Assembly: GCA_016180085.1 (NCBI GenBank)
Contig: JACPBX010000008.1
Location: 1-34,078 of the forward strand
Source of the DNA: Candidatus Woesearchaeota archaeon
GTDB lineage: Archaea > Nanobdellota > Nanobdellia > Woesearchaeales > UBA10216
Length of the DNA stretch: 34,078 nucleotides
Direction: 5' to 3'
This document shows, piece by piece, positions 1 to 34,078 of the stretch; within the stretch, counting starts at the first letter, position 1, and each line of letters opens with the position of its first letter. The position numbers were made by a program, and so were the translations under genes. The notes under the pieces were generated by a model. That model worked only from the letters and a program-made list of their open reading frames with translations. It was not told the origin of the DNA and made no database searches.

Positions 1-423
1 ATAGCTGTACTCCTTTACTGTCCTGTGCGCCTCGTCAAACCCTATCAGCACAACATCTTCAAAGCCTATCTTTCCTGCGAGCAGGTCATTTTCCAGGCCC
101 TGCGGGGTGCTGAATATTATGCTGGCTTTTTCCCAAAGTTCTATCCTTTTTTCAGGCGCCACCATTCCGGTAAGCACAGCCATTCTTTCCTCTTCTATTT
201 CGAAATGCTTTTTGAACACCTCATGGTACTGGTCAATGAGCGGCCTTGTCGGGCCCATGAGCAGTATCTTGCCGTGGGGATAGAGCCTGAGCCTGTGTGC
301 GGCCAGCATCAGGAATATGTTTGTTTTTCCGAGCCCTGTCGGAAGCACCACAAGCGTGTTTTTTGCTGTCGCGGTAGCAAGTATGGTTTCCTGGTAAAGC
401 CTTGGCGTGAATCCTTTTATCAT
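1..423 (-). CDS. hef: Hef/FANCM-like SF2 helicase, N-terminal part (runs off the left edge; absent from the ORF track)
   Basis: Manual translation from ATG at 423: MIKGFTPRLYQETILATATAKNTLVVLPTGLGKT...PTRPLIDQ...STPQGLENDL...FDEAHR. Q-motif, Walker A, motif Ia and DEAH box are all present. Confidence 0.9.
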   Translation of the reverse strand, partial: MIKGFTPRLYQETILATATAKNTLVVLPTGLGKTNIFLMLAAHRLRLYPHGKILLMGPTRPLIDQYHEVFKKHFEIEEERMAVLTGMVAPEKRIELWEKASIIFSTPQGLENDLLAGKIGFEDVVLIGFDEAHRTVKEYSY

Positions 424-468
424 GCCGGCTAAAAAATAGTTTCAAAGTTAAAAACTTATGCAAAGCCC

Positions 469-804
469 CTATGCCAAGAAGTCAAAGCCCTGGTGGGCTT
501 TGTAGCTTACCACAGCTGCAGCCGCAAATATCAGCATTATGACGAGCCAGTTGCCTGTCCTGTGCCCGAAAAGGTAGCCAACCAGGAACGCAAGGCTTAT
601 GGCCTTGAACGGCAAAGGATCATTTTCCCTTTTCACGTAGCTCAGCCTGCCGGCGACTAGTCCTGCTGCTGCAACAACAAGGTATGAAAAAGTCACATCA
701 ATAATAAGTTTTCCAGCAGCAAAGCCAGTTGCGAGCATGCCCAAAAACGATAGCTCTACCCAGTTAGTGAGAAATTCAAAGCCCCTCTTCCCCCATATTT
801 CCAT
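469..804 (-). CDS. Small multi-pass membrane protein of unknown function
   Basis: Several hydrophobic segments. Start placed at ATG 804 (MEIWGK), downstream of an AT-rich TATA-like tract near 850-868; the ORF-track GTG at 897 is less likely. Confidence 0.65.
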   Translation of the reverse strand: MEIWGKRGFEFLTNWVELSFLGMLATGFAAGKLIIDVTFSYLVVAAAGLVAGRLSYVKRENDPLPFKAISLAFLVGYLFGHRTGNWLVIMLIFAAAAVVSYKAHQGFDFLA

Positions 805-906
805 TTTCGAGACTTTGCCGGGCTTTGCCGGCTTTGGCTGCTGCAGGGCTTTTAATGTTTTTAAATATTGTGCAAAACCGGCGCAACAGCATTGCACAGA
901 ATTTGG

Positions 907-1665
907 CTACCAGCTTCCCATCTTCGGCTCCAGGAAATTGAAGTAGGTTATTGCCGTGAGCAGCCCTATTATCAGCGATGCTGCTATTGCAAGCCATACG
1001 CTTAGCCACGGAATCAGCAGCAAAACTCCGCAGCTTATAATGGCGCCAAACACGAATGGATAGGCTGTTTTGCTGGCGTACATTATGTTTGCCCCGTCCA
1101 ATGGCGGGATTGGCAGTGTGTTCGTTATTGCAAACAGCACGTTTACGAGCACTATCTTTTCAGCTAATTCTTGGGGCAGAAAGCCCATTCCCTTGACAGC
1201 AATTGCCAGGAACAGGTTTGAAAGCGGGCCTGCCAGCGATACCTTCCCGAGGTCGTAGTAGCCGAGCTGGTACCTGAAATAGCCTAGCCTGTGCTTTTCC
1301 ATTATGTTCAGGAACACGCCGCTGTAAGCCAGGAATATCACCTTGCCGTAAGTCATGAAAGCCAGGATAATGCCTGCGAGCAGCCCGTAAAGGAAGGGCT
1401 TGAACTCGGTCTTGTAGCCCATGTTCAGGCCGAGTATCCTGTGGGCTGATTCGTGGACAAAAACAGCAATTGCAACAGCAACCATGCTCAGCGCGAAATT
1501 GCTGATAAACACGCTCAAAACAAACTGCTCGCCTTCAAAGCTGAAGCCGACTATGAACGCCATTGCCAATACTGATACGAGCAGCCACAGCTGCTCGTTC
1601 CTGCCGAACTTATAGTATCTCCTGATCCTGTCTATCCAGTCGTAAAACGTGTACAGCGATGGCAT
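907..1665 (-). CDS. Site-2 protease family (M50) intramembrane zinc metalloprotease
   Basis: HESAH (HExxH) after a TM helix, AGPLSN, and NTLPIPPLDG (NxxPxxPLDG) motifs. Confidence 0.88.
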   Translation of the reverse strand: MPSLYTFYDWIDRIRRYYKFGRNEQLWLLVSVLAMAFIVGFSFEGEQFVLSVFISNFALSMVAVAIAVFVHESAHRILGLNMGYKTEFKPFLYGLLAGIILAFMTYGKVIFLAYSGVFLNIMEKHRLGYFRYQLGYYDLGKVSLAGPLSNLFLAIAVKGMGFLPQELAEKIVLVNVLFAITNTLPIPPLDGANIMYASKTAYPFVFGAIISCGVLLLIPWLSVWLAIAASLIIGLLTAITYFNFLEPKMGSW

Positions 1666-1718
1666 CTTCTTTCTGTGGTTCTCCTCTTTTTGTTCTCATT
1701 TACTCCCTTCTTTTCTTT

Positions 1719-2405
1719 TTAAATGCTTCGCTCAGCCTGTTTTTTTACAAGCCTGATTAGCTCCCTCTCGTGCCCCGCTCCGACCACGGCAACAATCCTG
1801 CTTTGCGGCTCCATTTTAATTATCCTTGCAAGCATGTTTGCCATGTAATTGTCCCTGTCTGTTACAAGCGCCTTGTAAAGTTGAGGGTATCTCTCTTTGA
1901 CTTTTTTCATCGCCATCCTGACAAAGCTCTCAGGGGGAACTTTTGTAAGGTCTAACTTTACATTCATTTTTTCATTATCAATCCCGGCCATCCCGAAAAG
2001 CAGGTCCCTGACGAGCTTAAGCTTCTCCGTCAGGCTTATTCCAGATATTCTGCCCATCGTTATGTTGAAGGGCTGGTCTATCAGGGCCACCCTTGTGCCA
2101 TTCTGCCTTGCAAGCTCAACTGCAGCCTTCATCTCCTCGCCAGGGCTTGCTCCAATCATTTTGCCAAGCTTTCTTTGCAGAAAGTTGCCTATGAGGAAGA
2201 ACAGTGTTCCTGTCATCCCCATCACTTTTATTATTGAAAGGCTGAACCTCGGCTTCTGCCCGGAAAGCATGACGTGGAGCCTTGCGTGGTCAAGCTCCAC
2301 AGCAACTATGTCCGGCTTCTCTGCCAGTATTGCCTCTTTTACCCTGCTCACGCTGTCCTTTGCAATGTGCGAGGTTCCAATCACGGTCAAATTGCCATAT
2401 TTCAT
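1719..2405 (-). CDS. traB: TraB/PrgY/GumN family protein
   Basis: IGTSHI, VAVELD, PGEEM, ALIDQP, LVTDRDNYMA and VVGAGH motifs; next to the M50 protease. Confidence 0.88.
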   Translation of the reverse strand: MKYGNLTVIGTSHIAKDSVSRVKEAILAEKPDIVAVELDHARLHVMLSGQKPRFSLSIIKVMGMTGTLFFLIGNFLQRKLGKMIGASPGEEMKAAVELARQNGTRVALIDQPFNITMGRISGISLTEKLKLVRDLLFGMAGIDNEKMNVKLDLTKVPPESFVRMAMKKVKERYPQLYKALVTDRDNYMANMLARIIKMEPQSRIVAVVGAGHERELIRLVKKQAERSI

Positions 2406-2456
2406 CTTCGGTTGATTTTCGTTCTCAGCAGTAATGATTATTTAAACTGTGCCGCC

Positions 2457-2470
2457 AAAAAGTTTATATA
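2457..2470 (+). promoter_or_regulatory. Archaeal BRE/TATA promoter for the PRC-barrel gene
   Basis: AAAAAGTTTATATA; a near-identical AAAAAGTTTATATATA lies at 31562-31577 before the coiled-coil gene. Confidence 0.6.
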
Positions 2471-2524
2471 TTGCTGTGGGAATAGAAACAAGGTTTCGCT
2501 TTAAAGCATTTATCGTTTTTTGAT

Positions 2525-2547
2525 TGACCTTTTTGCTAAAAAGGTCA
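2525..2547. repeat. Perfect 10-bp inverted repeat in the leader of the PRC-barrel gene
   Basis: TGACCTTTTT-GCT-AAAAAGGTCA, just before the GAGGTGA RBS at 2551-2557. Confidence 0.75.
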
Positions 2548-2562
2548 TTTGAGGTGAATGGG

Positions 2563-2838
2563 ATGCTTAGGACAAAAAGGGTAACAGAAGTTTACGAGAT
2601 GAGGGTTTTTACCGATACCGGTGATTATTTTGGGGACGTTGAAGAGGCGCTTCTCACCCAGACGAAAGTCATCGGCTGGAGGGTTAAAGCCACAAGGAAC
2701 TCGGTCCTGAGCAAGCTTCTTGGCAGCGCCAAGGGCGTTGTTGTGCCCCATCAGCTGGTAAAGTCCGTTGGGGACGTAATGATAATCTCAAAGGCGGCTA
2801 TGCCAAGCTATACGTCTGAGGAGCCTGCTAGCGTTTGA
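2563..2838 (+). CDS. PRC-barrel domain protein (CdpB-like archaeal cell-division candidate)
   Basis: MRVFTDTGDYFGDVEE and VVVPHQLVKSVGDVMII fit the archaeal single PRC-barrel pattern; RBS GAGGTGA precedes ATG 2563. Confidence 0.85.
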   Translation: MLRTKRVTEVYEMRVFTDTGDYFGDVEEALLTQTKVIGWRVKATRNSVLSKLLGSAKGVVVPHQLVKSVGDVMIISKAAMPSYTSEEPASV

Positions 2839-2864
2839 CGCGTCTGATAAGTGGCTCTATAACT

Positions 2865-4127
2865 CTACCTTGGTAACTGTGGCAGCGTTGGTTGCCTCGG
2901 CAGTAGCCTGTCATATGCTGCTATTTCTGCTGGCTTCAGAATCTCCCTTTCAGGTCTTGTGATTATTGCCACAACCTCTCTTTGTGTTCTTTCATCAAAA
3001 CAGGTTACATATCTTCCGAAGCTTTGAAGGGGATTTTCAGGCATTTCTATAGTGACGGGCTCCTTCCCAAGATTTCCCACCCAAACGCTTGGTGGTACTT
3101 TAAGCATTACCAATGGAAGGCCTATACCGAGCTTATAGTCGTGAACTAAGTGCGCACTTCTTCCGTCAGGTCTTGTCAGTACTATGGCTGTGGTTTTGTA
3201 TTTGGTTCCCCTGAAGTCTGTGGCAAATCCGCCAAAGCTGTAGCCATCCTGTTGTCTTCTTTCTCTTATTCTCCTGATTATTTCCTGAACCCGCCCATCT
3301 ATGTTTTTCATGTGTTTGATAACCTCAAGCGTCATTTCTCCATCGCTTATCCGTTGTCGTGTTTCTTCTGTAATGGCTCCTTGTGTTAAAAGGTAATCAT
3401 CTATGGTTGCTTCTTTCTTTTTGCCCAGCTTATCCATAAGTAGGGTCTCGATGGCTTCTCCAGTCCCGATTTTAAACGGAACGCTGAATCTTCCTTTTTT
3501 TGCTGTGTGAGTCAGGGCGACAGCAACGTGGTAGCAAGCCACACCGACACTGAAAACAGGAAAGCCGGATAAATCGGACCAGCCGTTTGATGCCCTTCCT
3601 CTTAGCTGTGGTCCTCTTGTGCCATCTCCTGCAGAAGGTGAGGCGCCAAGCATTTTGCCATAATTACTCTTGGCAATGTTTTTTAAGTAAGTTGGGCACT
3701 GGCATGCAAACTCAACTATGTTCCCGACGTCATCAAGCATAAGTGTTACCTGTCTATGCCTTTCTTTCCTTTCATCCCCCCGTCTTTTCACACCTATGTA
3801 AAAAATCCCCCCTCCTGAGAAGCCTTCACTTATTACCGGATCGCCCTCAAGCAGGTGAAGCGAACCTTCGTGATCCCTTCTAATCTTTTCTTCTAGCACT
3901 TTGTACAAATTTTTACCGTGCATTTCCGCAGCCCTTCTTATTGCCGGGAAGCTGGGTGTTTTGTCGCTCAGTGATGCACTGGCCAGCCCCTCGAGGTCTT
4001 GTCGGAGCCGGTCAGACTCCATAAACGCAATTTGGGCCTCCGCAAAAGAGGATGGAGGCAGAACTATTTTGCTGTCACCGCGTGTTGTAGTCACTCCTTC
4101 AAAAAGCTCATTTATTCCACTGTCCAT
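2865..4127 (-). CDS. Hypothetical protein with a SWIM-type Zn finger (CxC...CxH)
   Basis: 420-aa ORF; FACQCP preceded by predicted beta strands, then VACYHVAVAL. Confidence 0.55.
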   Translation of the reverse strand: MDSGINELFEGVTTTRGDSKIVLPPSSFAEAQIAFMESDRLRQDLEGLASASLSDKTPSFPAIRRAAEMHGKNLYKVLEEKIRRDHEGSLHLLEGDPVISEGFSGGGIFYIGVKRRGDERKERHRQVTLMLDDVGNIVEFACQCPTYLKNIAKSNYGKMLGASPSAGDGTRGPQLRGRASNGWSDLSGFPVFSVGVACYHVAVALTHTAKKGRFSVPFKIGTGEAIETLLMDKLGKKKEATIDDYLLTQGAITEETRQRISDGEMTLEVIKHMKNIDGRVQEIIRRIRERRQQDGYSFGGFATDFRGTKYKTTAIVLTRPDGRSAHLVHDYKLGIGLPLVMLKVPPSVWVGNLGKEPVTIEMPENPLQSFGRYVTCFDERTQREVVAIITRPEREILKPAEIAAYDRLLPRQPTLPQLPR

Positions 4128-4188
4128 AATGACCGGTAGTCTTTTCTATCATATAAACCTTTTTAAAACAAGAAAGCCTTCTTGCATT

Positions 4189-4500
4189 ATGTCTGAAACA
4201 TCAGGCCTCATCAAAGAATCCGTCCTCGAGCAGCTCAAGCAGGTAGAGGACCCGGAGCTCCATTACAACATAGTTGACCTTGGCCTTATTTACGGGGTCA
4301 AGATAGACCAGGGCATGGTTGTTATTGATATGACCTTTACCTCGCCAATGTGTCCCGTCGGGCCTTATATCGTTTCAAAGGTTGAGGAAGTGGTAAAGAA
4401 GCTTCCGGGCGTTACTGGCGTTACGATAAACATCGTCTGGGAGCCGCTGTGGAGCCCTGACTGCATGTCTGAAGAGGCCAAGGTTGCGCTTGGGATATGA
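4189..4500 (+). CDS. sufT: DUF59/SufT (PaaD-like) Fe-S cluster assembly factor
   Basis: VEDPELHYNIVDLGLIY, MTFTSPMCP and WEPLWSPDCMSEEAK motifs; start trimmed to ATG 4189. Confidence 0.92.
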   Translation: MSETSGLIKESVLEQLKQVEDPELHYNIVDLGLIYGVKIDQGMVVIDMTFTSPMCPVGPYIVSKVEEVVKKLPGVTGVTINIVWEPLWSPDCMSEEAKVALGI

Positions 4501-4548
4501 TTCTGAACAGCAATGTTTAAATTGGCTTTGAGTTTCTTGTTTGTTTAC

Positions 4549-4619
4549 GCGGCAGTGGTCCACCGGCACGACTCGACCTTCCCAAGGTCGCAAAGCGGGT
4601 TCAATTCCCGCCTGCCGCA
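4549..4619 (+). tRNA. tRNA-Gly(CCC)
   Basis: Acceptor GCGGCAG/CTGCCGC plus discriminator A, D-stem GTC/GAC, anticodon stem CGACC/GGTCG with loop TTCCCAA, T-arm GCGGG-TTCAATT-CCCGC; no encoded CCA; TATA-like GTTTAAA at 4515-4521. Confidence 0.93.
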
Positions 4620-4623
4620 TTAC

Positions 4624-5139
4624 ATGACTATACGTTTGGCAACAGCGAAAGACATTCCCAAATTAGCCCTCCTTGAGAGGAAAGCTTACGGGAAGCAAGG
4701 ATATAGTGAGCAGTTTATTTTAGGGAAGCAAAGGCACTTTCCTGATGGCCTGATAATCTCCGAGCACGAAAATAAGATAACTGGCTACATTCTTTACGAT
4801 TCTCTGGGTGAGCATGAGATTTCCCCGGATTTTCGCATTGTCAGCTTGAAAGAGCCGATTGAAGGCAGATGGATGCATATTGTTGCATTTACAACTGAGA
4901 CAAACTACAAGGATTTTGAGCATGATGCCAATCTTCTTCGCACAGCGGAAAAATCGGCAATTCTCAACGGCTGTAAGTTTGCTTATGTCCCTCTGCCAAA
5001 AGAGCACACATTTGATAAGCATGGTGCGCACCAGTTTTGGGAGCGCAACGGCTACCGGAAAATTGGGAGCATTCAGTGGCTGCCTGAGTCAGGGAAGCCT
5101 GTTGAATGTTATTTCTACAAAAAACAGCTGACAGGTTAA
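4624..5139 (+). CDS. GNAT family N-acetyltransferase
   Basis: MTIRLATAKDIPKLALLE start and AHQFWERNGYRKIG C-terminal GNAT motif; the ORF-track N-terminal extension overlaps the tRNA. Confidence 0.75.
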   Translation: MTIRLATAKDIPKLALLERKAYGKQGYSEQFILGKQRHFPDGLIISEHENKITGYILYDSLGEHEISPDFRIVSLKEPIEGRWMHIVAFTTETNYKDFEHDANLLRTAEKSAILNGCKFAYVPLPKEHTFDKHGAHQFWERNGYRKIGSIQWLPESGKPVECYFYKKQLTG

Positions 5140-5170
5140 ATTTATATTGCATTGCCAATCGCAAGAACGT

Positions 5171-5842
5171 ATGAAGCTATCACCGACAGAATTTGACAGA
5201 AAGCTGCGTGAAGGCAGGCTCCGCCTTTCAGTTGTAGGCATGTCCAACGTTGGCAAGACTAGGCGGGCAAAGAGCCTCGTTGCCGACCAGAGCCTGAACT
5301 TTGTGTGGCTGCACGGCGATGACCTCGTTGAGGCAAAGCTGCAGCCTTACCTTGAAGGCAAAGGATTTAAGGGTGTCAACGGAGTTGCTGCATGGATGGG
5401 CCAGCCTTATGAAGCCCGCTATCCCGAAACCCAAAAGCTGTTTCTTCAGTTTGAGGAGTCAGCAATGGCTGAGATTGTCTTTTCCGTTGGCAAGAACATT
5501 GTCGTTGACACTACAGGGAGCGTTATTTACCTTCCACAGAATGTGCTGCAGCGGCTGAAGGAGAGCACCCTTATAGTTTACCTTGAAGCCACAGAGGATG
5601 TTAAAAAACTGCTTTTCGAGCGCTATATCTCCAATCCAAAGCCTGTTATCTGGGGTGGCAGCTTTAGCCGCAAACATGGTGAATCAGACCTTGACGCGCT
5701 TAGGCGCTGCTATCCGCAACTGCTGGAATACAGGGCTGTAAGATACAGGAAGCTTGCCGACATCACCATCCCGCATAATGTTCTTCGCGACACTTCCGGC
5801 AGGCAGTTCCTGAATGAGATTAAGAAGCGGCTTCCGCAGTAG
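5171..5842 (+). CDS. P-loop kinase of the shikimate/gluconate kinase-like fold
   Basis: Walker A GMSNVGKT, HGDDLVE, VVDTTGSVIY, IVYLEA, RAVRYRKLADITI. Confidence 0.7.
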   Translation: MKLSPTEFDRKLREGRLRLSVVGMSNVGKTRRAKSLVADQSLNFVWLHGDDLVEAKLQPYLEGKGFKGVNGVAAWMGQPYEARYPETQKLFLQFEESAMAEIVFSVGKNIVVDTTGSVIYLPQNVLQRLKESTLIVYLEATEDVKKLLFERYISNPKPVIWGGSFSRKHGESDLDALRRCYPQLLEYRAVRYRKLADITIPHNVLRDTSGRQFLNEIKKRLPQ

Positions 5843-5852
5843 TTTTCCGATT

Positions 5853-5903
5853 CCCAAGTCGCGTTTGACGCGACTGGGCCCAGTCGGCTGCTGCCGACTC
5901 GGG
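5853..5903. repeat. 51-nt double-hairpin element, intergenic copy
   Basis: CCC-A-AGTCGCG-TTTGA-CGCGACT-GGG joined to CCC-AGTCGGC-TGCT-GCCGACT-C-GGG; central perfect palindrome CGACTGGGCCCAGTCG at 5871-5886. Confidence 0.8.
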
Positions 5904-5966
5904 GACTGCTTTACCAAAGGGGTCACCCTAGTAAACTTTTTAATCCAGCCATTTTCCCACCGTTAC

Positions 5967-6707
5967 ATGCTGAACATTAGGGAAATTGTAATAAAAATAG
6001 CTGACATCCGTGCATATTCGGAAAACCTCAGGGTTTTCAGGCTCACGCTTCCTGAAGGCAGCGGCTTTTCATTTGTTCCCGGCCAGTTTGTGATGGTTTC
6101 GCTTCCAGGCTTTGCTGCCGCGAATGGCAGGAAAATAGCCAAGTCATACTCAATAGCATCCTCGCCTTCCGAGACGGGAATTCTGGAGCTTTGCATAGCC
6201 CTCTATCCCTCGGGCGCCCTCTCTCCGAAACTGTTCCAGAAAAATGTCGGTGATGAGGTTGTTGTGACAGGGCCTTACGGCGTATTTCAGCTCAAGCAGT
6301 CTATCCAGTCGGGAACTGTTTTTATGGCCGGGGGCACAGGTCTCGCCCCTTTGATGAGTATGCTTCGTTCGCTCTACGCAGGAGGCTACAACGAAAAGCT
6401 CTGGCTTTTTTACAGTGCCAGCGAGCCAAAGCTGTTTTTGTTCAAGGAAGAGCTTTTGGGCTATCAAAAAAACAACAATCTGCAGCTTATTGCTTCAACC
6501 AGCAGGCCGGACAATACCTGGGAATGGGAAAAGGGCAGGGTGACAGACACGTTCCCAAGCTTTCTGCATCAGTTGCAAGGCGATGGCGTCCCAAGCGAGT
6601 CAAGGCAGTTCTACATCTGCGGCCCTCCGCTGATGGTTTCTGACACGGTTAAGATGCTTGAGCAGATCGGCTTCAAAAAGGAGAACATCCACAAGGAGCA
6701 ATGGTAA
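5967..6707 (+). CDS. FAD/NAD(P)H-dependent ferredoxin-NADP+ reductase family oxidoreductase
   Basis: FVPGQFV, KSYSIASSP, GALSPKL, GPYG, AGGTGLAP and FYICGPPLM motifs. Confidence 0.9.
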   Translation: MLNIREIVIKIADIRAYSENLRVFRLTLPEGSGFSFVPGQFVMVSLPGFAAANGRKIAKSYSIASSPSETGILELCIALYPSGALSPKLFQKNVGDEVVVTGPYGVFQLKQSIQSGTVFMAGGTGLAPLMSMLRSLYAGGYNEKLWLFYSASEPKLFLFKEELLGYQKNNNLQLIASTSRPDNTWEWEKGRVTDTFPSFLHQLQGDGVPSESRQFYICGPPLMVSDTVKMLEQIGFKKENIHKEQW

Positions 6708-6709
6708 AG

Positions 6710-7336
6710 TTACAGCCGCTTTGTAACCCCATTCTTTGGGCAAACCTTATCCAGCACGCACTTGCTGCAGTAAGGAATCGGAGCGCGGCACACAGCCCTG
6801 CCGTGGTCTTTCAGAAGCCAGGTTATTCTCTTCCATTCGCTTTTAGGCACAACAGCCATCAAATCTTTTTCTACTTTGTCTGGGCTGGTGTTTTTGGTGA
6901 GACCCAAACGATAGCCAACCCGTAAAACATGTACATCGGCGGCAATTCCTGAAACTTTGTTAAATGCATTTATGAGAATTACATTTGCAGTCTTTCGCCC
7001 AATTCCAGGAAGCGTCACTAATTCGTCCATCGTTTCAGGCACCTTGCCGCTGAACCTGGCCATTATAATCCTGCACGCCTCCCTGATGTTTTTTGCCTTG
7101 TTGTTGAAGAACGTGATTGACTTTATGTCGCCTTCCTCCAGCTTTGTAAAATCTGCAGCTGTTTTGTATTTCTGAAACAGTTTCGCTGTCACAGCGTTGA
7201 CTGCCTCGTCACGGCATTGCGCCGAAAGAACGGCAGCCACCATCAGCTGCAAAGGATTTGAAAAATTCAGGTAATATCTCGTATTTGGGTACTGTTTTTT
7301 CAGGATTGCTGTTATTTCCTCTGCCTTCGCCATCAC
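6710..7336 (-). CDS. nth: Endonuclease III (HhH-GPD, 4Fe-4S)
   Basis: VLSAQCRD, LPGIGRKTAN, DVHVLR, and the C-x6-C-x2-C-x5-C cluster loop CRAPIPYCSKCVLDKVC. Confidence 0.95.
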   Translation of the reverse strand: MMAKAEEITAILKKQYPNTRYYLNFSNPLQLMVAAVLSAQCRDEAVNAVTAKLFQKYKTAADFTKLEEGDIKSITFFNNKAKNIREACRIIMARFSGKVPETMDELVTLPGIGRKTANVILINAFNKVSGIAADVHVLRVGYRLGLTKNTSPDKVEKDLMAVVPKSEWKRITWLLKDHGRAVCRAPIPYCSKCVLDKVCPKNGVTKRL

Positions 7337-7355
7337 TAACCCTACCCCGTCACTA

Positions 7356-9740
7356 TCACTTTATGGAGTGCCCGCCGAACTGCTCCCTGAGCCCCGAGAG
7401 GACTTTTCCAGTGTAAGTTTTGCTGTTTTTCTCCGACCACTTCCTGAACTGCATGGCCCCCTCAATGATTTTTGCCTTGGCCTTGAGTTCCTTTGCTGTT
7501 TTGACTGTCCAGGCCCCTTCTCCCGTGTGGCCAACCTTGCCCGAAACTCCCTTTAGGTCTTCTCCGTGAAGCTCAAAAGCCGCCTTGAGCCAGCCGGCGA
7601 GCCTTGACTCTATGACGCTGCCGTGGTTGTAAATGTCCGCAACCCTTTTCAGGTCAAGCCTGTAACCTGACTTTTTCAGAATCTCAAAGCCTTCTGCCAG
7701 GGCCTGCATCATGCCGTACTCAATTCCGTTGTGCACCATCTTCACAAAGTGGCCTGCCCCTGCTCCCTGGAAGAACTGCACGCCGTTTGTGGCGGCGTAA
7801 TCAACTAGCAGGGGCAGCAGGTATTCATAGTCCTTTTTCTCACCGCCAACCATGAGGCATGCCCCTCGCCTTGAACCTCCCGGCCCTCCTGACACGCCAA
7901 CATCCGCAAACCTTATCCCTCTCCTGGTCAGCTCATTGTGCCTCCTTGCCGAGTCCTTGTAGTATGAGTTTCCGCCGTCAACTATTATGTCACCCTTCTG
8001 CAGACAGTGGACAAGGCCATTGTGCTCCATTGTACCGAATATCATTTCGTCTACCGGATTTCCTGCGGGCAGCATGAGCCAGATTATTCTTGGATGTTTT
8101 AGCTTGCCCACAAGTTCCTGCAGCGAGTAAGCTCCTTTAAGGCCGTGCTTTTCAAACTCCTTGGTTTTCTCTGCTGTCCTGTTGTAGGCCACAACCTTCC
8201 AGTCCTTTTCGTGCATCCTTAGCGCCATGTTGCCGCCCATCCTGCCAAGCCCGATTATGCCAAGTTCTTTGGCGAATCCCGGCCGCACAGACTCTTCTTC
8301 TATTCTTGCCGACATCCTTGAGGCGTAGTCAGTATCTGGCATGTACGTCCTCAGCGGCACAGCGTTATTCTTCCATGCATATACATAGGGGTCAATGAAT
8401 TTCCACATGGCATTTACTTCCTCACTGCTTATGAAGAGGGTCTGGTCTCCTACGATGCAATCCAGAAGGAGCCTTTCATACTCTTCAACGTACTGTACCC
8501 GGTTCTCTGCTTCCCTGTAAAGCATCTTCAAAGCTCTTTTGTCTATTTCTGACGTGAGGCCTGGCTTTTTGAGCCAGAAATGGACAGTTATGGCCTCCAC
8601 CGGCTCCAGGCTGAACACGACCTCACTGTGGTAGTGCTTGGCGGCTGTTGGCTGGCACAGGCATGGCGCCGGGTGCTTTAGCACAACAACTATCTCTTTC
8701 TTGGGCTCTCCCATTCTTTTGCCGCTTTCCATTATTATTGGGACGCCCTGCCACCTTTCATTGTCAATGTACGCCCTGATTTTGAAGTAGGTCTCAGTTT
8801 GCGATTCTGGCGCTACACCATTAATTTTCCTGTAGCCGTCGTACTGTGCCCTGAAGGAGTTGTTCCTGATTTCCTCCTCAGCCGGTATTTTCAGTGCCTT
8901 CAGCACCCTTGCCCTTTGCGTCCTTATGGCGTTCGGCTCCAGCTTAACAGGATGGTCCATGGCAGCAAGCGCAAGCATCTGCAGCAGGTGGTTCTGGCCT
9001 ACATCCCTGAGGCAGCCTATGCTGTCGTAAAAGCTTCCTCTGTCATCAACGCCCAGCTCCTCAAACACCCTGATATGTATTCGCTCTATGAACTGGTTGT
9101 TCCAGCTCTGCTCGAAAAGGCTGTTGGAGAACCTGAAAGAGAGTATGTTTTGCAGCATGTCCTTGCCCAGGTAGTGGTCTATCCTGTAGATTTGCTCTTC
9201 CTTGAACAGCTTGCCCAGCAGTAGGTCCAGTTCTTCAGCTGTCTTGAGGTCCTTGCCAAAGGGCTTCTCAACCATTACCCGTGTCCAGCCCTCTTCCGGC
9301 CCGCATCCTTTTGTCAGGCCTGAGGCTGCCAGGTTATTGAATATGTTCTTGTAGAACTCCGGGGCAACTGCAAGGTAGAACAGCTTGTTGGTGCACACTC
9401 CCCACTGCGAATCTATCTGCCCAATTTTCTTAGCCAGGCTCTTGTATGTGGTTTTTTTGTCAAAAAGCCCCTTGTGGTAGGAGAAGAGCTGCAGGAAAGG
9501 CTTCAGCTCAGGGTCGGCCTTTGTTGTGTCCTTGTGCTGGCTGAGGAATTCCGCAACCATTCTCCTGAAGTCTTTGTCAGAGTAGTCACGCCTGGAAACC
9601 CCCACTACCCTGAACATCCTTGGCAGCATGCGCTTCTTGTGGAGGTGGAACAGGGCAGGCACTATTTTCCTGGCCATCAAGTCGCCTGTTGCGCCGAATA
9701 TTACTACTGTTGACGGAATGTTCTGTTTCGGGCTGAGCAT
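7356..9740 (-). CDS. zwf-gnd: Fused glucose-6-phosphate dehydrogenase / decarboxylating 6-phosphogluconate dehydrogenase (short type)
   Basis: N-terminal GATGDL, EKPFG, RIDHYLGKD, RDVGQNH; C-terminal GIIGLGRMG, DGGNS, GVSGG, KMVHNGIEYG; one uninterrupted 794-aa ORF. Confidence 0.93.
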   Translation of the reverse strand: MLSPKQNIPSTVVIFGATGDLMARKIVPALFHLHKKRMLPRMFRVVGVSRRDYSDKDFRRMVAEFLSQHKDTTKADPELKPFLQLFSYHKGLFDKKTTYKSLAKKIGQIDSQWGVCTNKLFYLAVAPEFYKNIFNNLAASGLTKGCGPEEGWTRVMVEKPFGKDLKTAEELDLLLGKLFKEEQIYRIDHYLGKDMLQNILSFRFSNSLFEQSWNNQFIERIHIRVFEELGVDDRGSFYDSIGCLRDVGQNHLLQMLALAAMDHPVKLEPNAIRTQRARVLKALKIPAEEEIRNNSFRAQYDGYRKINGVAPESQTETYFKIRAYIDNERWQGVPIIMESGKRMGEPKKEIVVVLKHPAPCLCQPTAAKHYHSEVVFSLEPVEAITVHFWLKKPGLTSEIDKRALKMLYREAENRVQYVEEYERLLLDCIVGDQTLFISSEEVNAMWKFIDPYVYAWKNNAVPLRTYMPDTDYASRMSARIEEESVRPGFAKELGIIGLGRMGGNMALRMHEKDWKVVAYNRTAEKTKEFEKHGLKGAYSLQELVGKLKHPRIIWLMLPAGNPVDEMIFGTMEHNGLVHCLQKGDIIVDGGNSYYKDSARRHNELTRRGIRFADVGVSGGPGGSRRGACLMVGGEKKDYEYLLPLLVDYAATNGVQFFQGAGAGHFVKMVHNGIEYGMMQALAEGFEILKKSGYRLDLKRVADIYNHGSVIESRLAGWLKAAFELHGEDLKGVSGKVGHTGEGAWTVKTAKELKAKAKIIEGAMQFRKWSEKNSKTYTGKVLSGLREQFGGHSIK

Positions 9741-9925
9741 CCTGCTGGCCGTATTGAGTTTTTGATATAAACCTTTTGTTTGCGGCTTAAACGCATTTTT
9801 TTGTCTTTGTTTTCCTGTACACTGATGTTTCGGGTTTTTTATAGTGCGAATGCTAGTTTTCGGCTGATTTGTTCGAGTTTTTCTCGAGGTTTTCTTTTAG
9901 CTTTTGAAGCATCGGCTGCCATTTT

Positions 9926-10318
9926 TTAATAGCGCTCAATCCTCAGGCCCTTTACTCTTGAGAAGTGTTTGATATTCCGTGTCAGGACTGTTTCGTTTTC
10001 CAGCAAAGCGGTTGCGGCTATCATTGCGTCAATGTTGTCTATGCCCTGGCCTCCCTTTGCAAGTGTTCCATGAATCTCCCCTGCTTTTTCAGCCATAGGC
10101 GCTGTCAGGGCAATCGTGCTTATCCCTGACAGGGCTCTCATGACTTTAAGCCTTTCTTCCTCGCTTTTTTTTGAATGGCCTACGCCCGACCACAACTCAA
10201 ATATTGCTGCACTGCTCACCCGATACGTTTCACTTTTTTCCACAAGCTTCCTGTGCCTATTTAGCGCGCCTTCATCCATCTCCATAAGATCAATTATGAA
10301 GCTAGTATCCAGTATCAT
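9926..10318 (-). CDS. vapC: VapC PIN-domain toxin
   Basis: ILDTSFIID, FELWSG, DAMIAATAL and LTRNIKHF PIN motifs. Confidence 0.93.
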   Translation of the reverse strand: MILDTSFIIDLMEMDEGALNRHRKLVEKSETYRVSSAAIFELWSGVGHSKKSEEERLKVMRALSGISTIALTAPMAEKAGEIHGTLAKGGQGIDNIDAMIAATALLENETVLTRNIKHFSRVKGLRIERY

Positions 10319-10548
10319 TCAAATCTGGCCCACGTCTTTTTTATTCTTTCTTCTGTAGTCGCCCTTGAAGATTTGAGGTGCGCCCTCATGTCATCCGCTT
10401 CCTTTTTTGTCAAAAGTCCAACTAGCTCTGCTAGCGGGTCTTTATTTGTTATGCGCATTATGGCATCTGTGAAGCTCTCGTCTTCACTTTTTGTGCTTTT
10501 TAGGCGGTTATACGCATTCTCTGTAATTGTTATCGTTTTGACAGCCAT
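10315..10548 (-). CDS. vapB: VapB antitoxin, archaeal DUF217/UPF0330 type
   Basis: KTITITENAYNRLKSTKSEDESFTDAIMRI; overlaps the vapC start by 4 nt. Confidence 0.88.
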   Translation of the reverse strand: MAVKTITITENAYNRLKSTKSEDESFTDAIMRITNKDPLAELVGLLTKKEADDMRAHLKSSRATTEERIKKTWARFE

Positions 10549-10558
10549 AATTAAACAC

Positions 10559-10576
10559 ATATAAGTGCACTTATAT
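10559..10576. promoter_or_regulatory. Perfect 18-bp palindrome overlapping the vapB TATA box (probable antitoxin operator)
   Basis: ATATAAGTGCACTTATAT, 10 nt upstream of the vapB ATG, overlapping TTTATATAA on the minus strand. Confidence 0.7.
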
Positions 10577-10645
10577 AAACATTTCGGTTTATGCATGAGT
10601 TTGTTCAAGAAACATTTAAGTAACGGAAGCTTTTCCGGCAGCATA

Positions 10646-11227
10646 ATGGCCGATTATGAAGTCCGTGTTGACAGGAAAAAATGCATCGGAGCCGGCTTTT
10701 GCGAAAAGCTAGTGCCGAGGATGTTTAAGGTTGATGCCAAAAATAGGGCCACACTAAATAATGGCGTTGTTGTGGGCGATGAAGCCGTCGCCTTGACAGT
10801 GGGCGATACCGACCTCAAAGACAGCGTAATGGCTGCTAAGGTCTGCCCTTCTTATGCCATTTCAGTAGCCAATAAGGCAACGGGCGAAAACATGCTCGAC
10901 ATTGAGCCTGAGATGCACATTCCGGTGAAGATGATTGATGCCCATTACGACAGCATGAAGGAATGGTCTATGGACCCTCTCGGCTTTTTCACAATAAAGC
11001 CGTTTCCTGACGAAGGCTTAATCAGAGTCAGGTACTACAATGCCAAACACCAGCTTGCAGCAGAAATAGAGGGCAAAACTGCAGAGGAGCTTTACAACAC
11101 CATCTGCCGTGAGGGACTAGTCTCAGGCTTATCTCATGCAGCTTACTTGGGCAGCGAACTCCAGAAAGCTGAAATTGCCATTAAGAAGCGCCTGCTTTAC
11201 GTGCAGGATGACCCTCTAAAGATTTAG
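10646..11227 (+). CDS. Ferredoxin (single cluster, CxxAxxC...CP) fused to a DUF4346 domain
   Basis: CIGAGFC...VCPSYAI at the N-terminus; MDPLGFF, EGKTAEEL and SHAAYLGSELQKAEIA...YVQD at the C-terminus. Confidence 0.8.
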   Translation: MADYEVRVDRKKCIGAGFCEKLVPRMFKVDAKNRATLNNGVVVGDEAVALTVGDTDLKDSVMAAKVCPSYAISVANKATGENMLDIEPEMHIPVKMIDAHYDSMKEWSMDPLGFFTIKPFPDEGLIRVRYYNAKHQLAAEIEGKTAEELYNTICREGLVSGLSHAAYLGSELQKAEIAIKKRLLYVQDDPLKI

Positions 11228-12144
11228 CCCAATTTTCTTATGTACTGGCCAAGAGTTTTTGCTGACCTGTGCAGCAATGCCTGTTCCTGCTTGTTAAGCG
11301 TTAGTTCTATAGTTCGTTCTATCCCTTTCCTGTTAATGACACATGGTATGCTCAGGCATACGTTGTTAACGCCGTAATAGTTGCTTACCAAGGTCGATAC
11401 AGGGAACACGTCGTTTCTGTCTGTAAGTATCGCTTTTACCACCTGCGTTATTGCAAGCCCTATTGCGTAGTAGGTTGCGCCTTTCTTTGCTATAACCTCA
11501 TACGCGGACTCTTTTGTTTTCCTAAATATCTGCTGCAGTGCCTTGGCGCTGTATTCAGGGAATTCCCTCAGCGGCTTCCCTGAGATGTTTGCCGTGCTCC
11601 ATACTGGAAATTCTGTATCGCCGTGCTCCCCAAGCACAAACGCATGGACGTGCTGCGGGCTGACTTTGAACCTGTGGCTTAGCCAGTACCTGAGCCTTGC
11701 CGTGTCAAGCAGCGTGCCTGAGCCTATGACCCTTCTTTTTGGGAAGCGCGAGTACTTTAGCGCGAGGTATGTTAAGATGTCAACGGGGTTTGTCACTATC
11801 AGAAGTATGCAGTCAGGGCTGTTCTTTGCTATCTTCGGGATTATTTCCCTGAAAATCCTGGCGTTCTTCTCAACAAGGTCAAGCCTTGTTTCGCCTTTGC
11901 CCTGGTGCAGGCCTGCGCACACTATTACTATGTCAGCCCCTTTGCAAAGGCCGTAATTGTTCCCAAAGGTTATTTTGGTTGTGTTTACGAACTGCAGGCC
12001 GTGCTTCAGGTCCAAAGCCTCGCCTTCTGCCCTTTGCCTGTTTATGTCTGTCAGTGCAATCTCAGTAGCCAGGCCTTCAATCATCAGCGCATAGGCTGCT
12101 GTTGCCCCTACAAACCCCGCTCCCACAATTGCAATTTTTGGCAT
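11224..12144 (-). CDS. ldh: L-lactate dehydrogenase
   Basis: GAGFVG, NPVD, SGTLLDTAR, GEHGD; specificity loop AGLHQGKGETRLDL has Q (LDH) rather than R (MDH). Confidence 0.88.
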   Translation of the reverse strand: MPKIAIVGAGFVGATAAYALMIEGLATEIALTDINRQRAEGEALDLKHGLQFVNTTKITFGNNYGLCKGADIVIVCAGLHQGKGETRLDLVEKNARIFREIIPKIAKNSPDCILLIVTNPVDILTYLALKYSRFPKRRVIGSGTLLDTARLRYWLSHRFKVSPQHVHAFVLGEHGDTEFPVWSTANISGKPLREFPEYSAKALQQIFRKTKESAYEVIAKKGATYYAIGLAITQVVKAILTDRNDVFPVSTLVSNYYGVNNVCLSIPCVINRKGIERTIELTLNKQEQALLHRSAKTLGQYIRKLG

Positions 12145-12147
12145 AAG

Positions 12148-12573
12148 TTACCCTGTGCTCCCGAACCCGCCTCTCGTTTTCCCCATTTTGTCAGTTTCTT
12201 CCCATTCAAACCTGTCCACTTTCACAAATATTCCCTGCGCTACCCTTTCGCCTTTCTCAACTTTAACAACTTTATCTGTGTTGTTATAGACCTGCACTTT
12301 TACCTCATCGCCTTCTCCGCAGTAGTCGTTGTCAATTACGCCTATGCCGTGGGGCTTAATCAGCCCTTTCTTTCTTGGCGTAGAGCTTCGCAGCGCAACC
12401 AGCAGCATATATCCTTGCGGCGTTTCAACAATAATGTTTCCTGGAATAAGTGCAATCTCGCGCGGCTTTATCTCCATGTCCTCCCTAGAATAAATGTCAA
12501 ACCCCACCGAGCCGGAAGTCTGGTAAGTCGGCAGAGGCAGTGACTTGTCTACGCGCTTTATTTTGACTTTCAT
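12148..12573 (-). CDS. dut: Trimeric dUTP diphosphatase
   Basis: GSVGFD, RSS, GVIDNDY, ERVAQG and RGGFGSTG motifs. Confidence 0.95.
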   Translation of the reverse strand: MKVKIKRVDKSLPLPTYQTSGSVGFDIYSREDMEIKPREIALIPGNIIVETPQGYMLLVALRSSTPRKKGLIKPHGIGVIDNDYCGEGDEVKVQVYNNTDKVVKVEKGERVAQGIFVKVDRFEWEETDKMGKTRGGFGSTG

Positions 12574-12582
12574 TGTAGTACC

Positions 12583-13029
12583 CTATTTCTTAATCAGCTT
12601 CTTCAGCTCTTTCTCGAAGCTTTCCAGGTCGGCGAACTGCCTGTAGACCGAAGCGAACCTTATGTAAGCGACTTTGTCGAGCTTCTTCAGTTTTCTCATA
12701 ACCAGTTCGCCAACGTGGCTGCTGCTTACCTCTTTCTTTTCTTCGTTTCGCAGCTCGGCCTCTATCTCATCAACTGCATGGTCTATCTTTTCCTGCGGTA
12801 TGGGTCTTTTCTCGCAGGCTTTCGTCATGCCGTTTCTGAGCTTCTCGCGGTTAAAGGGCTCCCTTCTCCCGTCCTTTTTCACAACTACGAGGTCAAAGGG
12901 CTCAATCCTTTCGTAAGTCGTAAACCTTTTTTTGCAGCGAAGGCACTCTCTCCTGCGCCGCGTTGCCTCGTTTGCTTCGCGTTTGTCAACTACCTTGTGA
13001 TCCTCGTTGCCGCAGTAGGGACAGTTCAT
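12583..13029 (-). CDS. nrdR: Transcriptional repressor NrdR
   Basis: [26 protein letters not shown]-cone, and [16 protein letters not shown]. Confidence 0.97.
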
Positions 13030-13074
13030 TGCAACCGTAGGAATGCTTCGCAGCTGTTTTTAAATGTTGCTGCA

Positions 13075-13641
13075 TCAAATTGGCAGCTCTGATTTCAGCT
13101 TCGATATTAATGCTTCAGTTTCCAGGCTCCTGTTTTCTACTACCCAGCTGTATAGCAGTGGGCTCAGCGTCACGGAGAATGCAAGGTTTCCTGCCAGATG
13201 CAGGAGAGTGAATGGTATTTGTCCTGTCACTGCCTGCACGAATGGCTGTGCGAAAAAGAGAGGGCCTATTGTCAGGCCTGTGGCAGCATCGTAAGCCAGA
13301 GTCCCTAATACAGAAAATATTGCATAGTTTTTGACAGAGCTTTTTCTGCTTTTGAAAAACCATGCGGCGCCAATCCCAACTGCCCCGTAGGCAGCCGCTG
13401 TTATCAATGTCCAGATTCCAGCCTTTTTGGTGAATAAGTCGAACAAAGTTATGCTGAGGAAGCCAAAAGCAAACCCTCCCAAGTAGCCGAATTTTTTGCT
13501 GAAAGGCATGTTTGCGGTCATCACAGGCTCAATATTCGGCGGCCTGAATGGTATTAGCCTTATTGCGAAGCATGCAACAAAACCTATAACGTATTTTGCC
13601 AAATTATTTTTGGCGAGTGTAATTTCCTTCATCTTTTCCAA
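13075..13641 (-). CDS. ECF-type S-component, probably cobalamin-specific (CbrT/BtuM-like)
   Basis: About six TM helices with RLIPFRPPNIEP near the N-terminus and a C-terminal IPFTLLHLAGN; specificity inferred from adjacency to pduO and nrdJ. Confidence 0.65.
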   Translation of the reverse strand: MEKMKEITLAKNNLAKYVIGFVACFAIRLIPFRPPNIEPVMTANMPFSKKFGYLGGFAFGFLSITLFDLFTKKAGIWTLITAAAYGAVGIGAAWFFKSRKSSVKNYAIFSVLGTLAYDAATGLTIGPLFFAQPFVQAVTGQIPFTLLHLAGNLAFSVTLSPLLYSWVVENRSLETEALISKLKSELPI

Positions 13642-14174
13642 TACTCGTAGTTTGGCTTTTCTTCCGTAATGCTCCTTCTTCTGTTCTCAACCCTTGCCAT
13701 TATGTGGAGCAGCGATGACAGCCTGTTGGCGTACTTAAGCAGCAGCGGGTTAACCTCCGCGGATTTTGCCAATCTTACCAGCTGCCTTTCAGCCCTTCTT
13801 GAGACAGTCCTGGAGAGGTGGAGCAGGGCTGCCTCTTTGCTTCCTCCCGGCAGCAGGAAGGAGTGTTGGGGCTCCACAAACCTTTCGCATTCCGCGATTA
13901 TTTTTTCAATCCTTTCAACGTGCTTTTCTGTTATTTTCGGAACAGTTTCCACCGCAGCTCCAAGCTCTGCGCATATTGTGTGAATATCATCCTGCGCAGA
14001 CTTCAAAATTCTAACTGTATCATCAGAGCCGGCAAAAGCCCCCACAACGCCAATCACAGAATTAAGCTCGTCATAAGTGCCAAGGGCTTCTATCCTATCA
14101 TCATCCTTCTCTACGCCTGTTTTCCCAAGCAAGCACGTCGTTCCATTGTCTCCTTTGCCAGTGTACAATGCCAT
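13629..14174 (-). CDS. pduO: ATP:cob(I)alamin adenosyltransferase, PduO type
   Basis: YTGKGDNGTT, ALGTYDELNSVIG, LHLSRTVSRRAER and NRLSSLLH motifs. Confidence 0.95.
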   Translation of the reverse strand: MALYTGKGDNGTTCLLGKTGVEKDDDRIEALGTYDELNSVIGVVGAFAGSDDTVRILKSAQDDIHTICAELGAAVETVPKITEKHVERIEKIIAECERFVEPQHSFLLPGGSKEAALLHLSRTVSRRAERQLVRLAKSAEVNPLLLKYANRLSSLLHIMARVENRRRSITEEKPNYEYWKR

Positions 14175-14189
14175 TTTTGGTTTTAGCTG

Positions 14190-14306
14190 TCATGTGCAGA
14201 TTCCCCAGCCGCATTCCTCGTTCTTGCAGCTGAAGCATGTGCCGTCATCCGTGTCTTCCTTTTCCACCGGGCCGCCGCAGTTAGGGCATTTCGTTATTTC
14301 GTTCAT
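14190..14306 (-). CDS. 38-aa Cys-rich Zn-ribbon microprotein (below the ORF-track size limit)
   Basis: Manual translation MNEITKCPNCGGPVEKEDTDDGTCFSCKNEECGWGICT; fits between nrdJ and pduO with 15-nt gaps on each side. Confidence 0.75.
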   Translation of the reverse strand: MNEITKCPNCGGPVEKEDTDDGTCFSCKNEECGWGICT

Positions 14307-14321
14307 TTTTTCCTGCTAATG

Positions 14322-17300
14322 TCATACTTCGCACTTGCTGAAGCCGCACGTTTCGTTAAGGCAGCTGTGGCAGCCGTTTTCGATTTTCAGCGTTTTATTG
14401 CTGCACGATGGGCATATGCTCAGCTTCATGTCAGAGGCTGTTATCTCTGTGCTGTTTTTGCCGTGCCCCTGCCTTGCTTCCGCGGCTGCTGCAGTCTCCA
14501 AGCCTGCAGCTGCTTTTGTGAAGACATACCTTCCTCCGTCTTTTTTAATCTGGCCGTTCTTCGCAGCGCTGTAGACTGTTGTCAGCCTTCCATCTGGCAG
14601 GGCTATCACATCATCTCCCCTCATGAGCCTTTGTTCGCCATCAACCTCAACATCATACTGCTCTTCCGCTGCTTTTTGGAACTCTGATTTCTGCGTGCCA
14701 GTGCTCAGTATCGGGTAGCGGGAGCCTTCCCTGTAGATGGTTATGCCCTTGAGGCCGTTCTTCCACGCGTCAAGGTAGATGTTTGATATGGTCTCAGGGT
14801 CAATGTCCTCAGGCAGGTTTACTGTTGATGATATGCTGTGGTCAACATATTTCTGCCATAGGCCCTGAGTCATTACCCTCTTGCCCGGGTCGATGAAATG
14901 TGCTGTCCTGAAGAAATGGGCGGGCAGTATGCGCTTCAGCTCATCAGCATCCTTGCATTTTTGCGCTTCTTCAGCCAGGTTGTGCTGCTGGATGTACGCA
15001 TCCACAGTCGAATGAAATATCTTGAAGAACATGTTGCTTCCTCCGGAACTCAGGCCCTCAGACCTCCTGGTGTAGTAAAGCGCGAATACAGGCTCTATGC
15101 CCCCGCTGACACCTATGAAATTCCTGTCACCAAGCTTGTAGCCGAGCACTATGTTGGATATTGTCCCTGTTGGCGCTATTGAAAGGATTGCGATGTTCCT
15201 GAGCCCTTTCTTCCTTATGAGTTCCTTTGTTTCGTCTGTAAGCACTTCCTGGAAGAAGTTTCCCTTGCTGTAGGCCTGATACTCGAATATCGGCGATGGC
15301 GATTTCTCCTCTGCCAGGCTTGCTGATGCCTGGTAAGCAGTATTCGAGAACAGTTTGGCAGACTCTTCGAGTATCTTTACGCCTTCCTCGCTGTCATAGC
15401 CAATGCCAAGCTGGTTAAGCATGTCTGCTATGCCCATAACACCCAATCCAACTCTTCTGGTTTCGTAAGCTGCCTTTCGCTGCTTTTCAAGCGGGTTCAG
15501 GAGCTCATTCCACGTAACCACGTTGTCCAAAAATCTCACTGCAAGCGCGGTTGTTTCCTTGATGCCGCCCCAGTCTATCTCTGCCTTGTCTGTGTAGCCG
15601 CTTTTGACAAACCTCGACAAATTGACAGATGCCAGGTTGCATGCCCCGCCGTCCTCAAGAGGAACCTCGGCGCAAGGGTTCGTGCTCGCTATTGGCCTCC
15701 CAACATAGTTGGATGGCGAGTACTTGCTCATTGTAGACCAGAATATGAGCCCTGGCTCGGCTGTCCTGTAGTTGCCTTCTATAAAGGCGTTCCAGATGGT
15801 TCTTGCCTTAACCATCCTCTTTATCTCGTTAGTCTCGCGCGAATTGTAATAAAGCATGAAGTCTCCTGCTTGCTTTATTGCAAGGTCAAACTCAGAGCCC
15901 CTGTCAGGAACGACAATGTCGCCAAACATGTCCCTCCTTCCAGCGTCAGCCAGGTCCCTTCCGCTTAACGGTCCTGCGCCGTGCTCTGACAGGAACCTGT
16001 TAAGCTCTTGCAGCGTGTCAAATGTTTTCAGCAGCCTGTATTTTTCTATCGGCTTCGATGGTATGCCGTATGAGTAGTGCACTGCCCCGCCTTGCATTAT
16101 TCCAAGTCCGGATACTGCCTTGTCTTTCAGATAAACAAGGAGCTTTTCAGTGCCATACCTATTCTGCTCATCAACCGCCTGCATGAACTCGTCTGATATC
16201 TTCAGGCTTATGTTGGCGAACCTCACCTGCGTGTTCTCCCTCACCTGCCGTTCTATTTCCCTGAGCTGCTTCTCATTGAACTGGTTCGACCACTTGCACT
16301 GCTCGACTATCTGGTTCGTCACCCAGTTCGGCATCTTCTTCACGTTTATGAAGTGCTGGCTGTCAGGGTGCTTTATGTCAATGGTGAGCATGAGGGCTCC
16401 CCTTCTTCCTGACTGCCCGATCAGCCCCGTGGTTAACGAGAAAAGCTCCATGAAGGAGACGCTTCCTGTTGAGGTATCGGCCGCGTTGTGAACTACTGAG
16501 CCTTTCGGCCTTAGCACAGATATGTCCACCCCAATCCCGCCGCCATAAGAATAAGTCCTGGCGCATTCGTAAGCAGACTGGTAGATTGACTCTATGTTGT
16601 CCTCTGCTATGAGCGAAACAAAGCAGTTGGCAAGTGTCTTTAGCCTGTATAAATCTCCCCCACCGGCAATCACTCTCCCTCCCGGCACAAAATAGCCCTC
16701 GTACAGCGCCCTGTAGAACCGTGCTGCCCATTCCTGCTGCTTTTCAGGCGTTGACTCAACAGCCGCCATAAAAGCTGCAAGCCTTGAAAACGCATCCTCA
16801 GGCCTTTTCTCAATCAGCTTGTTGCTAAGGTCCTTCAGGAAATATTTCTTCTGGTAGATGCTTGTTGCCAGCTCATTCGCATTAAGGTAGTCTCCTGGGT
16901 GAACAGGCATTTCCCCTTTCTTTTGCAGGTCTTTCAGGTAGAACAAAAGGTTCTTGTAAGCCTCAATCCTGTCATACCCTATAATTGATGCAAGCTTGCT
17001 CTTGTGGGCGAACATGTCAAGCAGCGCTGTCTTCTCACCATCGCTGCCCTTTGCAGCCTCAGCGGCCGCCTGCCTTAGTTCGGCCCTCTTTGCCCTGTAA
17101 AGTATGTACGCCTTCGCTGTCTTGGCATGGCCTTCCTCTATGAGTATCTTTTCAACAGCATCCTGGACCTCTTCCACTGTTGGTATCTTCTCGTTTTTTG
17201 ACACAAAATCAACGACAAGCCCTGACAGCCTATCTGCCTCTTTCCTGTCGCTTCCGCCAACAGACCTTGCAGCCTTCATGATGGCAGAGGTTATTTTTTC

Positions 17301-17396
17301 ATCGTCAAAGTTAACAACCCTTCCATCGCGCTTGACTATCTTGGGAATCCTGCTGACGGACATGGCTTTCCCTGCATCGAAGGCTTTTGGTGTCAT
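14322..17396 (-). CDS. nrdJ: Class II (adenosylcobalamin-dependent) ribonucleotide reductase with N-terminal ATP cone and C-terminal Zn ribbon
   Basis: IVKRDGR ATP cone, PGGRV, ANCFV, GGGIG, RRGA, TNPCAE, CNLAS, APTGTIS, KGITIYREGSR; no NrdB in the window; pduO adjacent. Confidence 0.93.
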   Translation of the reverse strand: MTPKAFDAGKAMSVSRIPKIVKRDGRVVNFDDEKITSAIMKAARSVGGSDRKEADRLSGLVVDFVSKNEKIPTVEEVQDAVEKILIEEGHAKTAKAYILYRAKRAELRQAAAEAAKGSDGEKTALLDMFAHKSKLASIIGYDRIEAYKNLLFYLKDLQKKGEMPVHPGDYLNANELATSIYQKKYFLKDLSNKLIEKRPEDAFSRLAAFMAAVESTPEKQQEWAARFYRALYEGYFVPGGRVIAGGGDLYRLKTLANCFVSLIAEDNIESIYQSAYECARTYSYGGGIGVDISVLRPKGSVVHNAADTSTGSVSFMELFSLTTGLIGQSGRRGALMLTIDIKHPDSQHFINVKKMPNWVTNQIVEQCKWSNQFNEKQLREIERQVRENTQVRFANISLKISDEFMQAVDEQNRYGTEKLLVYLKDKAVSGLGIMQGGAVHYSYGIPSKPIEKYRLLKTFDTLQELNRFLSEHGAGPLSGRDLADAGRRDMFGDIVVPDRGSEFDLAIKQAGDFMLYYNSRETNEIKRMVKARTIWNAFIEGNYRTAEPGLIFWSTMSKYSPSNYVGRPIASTNPCAEVPLEDGGACNLASVNLSRFVKSGYTDKAEIDWGGIKETTALAVRFLDNVVTWNELLNPLEKQRKAAYETRRVGLGVMGIADMLNQLGIGYDSEEGVKILEESAKLFSNTAYQASASLAEEKSPSPIFEYQAYSKGNFFQEVLTDETKELIRKKGLRNIAILSIAPTGTISNIVLGYKLGDRNFIGVSGGIEPVFALYYTRRSEGLSSGGSNMFFKIFHSTVDAYIQQHNLAEEAQKCKDADELKRILPAHFFRTAHFIDPGKRVMTQGLWQKYVDHSISSTVNLPEDIDPETISNIYLDAWKNGLKGITIYREGSRYPILSTGTQKSEFQKAAEEQYDVEVDGEQRLMRGDDVIALPDGRLTTVYSAAKNGQIKKDGGRYVFTKAAAGLETAAAAEARQGHGKNSTEITASDMKLSICPSCSNKTLKIENGCHSCLNETCGFSKCEV

Positions 17397-17416
17397 GTTT
17401 CATTACCTCACAATAA

Positions 17417-17432
17417 ATACAACCTGTTGTGT
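17417..17432. promoter_or_regulatory. NrdR box, proximal
   Basis: ATACAACCTGTTGTGT versus consensus acaCwAtATaTwGwgt; core ACAAC-CT-GTTGT is palindromic. Confidence 0.65.
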
Positions 17433-17449
17433 TTCTCTCCCGTCTAGAA

Positions 17450-17465
17450 CCCCAATATGTTGTGG
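17450..17465. promoter_or_regulatory. NrdR box, distal
   Basis: CCCCAATATGTTGTGG matches all capitalised consensus positions; 33 bp centre-to-centre from the proximal box. Confidence 0.78.
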
Positions 17466-17476
17466 TTTCTGGATTT

Positions 17477-17494
17477 ACTTGTATTTAAAGGTTT
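17477..17494 (-). promoter_or_regulatory. BRE/TATA promoter of the nrdJ operon
   Basis: Minus strand AAACCTTTAAATACAAGT; identical 18-mer at 26727-26744. Confidence 0.7.
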
Positions 17495-17598
17495 TTGTGC
17501 CAAAAACTATATTAGCCATAACTCATGACAGAATTTCTAGCTGCTGGTGATGTAAATTCAAAAGCATCAATCGCAGTTGGTATAAGTTTTATATAAAA

Positions 17599-17880
17599 TC
17601 ACTGGTTCGTCTTCCAGTACTTCTTCTGCCCCAAAATCAATGCCGCGGTAAAAAGCAGGTATGTGAGCAGGTAGCTAATCTCTGTGAGGAAGAATCCGAA
17701 ATCGACAACATCCTTGCTCTGGCCGAATCTGAATCCGAAGCCTAAAGAAAACAAAACCGGAATGAAGAATATGGGATAGAAGCTTTTCCTGCTTGTTTTG
17801 AACCGCGAAAGAAAATTGTTAAGAAGCATCATTAAGATTAACACCACAACAAATTCCCCAACTGCCTGCCACGCTTGCAT
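17599..17880 (-). CDS. Small membrane protein (about 3 TM)
   Basis: 93-aa hydrophobic ORF filling the gap upstream of nrdJ. Confidence 0.7.
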   Translation of the reverse strand: MQAWQAVGEFVVVLILMMLLNNFLSRFKTSRKSFYPIFFIPVLFSLGFGFRFGQSKDVVDFGFFLTEISYLLTYLLFTAALILGQKKYWKTNQ

Positions 17881-18034
17881 TTTACCAACCGCAACTAATT
17901 ATAATTATATATTTTATTATATATTTTCTAAAGTGTGGAAAGCAGTATATGTTTAAAAAACTTTTGGATTTGGCATTACACATTTGACTGCGGCAGCTAA
18001 AGCTTTAAAAACATTCAGCGGCATTTGCAACTGC

Positions 18035-18436
18035 ATGCCTGGCGCTTTTGTGCATATTGCTGTTGGTCTGTTATCAGCAGCCATTGTGCACCTGAAGCAT
18101 TTCAAGCCTGAGTTCAGCCTTGCAATTTTCATTGGAAATCTCCTTCCTGATGTCCTGAAATTCGGCTTGACTGCAATAAAGCAGGGAACGCTCAGGATTT
18201 TCAGCGTCAAACAGGACGGCCTTTTCAACACTTTAGCATCAACAACTTCCAGCTCTGCAAACTGGTTCACTCTCGGCTTCTTCCTGTTGCTGCTCATAAC
18301 CTTCTTTTACCATTACCACGTCATCAAGAAGAAAAAGCTTTGGGAGTACGAGGAACTCTACATATTCTTGCTGATTGGCATCGTAACGCATCTCATCATG
18401 GATGCGCTTATAATTGAGAAAGGGCCGTGGTTTTAA
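18035..18436 (+). CDS. Membrane-bound metal-dependent hydrolase, YdjM-like
   Basis: N-terminal H (AFVHIAVG), GNLLPD and THLIMD motifs between TM helices. Confidence 0.7.
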   Translation: MPGAFVHIAVGLLSAAIVHLKHFKPEFSLAIFIGNLLPDVLKFGLTAIKQGTLRIFSVKQDGLFNTLASTTSSSANWFTLGFFLLLLITFFYHYHVIKKKKLWEYEELYIFLLIGIVTHLIMDALIIEKGPWF

Positions 18437-19260
18437 TCCTTCTCATAAATTCTCTTCAGCATAAGTGCATCGCCTTCAATGTTCGGGCTCTCGCTTATCA
18501 CAACTCCTCCAATCTTAAACTCGCGCCAGCTGCGGACAATTTCCTCGTAATTCAAGTCGGATTCCTTCAGCGTCAGATGGTTTAGTTCGCCTTTGTCGCT
18601 GTAGTTGACCCCGGCTATTTGTATGTGCATATTCTTTAGTGCTTCCTTCCCCAGTTCTTTCTCTACAGCGGCAAGTATTTCGTTGAATTCTATGAGGCTG
18701 TTGTTTTTCCCATCACGGGCGTGCATGTGCGCGTAGTCTATGCAAGGCATTACCTGCTCAATCTCCTGGCACAGCCGCAGTATCTCGCTCAAGCCCCCAA
18801 ACTGGCTTCTTTTGCCCGTTGTTTCAGGCCTTACCCATATTCCGCAGCCAGCGTCCTTTAGTTCGGCAACAACCATTTTCATTTGTTGCTTCACTTTTTC
18901 ATATACCTTCTCTTTGCTGATGCCTAAATAATAGCCGGGATGGAAAGCAACGCTTTTCGCCCCGCAGAGCCAGGCAACTTCCGCGGCTTTTATCAGCCGT
19001 TTTTTGCTAGCCTCCAATTTGGCAGTTTCAGCAGCATTCAGATTGATGTAGTAGGGGGCATGGCATGTCAGCATAACCTCTGCTTTCTCAGCGGCAGCTT
19101 TGATTTTCGGGGCATTTTCCTTGCTAATATTGACTGATTGCACGAATTCAAGCTCCATTGCATCAAGGCCAAGCCCTCTCACTGCCCTTATGCCGGAAGC
19201 TGTGTCAGTTCCTTTGGCTGCCATTGGGATGCCTGCTGTGCCGAAGAGGAGCTTAAGCAT
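18433..19260 (-). CDS. nfo: Endonuclease IV / AP endonuclease 2 family TIM barrel (archaeal type)
   Basis: FGTAG, MELEFV, HAPYYINL, FHPGYY, RPETTGK, CIDYAHMHAR, HIQ, ISESPNIEGDA. Confidence 0.9.
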   Translation of the reverse strand: MLKLLFGTAGIPMAAKGTDTASGIRAVRGLGLDAMELEFVQSVNISKENAPKIKAAAEKAEVMLTCHAPYYINLNAAETAKLEASKKRLIKAAEVAWLCGAKSVAFHPGYYLGISKEKVYEKVKQQMKMVVAELKDAGCGIWVRPETTGKRSQFGGLSEILRLCQEIEQVMPCIDYAHMHARDGKNNSLIEFNEILAAVEKELGKEALKNMHIQIAGVNYSDKGELNHLTLKESDLNYEEIVRSWREFKIGGVVISESPNIEGDALMLKRIYEKD

Positions 19261-19264
19261 TTTA

Positions 19265-20251
19265 CTACAAATCACCACTAAGATTATATTGATTCAAAAG
19301 AAGTTTATTTTGTAACTGTTTATTAAAACCAAGTAATCGTAATATCACAATTTCCATTATTTTTTGCAGGATAAATAGCATTTGGGGTTTATTCATCAAC
19401 TTTTGCGAATTTAAATTATGAACTAGCTTCGTTCTAATTTCCACCAGATTAGTTAAAACTTTATCTGGATTTTTGGAATCAAATCCTAAATCTAAACTTC
19501 CCAAGTAACTCCTAACTTTTTCATATGTGTTCCTTTCGTACAAAAAACTCCTTAGAATATTCCTTTTAAGCAGGCTTAATTTATTTCTATCTTTAACGCA
19601 GTCTTCCAACGCAGCCGATACCCCATCTTTAATCTTTTTTAATTCCTCTTCCGTAAATATTCTGAGTTTCTTATTTAAGCTATTCTCATTAGCCAAGCGC
19701 TCCAAACTTATCCAACATATCAAAAATTGCAGCTCCGTGATCATATCAGAATGTGAGACAAGGTAAGCGTGTATGACTTTTATAATTTCACTGCATTTAG
19801 ATGCAGTGGTTGTGTTTAGTTTTGCAAGAGCATAATCTATAAAAAATGTTATATCTCTCGTAAAAAAGACACCGTGCGTATTAATTCCGTGTATTAAATC
19901 GGAGTGTCTATTTTCTATCAGTTCAATATGCTTATAGTAAAACCTCGGATACTTTTTCCCTTTCCCATACTCGTAATGATAGTTAAAAAAAACGCTACGT
20001 TTTTGTGCAAAAGAATAAAGCCACTCTAACCAATCAGCCAGCTTTAAAGCTTCATCTCTGTTTGTCGCACGAATATAACACTTTGCAGTTTTCCAAGCGT
20101 CTTGTGCATGAGGATTGTTGATTTTTGTTCTTTCTTTTTCGAATATTTCGGCATATTTTAATGGCACTATTCTTATACATAAGTCTTCATTTATGTACTG
20201 TTTTCCTCTCGGGATGTATAAATTATAGAAATCAAATACGTATGTGTGCAT
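19265..20251 (-). CDS. AT-rich ApeA-like HEPN domain protein
   Basis: C-terminal RTKLVH (Rx4H, 19418-19435) preceded by FLICWISLERLA; visibly AT-richer than neighbouring genes. Confidence 0.65.
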   Translation of the reverse strand: MHTYVFDFYNLYIPRGKQYINEDLCIRIVPLKYAEIFEKERTKINNPHAQDAWKTAKCYIRATNRDEALKLADWLEWLYSFAQKRSVFFNYHYEYGKGKKYPRFYYKHIELIENRHSDLIHGINTHGVFFTRDITFFIDYALAKLNTTTASKCSEIIKVIHAYLVSHSDMITELQFLICWISLERLANENSLNKKLRIFTEEELKKIKDGVSAALEDCVKDRNKLSLLKRNILRSFLYERNTYEKVRSYLGSLDLGFDSKNPDKVLTNLVEIRTKLVHNLNSQKLMNKPQMLFILQKIMEIVILRLLGFNKQLQNKLLLNQYNLSGDL

Positions 20252-20258
20252 TTTGCAC

Positions 20259-20810
20259 CTATCCAAACGAGCTTCCGCAGCTGCACACTGCATGCGCGTT
20301 CGGGTTGTCCACTTTGAAGCCGGAGCGGTTCAGCGTTTCAACGTAGTCAATCACTGCGCCTTTGAGGGCTTCCGCGCTCGCGGCATCCACAACGATTTTT
20401 AATCCGCTTTTCTCTAAAATTACGTCGTTGCTGCCGCTTTCATCGTCGAGAGAAAAATCGTAGCTGTATCCTGCGCAACCACCTGGCTTTACCTCAACTC
20501 TGAGGTTGAATCCTGAAATGCCCTGCTTCTTCATCATTTCCTTTACCTTTTCCACAGCCGCATCAGTGACATCAAACTTGTCCGGTTTTTCCTTTGGCCT
20601 TTCAGAGTCTATTTTTGCTGCTGCGCGGTTTAATTCCGTCAGCATATTATTGAAATCTTTCTCATTCATCACTGTCGCAGCTGCTGTTTTGAGTTGCTCC
20701 TGGTAAGGTGTGCCGCAGCCCGTCATCTTCATTCCAAATCCGGCCATTGCATCAGCTAATTGGGGGTATTTCAGCATTATTTCGCCAATTGTTGTTTCTG
20801 CAGTTATCAT
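20259..20810 (-). CDS. iscA: A-type Fe-S carrier (IscA/ErpA/HesB) with N-terminal DUF1858-like domain
   Basis: GGCAGYSY, LKGAVIDYV and NPNAHAVCSCGSSF; N-terminal ETTIGEIMLKYP...GMKMTGC. Confidence 0.88.
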   Translation of the reverse strand: MITAETTIGEIMLKYPQLADAMAGFGMKMTGCGTPYQEQLKTAAATVMNEKDFNNMLTELNRAAAKIDSERPKEKPDKFDVTDAAVEKVKEMMKKQGISGFNLRVEVKPGGCAGYSYDFSLDDESGSNDVILEKSGLKIVVDAASAEALKGAVIDYVETLNRSGFKVDNPNAHAVCSCGSSFG

Positions 20811-21067
20811 ATGATTTTCTCCCCAGTATCCTTATTTTTCAGGTGTATTACGTTTACAGGGCAGGCTTCGGCTGCGGTCTGGTCCTCTTCGAAATCCTTG
20901 TCATCTTCATCTATTTCGAGCTCCTGCCAGCCGTCTTCCCTCTGCTTCCCAGATCTTATGTCTGACTTGCCGTCTTCGTTCATCTCCCAGCGCTTTGGGC
21001 TGACAGCAGCGCAGGCAGCGCACCCAATGCAGTTTGGCCTGTCGTGCTCAAGCAAATACTTCGTCAT
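20807..21067 (-). CDS. Single-cluster 4Fe-4S ferredoxin
   Basis: CIGCAAC...AAEACPVNVI. Confidence 0.9.
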   Translation of the reverse strand: MTKYLLEHDRPNCIGCAACAAVSPKRWEMNEDGKSDIRSGKQREDGWQELEIDEDDKDFEEDQTAAEACPVNVIHLKNKDTGEKII

Positions 21068-21812
21068 TAGGCAACACCTTTATGGACTCGTAGCCTTGGC
21101 TTTCTATCTGGTGCGCAAGCTCAGGCCCTCCGCTTGTCGCAACTCTCCCGTCAATCATAACATACACCCTGTTTGGCTTTACATAATTGAGTATTCTCTG
21201 GTAATGTGTTATCAGCAGTATGCCCGTCTCAGGAGTGGCCAGCTTGTTTATCCCGTCTGCAACAACCTTCAGCGAGTCAACATCCAGGCCGGAGTCTGTC
21301 TCGTCAAGTATTGCCATTTCGGGCTTCAGCATTGCCATCTGGAGTATCTCAGCGCGTTTCTTCTCCCCGCCTGAAAAGCCTTCGTTGATGTAGCGGTGCA
21401 TGAATGATTCGTCAATTTTAAGCATCTTCATTGTTTCCTTGAGCTGCTTTATGAATTCTGCAACAGCTATCGGGTTCTTTTTGTCTCTGCGGCTGTTCAT
21501 GGCTGTCCTCAAAAAATTGGCCGTGCTCACCCCGGGAACTTCGCTTGGGTACTGGAATGACAGGAACAGCCCTTTTCTGGCGCGCTCGTTCGTTGGCAGC
21601 TTTGTTATGTCTTCGCCCTTAAACATTATCTGCCCTTTGGTTACCTTGTAGCCTGGGTGGCCAAGTAGCGCATAGCCCAATGAGCTTTTCCCTGCGCCGT
21701 TTGGCCCCATCAAGGCAACTACTTCGCCCTTGCTGACATCAAGGCTTACCCCTTTGAGTATCTCTTTGCCTTCAACTTCCACACGCAGGTCTTTTATTTG
21801 CAGTTCGTTCAT
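21048..21812 (-). CDS. sufC: Fe-S assembly ATPase SufC
   Basis: GPNGAGKS, FLSFQYP, NEGFSGGEKKR, LDETDSGLDVD, ITHYQRIL. Confidence 0.97.
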   Translation of the reverse strand: MNELQIKDLRVEVEGKEILKGVSLDVSKGEVVALMGPNGAGKSSLGYALLGHPGYKVTKGQIMFKGEDITKLPTNERARKGLFLSFQYPSEVPGVSTANFLRTAMNSRRDKKNPIAVAEFIKQLKETMKMLKIDESFMHRYINEGFSGGEKKRAEILQMAMLKPEMAILDETDSGLDVDSLKVVADGINKLATPETGILLITHYQRILNYVKPNRVYVMIDGRVATSGGPELAHQIESQGYESIKVLPNDEVFA

Positions 21813-21833
21813 TTTTCGCCTCTGCGGCTGCCG

Positions 21834-22262
21834 CTATTTTGCTAAATTCGCCCTGTTTGCTTCGTACTGTATTATTCCCTTTTGCACTGCCCTCAGGGCC
21901 AGCAATGCGCATTTTATCCTTACAGGCCCGGGGTTTATTTTGGTTATTTCAAGCATGTCGTTTTGGGTCATTGCAACAACCGCCTTTACGCTTTTTCCAT
22001 GTATCTGTTCAGTGAGCATCGAGGCTGCCGCCTGGCTTATTGCGCAGCCCTTCCCGTTGAACATGGCTTCCTTTACTGTGCCGTTTTCCATTTTCAGCTG
22101 CACAGTTACCTCATCGCCGCAAACCGGGTTGTAGTCGTGGTAGCTTACATCGGCATCGGCCATGTTTCCGAAGTTTCTCGGGTTCTGGTAGTGGTCCATT
22201 AACTCCTCTCTATACAGGTTTTCTATCCCATCCGAAGCTGCTGCATTTGCCATTTTAATCAC
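21834..22262 (-). CDS. sufU: SUF system sulfur-transfer protein SufU
   Basis: DHYQNPRN, NPVCGD, GCAISQAAASM, RIKCALL. Confidence 0.93.
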   Translation of the reverse strand: MIKMANAAASDGIENLYREELMDHYQNPRNFGNMADADVSYHDYNPVCGDEVTVQLKMENGTVKEAMFNGKGCAISQAAASMLTEQIHGKSVKAVVAMTQNDMLEITKINPGPVRIKCALLALRAVQKGIIQYEANRANLAK

Positions 22263-22269
22263 AATATAA

Positions 22270-23586
22270 TCACAGCCTATTATCGCTTTTTGCCCATGAT
22301 TCAGCGGTTTGGGCTGGCTTTTTTAGCTTTGCGGCTATTTTCCCAAGTGCCTCAGCGAACTTTTCTATTTCTTGTGTGGTGTTGTAGAGGTAAAAGCTTG
22401 CCCTTGTTGAGCCTGCTGTGCCCAGAAGCCTGGCAAGCGGCATGGCGCAGTGGTGGCCTCCCCTGACAGCTATTCCCGCAGCATCCAGGAATGCTGATAC
22501 ATCGTGCGGGTGGGCTCCGTTAAGGTTGAATGCAACCAAGCCACTTCTCTTGGCAGCATCCTTTGGCCCGTATACGGCAACACCCTCTATTTCCTGCAGC
22601 CTTTTTAGCGCCAATTTTGTAAGCAGTATCTCATGCTCCCAAACGTTTTCCATCCCAACCTTCTGCAAATAGTCAACAGCTGCCGTCAGCCCGACGGCTC
22701 CGGCCATGTTTGGAGTTCCTGCCTCAAACTTCCAGGGCAGCTCGTTCCACTTTGCGCCTTCTAAGCTTACCTCGCTTATCATGTCCCCTCCGTAAAGGAA
22801 AGGTTCCATTCCCTCAAGCAGCTCCCTTTTGCCGTAAAGCACCCCTACGCCTGTTGGCCCGAGCATTTTATGCGCTGAGAATGCCAGGAAGTCGCAGCCA
22901 AGCTCTTTCACGTTCACCGGCATGTGTGGCACTGACTGCGCGGCATCGACAACAGTTACAGCTCCAATTTCCTTCGCTGCAGCAATGATTTCCTTGGCTG
23001 GATTTATTGTTCCCAGAACATTTGAAACGTGCGTGAATGCAACTATTTTCGTTTTCTTCCCTATTGTTTGCCGCAGCTGCAAATCGGACGATGTCCGATT
23101 GCACATTCCGCTTGTGGCGGAATTGTGCTGTAGCTTTAATTCGCCGTTGCCGTCTATTTCCAAAAACCTGAGCTTTGCCCCTGTCCTTTTCGCTGCCTGC
23201 TGCCACGGGACAATATTGCTGTGGTGCTCCATCTGCGTCAATACTATCTCGTCACCTTTCTGCAGCTGCTGTGACAAAGAGCTTGCAACAAGGTTGATTG
23301 ATTCTGTGGTGTTCTTTGTGAAAACAACCTCCTCCATACACTCAGCGCCGATGAAACCGGCAACCTTTTCATGGGCTTCGTCATACGCTGCAGTAGCTTC
23401 CTGGCTCAGCCTGTGCACTGCCCTGTGCACGTTTGAGTTGTAGGTTTCATAATAATCATTCGTTGCCTGTATTACCTGCCTCGGCTTTTGCGTTGTTGCA
23501 GCGTTGTCAAGGTAAACCAGCGGCTTCCCGTAAACCTTCCTTTTCAATATAGGGAAGTCCTCTCTTATCCTTTCAGCGTTAAGCAT
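22270..23586 (-). CDS. sufS: Cysteine desulfurase SufS (with a ~17-aa insertion)
   Basis: YLDNAATTQKP, MEHHSN, DAAQS, SAHKMLGP, FEAGTPN, RGGHHCA, RASFYLYN. Confidence 0.96.
   Translation of the reverse strand: MLNAERIREDFPILKRKVYGKPLVYLDNAATTQKPRQVIQATNDYYETYNSNVHRAVHRLSQEATAAYDEAHEKVAGFIGAECMEEVVFTKNTTESINLVASSLSQQLQKGDEIVLTQMEHHSNIVPWQQAAKRTGAKLRFLEIDGNGELKLQHNSATSGMCNRTSSDLQLRQTIGKKTKIVAFTHVSNVLGTINPAKEIIAAAKEIGAVTVVDAAQSVPHMPVNVKELGCDFLAFSAHKMLGPTGVGVLYGKRELLEGMEPFLYGGDMISEVSLEGAKWNELPWKFEAGTPNMAGAVGLTAAVDYLQKVGMENVWEHEILLTKLALKRLQEIEGVAVYGPKDAAKRSGLVAFNLNGAHPHDVSAFLDAAGIAVRGGHHCAMPLARLLGTAGSTRASFYLYNTTQEIEKFAEALGKIAAKLKKPAQTAESWAKSDNRL
23078..23128. repeat. 51-nt double-hairpin element inserted in frame in sufS
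   Basis: TGC-A-AATCGGAC-GAT-GTCCGATT-GCA and GCAC-ATTCCGC-TTGTG-GCGGAAT-T-GTGC; GCTG direct repeat 51 nt apart (23076-23079, 23127-23130). Confidence 0.78.
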
Positions 23587-24853
23587 TTTTCAGCAGCTCC
23601 TCCCCGGCATCTTCCATTTTTGCCCTTATCGTGTGCCGCAGGTCTTCTGCAAGCTCCTCAAACGGCATCTGCTTCAGGAGCGGCTCGAAGAAGCCCTCCA
23701 CAACAAGCCTTACCGCTTCCTTCTCACCCACCCCTCTGCTCATCATGTAAAACAGCTTTTCCTTGTCAAGCTGCCCGACAGATGCTTCATGGGATGCTTT
23801 CACGTCGTAGTTGTCTATTTCAAGCTTGGGTATCGGCGATGCCCTTGCCGAGTCGCTTAGCAGCAGCACATTTGCTTTCTGGTGGCCTTCTGAGTTTGGG
23901 GCAGTGCCCATTATCTTGGTGAAGCTCTGGGCTATGACCCTTGCCCTTCCTTTCAAAGCGCCTTTTATTTTCATGTTGCTTGTTGTGTTCCTTGCGTTAT
24001 GCACTGCCTTTGTCATTATGTCCAGCTTTTGCGCGCCCTCCCCGAAAAAGGCTCCAAAAATATTAGTTGCGGCTCCCTCTCCGTTCAGCATGCTGACAAT
24101 CTCCTGCTTTGTATTTTGCCCGCCAATGCCAGCATCTACCCAGTCAACGCTTGCCCTTGTGTCAGCATAGGCGTTCCTTGACATAAGGCTGTTAACGTTA
24201 GTGCCGAGCTTTTGCACTGTTGCGAACCTCACAACAGATCCGGGCCTGGCAGTCACATTTATGACCTCTATTCTGCAATCTTTTTTGGTGTTCCCGTCCG
24301 AACTATCCAAACTGTCGGATGTAATCGTCTCAACAACTTCCAGAGTCGAGTCTTCTTCGGCAACTACAACCACATGAACAATCTCTGTCTGCTTCTGGGC
24401 CAGGCTGATGGCAGCCTTCCCGGCTTTGGCACCCTTGCGGGCATAAATGAACAGGCCGTTGTTCCAGAAGGCTGCGTGCAGCGCTTCCATTCTGTTCTGG
24501 AAAGCGGCCTTGCCGTACTTGCCGATAAGCAGCGGCTTCAGAACAGCCTCGTATTTTGAGGCTGCAACAGAAAGGTCCTCAACGACAACGCCATTTTCTT
24601 CTTTGCTTCCATGGCTGGTGATGCTCGTTAATGGTTTCAGCTGCCTCTCGTCCATATCAAGTGCCGAGCTCACATGCAGGCCGTATGTCAGCTGCGGCAT
24701 TGCCAGATTTTCAAGCTGCCCGAATGCCTCAAGCCTTGCTTGAAGCAGCCAGTCTGGCTCGCCCTTTGCCTTTGACAGACGTATTACTGTTTCCTCAGTC
24801 AGCTGTGTCAACTCTTCCGGCTCTGTTTTCTTGATTGTATTTGTTGATTGCAT
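23579..24853 (-). CDS. sufD: Fe-S assembly protein SufD
   Basis: EPDWL, ALHAAFWNNG, EGHQKANVLLLS, PKLEIDNYDVKASHEASVGQLDKEKLFYMMSRG; start at ATG 24853 (alternative TTG 24871). Confidence 0.93.
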   Translation of the reverse strand: MQSTNTIKKTEPEELTQLTEETVIRLSKAKGEPDWLLQARLEAFGQLENLAMPQLTYGLHVSSALDMDERQLKPLTSITSHGSKEENGVVVEDLSVAASKYEAVLKPLLIGKYGKAAFQNRMEALHAAFWNNGLFIYARKGAKAGKAAISLAQKQTEIVHVVVVAEEDSTLEVVETITSDSLDSSDGNTKKDCRIEVINVTARPGSVVRFATVQKLGTNVNSLMSRNAYADTRASVDWVDAGIGGQNTKQEIVSMLNGEGAATNIFGAFFGEGAQKLDIMTKAVHNARNTTSNMKIKGALKGRARVIAQSFTKIMGTAPNSEGHQKANVLLLSDSARASPIPKLEIDNYDVKASHEASVGQLDKEKLFYMMSRGVGEKEAVRLVVEGFFEPLLKQMPFEELAEDLRHTIRAKMEDAGEELLKNA

Positions 24854-24893
24854 CGTCTTGTCCCCAATCAAAATTCCAACAGTGGCAGAAATA

Positions 24894-26315
24894 CTACCCT
24901 ATTGCCCCTGTCATGTCAAGCTGTATCAGCCTGTTGAGCTCAACCGCATACTCCATCGGCAGCTCCTTCATTATCGGCTCGATAAAGCCCGAGACTATCA
25001 GCCTTAAAGCCTCCTCCTCCTTCAATCCCCTGCTCATTAAGTAGAATATCTTCTCTGTGCTCAGCCTCCCGACTGTTGCCTCGTGCGCGATTTCAACCTT
25101 TTCCTCGTTGATGTCCATTACCGGCACTGTGTTTGACTTTGATTCCTCATCCATTATCAGGGCATCGCACACAGCGCTTACCCTTGAGTTAGTCGCTCCC
25201 TTTACAACCTTAACCAGCCCACGGTAAGTCGTTATACCGCCCCGGCTGCTGATGCTCTTCATCTTTATCGTTGAGGACGTGTTCTTTGCGAGGTGGTATA
25301 CTTTGGCTCCGGTGTCCTGGTTCTGGCCTTTTCCTGCGTAAGCTATGCCGAGGTGGTCTGCCCTTGAGCCTTCTCCTTTAAGCAGGCTGCACGGGTAAAG
25401 CATTGTGCCTTTTGACCCTGCATTCCCTCCAATCCATTCAACCACGCCATTTCGTTCAACAACAGCCCTTTTCGTGTTAAGGTTGTATGTGCTTTTGCTC
25501 CAGTTCTCGACGCTGCTGTACCTGACCCTGGCTCCTTCTTTCACGTAAATCTCCACCCCTCCCGCATGAAGGGAATTTACGTTGTATTGCGGGGCTGAGC
25601 AGCCTTCCACGTACGATACTTCGCTGAATGGCTCTGCGACTATGAGAGTGTGCTCAAACTGGCCTCCCTTTCTTGCGTTCATCCTGAAGTATGCCTGCAA
25701 TGGCATAGTTACCTTTACGCCGCGAGGCACGAAAATAAAAGTGCCCCCACTCCAGACAGCAGCGTGCAGCATGATGAGCTTGTGGTCGTTTATCGGTATG
25801 CAGTTTGTCATGAAATACTCCTTTACAAGCTCGGGGTATTTCTGCACTGCAACGTCCATGTCCTCAAATATGACGCCCTTCTCCTCCCATTCTCTTTTCA
25901 GGTTGTGGTAAACAACCGAGCTGTCGTACTGCGCCCCTGCGCCGGCAAGGGCCTTTCTCTCGGTTTCAGGTATGCCAAGAAGGTCGAACGTTTTCCTTAT
26001 CTCCTCAGGCACCTCTTCCCACTTGTTGCTTTGGATTGCATCCGGCTTTGCATAGTAAACTATTTCATCAAAATTTATGCCGCTCAGGTCAAGCCCCCAG
26101 TCTGGCACAGGTGTTTTCCTGAACCACTCGTAAGCCTCAAGCCTTTTCTTCAGCATCCATTCTGGCTCGTTCTTGTCCTTTGAAATGAGCCTTATTACTT
26201 CCTCGCTGAGTCCTTTCTCTTTTACAAGGTAGTTCTCTGGCTGCCTGAGATTGTGGATTCTCCCGGCAGCTTCCTCAATCTGCAACAAAAGTTCCTGGTT
26301 TGTCATTTTAAGCAT
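24894..26315 (-). CDS. sufB: Fe-S assembly scaffold SufB
   Basis: EPEWML, GAGAQYDS, GQFEHTL, YVEGCSAP, LHAGGVE, QDTGAK, CDAL, HEAT, FYLMSRG, EYAVELNRLI. Confidence 0.97.
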   Translation of the reverse strand: MLKMTNQELLLQIEEAAGRIHNLRQPENYLVKEKGLSEEVIRLISKDKNEPEWMLKKRLEAYEWFRKTPVPDWGLDLSGINFDEIVYYAKPDAIQSNKWEEVPEEIRKTFDLLGIPETERKALAGAGAQYDSSVVYHNLKREWEEKGVIFEDMDVAVQKYPELVKEYFMTNCIPINDHKLIMLHAAVWSGGTFIFVPRGVKVTMPLQAYFRMNARKGGQFEHTLIVAEPFSEVSYVEGCSAPQYNVNSLHAGGVEIYVKEGARVRYSSVENWSKSTYNLNTKRAVVERNGVVEWIGGNAGSKGTMLYPCSLLKGEGSRADHLGIAYAGKGQNQDTGAKVYHLAKNTSSTIKMKSISSRGGITTYRGLVKVVKGATNSRVSAVCDALIMDEESKSNTVPVMDINEEKVEIAHEATVGRLSTEKIFYLMSRGLKEEEALRLIVSGFIEPIMKELPMEYAVELNRLIQLDMTGAIG

Positions 26316-26318
26316 CCG

Positions 26319-26687
26319 CTAAGCCCTTAAAAAACAGACATCGCACCCCGCAGGCAAATCAGCAACCGACTCGTGCACTCTGCAAAGAATCTTTTCGCTC
26401 TTTGCCATTGCCAGTATGTTCTGGGTTTCCCTGACAAGGTCGCTTTTCGTTTTTATCCTTTTAACAGCAGCAGCTATCTCCTTGTTTATGTGGTCATTGA
26501 ACTTTACCTCAGCAGCCCTTTTTGAGCTGAGGTACTGGCTTATGGTTGATTCCTGCACGCACAAAAGCCCGGCTATGTCTTTCTGGCTCATTCCCTGCTT
26601 CTTCATGGCAGCAGCCATCCCGCTCCTTATGGCTGGCAGTATGTAAAAGACTTCAACCTCCTGCGGCTGTATTATCTGGAGTTTCAT
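26319..26687 (-). CDS. Archaeal HTH transcriptional regulator (COG2522-like) heading the SUF operon
   Basis: PQEVEVFYILPAIRS, then HTH MSQKDIAGLLCVQESTISQYLSSKRA, and C-terminal CRVH...CDVC; RBS GGTGGTG precedes ATG 26687. Confidence 0.8.
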   Translation of the reverse strand: MKLQIIQPQEVEVFYILPAIRSGMAAAMKKQGMSQKDIAGLLCVQESTISQYLSSKRAAEVKFNDHINKEIAAAVKRIKTKSDLVRETQNILAMAKSEKILCRVHESVADLPAGCDVCFLRA

Positions 26688-26713
26688 TTTTACACCACCC
26701 TCGGGCAACATAA

Positions 26714-26744
26714 TTCACTATTGTGAACTTGTATTTAAAGGTTT
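26714..26744 (-). promoter_or_regulatory. SUF operon promoter (BRE/TATA) with an adjacent palindromic operator
   Basis: Minus strand AAACCTTTAAATACAAG followed by TTCAC-AATA-GTGAA (26714-26727). Confidence 0.65.
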
Positions 26745-26831
26745 GCGGTCTTTGTTGCGCATTAAAAGTTGCCACTCTAAAGTCATTAATTAAGGAAAGT
26801 TTTATAAGCCTGTTAAACTTCTCACCATTGC

Positions 26832-27884
26832 ATGGCAACTCAGCTTACTCCGGTGCAAATTCTCACAGCCAAGCAGCTTTTTGCAGTCTCTGCAGACCCG
26901 AGGCGTTTCTTATTGGCTTTTAAGGTCCTTGATACGGTTCCAAGAACCAATTCAGGCCTGGAAGAGAAACTGCGGTTAACCCACCCTGAAGTTGAGCGCT
27001 TGTTGCCGGAGTGGTGTGGGGATGGCGGCAAATATCTTGGACTGATGTGTGGCCGTGCCCTTTCGGCAATAGGCCTTGCAGCTTTTGAAGAAGTTGAAGT
27101 GACAACCTCCAGAAACTCGACCTTTCCAGCGATGGCGTGGCACAGCACACCGCTGGCTTCAAGGCTTTTCAACCTGGCCCATTATGTGCAGGAAGCAGCT
27201 TATCAGCTTGGCATCAGCCCTTACATCCTTTTTGGCAGGCTTTCGGGGCCGAGGCTGAAAGCGCCTCTGAAAAAAGCGCTCATAATATCCGAGCTTGCTG
27301 CCCAGGCGAACTATACTGCAGGCACTCCTGTGCCTATCGGAAACCTAGAGGACAGGGTTGGCTTGCCAACCAATGTTATATATGATCATTTGGAAAGGTT
27401 TAGGCTGGCTGGTCTTGTTGATATGGAGCCTCTCCCGGCAGGTGATGGGAAGATGTTTAACTACAGATGGTCGGCTGACGAGCCCCCATCACAAGCTCTT
27501 GCCGCAACTTCTGGAGCCAAGCTTTCGGCTGCAGTTAAAATCTTGTATGAGTCAAAATTATCCCAAAATGGCGCTTTTGTCCCGGCAAGCAGTTTTTATC
27601 CAGGCGTTTACAGCGGGTCCTTCGGAGTTAGGCGCGCTTTTAGCGGCTTTGTTGCCTCAGGCGTTGTTGAGCGGCGTACGAAGTACCACGATCTTCCAGT
27701 AAGGCCGTCACAGCTATGCATCGACGCAGCAGTAAAAAATATTGATCCGGCCATTGCTGCAATAGCTGGCAGCCAAAAAGAGCTGGAGAAAGCCAGGGCT
27801 TATGCTGCCTCGTTTAATGCCAACAAGTCTGCAAGGCTTGTAGCAATTACTGAAAGTTTCTTGTTCGCATCAAAAATTATATAA
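26832..27884 (+). CDS. Hypothetical protein, possible winged-HTH
   Basis: 350-aa ORF after TATA-like AAAGTTTTATAAG; segment LEDRVGLPTNVIYDHLERFRLAGLVDME is wHTH-like. Confidence 0.5.
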   Translation: MATQLTPVQILTAKQLFAVSADPRRFLLAFKVLDTVPRTNSGLEEKLRLTHPEVERLLPEWCGDGGKYLGLMCGRALSAIGLAAFEEVEVTTSRNSTFPAMAWHSTPLASRLFNLAHYVQEAAYQLGISPYILFGRLSGPRLKAPLKKALIISELAAQANYTAGTPVPIGNLEDRVGLPTNVIYDHLERFRLAGLVDMEPLPAGDGKMFNYRWSADEPPSQALAATSGAKLSAAVKILYESKLSQNGAFVPASSFYPGVYSGSFGVRRAFSGFVASGVVERRTKYHDLPVRPSQLCIDAAVKNIDPAIAAIAGSQKELEKARAYAASFNANKSARLVAITESFLFASKII

Positions 27885-27906
27885 ACGCCTCTTGTGTCGT
27901 CTGTAG

Positions 27907-28938
<1,032 letters not shown>

Positions 28939-29012
28939 CGTCTTTAGCAATAGTAATAAAATCAGCACACTTTATGGCAAAATTTAAATAAACCGCGCCC
29001 TCACCCAAGGGT

Positions 29013-29402
29013 ATGGTTACACCTGCCATAAAACAAGTCGATTTGGTGGATCTTCTGGCAGCTATCAGGAGGGGTGATGTACCGACTTCTCAAGTTGTCA
29101 GAACTGATGGATGGCCTTGTGGCATTACCGATTCTCAAGCAGGACTTGCATACGTGGGTTATCTAGGCAGGGCTCTAAACAGGGCTCTAGAGGGCAGTAC
29201 CCTGCTTCCTTTGATAATAAGCGATAACACTAGAGCCGGACTTGATCCTTCAATGGTCGCATCTCTCCTTAAAGCCGCTTCTGAAGAAGGTTCGCATGTA
29301 AACATAGAGGGCTTGTTGTTAAGTCAGCCTGTAGGTGTTACTCCTCCGTACATCTTGCATGTGAGGGCAGTTGAGTATAGGGGCGTGAGAGTTTCAATGT
29401 AG
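29013..29402 (+). CDS. Hypothetical protein
   Basis: 129-aa ORF preceded by TATA-like AAAATTTAAATAAA; no recognisable motif. Confidence 0.5.
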   Translation: MVTPAIKQVDLVDLLAAIRRGDVPTSQVVRTDGWPCGITDSQAGLAYVGYLGRALNRALEGSTLLPLIISDNTRAGLDPSMVASLLKAASEEGSHVNIEGLLLSQPVGVTPPYILHVRAVEYRGVRVSM

Positions 29403-29465
29403 TGTTTACTTCTAAGTAGTTAATGAGAGCAAGTTTTATAAACAAAAGTCGCTTCCCCGCCCTTT

Positions 29466-30275
29466 ATGAATTCGCACAGCCCGGACCCGCTGGAGACAAT
29501 AATTGTTTCCGATGCGGATTTCATGCAATCCTACGCTCCAGCGAGCCATCCTGAGGCAGTTGAAGGGCTTGACGCCCTGGCTGATGCAGGATTCAGGCTG
29601 CCGCTTACTTACCTCTCCGAAGGCTTTCGCCAATTGAGCACCTTGGCTTGGGTTGTGCAGTTTAGCGGTAACATGCAAACAAACTACGGGGTAAGCTATC
29701 ATTTCAGGGAGTGTGCCTTTGCCGGGCGCAGCAGAGTAACTGGAAATCTTAAAAAATTCGCTTCCCGCAGAGAAAGTAAGGGCCCAAATCACCCTCGTAA
29801 TTCCCATTACCATTATAACCGCTTGTCGCATAACGGCACTTTAGTCGGCAGAATGTTGAGCCAGCTTGGCGTGCGCAGGGAACAGTCCCAGAACTTGGGG
29901 CTTGCTGTTCCGCCGCATTTTCTTAATTTAGCTACGGCCTACGCCTATGGTCAAACATCATTTGACGGGACAGCGAAACTGCTGCTTGAGGATGCTGTTA
30001 GTGCAATGTTCTACACCAGCATGGCTCAGTCTACTGGGCAAGGTTTTAAGATTTTGAGGCTGCCGGCCCAAACCACCAGGGCTGCAGCACTGAACTTGGC
30101 TACCCAGATCAGCCACGTGATTCAGTCTGTTTTTCCAGATGAGGAAATTGACTCTTCCATTCGCCAAATTAAGTCGAAGTCTAAGAAGCTTCCTGACAAA
30201 ACGCCCATTTACAACCCTTTTGTGAGGTTCTCCCCTCAGGCTTATGAGCGTATAGCTTCTGTTCTTGGGCCGTGA
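29466..30275 (+). CDS. Hypothetical protein, possibly a degenerate LAGLIDADG-like fold
   Basis: 269-aa ORF after AAGTTTTATAAA; LAWVVQFSG and GRMLSQLGV...LAVPPHF resemble LAGLIDADG-like segments from memory, not from a search. Confidence 0.4.
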   Translation: MNSHSPDPLETIIVSDADFMQSYAPASHPEAVEGLDALADAGFRLPLTYLSEGFRQLSTLAWVVQFSGNMQTNYGVSYHFRECAFAGRSRVTGNLKKFASRRESKGPNHPRNSHYHYNRLSHNGTLVGRMLSQLGVRREQSQNLGLAVPPHFLNLATAYAYGQTSFDGTAKLLLEDAVSAMFYTSMAQSTGQGFKILRLPAQTTRAAALNLATQISHVIQSVFPDEEIDSSIRQIKSKSKKLPDKTPIYNPFVRFSPQAYERIASVLGP

Positions 30276-30328
30276 GCGTCGCGGGCACCGGCAAAAACTA
30301 TTTATACGCTCTTCCTATTGCAGCAGCT

Positions 30329-31531
30329 ATGTCGCTTAAGCTTCCGTCCATTAAGGACAAAAATGTTGAAGTTGCCGGCAAGACTGTTCTCGTCAGGGCC
30401 GGCATTGACGCGCCCCTTGACGACAAAGGCAACGTGACTGATGACACGAGGATTCAGGAAGCTGTTCCCACAATCAAATACCTCTCGCAGAAAGGTGCAA
30501 AGGTTGTTTTGCTGGTGAAGGTCGGCCGGCCGGGCTGGAAAGTTGTTGAATCACTCAGGGTTACGTCAATAGCTAAAAGGCTTTCCGAGCTGCTGGGGCA
30601 GGAGGTAAAGGCGCTTGGGGACTGTGTTGGTGATGAAGTTGAAAAAGCTGTTGGCGAGCTGAAAGACGGCGATGTTGTGATGCTCGAGAACGTGTTCTTC
30701 CATCCTGAAGAGGAAACTAACGACTCTGTTTTTGCCCAGCAATTGGCAAGGCTTGGCCAGGTTTACGTTAACGACGCTTTCTCAAGCTCTCACAGGAATC
30801 AGACTTCTATTGTTGGCATTCCCAAGCACTTGCCGTCTTATGCCGGGCTGCTGCTTGAGAAGGAAGTGAAAGTCCTGACTGCCGCCCTTGAGAAGCCAAA
30901 AAGGCCTTTTGTCGTTGTCTTGGGAGGGGCCAAGGTCTCTGACAAGATTGGGGTAATCCGCAACCTGGGCCTTAAGGCTGACAAAATCCTTATCGGAGGG
31001 GCCATGATGTTCACTTTTTACCGCTCTCGCGGGTTTGATGTTGGCAGCAGCAGGTTTGAGTCAGACAAGGTCTCTCTGGCCGACGACCTCCTGAACGAGT
31101 TCCAGGGAAAAATTGTGCTGCCTGTTGATGTTGTTGCGGCTGACAAGTTTGCAAACGACGCAAGGTCACAGGTTGTGGCGGCCAGTGAACTCCCCCATGG
31201 TTGGATGGGCCTTGACATCGGCCCTGAGTCTGTAAGGCGCTTCATAAAAGAGCTCTCGGAGGCAGGCACGATAATCTGGAGCGGTCCGCTGGGCGTTTTT
31301 GAGTTCCCGAACTTTGCAGAAGGGACAGCAGCCATAGCGAAGGCAATCTCTGAAATGACTGGCAAGGCGACCACTATAATTGGCGGAGGCGACACGCTCT
31401 CTGCAGTTGAAAAAGCCGGCTTGAAAGGTAAATTCGGCCATTCCTCAACGGGCGGTGGGGCAATGCTTGAGCTGCTGGAAGGCAAAACCCTGCCTGGAAT
31501 TGCTGCGCTGGCAGAGGCGGCAGCCCGCTAG
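30329..31531 (+). CDS. pgk: Phosphoglycerate kinase with a divergent substrate site
   Basis: DDTRI, NDAF..SHR, LGGAKVSDKI, GLDIGP, GVFEFP, GGGDT, STGGGAMLELLEGK; start at ATG 30329 after TATA AAAAACTATTTATA. Confidence 0.92.
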   Translation: MSLKLPSIKDKNVEVAGKTVLVRAGIDAPLDDKGNVTDDTRIQEAVPTIKYLSQKGAKVVLLVKVGRPGWKVVESLRVTSIAKRLSELLGQEVKALGDCVGDEVEKAVGELKDGDVVMLENVFFHPEEETNDSVFAQQLARLGQVYVNDAFSSSHRNQTSIVGIPKHLPSYAGLLLEKEVKVLTAALEKPKRPFVVVLGGAKVSDKIGVIRNLGLKADKILIGGAMMFTFYRSRGFDVGSSRFESDKVSLADDLLNEFQGKIVLPVDVVAADKFANDARSQVVAASELPHGWMGLDIGPESVRRFIKELSEAGTIIWSGPLGVFEFPNFAEGTAAIAKAISEMTGKATTIIGGGDTLSAVEKAGLKGKFGHSSTGGGAMLELLEGKTLPGIAALAEAAAR

Positions 31532-31609
31532 TCATCGCCGGTTATTTCTTATTTTGTTACCAAAAAGTTTATATATAAACGTATCACTTGACGATAGCTA
31601 ATTTAGTGG

Positions 31610-33916
31610 GTGGGGTTTTGGAAGTTGGCTATCTCTGAAGACGAGGTTAGGAAGTCTTTTGCACGGGTTAAGGAGGATATTCTTCAGCTCAAGCGCTCTG
31701 TCAACAAGCAGGCCTTTGCAGGCGAGGAAACAGGCAGGGCTTTGGGCAACCTTTTGCAGAAGGATGAGTTCTATGCGTTCATCAAGCGCCTTGGCTCCAA
31801 GATAGAGGAGCTCGAAAACCAGTTTCCATCAAAATCAGATTCAGAGGACGTCCAGGAGCTTGCATCCGAGTTGAGGGAGGAAATCTCAGGCCTCAGGAAG
31901 GCGGTTGAGCGCAAGGACGAGCTTGCTGGAGAGATTCAGCAGGTCAGGAAGCTGCAGGGCAAGGTCCTTGAGCTTGAGGGGCTTTCTATTCCAAAGCCTG
32001 AGTTTTCCAGGGAGATTTCCAGGCTCAAGGCAGAACTCTCTTCTCTAAGGTCAGAAACTTCAGCAAAAAGCAGCGAGCTCTCTTCTTCAGCATCCTCCCT
32101 GGCAGGCTCGCTGGCAAAGCTGACCAAGGACCTTACAGATTTTGGCGCAAGGCTCAACTCGCTCGCAACCAGGGCTGTTGTGAAGGATGACATTTCCTCA
32201 TTTACTGAAAGGATTGAGTCGTCAAGCCAGGAGATGTCTAGAGGGTTTGCATCACTGAAGCGCGATTTTGATAAAAAAGCGCATGATGTTGACAGGAAGG
32301 TGTCTTTTGTCGGCTCTTTCGAGGATAAGCTGTCTTCGCTTGGTGAGAAGCTTGCCTCGGCTGAAACCGCCATAGCTGCCATTAATGAGAGCTTATCAAG
32401 GAAATTCATTGACAAGCACAACTTTGAGAAATCCGTAGCTGAGCTGAGGTCAAAGCTGAACGAGACCAGGCAGCTTGTTGACTCCTCAATGAGCGAGGTC
32501 AACCTTGACGATTACGTTACAAGGCGCTCGCTGAAGCAGCAGCTCTCCTCGGTTTCTGACTCTGTTCCGGCAGCTGTTGATTCTGCCCTGTCGTCAAAGC
32601 TCTCTTCTGTTGAGGAGCAGTTGCGCTCGCTTAAGTCGCAGCTTGACTCGCTTCAAAGGGCTTCGGGGCAGCGCCATACAAGGGACATCTCGAAGCTAAG
32701 GGAGGAGATTGAGCGTTTTTCATCAGAGTTTGTCCAGTTCAGCGATTTCGCATCCAAGCTTGACAGGCTGCAAAAGTCTTCTGAGGATGCTTGGAACGAC
32801 GCCAAAAAGGAAATGAAGCGCCAGCGGGAGCTTCTCGAGGAAAGGCTCAGGTCGCTTGAGTCCCACTACCGCTCTTCAAATGACTCGCTCAAGGCAGAGC
32901 TTGATGAGCTGCGCAGCCAGACTAAGTCGTTGTCCAAGGCTGATGCGGCTGCAAAAGTGGAAATGGCAAAGATCAGCACCTCTGCCGCAAAGGTTGCTGC
33001 CAAGACAGCTACCGAGCTTCTTGAGGAAGCCGGGGAGGAGGAACGCGCCGTGAGGAAGCCTGGAAAAGGCCTTTCGCCCCTTGCAGTTTCAATCGTAATC
33101 GTAGCCCTGCTCATACTCGGCTCATTGGCGTATGTTGTTCTCAAAGGGCAGGAAGCAGGGGTAACACCCACAAACATTACGCAAAACATTTCTTTGCCGG
33201 AAGAAGCGCCAGCAGAAGCAGCCCCGCAGCCCCAGCCCACTCCAGTGCCAGGCGCTGAGGCTGCTGAACAAATTGTTGAAGAAGCTGAAGTGGTTGAAGT
33301 AACACCGCCAGCAGAGGCTGAGGAAATCGCTGCTGCAAACATTACTGTCCCGGAAGCCCCTGCCGAACTCGTAGCCAATGTTTCAGAAAACATTTCAGTT
33401 GCTGTTCCGAATGTTTCGGTTGAATCAGTGCCGGTTACTGAGGACAAAAACAAGAAATGCAAGGAAGAGCTGGAATGCACGAAGCGCTCTGACTCAGGAT
33501 ACTGGTTTGACTGCTACTTTGACGAATCCCTGATGGATTGCAGGTGCTTTGTCGGCTCAATTGAAAAGTGCCCGCAGCTGCTGGTAGAGAACGAGAGCGT
33601 GGCAGCTTCTGCGCCGCCAGCAGAAGGCGCAAAGGAAGAAGAAAAAGGCAAAACCCCTGGTCTGAGGTATTATGGCGCTGTGGCGTTTGTAGTGCTTGTT
33701 GTCCTCTTCTTCGCCTACAGGATGCTTTTTGTGAAAGAAGAAAAAACCGAAAAGGCGACCGAACAGCAGAGGGAGAAGGGCAAGGAACAAAAAGAATCCA
33801 AGTCAGAGAAAGCTGCTGCCAAGAAGCAGGAAAAGGAAAAAGAGAAGCCCGCAAAGGCGGAAAGCGAAGACGAAGACGTTATCGACCTGGAAGAGTTCTT
33901 TGAGAAGAAAAGCTGA
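31610..33916 (+). CDS. Large coiled-coil membrane protein with two TM helices and a Cys-rich, sequon-rich loop
   Basis: About 480 aa of heptad-rich sequence, TM LAVSIVIVALLILGSLAYVVL, Pro/Glu/Ala-rich linker, 6-Cys domain, TM YYGAVAFVVLVVLFFAY, charged tail. Confidence 0.8.
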   Translation: MGFWKLAISEDEVRKSFARVKEDILQLKRSVNKQAFAGEETGRALGNLLQKDEFYAFIKRLGSKIEELENQFPSKSDSEDVQELASELREEISGLRKAVERKDELAGEIQQVRKLQGKVLELEGLSIPKPEFSREISRLKAELSSLRSETSAKSSELSSSASSLAGSLAKLTKDLTDFGARLNSLATRAVVKDDISSFTERIESSSQEMSRGFASLKRDFDKKAHDVDRKVSFVGSFEDKLSSLGEKLASAETAIAAINESLSRKFIDKHNFEKSVAELRSKLNETRQLVDSSMSEVNLDDYVTRRSLKQQLSSVSDSVPAAVDSALSSKLSSVEEQLRSLKSQLDSLQRASGQRHTRDISKLREEIERFSSEFVQFSDFASKLDRLQKSSEDAWNDAKKEMKRQRELLEERLRSLESHYRSSNDSLKAELDELRSQTKSLSKADAAAKVEMAKISTSAAKVAAKTATELLEEAGEEERAVRKPGKGLSPLAVSIVIVALLILGSLAYVVLKGQEAGVTPTNITQNISLPEEAPAEAAPQPQPTPVPGAEAAEQIVEEAEVVEVTPPAEAEEIAAANITVPEAPAELVANVSENISVAVPNVSVESVPVTEDKNKKCKEELECTKRSDSGYWFDCYFDESLMDCRCFVGSIEKCPQLLVENESVAASAPPAEGAKEEEKGKTPGLRYYGAVAFVVLVVLFFAYRMLFVKEEKTEKATEQQREKGKEQKESKSEKAAAKKQEKEKEKPAKAESEDEDVIDLEEFFEKKS

Positions 33917-33941
33917 AATGCTTAAAAGTTGGCTGGCATAG

Positions 33942-34078
33942 TTAACTTCTATCAACTGCCAGTAACTTGTTTCTGCCGTGCAGCCCGCTTTTTATCCTGA
34001 AAATCTTTCCCGTTTCCTTTTTCAGCAGCCGAAGCAGCTCCTTGTTGGCCTTGTCTTTCTCAGCCTCAGCAGCTATCG
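33942..34078 (-). CDS. DUF167/UPF0235 (YggU-like) protein, C-terminal part (runs off the right edge)
   Basis: Manual translation IAAEAEKDKANKELLRLLKKETGKIFRIKSGLHGRNKLLAVDRS* fits the KAN.EL...I.SG..R.K pattern. Confidence 0.7.
   Translation of the reverse strand, partial: IAAEAEKDKANKELLRLLKKETGKIFRIKSGLHGRNKLLAVDRS

Follow-up and report, generated by a model that had tools for sequence, protein, structure and literature searches.

The 34,078-nt stretch of DNA analysed here (the window) is contig C39 of a groundwater Woesearchaeota MAG, G000 (998,598 bp, 45 contigs, 83% complete). Its SufS homologues place the genome in Candidatus Woesearchaeota (DPANN archaea), and a search for SSU rRNA shows that the assembly contains no rRNA. 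A kinase-like gene and a gene for a ferredoxin-NADP reductase-like (FNR-like) flavoprotein are separated by a spacer that contains a double-hairpin (DH) element, and a second DH lies in frame within the sufS gene of the same window (Table 1). The spacer copy extends from the CCC triplet at 5853-5855 to the GGG triplet at 5901-5903. It begins 10 nt 3' of the kinase-like stop codon (TAG, 5840-5842), which is followed by TTTT at 5843-5846, and ends 28 nt 5' of a promoter-like box. A TAAACTTTTTAAT-like box is kept in all eight aligned orthologous spacers, with or without a DH, and we infer from its sequence that it would act as the promoter of the FNR-like gene.

Table 1. Coordinates of the features discussed in the window
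Feature	Position	Strand	Description	Basis
DH element, spacer copy	5853-5903	.	51 nt, CCCAA...CGGG	Sequence, RNA and DNA folds, covariance model
Hairpin 1	5853-5878		CCC clamp, AGTCGCG(T) stem, loop, (A)CGCGACT, GGG clamp	Folds, RNAalifold
Hairpin 2	5879-5903		CCC clamp, AGTCGGC stem, loop TGCT, GCCGACT, GGG clamp	Folds, RNAalifold
Central perfect 16-bp palindrome	5871-5886		CGACTGGGCCCAGTCG; junction of the two hairpin feet	Sequence
Upstream kinase-like gene	5147-5842	+	231 aa	Weak P-loop kinase similarity, below cut-offs
Downstream FNR-like gene	5967-6707	+	FNR-like flavoprotein	FAD_binding_6 and NAD_binding_1
TATA/BRE-like box	5932-5944	+	TAAACTTTTTAAT, 23 nt 5' of the FNR-like ATG	
Degenerate T/A-rich "host" hairpin remnant	5904-5927; other side 5843-5852		GACTGCTTTaccAAAGGGGTCAC; other side TTTTCCGATT	
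DH element, sufS copy	23080-23127	-	CACA/TGCA subfamily; in-frame 48-nt insertion encoding HNSATSGMCNRTSSDL	
sufS gene	22270-23586	-		

The extent and coordinates of the spacer copy, its clamp and stem layout and its perfect central palindrome are as read from the sequence in the initial annotation. The flanking tetranucleotides reported with them, GATT (5849-5852) and GACT (5904-5907), are present at this copy but are not a feature of the family, and the 51-nt length thought to be shared with the sufS copy applies to the spacer copy, the sufS copy being a 48-nt insertion (50-51 nt clamp to clamp). In the predicted fold, two extended hairpins lie side by side. Hairpin 1 has one extra A (5856/5857) on its 5' side; in hairpin 2 the single additional nucleotide, C5900, is on the 3' side and is replaced by T in most copies of the family. 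The RNA fold has an energy of -35.2 kcal/mol (z -4.69), which none of 200 shuffles equals, and the DNA fold reaches -22.4 kcal/mol (z -6.00 against shuffles). The covariance model of the family, R1, matches the spacer copy with 63.2 bits on the forward and 59.0 bits on the reverse strand (E~1e-12). The DH appears to be embedded in the remnant of a T/A-rich host hairpin, which was judged by eye against the sites C29:612, C36:48593, C35:18755 and C5:2304.

A scan of the whole G000 assembly for adjacent perfect hairpins reveals dozens of elements with the same grammar, and R1 matches about 28 loci, each on both strands at similar score. A strict regular-expression grammar finds 15 elements in G000 and none in each of 20 shuffled genomes; it supersedes a looser grammar that tolerated a stem mismatch and let the stem extension absorb the clamps (16 real elements against 7-12 in shuffles). 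The proposal of a family of tiny elements, which was first made from two copies, is thereby extended to about 28 loci. Counts of CCCAGTCG and similar words show no enrichment in G000, which indicates that the family is defined by its structure.

The alignment of 19 copies has the consensus nCCCAAGTCG-var-loop-var'-CGACTGGGCCCAGTCG-var-loop-var'-CGACTTGGGn, for which RNAalifold predicts two helices of 10 pairs each; 12 of these 20 pairs are changed on both sides. On the predicted structure 97.6% of 378 alignment cells are paired, a percentage inflated by the use of a perfect-stem scan to pick the alignment seeds, and pairing falls to 27-42% when the partner columns are slid by 1-3 positions. 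Double-sided changes are found in 57 cells, compared with 15.2 +/- 3.4 in shuffles (0/500), which bears out the earlier view that structure is conserved while the primary sequence diverges. The compensation is almost purely Watson-Crick, with G-U pairs in 3 of the 378 cells. The feet are conserved (CCC-A-ARTCG ... CGAYT-GGG in the first hairpin and CCC-ARTCG ... CGAYT-T-GGG in the second), and the tops vary freely but remain complementary.

The clamps had been supposed to close the element as a whole. The clamp triplets lie outside the perfect-stem selection of the seeds, so their covariation is not inflated by it. Among 91 elements gathered without a clamp condition, 13 are non-canonical (for example, CAC/GTG with CCC/GGG, or CCC/GGG with CGC/GCG), and these show 5 mismatches when the triplets pair within their own hairpin, as opposed to 19 under an outer-clamp model. 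The outer-clamp fold with a three-way junction is therefore ruled out; each CCC/GGG triplet pairs inside its own hairpin, and the DH consists of two independent bulged hairpins, foot to foot. All 108 inner junctions in 1.5 Mb of DNA from G000 and its relatives read GAYTGGGCCCARTC and lack an additional base. The extra A and T are confined to the outer sides, and the dimer architecture is invariant. Circle-junction or tandem signatures (GAYTTGGGCCCAARTC), outer-outer junctions and excision products are absent from the same 1.5 Mb. The element is two-fold pseudo-symmetric as a whole, which explains why both strands fold alike.

A third DH subfamily pairs GCATCGGC...GCCGATGC with a second variable hairpin. 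It is found in G000 at C22:39469, C22:115811, C22:144516, C18:10144, C15:40602, C33:3227 and C41:1477-1545, and outside G000 at L103:3412-3504; it forms arrays of up to three hairpins and also occurs in the loop of a CCCA-type element. A solo hairpin in G000, CACATTCCGCTTGTGGCGGAATTGTG (C41:23649-23674), is identical to one hairpin of the sufS element, loop included, and from this sequence match may possibly be a half-element.

The loci were compared with their orthologues in other species of the genus (genomes designated by G numbers). In the kinase-FNR spacer, the DH is present in G000 and, half decayed, in the closest relative, G005 (82% identity), and six of the eight aligned spacers (G001, G002, G004, G007, G008 and G009; 35-77 nt) are without it. 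A stretch of 14 nt that separates two GTCG repeats is missing from the G005 copy; the top of its hairpin 1 reads GAC, compared with GCG in G000, the 3' arm of that hairpin is lost, and the loop of hairpin 2 differs at all four bases. Because the DH is missing from six orthologous spacers, the window copy is not a conserved terminator. The alternative that it is a terminator or a known structured RNA is refuted by these empty spacers together with the lack of any Rfam match at E<=10 and of a hairpin-plus-T-run at the window copy. Its entry into the spacer, just past the stop codon and ahead of the box of the FNR-like gene, dates to the ancestor that G000 shares with G005.

The 16-residue insert in SufS is found in 2 of 14 aligned proteins. 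At the DNA level, G000 and G007 carry the 48-nt block, and eight genus members have the empty site, AAAGCTGCA^GCAGCTG, at which a 3-nt GCA repeat is ambiguous. In the gene with an intein, a 51-nt block, CCCAAG...CTTGGG, is found in G000 only, with the flanks TTCAAAA^GGGCAAG. A further 51-nt block, again in G000 only, lies in the inter-domain linker of a GT4 glycosyltransferase, between CTGCAGAA and AAATTATG (CTGCAGAA^AAATTATG), with no duplication. G001, G004 and G008 have no insertion in a spacer between convergent genes, which has been filled independently, with nesting, in three other species. In G000, a DH occupies the 3' arm of a T/A-rich hairpin; in G005, the 5' arm of the same hairpin holds a DH into which a further DH has inserted; and G007 has a DH with a nested DH in each of its two hairpins. 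The nesting is confirmed by the covariance model and DNA folds, and a further nested case is found at C15:37765-37854 of G000. Copies that are 94-95% identical, variable parts included, occur at unrelated loci of other species. Filled and empty orthologous sites, of which three insertions are fully clean, agree with the idea that these are mobile elements.

Several other features were observed at these genes. The sufS insert (23080-23127) and its counterpart in G007 (C1:194613-194660) are 100% identical over 48 nt, with ~79% identity in the flanking sufS DNA, and at sufS G007 is closer to G000 than G005 is, the opposite of what is seen at four other loci; this suggests interspecies allele exchange or strong nucleotide-level constraint on the element. 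P0055, the SufS homologue of another Woesearchaeote, has a different 30-residue insertion, RTTHQKRVVLEHAQNSTIPSTKSEWNPDMK, at another position (alignment columns 390-419), which, judged by its sequence, is possibly another in-frame hairpin element. The intein gene (C29:42108-43961 in G000) contains a LAGLIDADG homing-endonuclease domain, and it is the intein itself that hosts the DH insertion.

The insertion rules were derived from 88 distinct CCCA-type copies from G000 and the fetched relatives. The copies are 46-52 nt in length, with 48 and 51 nt seen 28 times each. The insertions are exact: the CCCAA...TTGGG boundaries are identical at unrelated sites, and no flanks are copied. At two of the three clean sites there is neither target duplication nor microhomology, and the third is the ambiguous GCA repeat of sufS. 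In light of this absence of duplication, and of termini that are complementary over only 5 nt (CCCAA/TTGGG), the terminal inverted repeats with target-site duplication that mark a classical MITE, derived from a DDE transposase, are not found. For 91% of the 88 copies, five or more of the six nucleotides around the insertion point (-4 to +2) are purines on one strand, compared with a genomic background of 28%, although this statistic is inflated by the many copies that share the host hairpin AAAAA^GGTCA. The consensus target is RRAA^RR, and the commonest context, AAAAA^GGTCA, is the 3' arm of the T/A hairpin. When oriented by the purine strand, the copies place the AATC foot first and the AGTC foot second in 43 cases and the reverse in 7 (p=2e-7), target and orientation counts alike being non-independent owing to related genomes and shared host hairpins. 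The polypurine sites and this bias indicate that insertion is target-biased and orientation-specific. The window copy itself lies outside any clear purine run, and the CACA/TGCA (sufS-type) subfamily shows another flank preference: five of the eight copies listed are followed on the 3' side by GCTGC or ACTGC. GC skew tracks gene direction in these contigs.

The commonest host of the DH is a second palindromic repeat family, which is T/A-rich and has the form TTTTTGAT(T/A)RACCTTTTT-N3-4-AAAAAGGTYAATCAAAAAAC. This repeat often abuts the 5' or 3' ends of tRNA genes. It is found upstream of tRNA-Arg (C10:1930) and tRNA-Gly (C29:50539), downstream of tRNA-Val (C9:274) and tRNA-Pro (C23:33631), at about position 860 of C26, and, in degenerate form, in the window (5843-5852 and 5904-5927). 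On both strands it might also serve as a TATA-like promoter and as an oligo-T terminator.

R1 matches are found in all nine other species of the genus, with at least 13-96 strand-hits per genome, in 5 of 15 genomes from other genera of the family and in 1 of 35 that represent other families of the order. When one genome for each of 185,579 species was scanned for the exact pattern, 76 stretches were returned, all from about 10 groundwater Woesearchaeota-type MAGs, and the same scan of a viral collection returned no match. The distribution is lineage-restricted, with variable copy number. Full-text searches of the literature yielded no description of such elements in Woesearchaeota or DPANN archaea; a MITE census that places one Woesearchaeal genome among those with the highest MITE densities mentions this only as a remark (PMC11602168). 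The results support the view that the DH represents a real family of tiny insertion elements, apparently undescribed so far, whose members have structure in common more than sequence.

According to crude gene calls, about 6-8 of 29 copies lie inside long genes in a genome that is approximately 90% coding; most copies are intergenic, and they run in either direction relative to genes. The host genes encode SufS, the intein, the GT4 linker, a pyridine-nucleotide disulphide oxidoreductase and the N-terminal extension of a translational GTPase. All intragenic copies are 48 or 51 nt long, stop-free and in frame, and three sufS-type copies in genes share the peptide pattern HNSAxSGMCNRxSxDL, which fits read-through better than splicing. 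Lengths in multiples of three make a weak argument for translation, since 56 of the 88 copies measure 48 or 51 nt, the two most frequent lengths overall. Two further copies lie within long tRNA introns (C29:50539-50706 and C7:2341-2522), and others abut tRNA genes. Both are glycine-type tRNA genes with introns of 96 and 110 nt as predicted by ARAGORN, each of which contains a small hairpin and a complete DH; the ARAGORN anticodon call of Ser-TGA for C7:2341-2522 looks doubtful.

The copies in tRNA introns could be taken to mean that the DH spreads through RNA, leaving a transcript by excision and returning to the DNA by reverse splicing and reverse transcription, and exact, oriented insertion without duplication is also what retrohoming produces. 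However, the DH has no bulge-helix-bulge geometry, in which a 4-bp helix lies between two 3-nt bulges at the exon-intron junctions: its bulges are single-base and its stems 10-12 bp long. A reverse transcriptase (PF00078) is present in only 3 of the 10 genus genomes, which are not the copy-rich ones, G-U pairs are almost absent, the two strands are equivalent, and the in-frame, stop-free and peptide-conserved intragenic copies are unlikely to be spliced out. We regard spread through RNA as distinctly improbable. The Watson-Crick-only compensation, the likeness of the two strands and the presence of copies in either gene direction point to a DNA-level pairing or copy-correcting process.

Strong structural conservation with covariation is also what would be expected of a cis-acting signal, such as a terminator, a 3'-end stabiliser, a protein-binding site or a small RNA, in which case the window copy would regulate the kinase-like and FNR-like genes. 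By crude gene calls, many intergenic copies lie 7-33 nt past a stop codon, the window copy among them, and the complete identity of the sufS copy in two species with diverged flanks fits the same reading. Against it, the DH is missing from most of the orthologous spacers and half-deleted in G005, no T-run follows the hairpins and no promoter motif precedes the window copy, and no single cis-function fits copies that sit in coding regions, inteins, tRNA introns and each other. A cis-acting role is accordingly very improbable, and any regulatory effect is more likely a by-product. The window copy probably has no dedicated function of its own, and an effect on the 3' end of the upstream transcript is possible but finds no support here.

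It is fairly probable, in our assessment, that the window copy belongs to a non-autonomous, structure-defined family of mobile DNA in one Woesearchaeota lineage and that the family is moved as DNA. An enzyme acting in trans would probably recognise the folded hairpin feet, most likely in single-stranded or extruded DNA, and would join the DH next to a short purine motif, as in IS200/IS605 and REP/REPIN elements. IS200/IS605-derived and REP/REPIN elements carry bulged hairpins and are moved by Y1 HUH enzymes (TnpA and RAYT, respectively), and such an enzyme was the one put forward in the initial annotation. A profile search of G000 for the Y1 HUH transposase (PF01797) gives no match. PF01797 occurs in 2 of the 9 other genus genomes and in 7 of the 25 genomes searched across the family, and its presence does not correlate with that of the DH: G001, G007 and G008 contain many DH copies and no Y1 gene, and G011, G020 and G021 contain a Y1 gene and no copies. 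None of the hairpins that lie up to 1.2 kb from four Y1 genes of relatives has ARTCG-type feet. Mobilisation by an HUH (TnpA/RAYT) enzyme is thus not supported, since PF01797 is absent from G000 and uncorrelated in the relatives and the IS200/IS605 hairpins are dissimilar.

Other candidates for the mobilising enzyme fare no better. TnpB (PF07282), which is present in 2 of the 10 genus genomes, does not track the DH, nor does the reverse transcriptase, and G000 contains no dispersed multi-copy gene family of the IS type. A search of 1.5 Mb for an autonomous parent (a solo left hairpin, 60-4000 nt and a solo right hairpin) gave one match, which consists of two separate elements. Such absences are weak evidence, as the genomes are MAGs.

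The lack of a transposase-like partner is also consistent with spread that needs no dedicated enzyme, through recombination or replication errors such as gene conversion between copies, hairpin-induced template switching and the fusion or reassortment of hairpin modules. The modules are freely recombined, since 86 copies combine about 23 x 22 stem types in 58 different ways, and loops turn over, as they differ even among copies with the same stem and between the orthologues of G000 and G005; the deletion between GTCG repeats in G005 fits the same reading. Yeast GC42 elements likewise merge, shuffle and turn over their loops (PMC4478555). However, enzyme-free spread does not readily account for identical, exact boundaries with no copied flanks, for the lack of microhomology at two of the three clean sites, for the orientation bias relative to the purine target, or for the invariant dimer. 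Exact boundaries, orientation bias and a rigid dimer indicate a specific catalysed reaction, and we consider enzyme-free spread unlikely. Within the preferred reading of a DNA family moved in trans, a new kind of transposition is raised as a tentative possibility: a structure-specific enzyme that is not of the HUH, DDE, TnpB or RT type, encoded by the host or by an unassembled element, would use the bulged feet for oriented insertion at purine tracts without duplication.

A comparison with known systems reveals different partial likenesses. The DH shares with IS200/IS605 and REP/REPIN elements a small size, a non-autonomous nature, imperfect hairpins and a probable recognition by structure, as well as the adjoining short motif, the fixed orientation and the lack of target duplication; like REP/REPIN elements, the copies accumulate in intergenic DNA near gene ends, where REP elements are often paired and inverted (REPIN). 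The insertion behaviour (no duplication, the RRAA^RR target and the 43:7 orientation) is of the IS200/IS605 type. REP elements that are associated with RAYT have a conserved GTAG-like tetranucleotide 5' of the palindrome, whereas the DH consensus, CCCAARTCG..., has no tetranucleotide of the GTAG type. The hairpins of the DH are at its very termini, which leaves no room for the guide and cleavage sequences of IS200/IS605. In addition, the DH has no Y1 partner, is unrelated to the IS200/IS605 ends of its relatives, is much smaller (48-52 nt) and two-fold symmetric, and is archaeal. In its insertion behaviour the DH therefore most resembles IS200/IS605 and REP/REPIN elements, and membership fails on the enzyme and the ends. 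The attC sites of integrons are recombined as folded single-stranded DNA whose foot is conserved, whose top varies and which has extrahelical bases, and they are inserted in one orientation without duplication; the likeness to the DH is one of analogy only. Neither an integrase of the IntI type nor a cassette array was encountered, and the DH carries no cargo.

The evolutionary dynamics of the DH, by analogy, most resemble those of mitochondrial GC clusters, which are likewise 40-50 nt hairpins or double hairpins that occur sporadically at homologous sites and occasionally in frame, and which show loop-biased substitutions, merging, nesting and module shuffling. Examples are the in-frame 48-nt GC cluster in yeast var1/rps3 and the double-hairpin elements of Allomyces (PMC4478555 and papers cited there), and spread through errors of recombination or replication has been proposed for mitochondrial palindromic GC clusters and double-hairpin elements. 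For these clusters, too, the mobilising mechanism and enzyme are not established (PMC4478555). The clusters differ from the DH in that they are organellar and without sequence similarity to it, and yeast GC42 is flanked by AG/ACT repeats that resemble target duplications (PMC4478555), whereas the DH has no flanking direct repeats, keeps strictly to its dimer architecture and inserts at purine tracts in a specific orientation. The comparison with fungal mitochondrial double-hairpin elements made at the outset is therefore apt for behaviour (nesting, shuffling and loop turnover) but does not extend to membership, the DH being on an archaeal chromosome and without flanking repeats.

Rickettsia palindromic elements are ~100-150 bp long, lie in frame within housekeeping genes of a reduced genome and encode a family-specific peptide (PMC10969869). 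The sharing of one peptide by DH copies in three genes is similar, in that in-frame insertion adds a peptide. Size, host (bacterial) and sequence differ, and the DH is mostly intergenic; the relationship is one of analogy and not homology.

Bacteria and organelles are known to contain small palindromic repeats (REP/REPIN, RPE and mitochondrial GC clusters); no described counterpart was found for DPANN archaea. The rules of the DH are unusually clear: a fixed dimer, Watson-Crick-compensated stems, exact, oriented and duplication-free insertion, a purine target and self-nesting. Since the family occurs in genomes of approximately 1 Mb without a recognisable transposase, the question of what moves it is concretely testable. 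If the tentative proposal of an unknown kind of transposition were true, the DH would be among the smallest mobile DNAs known and would mark a new archaeal mobilisation system. The DH adds 16-17 residues to essential proteins (SufS, the translational GTPase and the glycosyltransferase), lengthens tRNA introns and fills intergenic DNA. Because it sits in proteins, tRNA introns and spacers, it may be mistaken in annotation for RNA genes, terminators or introns.

Two other observations concern the window itself. A 208-residue ORF (4513-5139, forward strand) without a family match overlaps tRNA-Gly(CCC) (4549-4619) on the same strand, and because of this overlap at least its 5' part is probably not coding. 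On the reverse strand, a 794-residue ORF (7356-9740) consists of G6PD_N and G6PD_C (glucose-6-phosphate dehydrogenase) joined to the NAD-binding and C-terminal domains of 6-phosphogluconate dehydrogenase. In this DPANN archaeon, two enzymes of the oxidative pentose-phosphate pathway form an unusual fusion.

Follow-up and report, generated by a model that had tools for sequence, protein, structure and literature searches.

The window, a 34,078-nt stretch of DNA from a Candidatus Woesearchaeota archaeon, contains what we consider, with a probability of roughly 0.7, to be an NrdR-controlled archaeal operon that makes dNTPs from scavenged vitamin B12 brought in by a CbrT-like importer working without a motor. 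The question addressed is by what route B12 reaches the sole pathway to DNA precursors in host-dependent archaea and CPR bacteria of ultra-small size. In the proposed mechanism, the CbrT-like S-component would bind, on the outer side of the membrane, a complete cobamide, which it would then carry into the cell without an ECF ATPase module, the mode of transport described for BtuM and solitary BioY. PduO would adenosylate the imported cobamide, which would also trap it in the cell, and the resulting AdoCbl would be used by NrdJ, besides which no ribonucleotide reductase (RNR) was found in the genome. A 38-aa Zn-ribbon protein that looks like the C-terminal tail of NrdJ probably helps to re-reduce the enzyme, the presumed task of this tail. 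The dUTPase would clear dUTP and yield dUMP; at high dATP, NrdR would bind a pair of boxes that closely follow the TATA box, and the promoter would be switched off. A recent and clean insertion placed the importer gene between pduO and nrdR in what had been an nrdJ-znr-pduO-nrdR-dut operon. The gene identities, the fold, the remote homology to CbrT, the synteny, the riboswitches of homologues, the indel and the conservation of the operator sequences were obtained directly. From these we infer the substrate and the motor-less transport, and we take the S-component to be, most likely, an importer of B12 that has no motor.

Seven genes lie co-oriented on the minus strand (11224-17396), in the order nrdJ, Zn-ribbon ORF, pduO, S-component, nrdR, dut and ldh, with intergenic gaps of 15, 15, -4, 45, 9 and 3 nt. 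The preliminary description had reported seven co-oriented genes with gaps of at most 45 nt, and all seven ORFs are indeed present on this strand. The nrdJ gene (14322..17396) encodes a 1024-aa class II (adenosylcobalamin-dependent) RNR that scores 502.4 bits against the equivalog model TIGR02504 (cut-off 399.95) and is also matched by PF03477, PF00317 and PF02867; it has an N-terminal ATP-cone and a C-terminal zinc-ribbon tail (CxxC...CxxC). The micro-ORF that follows (14190..14306; 38 aa, with CPNC...CFSC in its translation) resembles this tail but is free-standing, and it aligns with the NrdJ C-termini of relatives. It gave no family match in the search of curated models; in the same slot, a counterpart is 66% identical in the same-genus locus L201 and another is more weakly kept in L205. 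The product of pduO (13629..14174) is a 181-aa PduO-type ATP:cob(I)alamin adenosyltransferase (TIGR00636, 169.9 bits, cut-off 108.45; PF01923, 160 bits, cut-off 24). Its stop codon TGA overlaps the start codon ATG of the next gene (ATGA), which encodes the CbrT-like S-component (13075..13632), a 185-aa six-helix membrane protein that is a candidate solitary cobalamin importer by fold, profile and context. This ATG is most likely the true start, an alternative TTG at 13641 being less likely. A 45-nt spacer (13030..13074) carries a TATA-like ATTTAAAAA about 30 nt ahead of the ATG of nrdR, and one may speculate that it is a promoter. The nrdR gene itself (12583..13029) encodes a 148-aa ATP/dATP-sensing repressor of RNR genes with a Zn ribbon and an ATP-cone (TIGR00244, 195.5 bits, cut-off 124.65). 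It is followed by dut (12148..12573), encoding a trimeric dUTPase of 141 aa (TIGR00576, 117 bits, cut-off 102.55), and, after the 3-nt gap, by ldh (11224..12144), encoding an L-lactate dehydrogenase of 306 aa (TIGR01771, 389 bits, cut-off 303.55). The genes of the operon are probably co-transcribed. The proposal that import, activation and use of B12 are encoded in one module is largely supported, the suggested checks by HMM, structure, genome content and synteny having come out in its favour. The ldh gene is not a conserved member of the unit, as it was not found in the fetched regions of six same-family relatives; this lack of conservation is a new point. Searched with Rfam at gathering scores, the whole window contains no riboswitch, the only match being a tRNA at 4549-4619.

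The AF2 model of the S-component has six helices and high confidence (pLDDT 90.9, pTM 0.84). When it was compared with 48,161 chains, the best 14 matches were all S-components (Z 9.1-13.3, 149-170 residues aligned); the top 19 Foldseek matches were also all S-components, yet every E-value was above 0.03. As modelled, the protein has the ECF S-component fold (PF12822/PF07155 clan). The highest Z scores belong to FolT and RibU (12-13.3), against 7.4 for MreD, 7.1 for BtuM (8ovv_A) and 6.6 for a partly modelled CbrT chain. The sole Pfam match of the protein is a marginal one to PF07155 (29 bits, gathering score 26.7), which matches 41 of the 42 family members; the word riboflavin in the name of PF07155 carries no evidence of substrate. 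NCBIfam gives the protein no name, and the automatic names 'MreD' and 'QueT' of the ESM Atlas clusters were read as unannotated and set aside as uninformative. Whereas the single sequence searched against the PDB did not match CbrT and returned only 4hzu_S (E 0.15), the profile of the 42-member family searched against the sequences of all solved structures retrieved only CbrT (6FNP, 6fnp_A; E 0.0034, 20.5 bits, 135 positions). The motifs PN[VI][EQ]P, G[IV]WTL and F.L.H..GN.AF are common to the family and CbrT. Between the two types of cobalamin S-component named in the preliminary description, the family is closer to CbrT than to BtuM. The remoteness of the CbrT link, the higher structural scores of FolT and RibU than of BtuM and CbrT, and a sole Pfam match that is to the riboflavin S-component family count against a B12 carrier. 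No cysteine is invariant or nearly invariant among the 42 members, and His145 is invariant. Judged from the topology of the model, the conserved residues occupy the loop that follows helix 1, positions ahead of helix 4 and the beginning of the last helix, places where S-components bind their substrate. The protein has no cytoplasmic domain.

That the host is an archaeon, as first proposed, is confirmed by a tandem TBP repeat and by an archaeal helicase domain elsewhere in the genome; no rRNA is assembled. This source genome is about 1 Mb, in an assembly that is 82.8% complete, and the host is a tiny symbiotic archaeon. Apart from NrdJ, no RNR and no B12 enzyme was detected in it: neither NrdD, nor a class I beta subunit, nor any other B12-binding domain was found. 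The window had been described as free of ECF ATPase and B12 biosynthesis genes, and this extends to the whole assembly, where EcfT/CbiQ, FecCD/BtuC, CobS, CbiB, CobA and DUF4430 were not found; since the assembly is only 82.8% complete, ECF or btu genes may have been missed. No other candidate route of B12 entry was found in this genome.

The predicted operon promoter lies upstream of nrdJ on the minus strand. A putative TATA box, TTTAAATA (17482..17489), is present at this place in five relatives (L201, L202, L203, L204 and L206), with unchanged spacing to two predicted NrdR boxes. Box 1 (CCACAACATATTGGGG, 17450..17465) and box 2 (ACACAACAGGTTGTAT, 17417..17432, with the palindromic core ACAAC..GTTGT) each match 12 of 16 positions of the bacterial NrdR-box consensus (after Rodionov and Gelfand 2005), the host here being archaeal. 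Box 1 would sit at the expected transcription start, about 25 nt past the TATA box, and the centres of the two boxes are 33 nt apart. Box 1 is identical in L201, scores 13-14/16 in L202 and L203 and is also kept in L206, while its flanks diverge; box 2 is kept in the same four loci. Tandem predicted NrdR boxes ahead of an RNR gene, the mark of an NrdR repressor system, are thus conserved in four relatives. The conserved TATA box and NrdR boxes go beyond what had been described before.

All six same-family relatives have nrdJ-pduO-nrdR-dut with no S-component in the slot, and dut follows nrdR in each of them. The S-component is thus a recent and clean insertion that is not ancestral to the archaeal operon, which is again a new point. 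In the same-genus genome G367 about 20 nt separate pduO from nrdR and the 45-nt spacer is absent, suggesting that the spacer arrived together with the S-component. Because NrdR is 96% but PduO only 66% identical to G367, a joint horizontal transfer of PduO and the S-component was considered. It was rejected, as in every relative PduO evolves faster than the rest of the operon (40-48% identity versus 61-79% for the other operon genes). On the direction of transfer between CPR and DPANN, a quick tree had weak support, and no claim is drawn from it. Conservation of the gene order, which had been put forward as a check, is found in part: pduO-S-component-nrdR recurs in L211, a related archaeal metagenome contig, the PduO-S-component pair occurs on another contig (P0007), nrdR is next to the S-component in L207/L208, and many CPR genomes place the S-component with nrdJ, pduO, cobA or DUF4430 genes. 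Across DPANN, however, the distribution is patchy. Clear homologues, 45-50% identical, were found in 7 of 400 genomes of the phylum, most of them not beside nrd genes. The genome G244 figures in this survey only as a weak hit, and none of the claims made here depends on it. PduO is absent from all seven of these other archaeal genomes, and in three of them (G314, G165 and G152) neither NrdJ nor an adenosyltransferase (PduO, CobA) was found; these absences also count against our reading. Among these three, only G165 has a clear B12-binding domain.

Members of the family occur mainly in CPR bacteria. In the species genomes of this group, the S-component adjoins nrdJ at 48 of 80 loci, on either side and with two NrdJ types. 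At the same 80 loci, pduO is present at 32, the non-homologous cobA takes the pduO slot at nine, and DUF4430/transcobalamin-like genes are present at 21. The exchange of cobA for pduO indicates that the conserved theme is corrinoid activation. PF02867 misses the 760-aa CPR-type NrdJ, and NrdJ was therefore searched again with the protein itself as query. Of 80 further loci, taken from metagenomes, 39 have at least one B12 neighbour despite short contigs, and seven metagenome loci pair the S-component with DUF4430/transcobalamin-like genes and have no nrdJ. Being encoded with nrdJ and pduO, as CbrT is, holds for the window and for 48/80 and at least 30/80 of the related loci. PduO or CobA is encoded in 45 of 50 CPR carrier genomes, a count that covers carriers only. 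Two monocistronic family members, with no nrd gene nearby, lie directly downstream of cobalamin riboswitches (RF01482, 50.1 bits, in L081; RF00174, 37.1 bits, in L122). These are the only two among about 42 family loci scanned, and one of the two scores is exactly the gathering threshold; most loci have no riboswitch, among them nine S-component-nrdJ operons and others whose upstream gap is long. FMN, THF, TPP and preQ1 riboswitches were not seen at any of these loci, so that all riboswitches beside family members are of the cobalamin class and no other vitamin is indicated. EcfT did not exceed the cut-off in any of the 50 CPR carrier genomes, nor in the source genome, while the same search was positive in 11 of 14 control genomes, and the recurrent neighbours of the family genes include no conserved ABC or EcfT gene. 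The S-component therefore probably acts alone.

It is unlikely, in our opinion, that this B12 S-component docks on an energising module, as CbrT does with EcfAA'T, one that was left unassembled, is too divergent to detect or is of a new kind. Such a module could be suspected from the failure of solitary CbrT to give B12-dependent growth in E. coli (PMC5997447), from the incompleteness of the assembly combined with a search made via EcfT and not for ABC ATPases as such, and from the CbiQ/EcfT-family genes present in three of the seven archaeal carriers, one of which (in G110) lies 3 kb from cobA. However, the negative EcfT search with its positive control and the lack of a conserved ABC or EcfT neighbour argue against it, and BtuM and solitary BioY are S-components that work alone (PMC6072759, PMC11109136). 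A still smaller probability goes to a membrane protein that handles or senses B12 and imports nothing, such as a decyanase, a chaperone to PduO or a receptor with the S-component fold. BtuM does have decyanase chemistry as well (PMC6072759), the fold is common to sensor kinases and MreD (PMC11109136), which is matched here, and the translational coupling with pduO would fit a hand-over partner. Against this stand the lack of a cytoplasmic domain and of an invariant cysteine, conserved residues that by the modelled topology lie at substrate-binding places, and the absence of another candidate entry route in the source genome.

The nature of the substrate calls for a similar weighing. The protein could import something else related to dNTPs (a nucleoside, nucleobase, deoxynucleoside or another vitamin), travelling with the NrdR regulon and being a neighbour of pduO only through nrdJ. 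This could account for the homologue in G314 that heads a row S-component-nrdR-nrdD-nrdG, i.e. one with the B12-independent class III RNR, for the archaeal carriers without NrdJ, PduO and CobA, for the adjacency of S-component and nrdR in three different gene orders and for dut close by in two CPR loci; PF07155 and the folds of FolT and RibU point in the same direction. We nevertheless regard it as improbable, because homologues stand alone under cobalamin riboswitches or pair with DUF4430/transcobalamin-like genes where nrdJ is missing, cobA replaces pduO, nearly all CPR carriers encode a corrinoid adenosyltransferase, no riboswitch for another ligand was seen, and the only relative of solved structure at the sequence level is the B12 carrier CbrT.

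If B12 is indeed imported in this way, a single-gene, motor-less importer would explain the lasting dependence of these cells on their neighbours for DNA synthesis, and a small, readily expressed protein would become available for the study of ATP-independent transport by S-components. The insertion beside pduO in one genus, compared with the sister genome, offers a natural before/after pair. More tentatively, and at a little less than even odds, CbrT-related motor-less S-components may be the main B12 entry of CPR bacteria and some DPANN archaea, moving between domains and plugging as single genes into an existing nrdJ-pduO operon under NrdR control; adenosylation and intracellular capture would be the sole driving force of uptake. 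BtuM would then be joined by an independent second family that imports B12 without ATP, and DPANN archaea would have a first candidate for a B12 importer. Our literature search found no paper linking CbrT-like proteins to CPR or DPANN.

The combination of nrdJ, an S-component and pduO was itself already described in 2009 and 2018 (Rodionov 2009; Santos et al. 2018, PMC5997447). Lactobacillus delbrueckii has an nrdJ-cbrS-cbrT-pduO cluster in which CbrT is the B12 S-component of a group II ECF transporter (PMC5997447; PDB 6FNP). As there, a small six-helix S-component is encoded with a class II RNR and PduO in a B12 auxotroph, and the DUF4430-type genes of the CPR operons are analogous to cbrS. 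Given how common this family is among the ultra-small CPR bacteria, the operon of the window can be seen as a coherent variant of the lactobacilli system. However, the similarity to CbrT is remote, the host is archaeal, control by NrdR boxes is predicted and DUF4430 was not found in the source genome. Moreover, CbrT failed to function in the absence of its ECF module (PMC5997447), whereas EcfT/CbiQ was not found in the incomplete source assembly, nor EcfT in the 50 CPR carriers; the S-component is therefore CbrT-like and not a functional member of the CbrT group. BtuM of Thiobacillus denitrificans, a protein with the S-component fold for which B12 uptake without an ECF module was proposed (PMC6072759; PDB 6FFV/8OVV), likewise occurs in genomes lacking that module. 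It differs in being proteobacterial, in having no sequence match and a structural Z of 7.1 versus 13.3 for FolT, and in its cysteine, an axial ligand to cobalt that goes with a conserved histidine in BtuM; the family has no counterpart of this cysteine, although its His145 is invariant. The S-component-like DUF6580 proteins (PF20221) of CPR bacteria and archaea are weakly touched by 6 of the 42 family members, the protein of the window scoring below the PF20221 cut-off. G367 encodes such a protein with the similar signature P[SN]VEP ... H.GSN.AF, but Pfam treats DUF6580 as a family of its own, and this copy lies elsewhere in the genome, outside the nrd operon. Finally, as in bacterial NrdR regulons, a pair of palindrome-like 16-bp boxes, separated by about three turns of the helix, precedes the RNR gene, and nrdR is part of the operon. 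In contrast to these regulons, the boxes follow an archaeal TATA box and not a sigma-70 promoter. This conserved arrangement may be a neat example of an archaeal promoter under a repressor of bacterial type.

Seven minus-strand ORFs lie in series between positions 11224 and 17396. Their intergenic gaps of 15, 15, -4, 45, 9 and 3 nt bear out the preliminary description, which had listed seven co-oriented genes separated by 45 nt or less. Family cut-offs were exceeded by NrdJ, with ATP-cone and barrel domains (TIGR02504, 502 bits versus 400), PduO (TIGR00636, 170 versus 108), NrdR (TIGR00244, 195.5 versus 125), dUTPase (TIGR00576, 117 versus 103) and L-LDH (TIGR01771, 389 versus 304). The start of the S-component, the candidate B12 importer (13075-13632, minus strand), is most likely the ATG at 13632 that overlaps the pduO TGA (ATGA), giving 185 aa. 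Between nrdJ and pduO, a 38-aa CxxC...CxxC micro-ORF (znr; 14190-14306, minus strand) resembles NrdJ's own C-terminal tail. It is 66% identical to an ORF in the same slot of a same-genus genome (L201, 6164-6277) and has a weaker match in locus L205. By sequence, znr looks like a stand-alone version of this zinc-ribbon tail, and it may serve class II RNR as a redox-shuttle peptide in its own right.

A predicted TATA box, TTTAAATA (17482-17489), precedes the nrdJ start by about 95 nt. Downstream of this box come two NrdR-box-like elements, CCACAACATATTGGGG (17450-17465) and ACACAACAGGTTGTAT (17417-17432), 33 nt apart centre to centre. Four relatives retain this arrangement, with diverged flanks. 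From this layout and the short intergenic gaps, a single NrdR-repressed transcript from nrdJ to dut, probably including ldh, is the most likely prediction. The TATA-like ATTTAAAAA ahead of nrdR, within the inserted spacer described below, is a speculative promoter.

Other features surround the operon. About 580 nt downstream of ldh lies a VapB (PF02697) and VapC/PIN (PF01850) toxin-antitoxin pair (9926-10644, minus strand), which was not found in the fetched regions of six relatives. In the 794-aa product of the ORF at 7356-9740 (minus strand), glucose-6-phosphate dehydrogenase (PF00479/PF02781) is fused to 6-phosphogluconate dehydrogenase (PF03446/PF00393), forming a single-polypeptide oxidative pentose-phosphate module that is unusual for a DPANN archaeon. 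The mechanical ORF 4513-5139 is probably spurious because it contains a tRNA gene (4549-4619, plus strand; Rfam, 53 bits).

The S-component passes the cut-off of PF07155 alone (29 bits versus 26.7), and no named family was matched in NCBIfam. A search of 5.8 billion proteins returned 373 relatives, of which the named ones are nearly all from Patescibacteria (CPR) and 50-65% identical. A 42-member alignment is highly conserved, with 29 invariant positions including R25, R30, N33, E35, D65, W74, Y82, D115, Q138 and H145, and with no conserved cysteine. AlphaFold modelled the protein with high confidence (pLDDT 90.9), and the 14 top matches of the model among 48,161 PDB representatives are all S-components. 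Matches include FolT (Z 13.3), RibU (Z 12.0), ThiT, PanT, BioY, NikM and CbiM. By fold, the class is thus established and the substrate is not. The comparison with CbrT and BtuM that had been proposed was made by structure and by sequence. Structurally, Z was 7.1 for BtuM and 6.6 for the CbrT chain, which is only partly modelled. By family profile, the sole S-component matched among 177,635 PDB sequences was L. delbrueckii CbrT (6fnp_A; E 0.0034), with which the family has the motifs R..(P)..PN[VI][EQ]P, G[IV]WTL and F.L.H..GN.AF in common. CbrT was first predicted from an nrdJ-cbrS-cbrT-pduO cluster, and its transport of cobalamin and cobinamide, which requires the ECF module, was later demonstrated (PMC5997447).

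In GTDB, taken at one genome per species, 328 stretches encode a relative of the S-component, and gene context was studied in the best 80, all from CPR except two records labelled otherwise. A 760-aa CPR-type NrdJ directly adjoins the S-component in 45 of these 80 loci (42 downstream, 3 upstream), and a different NrdJ type lies upstream in 3. pduO stands behind nrdJ in 32. The non-homologous adenosyltransferase CobA (PF02572) is present in 9, and in the 8 clustered loci among these it occupies the slot behind nrdJ otherwise filled by pduO. Further downstream, 21 of the 80 loci carry DUF4430 or DUF4430-plus-toroid (transcobalamin-like) genes. Of 80 metagenome contigs that formed a second set, 39 have at least one such neighbour (nrdJ, pduO, CobA or DUF4430-type), the S-component being paired with DUF4430-type genes alone in 7 of them. 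Cobalamin riboswitches directly precede two monocistronic members: RF01482 in L081 (50.1 bits, 5778-5909; gene at about 5986-6519) and RF00174 in L122 (37.1 bits, 1349-1472; gene at 1558-2106). AdoCbl-II riboswitches (RF01689) occur in two other loci. One lies inside the L039 operon, between pduO and the gene that comes next (7553-7645); in L039 at least, the operon is thus divided into a part for import, use and activation that is unregulated and a part that is under B12 regulation. The L070 one (9614-9730) is on the strand opposite to the S-component gene and about 3 kb downstream of that gene. No riboswitch of any other class was found in the roughly 42 family loci scanned. Away from nrdJ, S-component genes very often have flanking tRNA genes within 100-300 nt (L015, L023, L075, L125, L132, L164 and L166 among the CPR loci), a pattern that may mark hot spots of integration or just regions rich in tRNA genes.

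At the genome level, CPR-type NrdJ is encoded in 37 of 50 CPR carriers of the family. PduO is found in 36 and CobA in 9 of the remaining 14, so that 45 of the 50 should be able to adenosylate corrinoids. Many of them (G402, G404, G409 and others) have two large RNR genes: that of the 760-aa CPR-type NrdJ next to the S-component and, elsewhere, a second ORF that matches PF02867 strongly and is about 860-900 aa long. The genome carrying the window (998,598 bp in 45 contigs, 82.8% complete) encodes a tandem TBP repeat and is thus archaeal. The preliminary description had noted no ECF ATPase or B12 biosynthesis gene in the window, and this holds across the 82.8% complete assembly, where EcfT, FecCD/BtuC, CobS, CbiB, CobA and DUF4430 were searched for and not found. 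The B12-binding domain (PF02310), NrdD and a class I beta subunit were likewise not detected, leaving NrdJ as the only RNR and the only B12 enzyme found. Within this incomplete assembly, no plausible route of B12 entry other than the S-component was seen. A second, very remote S-component-like ORF on contig 37 (8004-8573; L210, 4005-4574) scores 25 bits with PF12822, below the cut-off, and adjoins proS (prolyl-tRNA synthetase), an uninformative context.

All six same-family archaeal relatives have the order nrdJ-(znr)-pduO-nrdR-dut, with no S-component and, within the fetched regions, no ldh. When the DNA was aligned with that of the same-genus relative G367, the S-component ORF and its 45-nt spacer stood in place of the roughly 20 nt that separate pduO from nrdR in G367, and both flanks aligned. 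By parsimony, this clean indel argues for a recent insertion of the S-component. The proposed check of synteny across DPANN gave a patchy result: missing from all six of these operons, the order pduO-S-component-nrdR recurs on metagenome contig L211 (74, 76 and 96% identical, respectively). A PduO-S-component pair is present on contig P0007, and the order nrdR-S-component on L207 and L208. Of 400 further genomes of the phylum, only 7 have a clear homologue (45-50% identical). These seven form a group of their own in a tree that was quickly built and has weak support, and there the clade of the window adjoins CPR sequences. The gene was likely transferred between domains, in either direction. 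G367 encodes, elsewhere in its genome, a DUF6580-type S-component-like gene with a similar motif signature, which has no orthologue in the genome of the window. In relatives, NrdJ is interrupted in frame by an insertion, probably an intein, at the position equivalent to residue 575 of the window's NrdJ (L201 7677-8110, L203 7896-9064 and L204 8071-9227). The insertion measures about 144 aa in G367 and, in G166 and G120, about 390 aa. The nrdJ of the window is without it.

The seven other archaeal carriers bear on the substrate. PduO is encoded in none of them, versus 102 of 401 genomes of the phylum. NrdJ occurs together with CobA in three, and a fourth has an NrdJ-like gene that falls just short of the cut-off. 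Neither NrdJ nor an adenosyltransferase was found in G314, G165 and G152. In G314 the gene row is S-component-nrdR-nrdD-nrdG, plus a kinase-like AAA gene (L113, 3061-7673); this row, in a genome without NrdJ, PduO or CobA, ties the family to the B12-independent class III RNR. G165 encodes clear B12-binding-domain proteins, and only sub-threshold ones occur in G152 and G314. Such carriers lend some weight to a broader, 'RNR-linked' substrate, which we consider unlikely. B12 as the substrate, like the uptake mechanism, is a prediction. The S-component apparently works without an ECF motor, as suggested by the absence of EcfT from incomplete MAGs, consistently so in the CPR carriers (EcfT/CbiQ over cut-off in 0 of 50), but CbrT, the nearest characterised relative, needed its motor.

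The proposal that B12 import, activation and use are encoded in one module (11224-17500) is supported as a reading, with the amendments that the S-component is a recent insertion and that ldh is not part of the relatives' operons. The new elements are the occurrence in an archaeon, the insertion event and the NrdR operator. The operon represents a variation on the known nrdJ-cbrT-pduO theme, from which it differs by a remote and apparently solitary CbrT relative, an archaeal host, NrdR-box control and the recent acquisition of a single gene.

Follow-up and report, generated by a model that had tools for sequence, protein, structure and literature searches.

The SufS protein encoded in the window (the whole 34,078-nt stretch of archaeal DNA under analysis) carries a segment that nearly all of its closest homologues lack, and the DNA of this segment folds into two abutting hairpins. 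This raises the question of where the segment came from, whether it is retained in the protein, and what determined its position within the gene. The explanation that best accounts for the data, held here with a probability of roughly 87%, is insertion of one copy of a mobile DNA repeat that forms hairpins, is non-autonomous and is specific to a single genus of groundwater Woesearchaeota (DPANN). The features on which the argument turns are the following, with the hairpin arms read along the coding strand.

22270-23586, minus strand: sufS, the host gene (from the ORF list), encoding a type II cysteine desulfurase of 438 aa.
23080-23127, minus strand: the inserted double-hairpin element, 48 nt, encoding residues 155-170 (HNSATSGMCNRTSSDL) and absent from 118 of the 120 closest SufS proteins.
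23102-23127, minus strand: hairpin 1, with a 4-bp foot, a bulged A on the 5′ arm, a 6-bp stem (AATTCCGC core) and a 5-nt loop; arms 23127-23117 and 23111-23102, loop 23116-23112.
23080-23101, minus strand: hairpin 2, in which a 3-nt loop closes a 6-bp stem (CAATCGG core) on a 3-bp foot and a T bulges out of the 3′ arm; arms 23101-23093 and 23089-23080, loop 23092-23090.
23073-23079, minus strand: the native target CAGCTGC, directly 3′ of the element; it is the empty site in a relative (G005), and the same target is used in the RtcA and RNase H-like genes.

According to the ORF list, sufS is a member of a sufB-sufD-sufS-sufU-sufC cluster, and the encoded protein retains both the PLP lysine K240 and the catalytic cysteine C380, each in an invariant alignment column. 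The match between the window SufS and SufS of B. subtilis (5XT5) is strong (E 1e-143) and is interrupted by a 16-residue gap precisely at the insert. A search of the genome that holds the window (G000; 998,598 bp in 45 contigs, 83% complete and, like all of the genomes compared, a metagenome bin) found no second sufS. The RNA fold of 23065-23140 has a predicted energy of -31.1 kcal/mol versus -16.0 ± 2.7 for shuffled sequences (z -5.6, with 0 of 200 shuffles as good), and the DNA fold of the same interval reaches -20.6 kcal/mol, also with a z of -5.6. Together with a chance expectation in the window of 0.0-0.1 occurrences for the 43-nt core and for each hairpin pattern, these values indicate that the double hairpin is real.

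In an alignment of SufS with 14 relatives taken from whole genomes, G000 shares the 16-residue segment with G007, a second species of the genus, and with no other relative; eight further species of the genus and five other genera lack it. The insert is likewise missing at the DNA level in 13 of the 14 relatives, and a collection of 5.8 billion proteins yields, among its 120 best matches, no carriers other than the window SufS and the G007 SufS. The closest insert-less relative at the DNA level is G005, whose empty site reads CTGCAG^CAGCTGCGG where G000 holds 48 nt. As the insert-less orthologues read ...LKLQ-QLR... and thus keep both glutamine codons, the insert is exactly 48 nt, or 16 residues. 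A first-pass annotation of this DNA had described an extra in-frame segment built of two abutting hairpins, and had named the folding of the region and the search for an empty site in close relatives as ways of checking it; the stable fold and the orthologue gap bear out the description, and G005 supplies the empty site. Its size estimate of about 17 residues is one residue too large. The GCTG direct repeat that it placed 51 nt apart does exist, but removing one unit does not restore the loop, as the loss of 51 nt takes one native codon too many, and the repeat is therefore part of the target sequence and not a target-site duplication.

The distribution of the insert also bears on its age. The SUF locus of G000 is closer in nucleotide identity to that of the insert-less G005 (79%) than to that of the insert-carrying G007 (74.5%), and the 48 nt in sufS are identical in G000 and G007 within flanks that are 84-89% identical. 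In a SufS tree from which the insert columns were excluded, the window SufS groups with two insert-less proteins (support 98) and the G007 SufS groups with an insert-less protein of 93% identity (support 100), and a clade of the two insert carriers is rejected by the AU test (p 0.004). Since the carriers are not sisters, there were either two insertions of one element variant at one site or a transfer of a short patch between species that occur together. The identity of the two inserts could reflect such a short-patch exchange instead of two insertions, and under either route the sequence comparisons support a sufS event that is recent relative to speciation. Elsewhere in the SufS alignments, a Woesearchaeota-like homologue of 436 aa (P0055) has a private 30-residue insert at a different position (columns 391-421 of alignment A3), which may be a different inserted element.

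The sufS segment is a member of a dispersed family. Four further clear copies with 84-92% identity are present in G000, where in-frame copies include those in aIF5B and in a 365-aa ORF, and the peptide frame HNSA..GM.NR..DL is common to the SufS insert, aIF5B and another ORF. A strict pattern comprising hairpin 1 and the start of hairpin 2 detects 5 copies in G000 and 1-12 copies each in seven of the nine other genomes of the genus, with none in 50 genomes of other genera from the same family and order; a reversed control pattern gives no match. In a scan of one genome per prokaryote species, matches are found almost only in 'Candidatus Woesearchaeota' MAGs from groundwater, apart from three contigs of 1.5-3.7 kb in other bins, which are probably mis-binned. 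The pattern also occurs in 39 metagenome stretches, some of them labelled Hainich groundwater, and is without a match among the viral contigs of IMG/VR, on which ground a viral origin is rejected.

A covariance model built from 49 copies (R1) scores the sufS element at 71 bits and returns 5-71 matches in every genome of the genus, with weaker matches in four other genera. The weaker matches within G000 have the same design of two hairpins with one bulge each on different stem sequences, and they reveal a wider superfamily around the element. The pairs at the foot of hairpin 1 covary across copies, and the top stem pair of hairpin 2 has undergone compensatory changes (GC in 23 copies, AU in 6 and UA in 1). 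Stems are the same and loops differ between copies, although the pattern used to collect the copies prescribes the stem cores, and that alignment is therefore no measure of stem conservation. A search of Rfam with 22800-23400 returned nothing relevant.

Protein-coding genes are frequent hosts for the element, with 24 of the 49 fetched copies located within reading frames of at least 190 codons and the host gene supported by Pfam for most of these. The hosts include SufS, aIF5B, the RNA 3′-phosphate cyclase RtcA, a thioredoxin-reductase-like flavoprotein, Trm1, the GatA amidase, a PMT_2 glycosyltransferase, SufC, an RNase H-fold protein, a methyltransferase and Rrp4. Both orientations occur within genes (14 versus 10) and all six frames are used, and 17 of the 24 copies use the two frames in which the start of the element coincides with a codon boundary. 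For genes filled in other species, the orthologue in G000 is empty, and the protein alignments show gaps of 15, 16, 31 or 32 residues; the cleanly aligned DNA gaps are exactly 48 nt in RtcA and the RNase H-like gene and 96 nt relative to SufC of G008; the sites in GatA, Trm1, the methyltransferase and one further locus (L037) are too diverged for base-exact DNA boundaries and are represented by their protein-level gaps instead. The aIF5B copy of G000 is in turn absent from G005, G008 and G003, again as an exact 48-nt difference. All told, filled and empty sites differ by exactly 45, 48 or 96 nt. The thioredoxin-reductase-like copies of G000 and G005 were left out as an orthologue pair because the reading frame differs in G005 and indels distorted the mismatch count. 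Other copies are intergenic or nested inside each other. The repeated finding of filled and empty versions of the same site establishes that the element is mobile.

The lengths of the copies follow a rule. Among the genus copies, 31 are 48 nt long, 15 are 45 nt and three have other lengths, such that 46 of 49 (94%) measure 45 or 48 nt, and the same holds for 27 of 32 metagenome copies, which form an independent sample. Loop 1 and hairpin 2 combine in lengths of 3+21, 4+20, 5+22 and 6+21, and each of these four combinations gives a total divisible by three. The three off-length genus copies lie outside long frames, the longest ORFs that span them having 178, 178 and 71 aa. Stop codons are similarly rare, with 37 across six frames in the 49 copies versus 171 after shuffling (0.76 versus 3.5 per copy), and 24 of the 49 copies (49%) are stop-free in all six frames versus 2.5% of random genomic 48-mers. 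The remaining stops sit in the variable loops, and the conserved stems are free of stops in all six frames. A length that is a multiple of three and stems without stops allow the element to occupy protein genes and to be translated, and since a spliced or skipped insert would have no use for either constraint, the inserts are most likely translated and not removed.

The consequences of translation for SufS can be gauged from an AlphaFold model based on a 120-sequence alignment (mean pLDDT 91.8, pTM 0.90), which was used in place of a model from 14 sequences that was too poor to use (pLDDT 62.7). The only SufS segment with a pLDDT below 50 comprises residues 154-166, which form a coil that leads from a strand to helix 168-174, and the prediction thus renders the insert as a disordered loop of 16 residues placed after a beta strand and before the next helix. 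From the fold class, we infer that the loop would be exposed at the surface, distant from the PLP site and from the SufU interface, and harmless, and SufS with the insert probably still works as an enzyme. The first-pass annotation had interpreted the segment as a recent insertion of a small palindromic mobile element, to be examined further on a predicted structure and by a search for other in-frame copies. Both lines agree with it, as low confidence in the SufS model is confined to a coil at the insert and in-frame copies are present in aIF5B and the 365-aa ORF of G000 and in housekeeping genes across the genus. The mobile nature of the element is upheld by the filled and empty sites and by the copies across genome and genus, and its recent arrival by two carriers that are not sisters, one of which has an insert-less sister at 93% identity.

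The empty sites further reveal a pattern in the choice of target. At each of the four CA-type empty sites (SufS, RtcA, the RNase H-like gene and aIF5B), the sequence is G^CA and the CA occurs once; three of the four continue as CAGCTGC or a near variant. In G000, CAGCTGC has 871 occurrences versus approximately 122 expected, a seven-fold over-representation, and GCAGCTGC has 460 occurrences versus approximately 30 expected; these counts indicate that the preferred target is abundant, probably through runs of Ala, Gln and Leu codons. On the same counts, three of three CAGCTGC-like targets far exceed what the genomic heptamer excess would explain.

Targeting is also reflected in three dinucleotides that match, namely one at the left edge of the element, its complement between the hairpins and the same dinucleotide just after hairpin 2. 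In sufS, the first two bases of the target, CA (23079-23078), repeat the first two bases of the element (23127-23126) and are complementary to its central TG (23103-23102). This three-way covariation holds in 45 of the 49 genus copies and 29 of the 32 metagenome copies, with five dinucleotide types represented (CA, CG, TG, CT and TA), and the central pair can extend either hairpin. Copies of the CG type are nested at CG inside the loop of another element, and the covariation together with the empty and nested sites indicates that the target dinucleotide equals the element's own. The boundary consists only of this 2-nt direct match, which is present once in empty sites, and insertion is therefore precise, with an ambiguity of at most 2 nt. 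The matching of the boundary dinucleotide suggests sequence-guided targeting, and it is expected if the central dinucleotide guides the element to its site by base pairing, as in IS608, or if integration needs a 2-nt microhomology.

Nesting is found within genes as well. The SufC of G008 (L039, G008:C2 ~160298-160393) has a 96-nt in-frame insert of 32 residues within its ABC ATPase domain, which is made up of two units of 48 nt, a double hairpin of a different kind and, nested in one of its hairpin loops, a CG-type element, and the window's sufC (21048-21812) is empty at this insertion site. A metagenome contig (L153:1520-1620, OBEQ012679477.1) holds a CG-type element at a CG in the hairpin 2 loop of a CA-type element and, as read from its sequence, offers a clear case of an element nested in its own kind at a target of the matching type.

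Several further loci illustrate the range of arrangements in which the element and its relatives occur. At G000:C41:1473-1565, a copy and two hairpins inserted at the 3′ foot of its hairpin 1 form a four-hairpin composite in a 145-codon frame. The copy at G000:C1:23479-23525 has apparently matching sites in G001, G007 and G008 (L025, L068, L029 and L044 in all), with the same stems and different loops. This apparent four-species locus adjoins TATA-like boxes and in G001 lies within a 264-codon frame; in three of its copies, loop 1 and hairpin 2 differ in length in ways that cancel out (45 nt), the G008 copy is 44 nt long, and a CTGGA direct repeat flanks three of the four. The tRNA-Gly(GCC) gene at G000:C29:50539-50706 contains a 96-nt intron whose body is formed by a related 'CCC-type' double hairpin in reverse orientation and a third hairpin module. 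As ARAGORN finds only 12 tRNAs in the whole of the G000 genome, many tRNA genes are probably hidden by such introns.

Other explanations for the sufS segment have to be weighed against insertion of a mobile repeat. The hairpins could constitute an RNA or DNA signal with a function for the host, such as a protein-binding site, a translation pause or a determinant of mRNA stability, that is kept by selection. Covariation at the stem feet, stems that stay constant while loops differ between copies, and the identity of the G000 and G007 sufS copies over 48 nt within flanks of 84-89% identity are in keeping with such a signal. It is nonetheless very unlikely to explain the segment, given that copies occur in either orientation, use all six frames of unrelated genes, lie between genes and nest in each other, that no Rfam family matches, and that orthologues without the element are the rule, as a signal required by sufS would not be missing in 118 of its 120 closest homologues. 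The segment could also be an adaptive, lineage-specific loop of SufS that is selected as protein, for example for partner binding, with the hairpins incidental to it. A peptide that is identical in two species and a frame (HNSA..GM.NR..DL) that recurs in aIF5B and another ORF are compatible with this, but in other genes the same DNA, read in other frames or from the opposite strand, yields unrelated peptides, the segment is disordered in the AlphaFold model and the closest SufS proteins lack it, which leaves an adaptive loop scarcely credible and the least probable of the alternatives.

The remaining alternative is that the insert is removed, either by bulge-helix-bulge splicing or by ribosome skipping of the kind known from T4 gene 60, to yield a SufS without the 16 residues. 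Two observations favor removal, in that a related double hairpin forms part of the 96-nt tRNA-Gly intron in G000 and the sufS insert lies between two CAG codons that resemble matched take-off and landing codons. Bypass elements are similar in being hairpin-forming inserts of about 50 nt and of mobile origin in an essential gene. For an archaeal bulge-helix-bulge intron, two 3-nt bulges four bp apart would be required at the junctions, whereas the predicted fold has single-base bulges and a three-way junction, and this candidate is rejected on that basis and because the length and stop constraints favor translation. Bypass inserts carry stop codons and have no need of a length that is a multiple of three (bioRxiv 10.1101/2022.08.31.505936, PMC5009743), unlike the copies described here, which avoid stops and of which 94% have a length divisible by three. 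Programmed translational bypass is rejected as well, as no stop codon follows the putative take-off codon in sufS and other copies are without matching flanking codons. Elements that are removed need neither divisibility by three nor stop avoidance and the copies show both, so that removal is highly improbable, and a mobile repeat that is translated with its host gene stays the preferred reading.

As to how the mobile repeat moves, a tentative mechanism can be put forward by analogy with known systems. Single-stranded DNA cut-and-paste or copy-in would move the element, a trans-acting enzyme of the HUH/Y1 type would read the bulged hairpins, and the central dinucleotide would act as a guide that pairs with the element's end and with the target dinucleotide, as in IS200/IS605. 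Such a single-strand, dinucleotide-guided mechanism of the HUH/Y1 type is possible but doubtful. It is an equally provisional suggestion that the element carries its own 2-nt address, with the CA, CG, TG, CT and TA subfamilies each homing to their own site and with length and codon content shaped by selection. If this were true, the element would represent a minimal, 48-nt guide-programmed mobile DNA in DPANN archaea, moved by an enzyme yet to be found, and selection would have let it live inside essential genes of a nearly gap-free genome. A search for the Y1_Tnp domain (PF01797) across the genus gave no match in G000 (83% complete), nor in G007 and G008, which are rich in copies; of the ten genus genomes, eight lack a detected Y1_Tnp, and the domain is present only in G002 and weakly in G005. 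TnpB-type genes were found in two genomes by a search across the genus for the TnpB zinc-ribbon domain, and a scan of the flanks of the Y1_Tnp and TnpB genes did not find the element's hairpins beside them, and thus revealed no link and no autonomous partner.

The genomes of DPANN archaea are tiny and densely packed with genes, which leaves mobile DNA little space. A length divisible by three combined with stems that are stop-free in six frames suggests that selfish DNA can persist in such genomes by hiding in essential proteins. For genome annotation, inserts of 15-32 residues could be mistaken for lineage-specific protein features, with distortion of alignments and trees as a result. The gain of the same sequence at the same site in two non-sister sufS genes, together with the matching of dinucleotides, provides a testable handle on target choice in repeats resembling the Rickettsia palindromic elements (RPEs) or REPs; to our knowledge, target choice is still open even for the Rickettsia elements. 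The related modules in tRNA introns of G000 additionally link the coding-gene inserts to intron origin.

Among known systems, the closest parallels are palindromic repeats that enter protein genes. RPEs are palindromic repeats of 105-146 bp (Ogata et al. 2000, as cited in PMC2229807 and PMC10969869), and the element resembles them as a dispersed palindromic repeat with open frames that is inserted in frame in many unrelated conserved genes, has empty sites in relatives, is tolerated as an extra peptide and has no known transposase. The differences are that RPEs are single long stem-loops of bacteria, whereas the element is an archaeal unit of 45-48 nt with two adjacent bulged hairpins that nests in itself and in related modules and has a dinucleotide-matched target. 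The likeness to RPEs drawn in the first-pass annotation therefore extends to in-frame insertion in housekeeping genes, and not to size or build, the element being far smaller. With multi-copy hairpins, in-frame insertions and empty sites, it belongs to the functional class of RPE-like in-frame palindromic selfish DNA. Membership in the Rickettsia RPE families proper is rejected given its 45-48 nt, its two hairpins and its occurrence in Woesearchaeota, as judged on published RPE sizes. Palindromic repeats with coding potential are also described for Methanocaldococcus jannaschii (Suyama et al. 2005, cited in PMC2229807), and these are likewise archaeal, contain open reading frames and are fused into protein genes; lineage and sequence differ, in a comparison that is drawn from the citing description and does not extend to size, structure or target.

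Other parallels concern the hairpins themselves and the way in which they might be recognized. REPs and REPINs are short imperfect palindromes, often paired and of high copy number, with bulged bases that are read by an HUH/Y1 enzyme (PMC8266576, PMC3479197), and the element shares with REP/REPIN and their RAYT (TnpA-REP) the short, imperfect, often paired palindromes with bulged bases. REPs are extragenic and accompanied by a single-copy RAYT gene that is flanked by REPs, whereas many copies of the element are intragenic and most of the genomes that carry it are without a detected Y1 gene. Assignment to REP/REPIN with RAYT is rejected accordingly, with no Y1_Tnp detected in eight genomes, no hairpins beside it in the other two and many copies within genes. 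In IS608, the target is recognized by base pairing with a guide inside the element (PMC3201880, PMC5934647), and IS200/IS605 elements and their transposase-less derivatives are similar to the element in having imperfect hairpins at both ends, no target duplication and insertion beside a short specific sequence. The observations that would fit single-strand transposition of the IS200/IS605 type comprise the hairpins, the precise insertion and the three-way dinucleotide covariation, with the enzyme missing. The element differs in that no transposase gene lies inside or nearby, the unit is only 48 nt long, and one shared 2-nt putative guide lies between the hairpins in place of two 4-nt guides. 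A classical MITE is rejected, as no parent element was found and the boundary has only a 2-nt match that is single in empty sites.

Literature searches returned no description of such elements in Woesearchaeota or DPANN, and one survey reports a high MITE density in a 'Woesearchaea' genome and nothing more. What is new is this family, its length rule and its dinucleotide-matched targeting, and the kind of element is one already known from RPE-like repeats.
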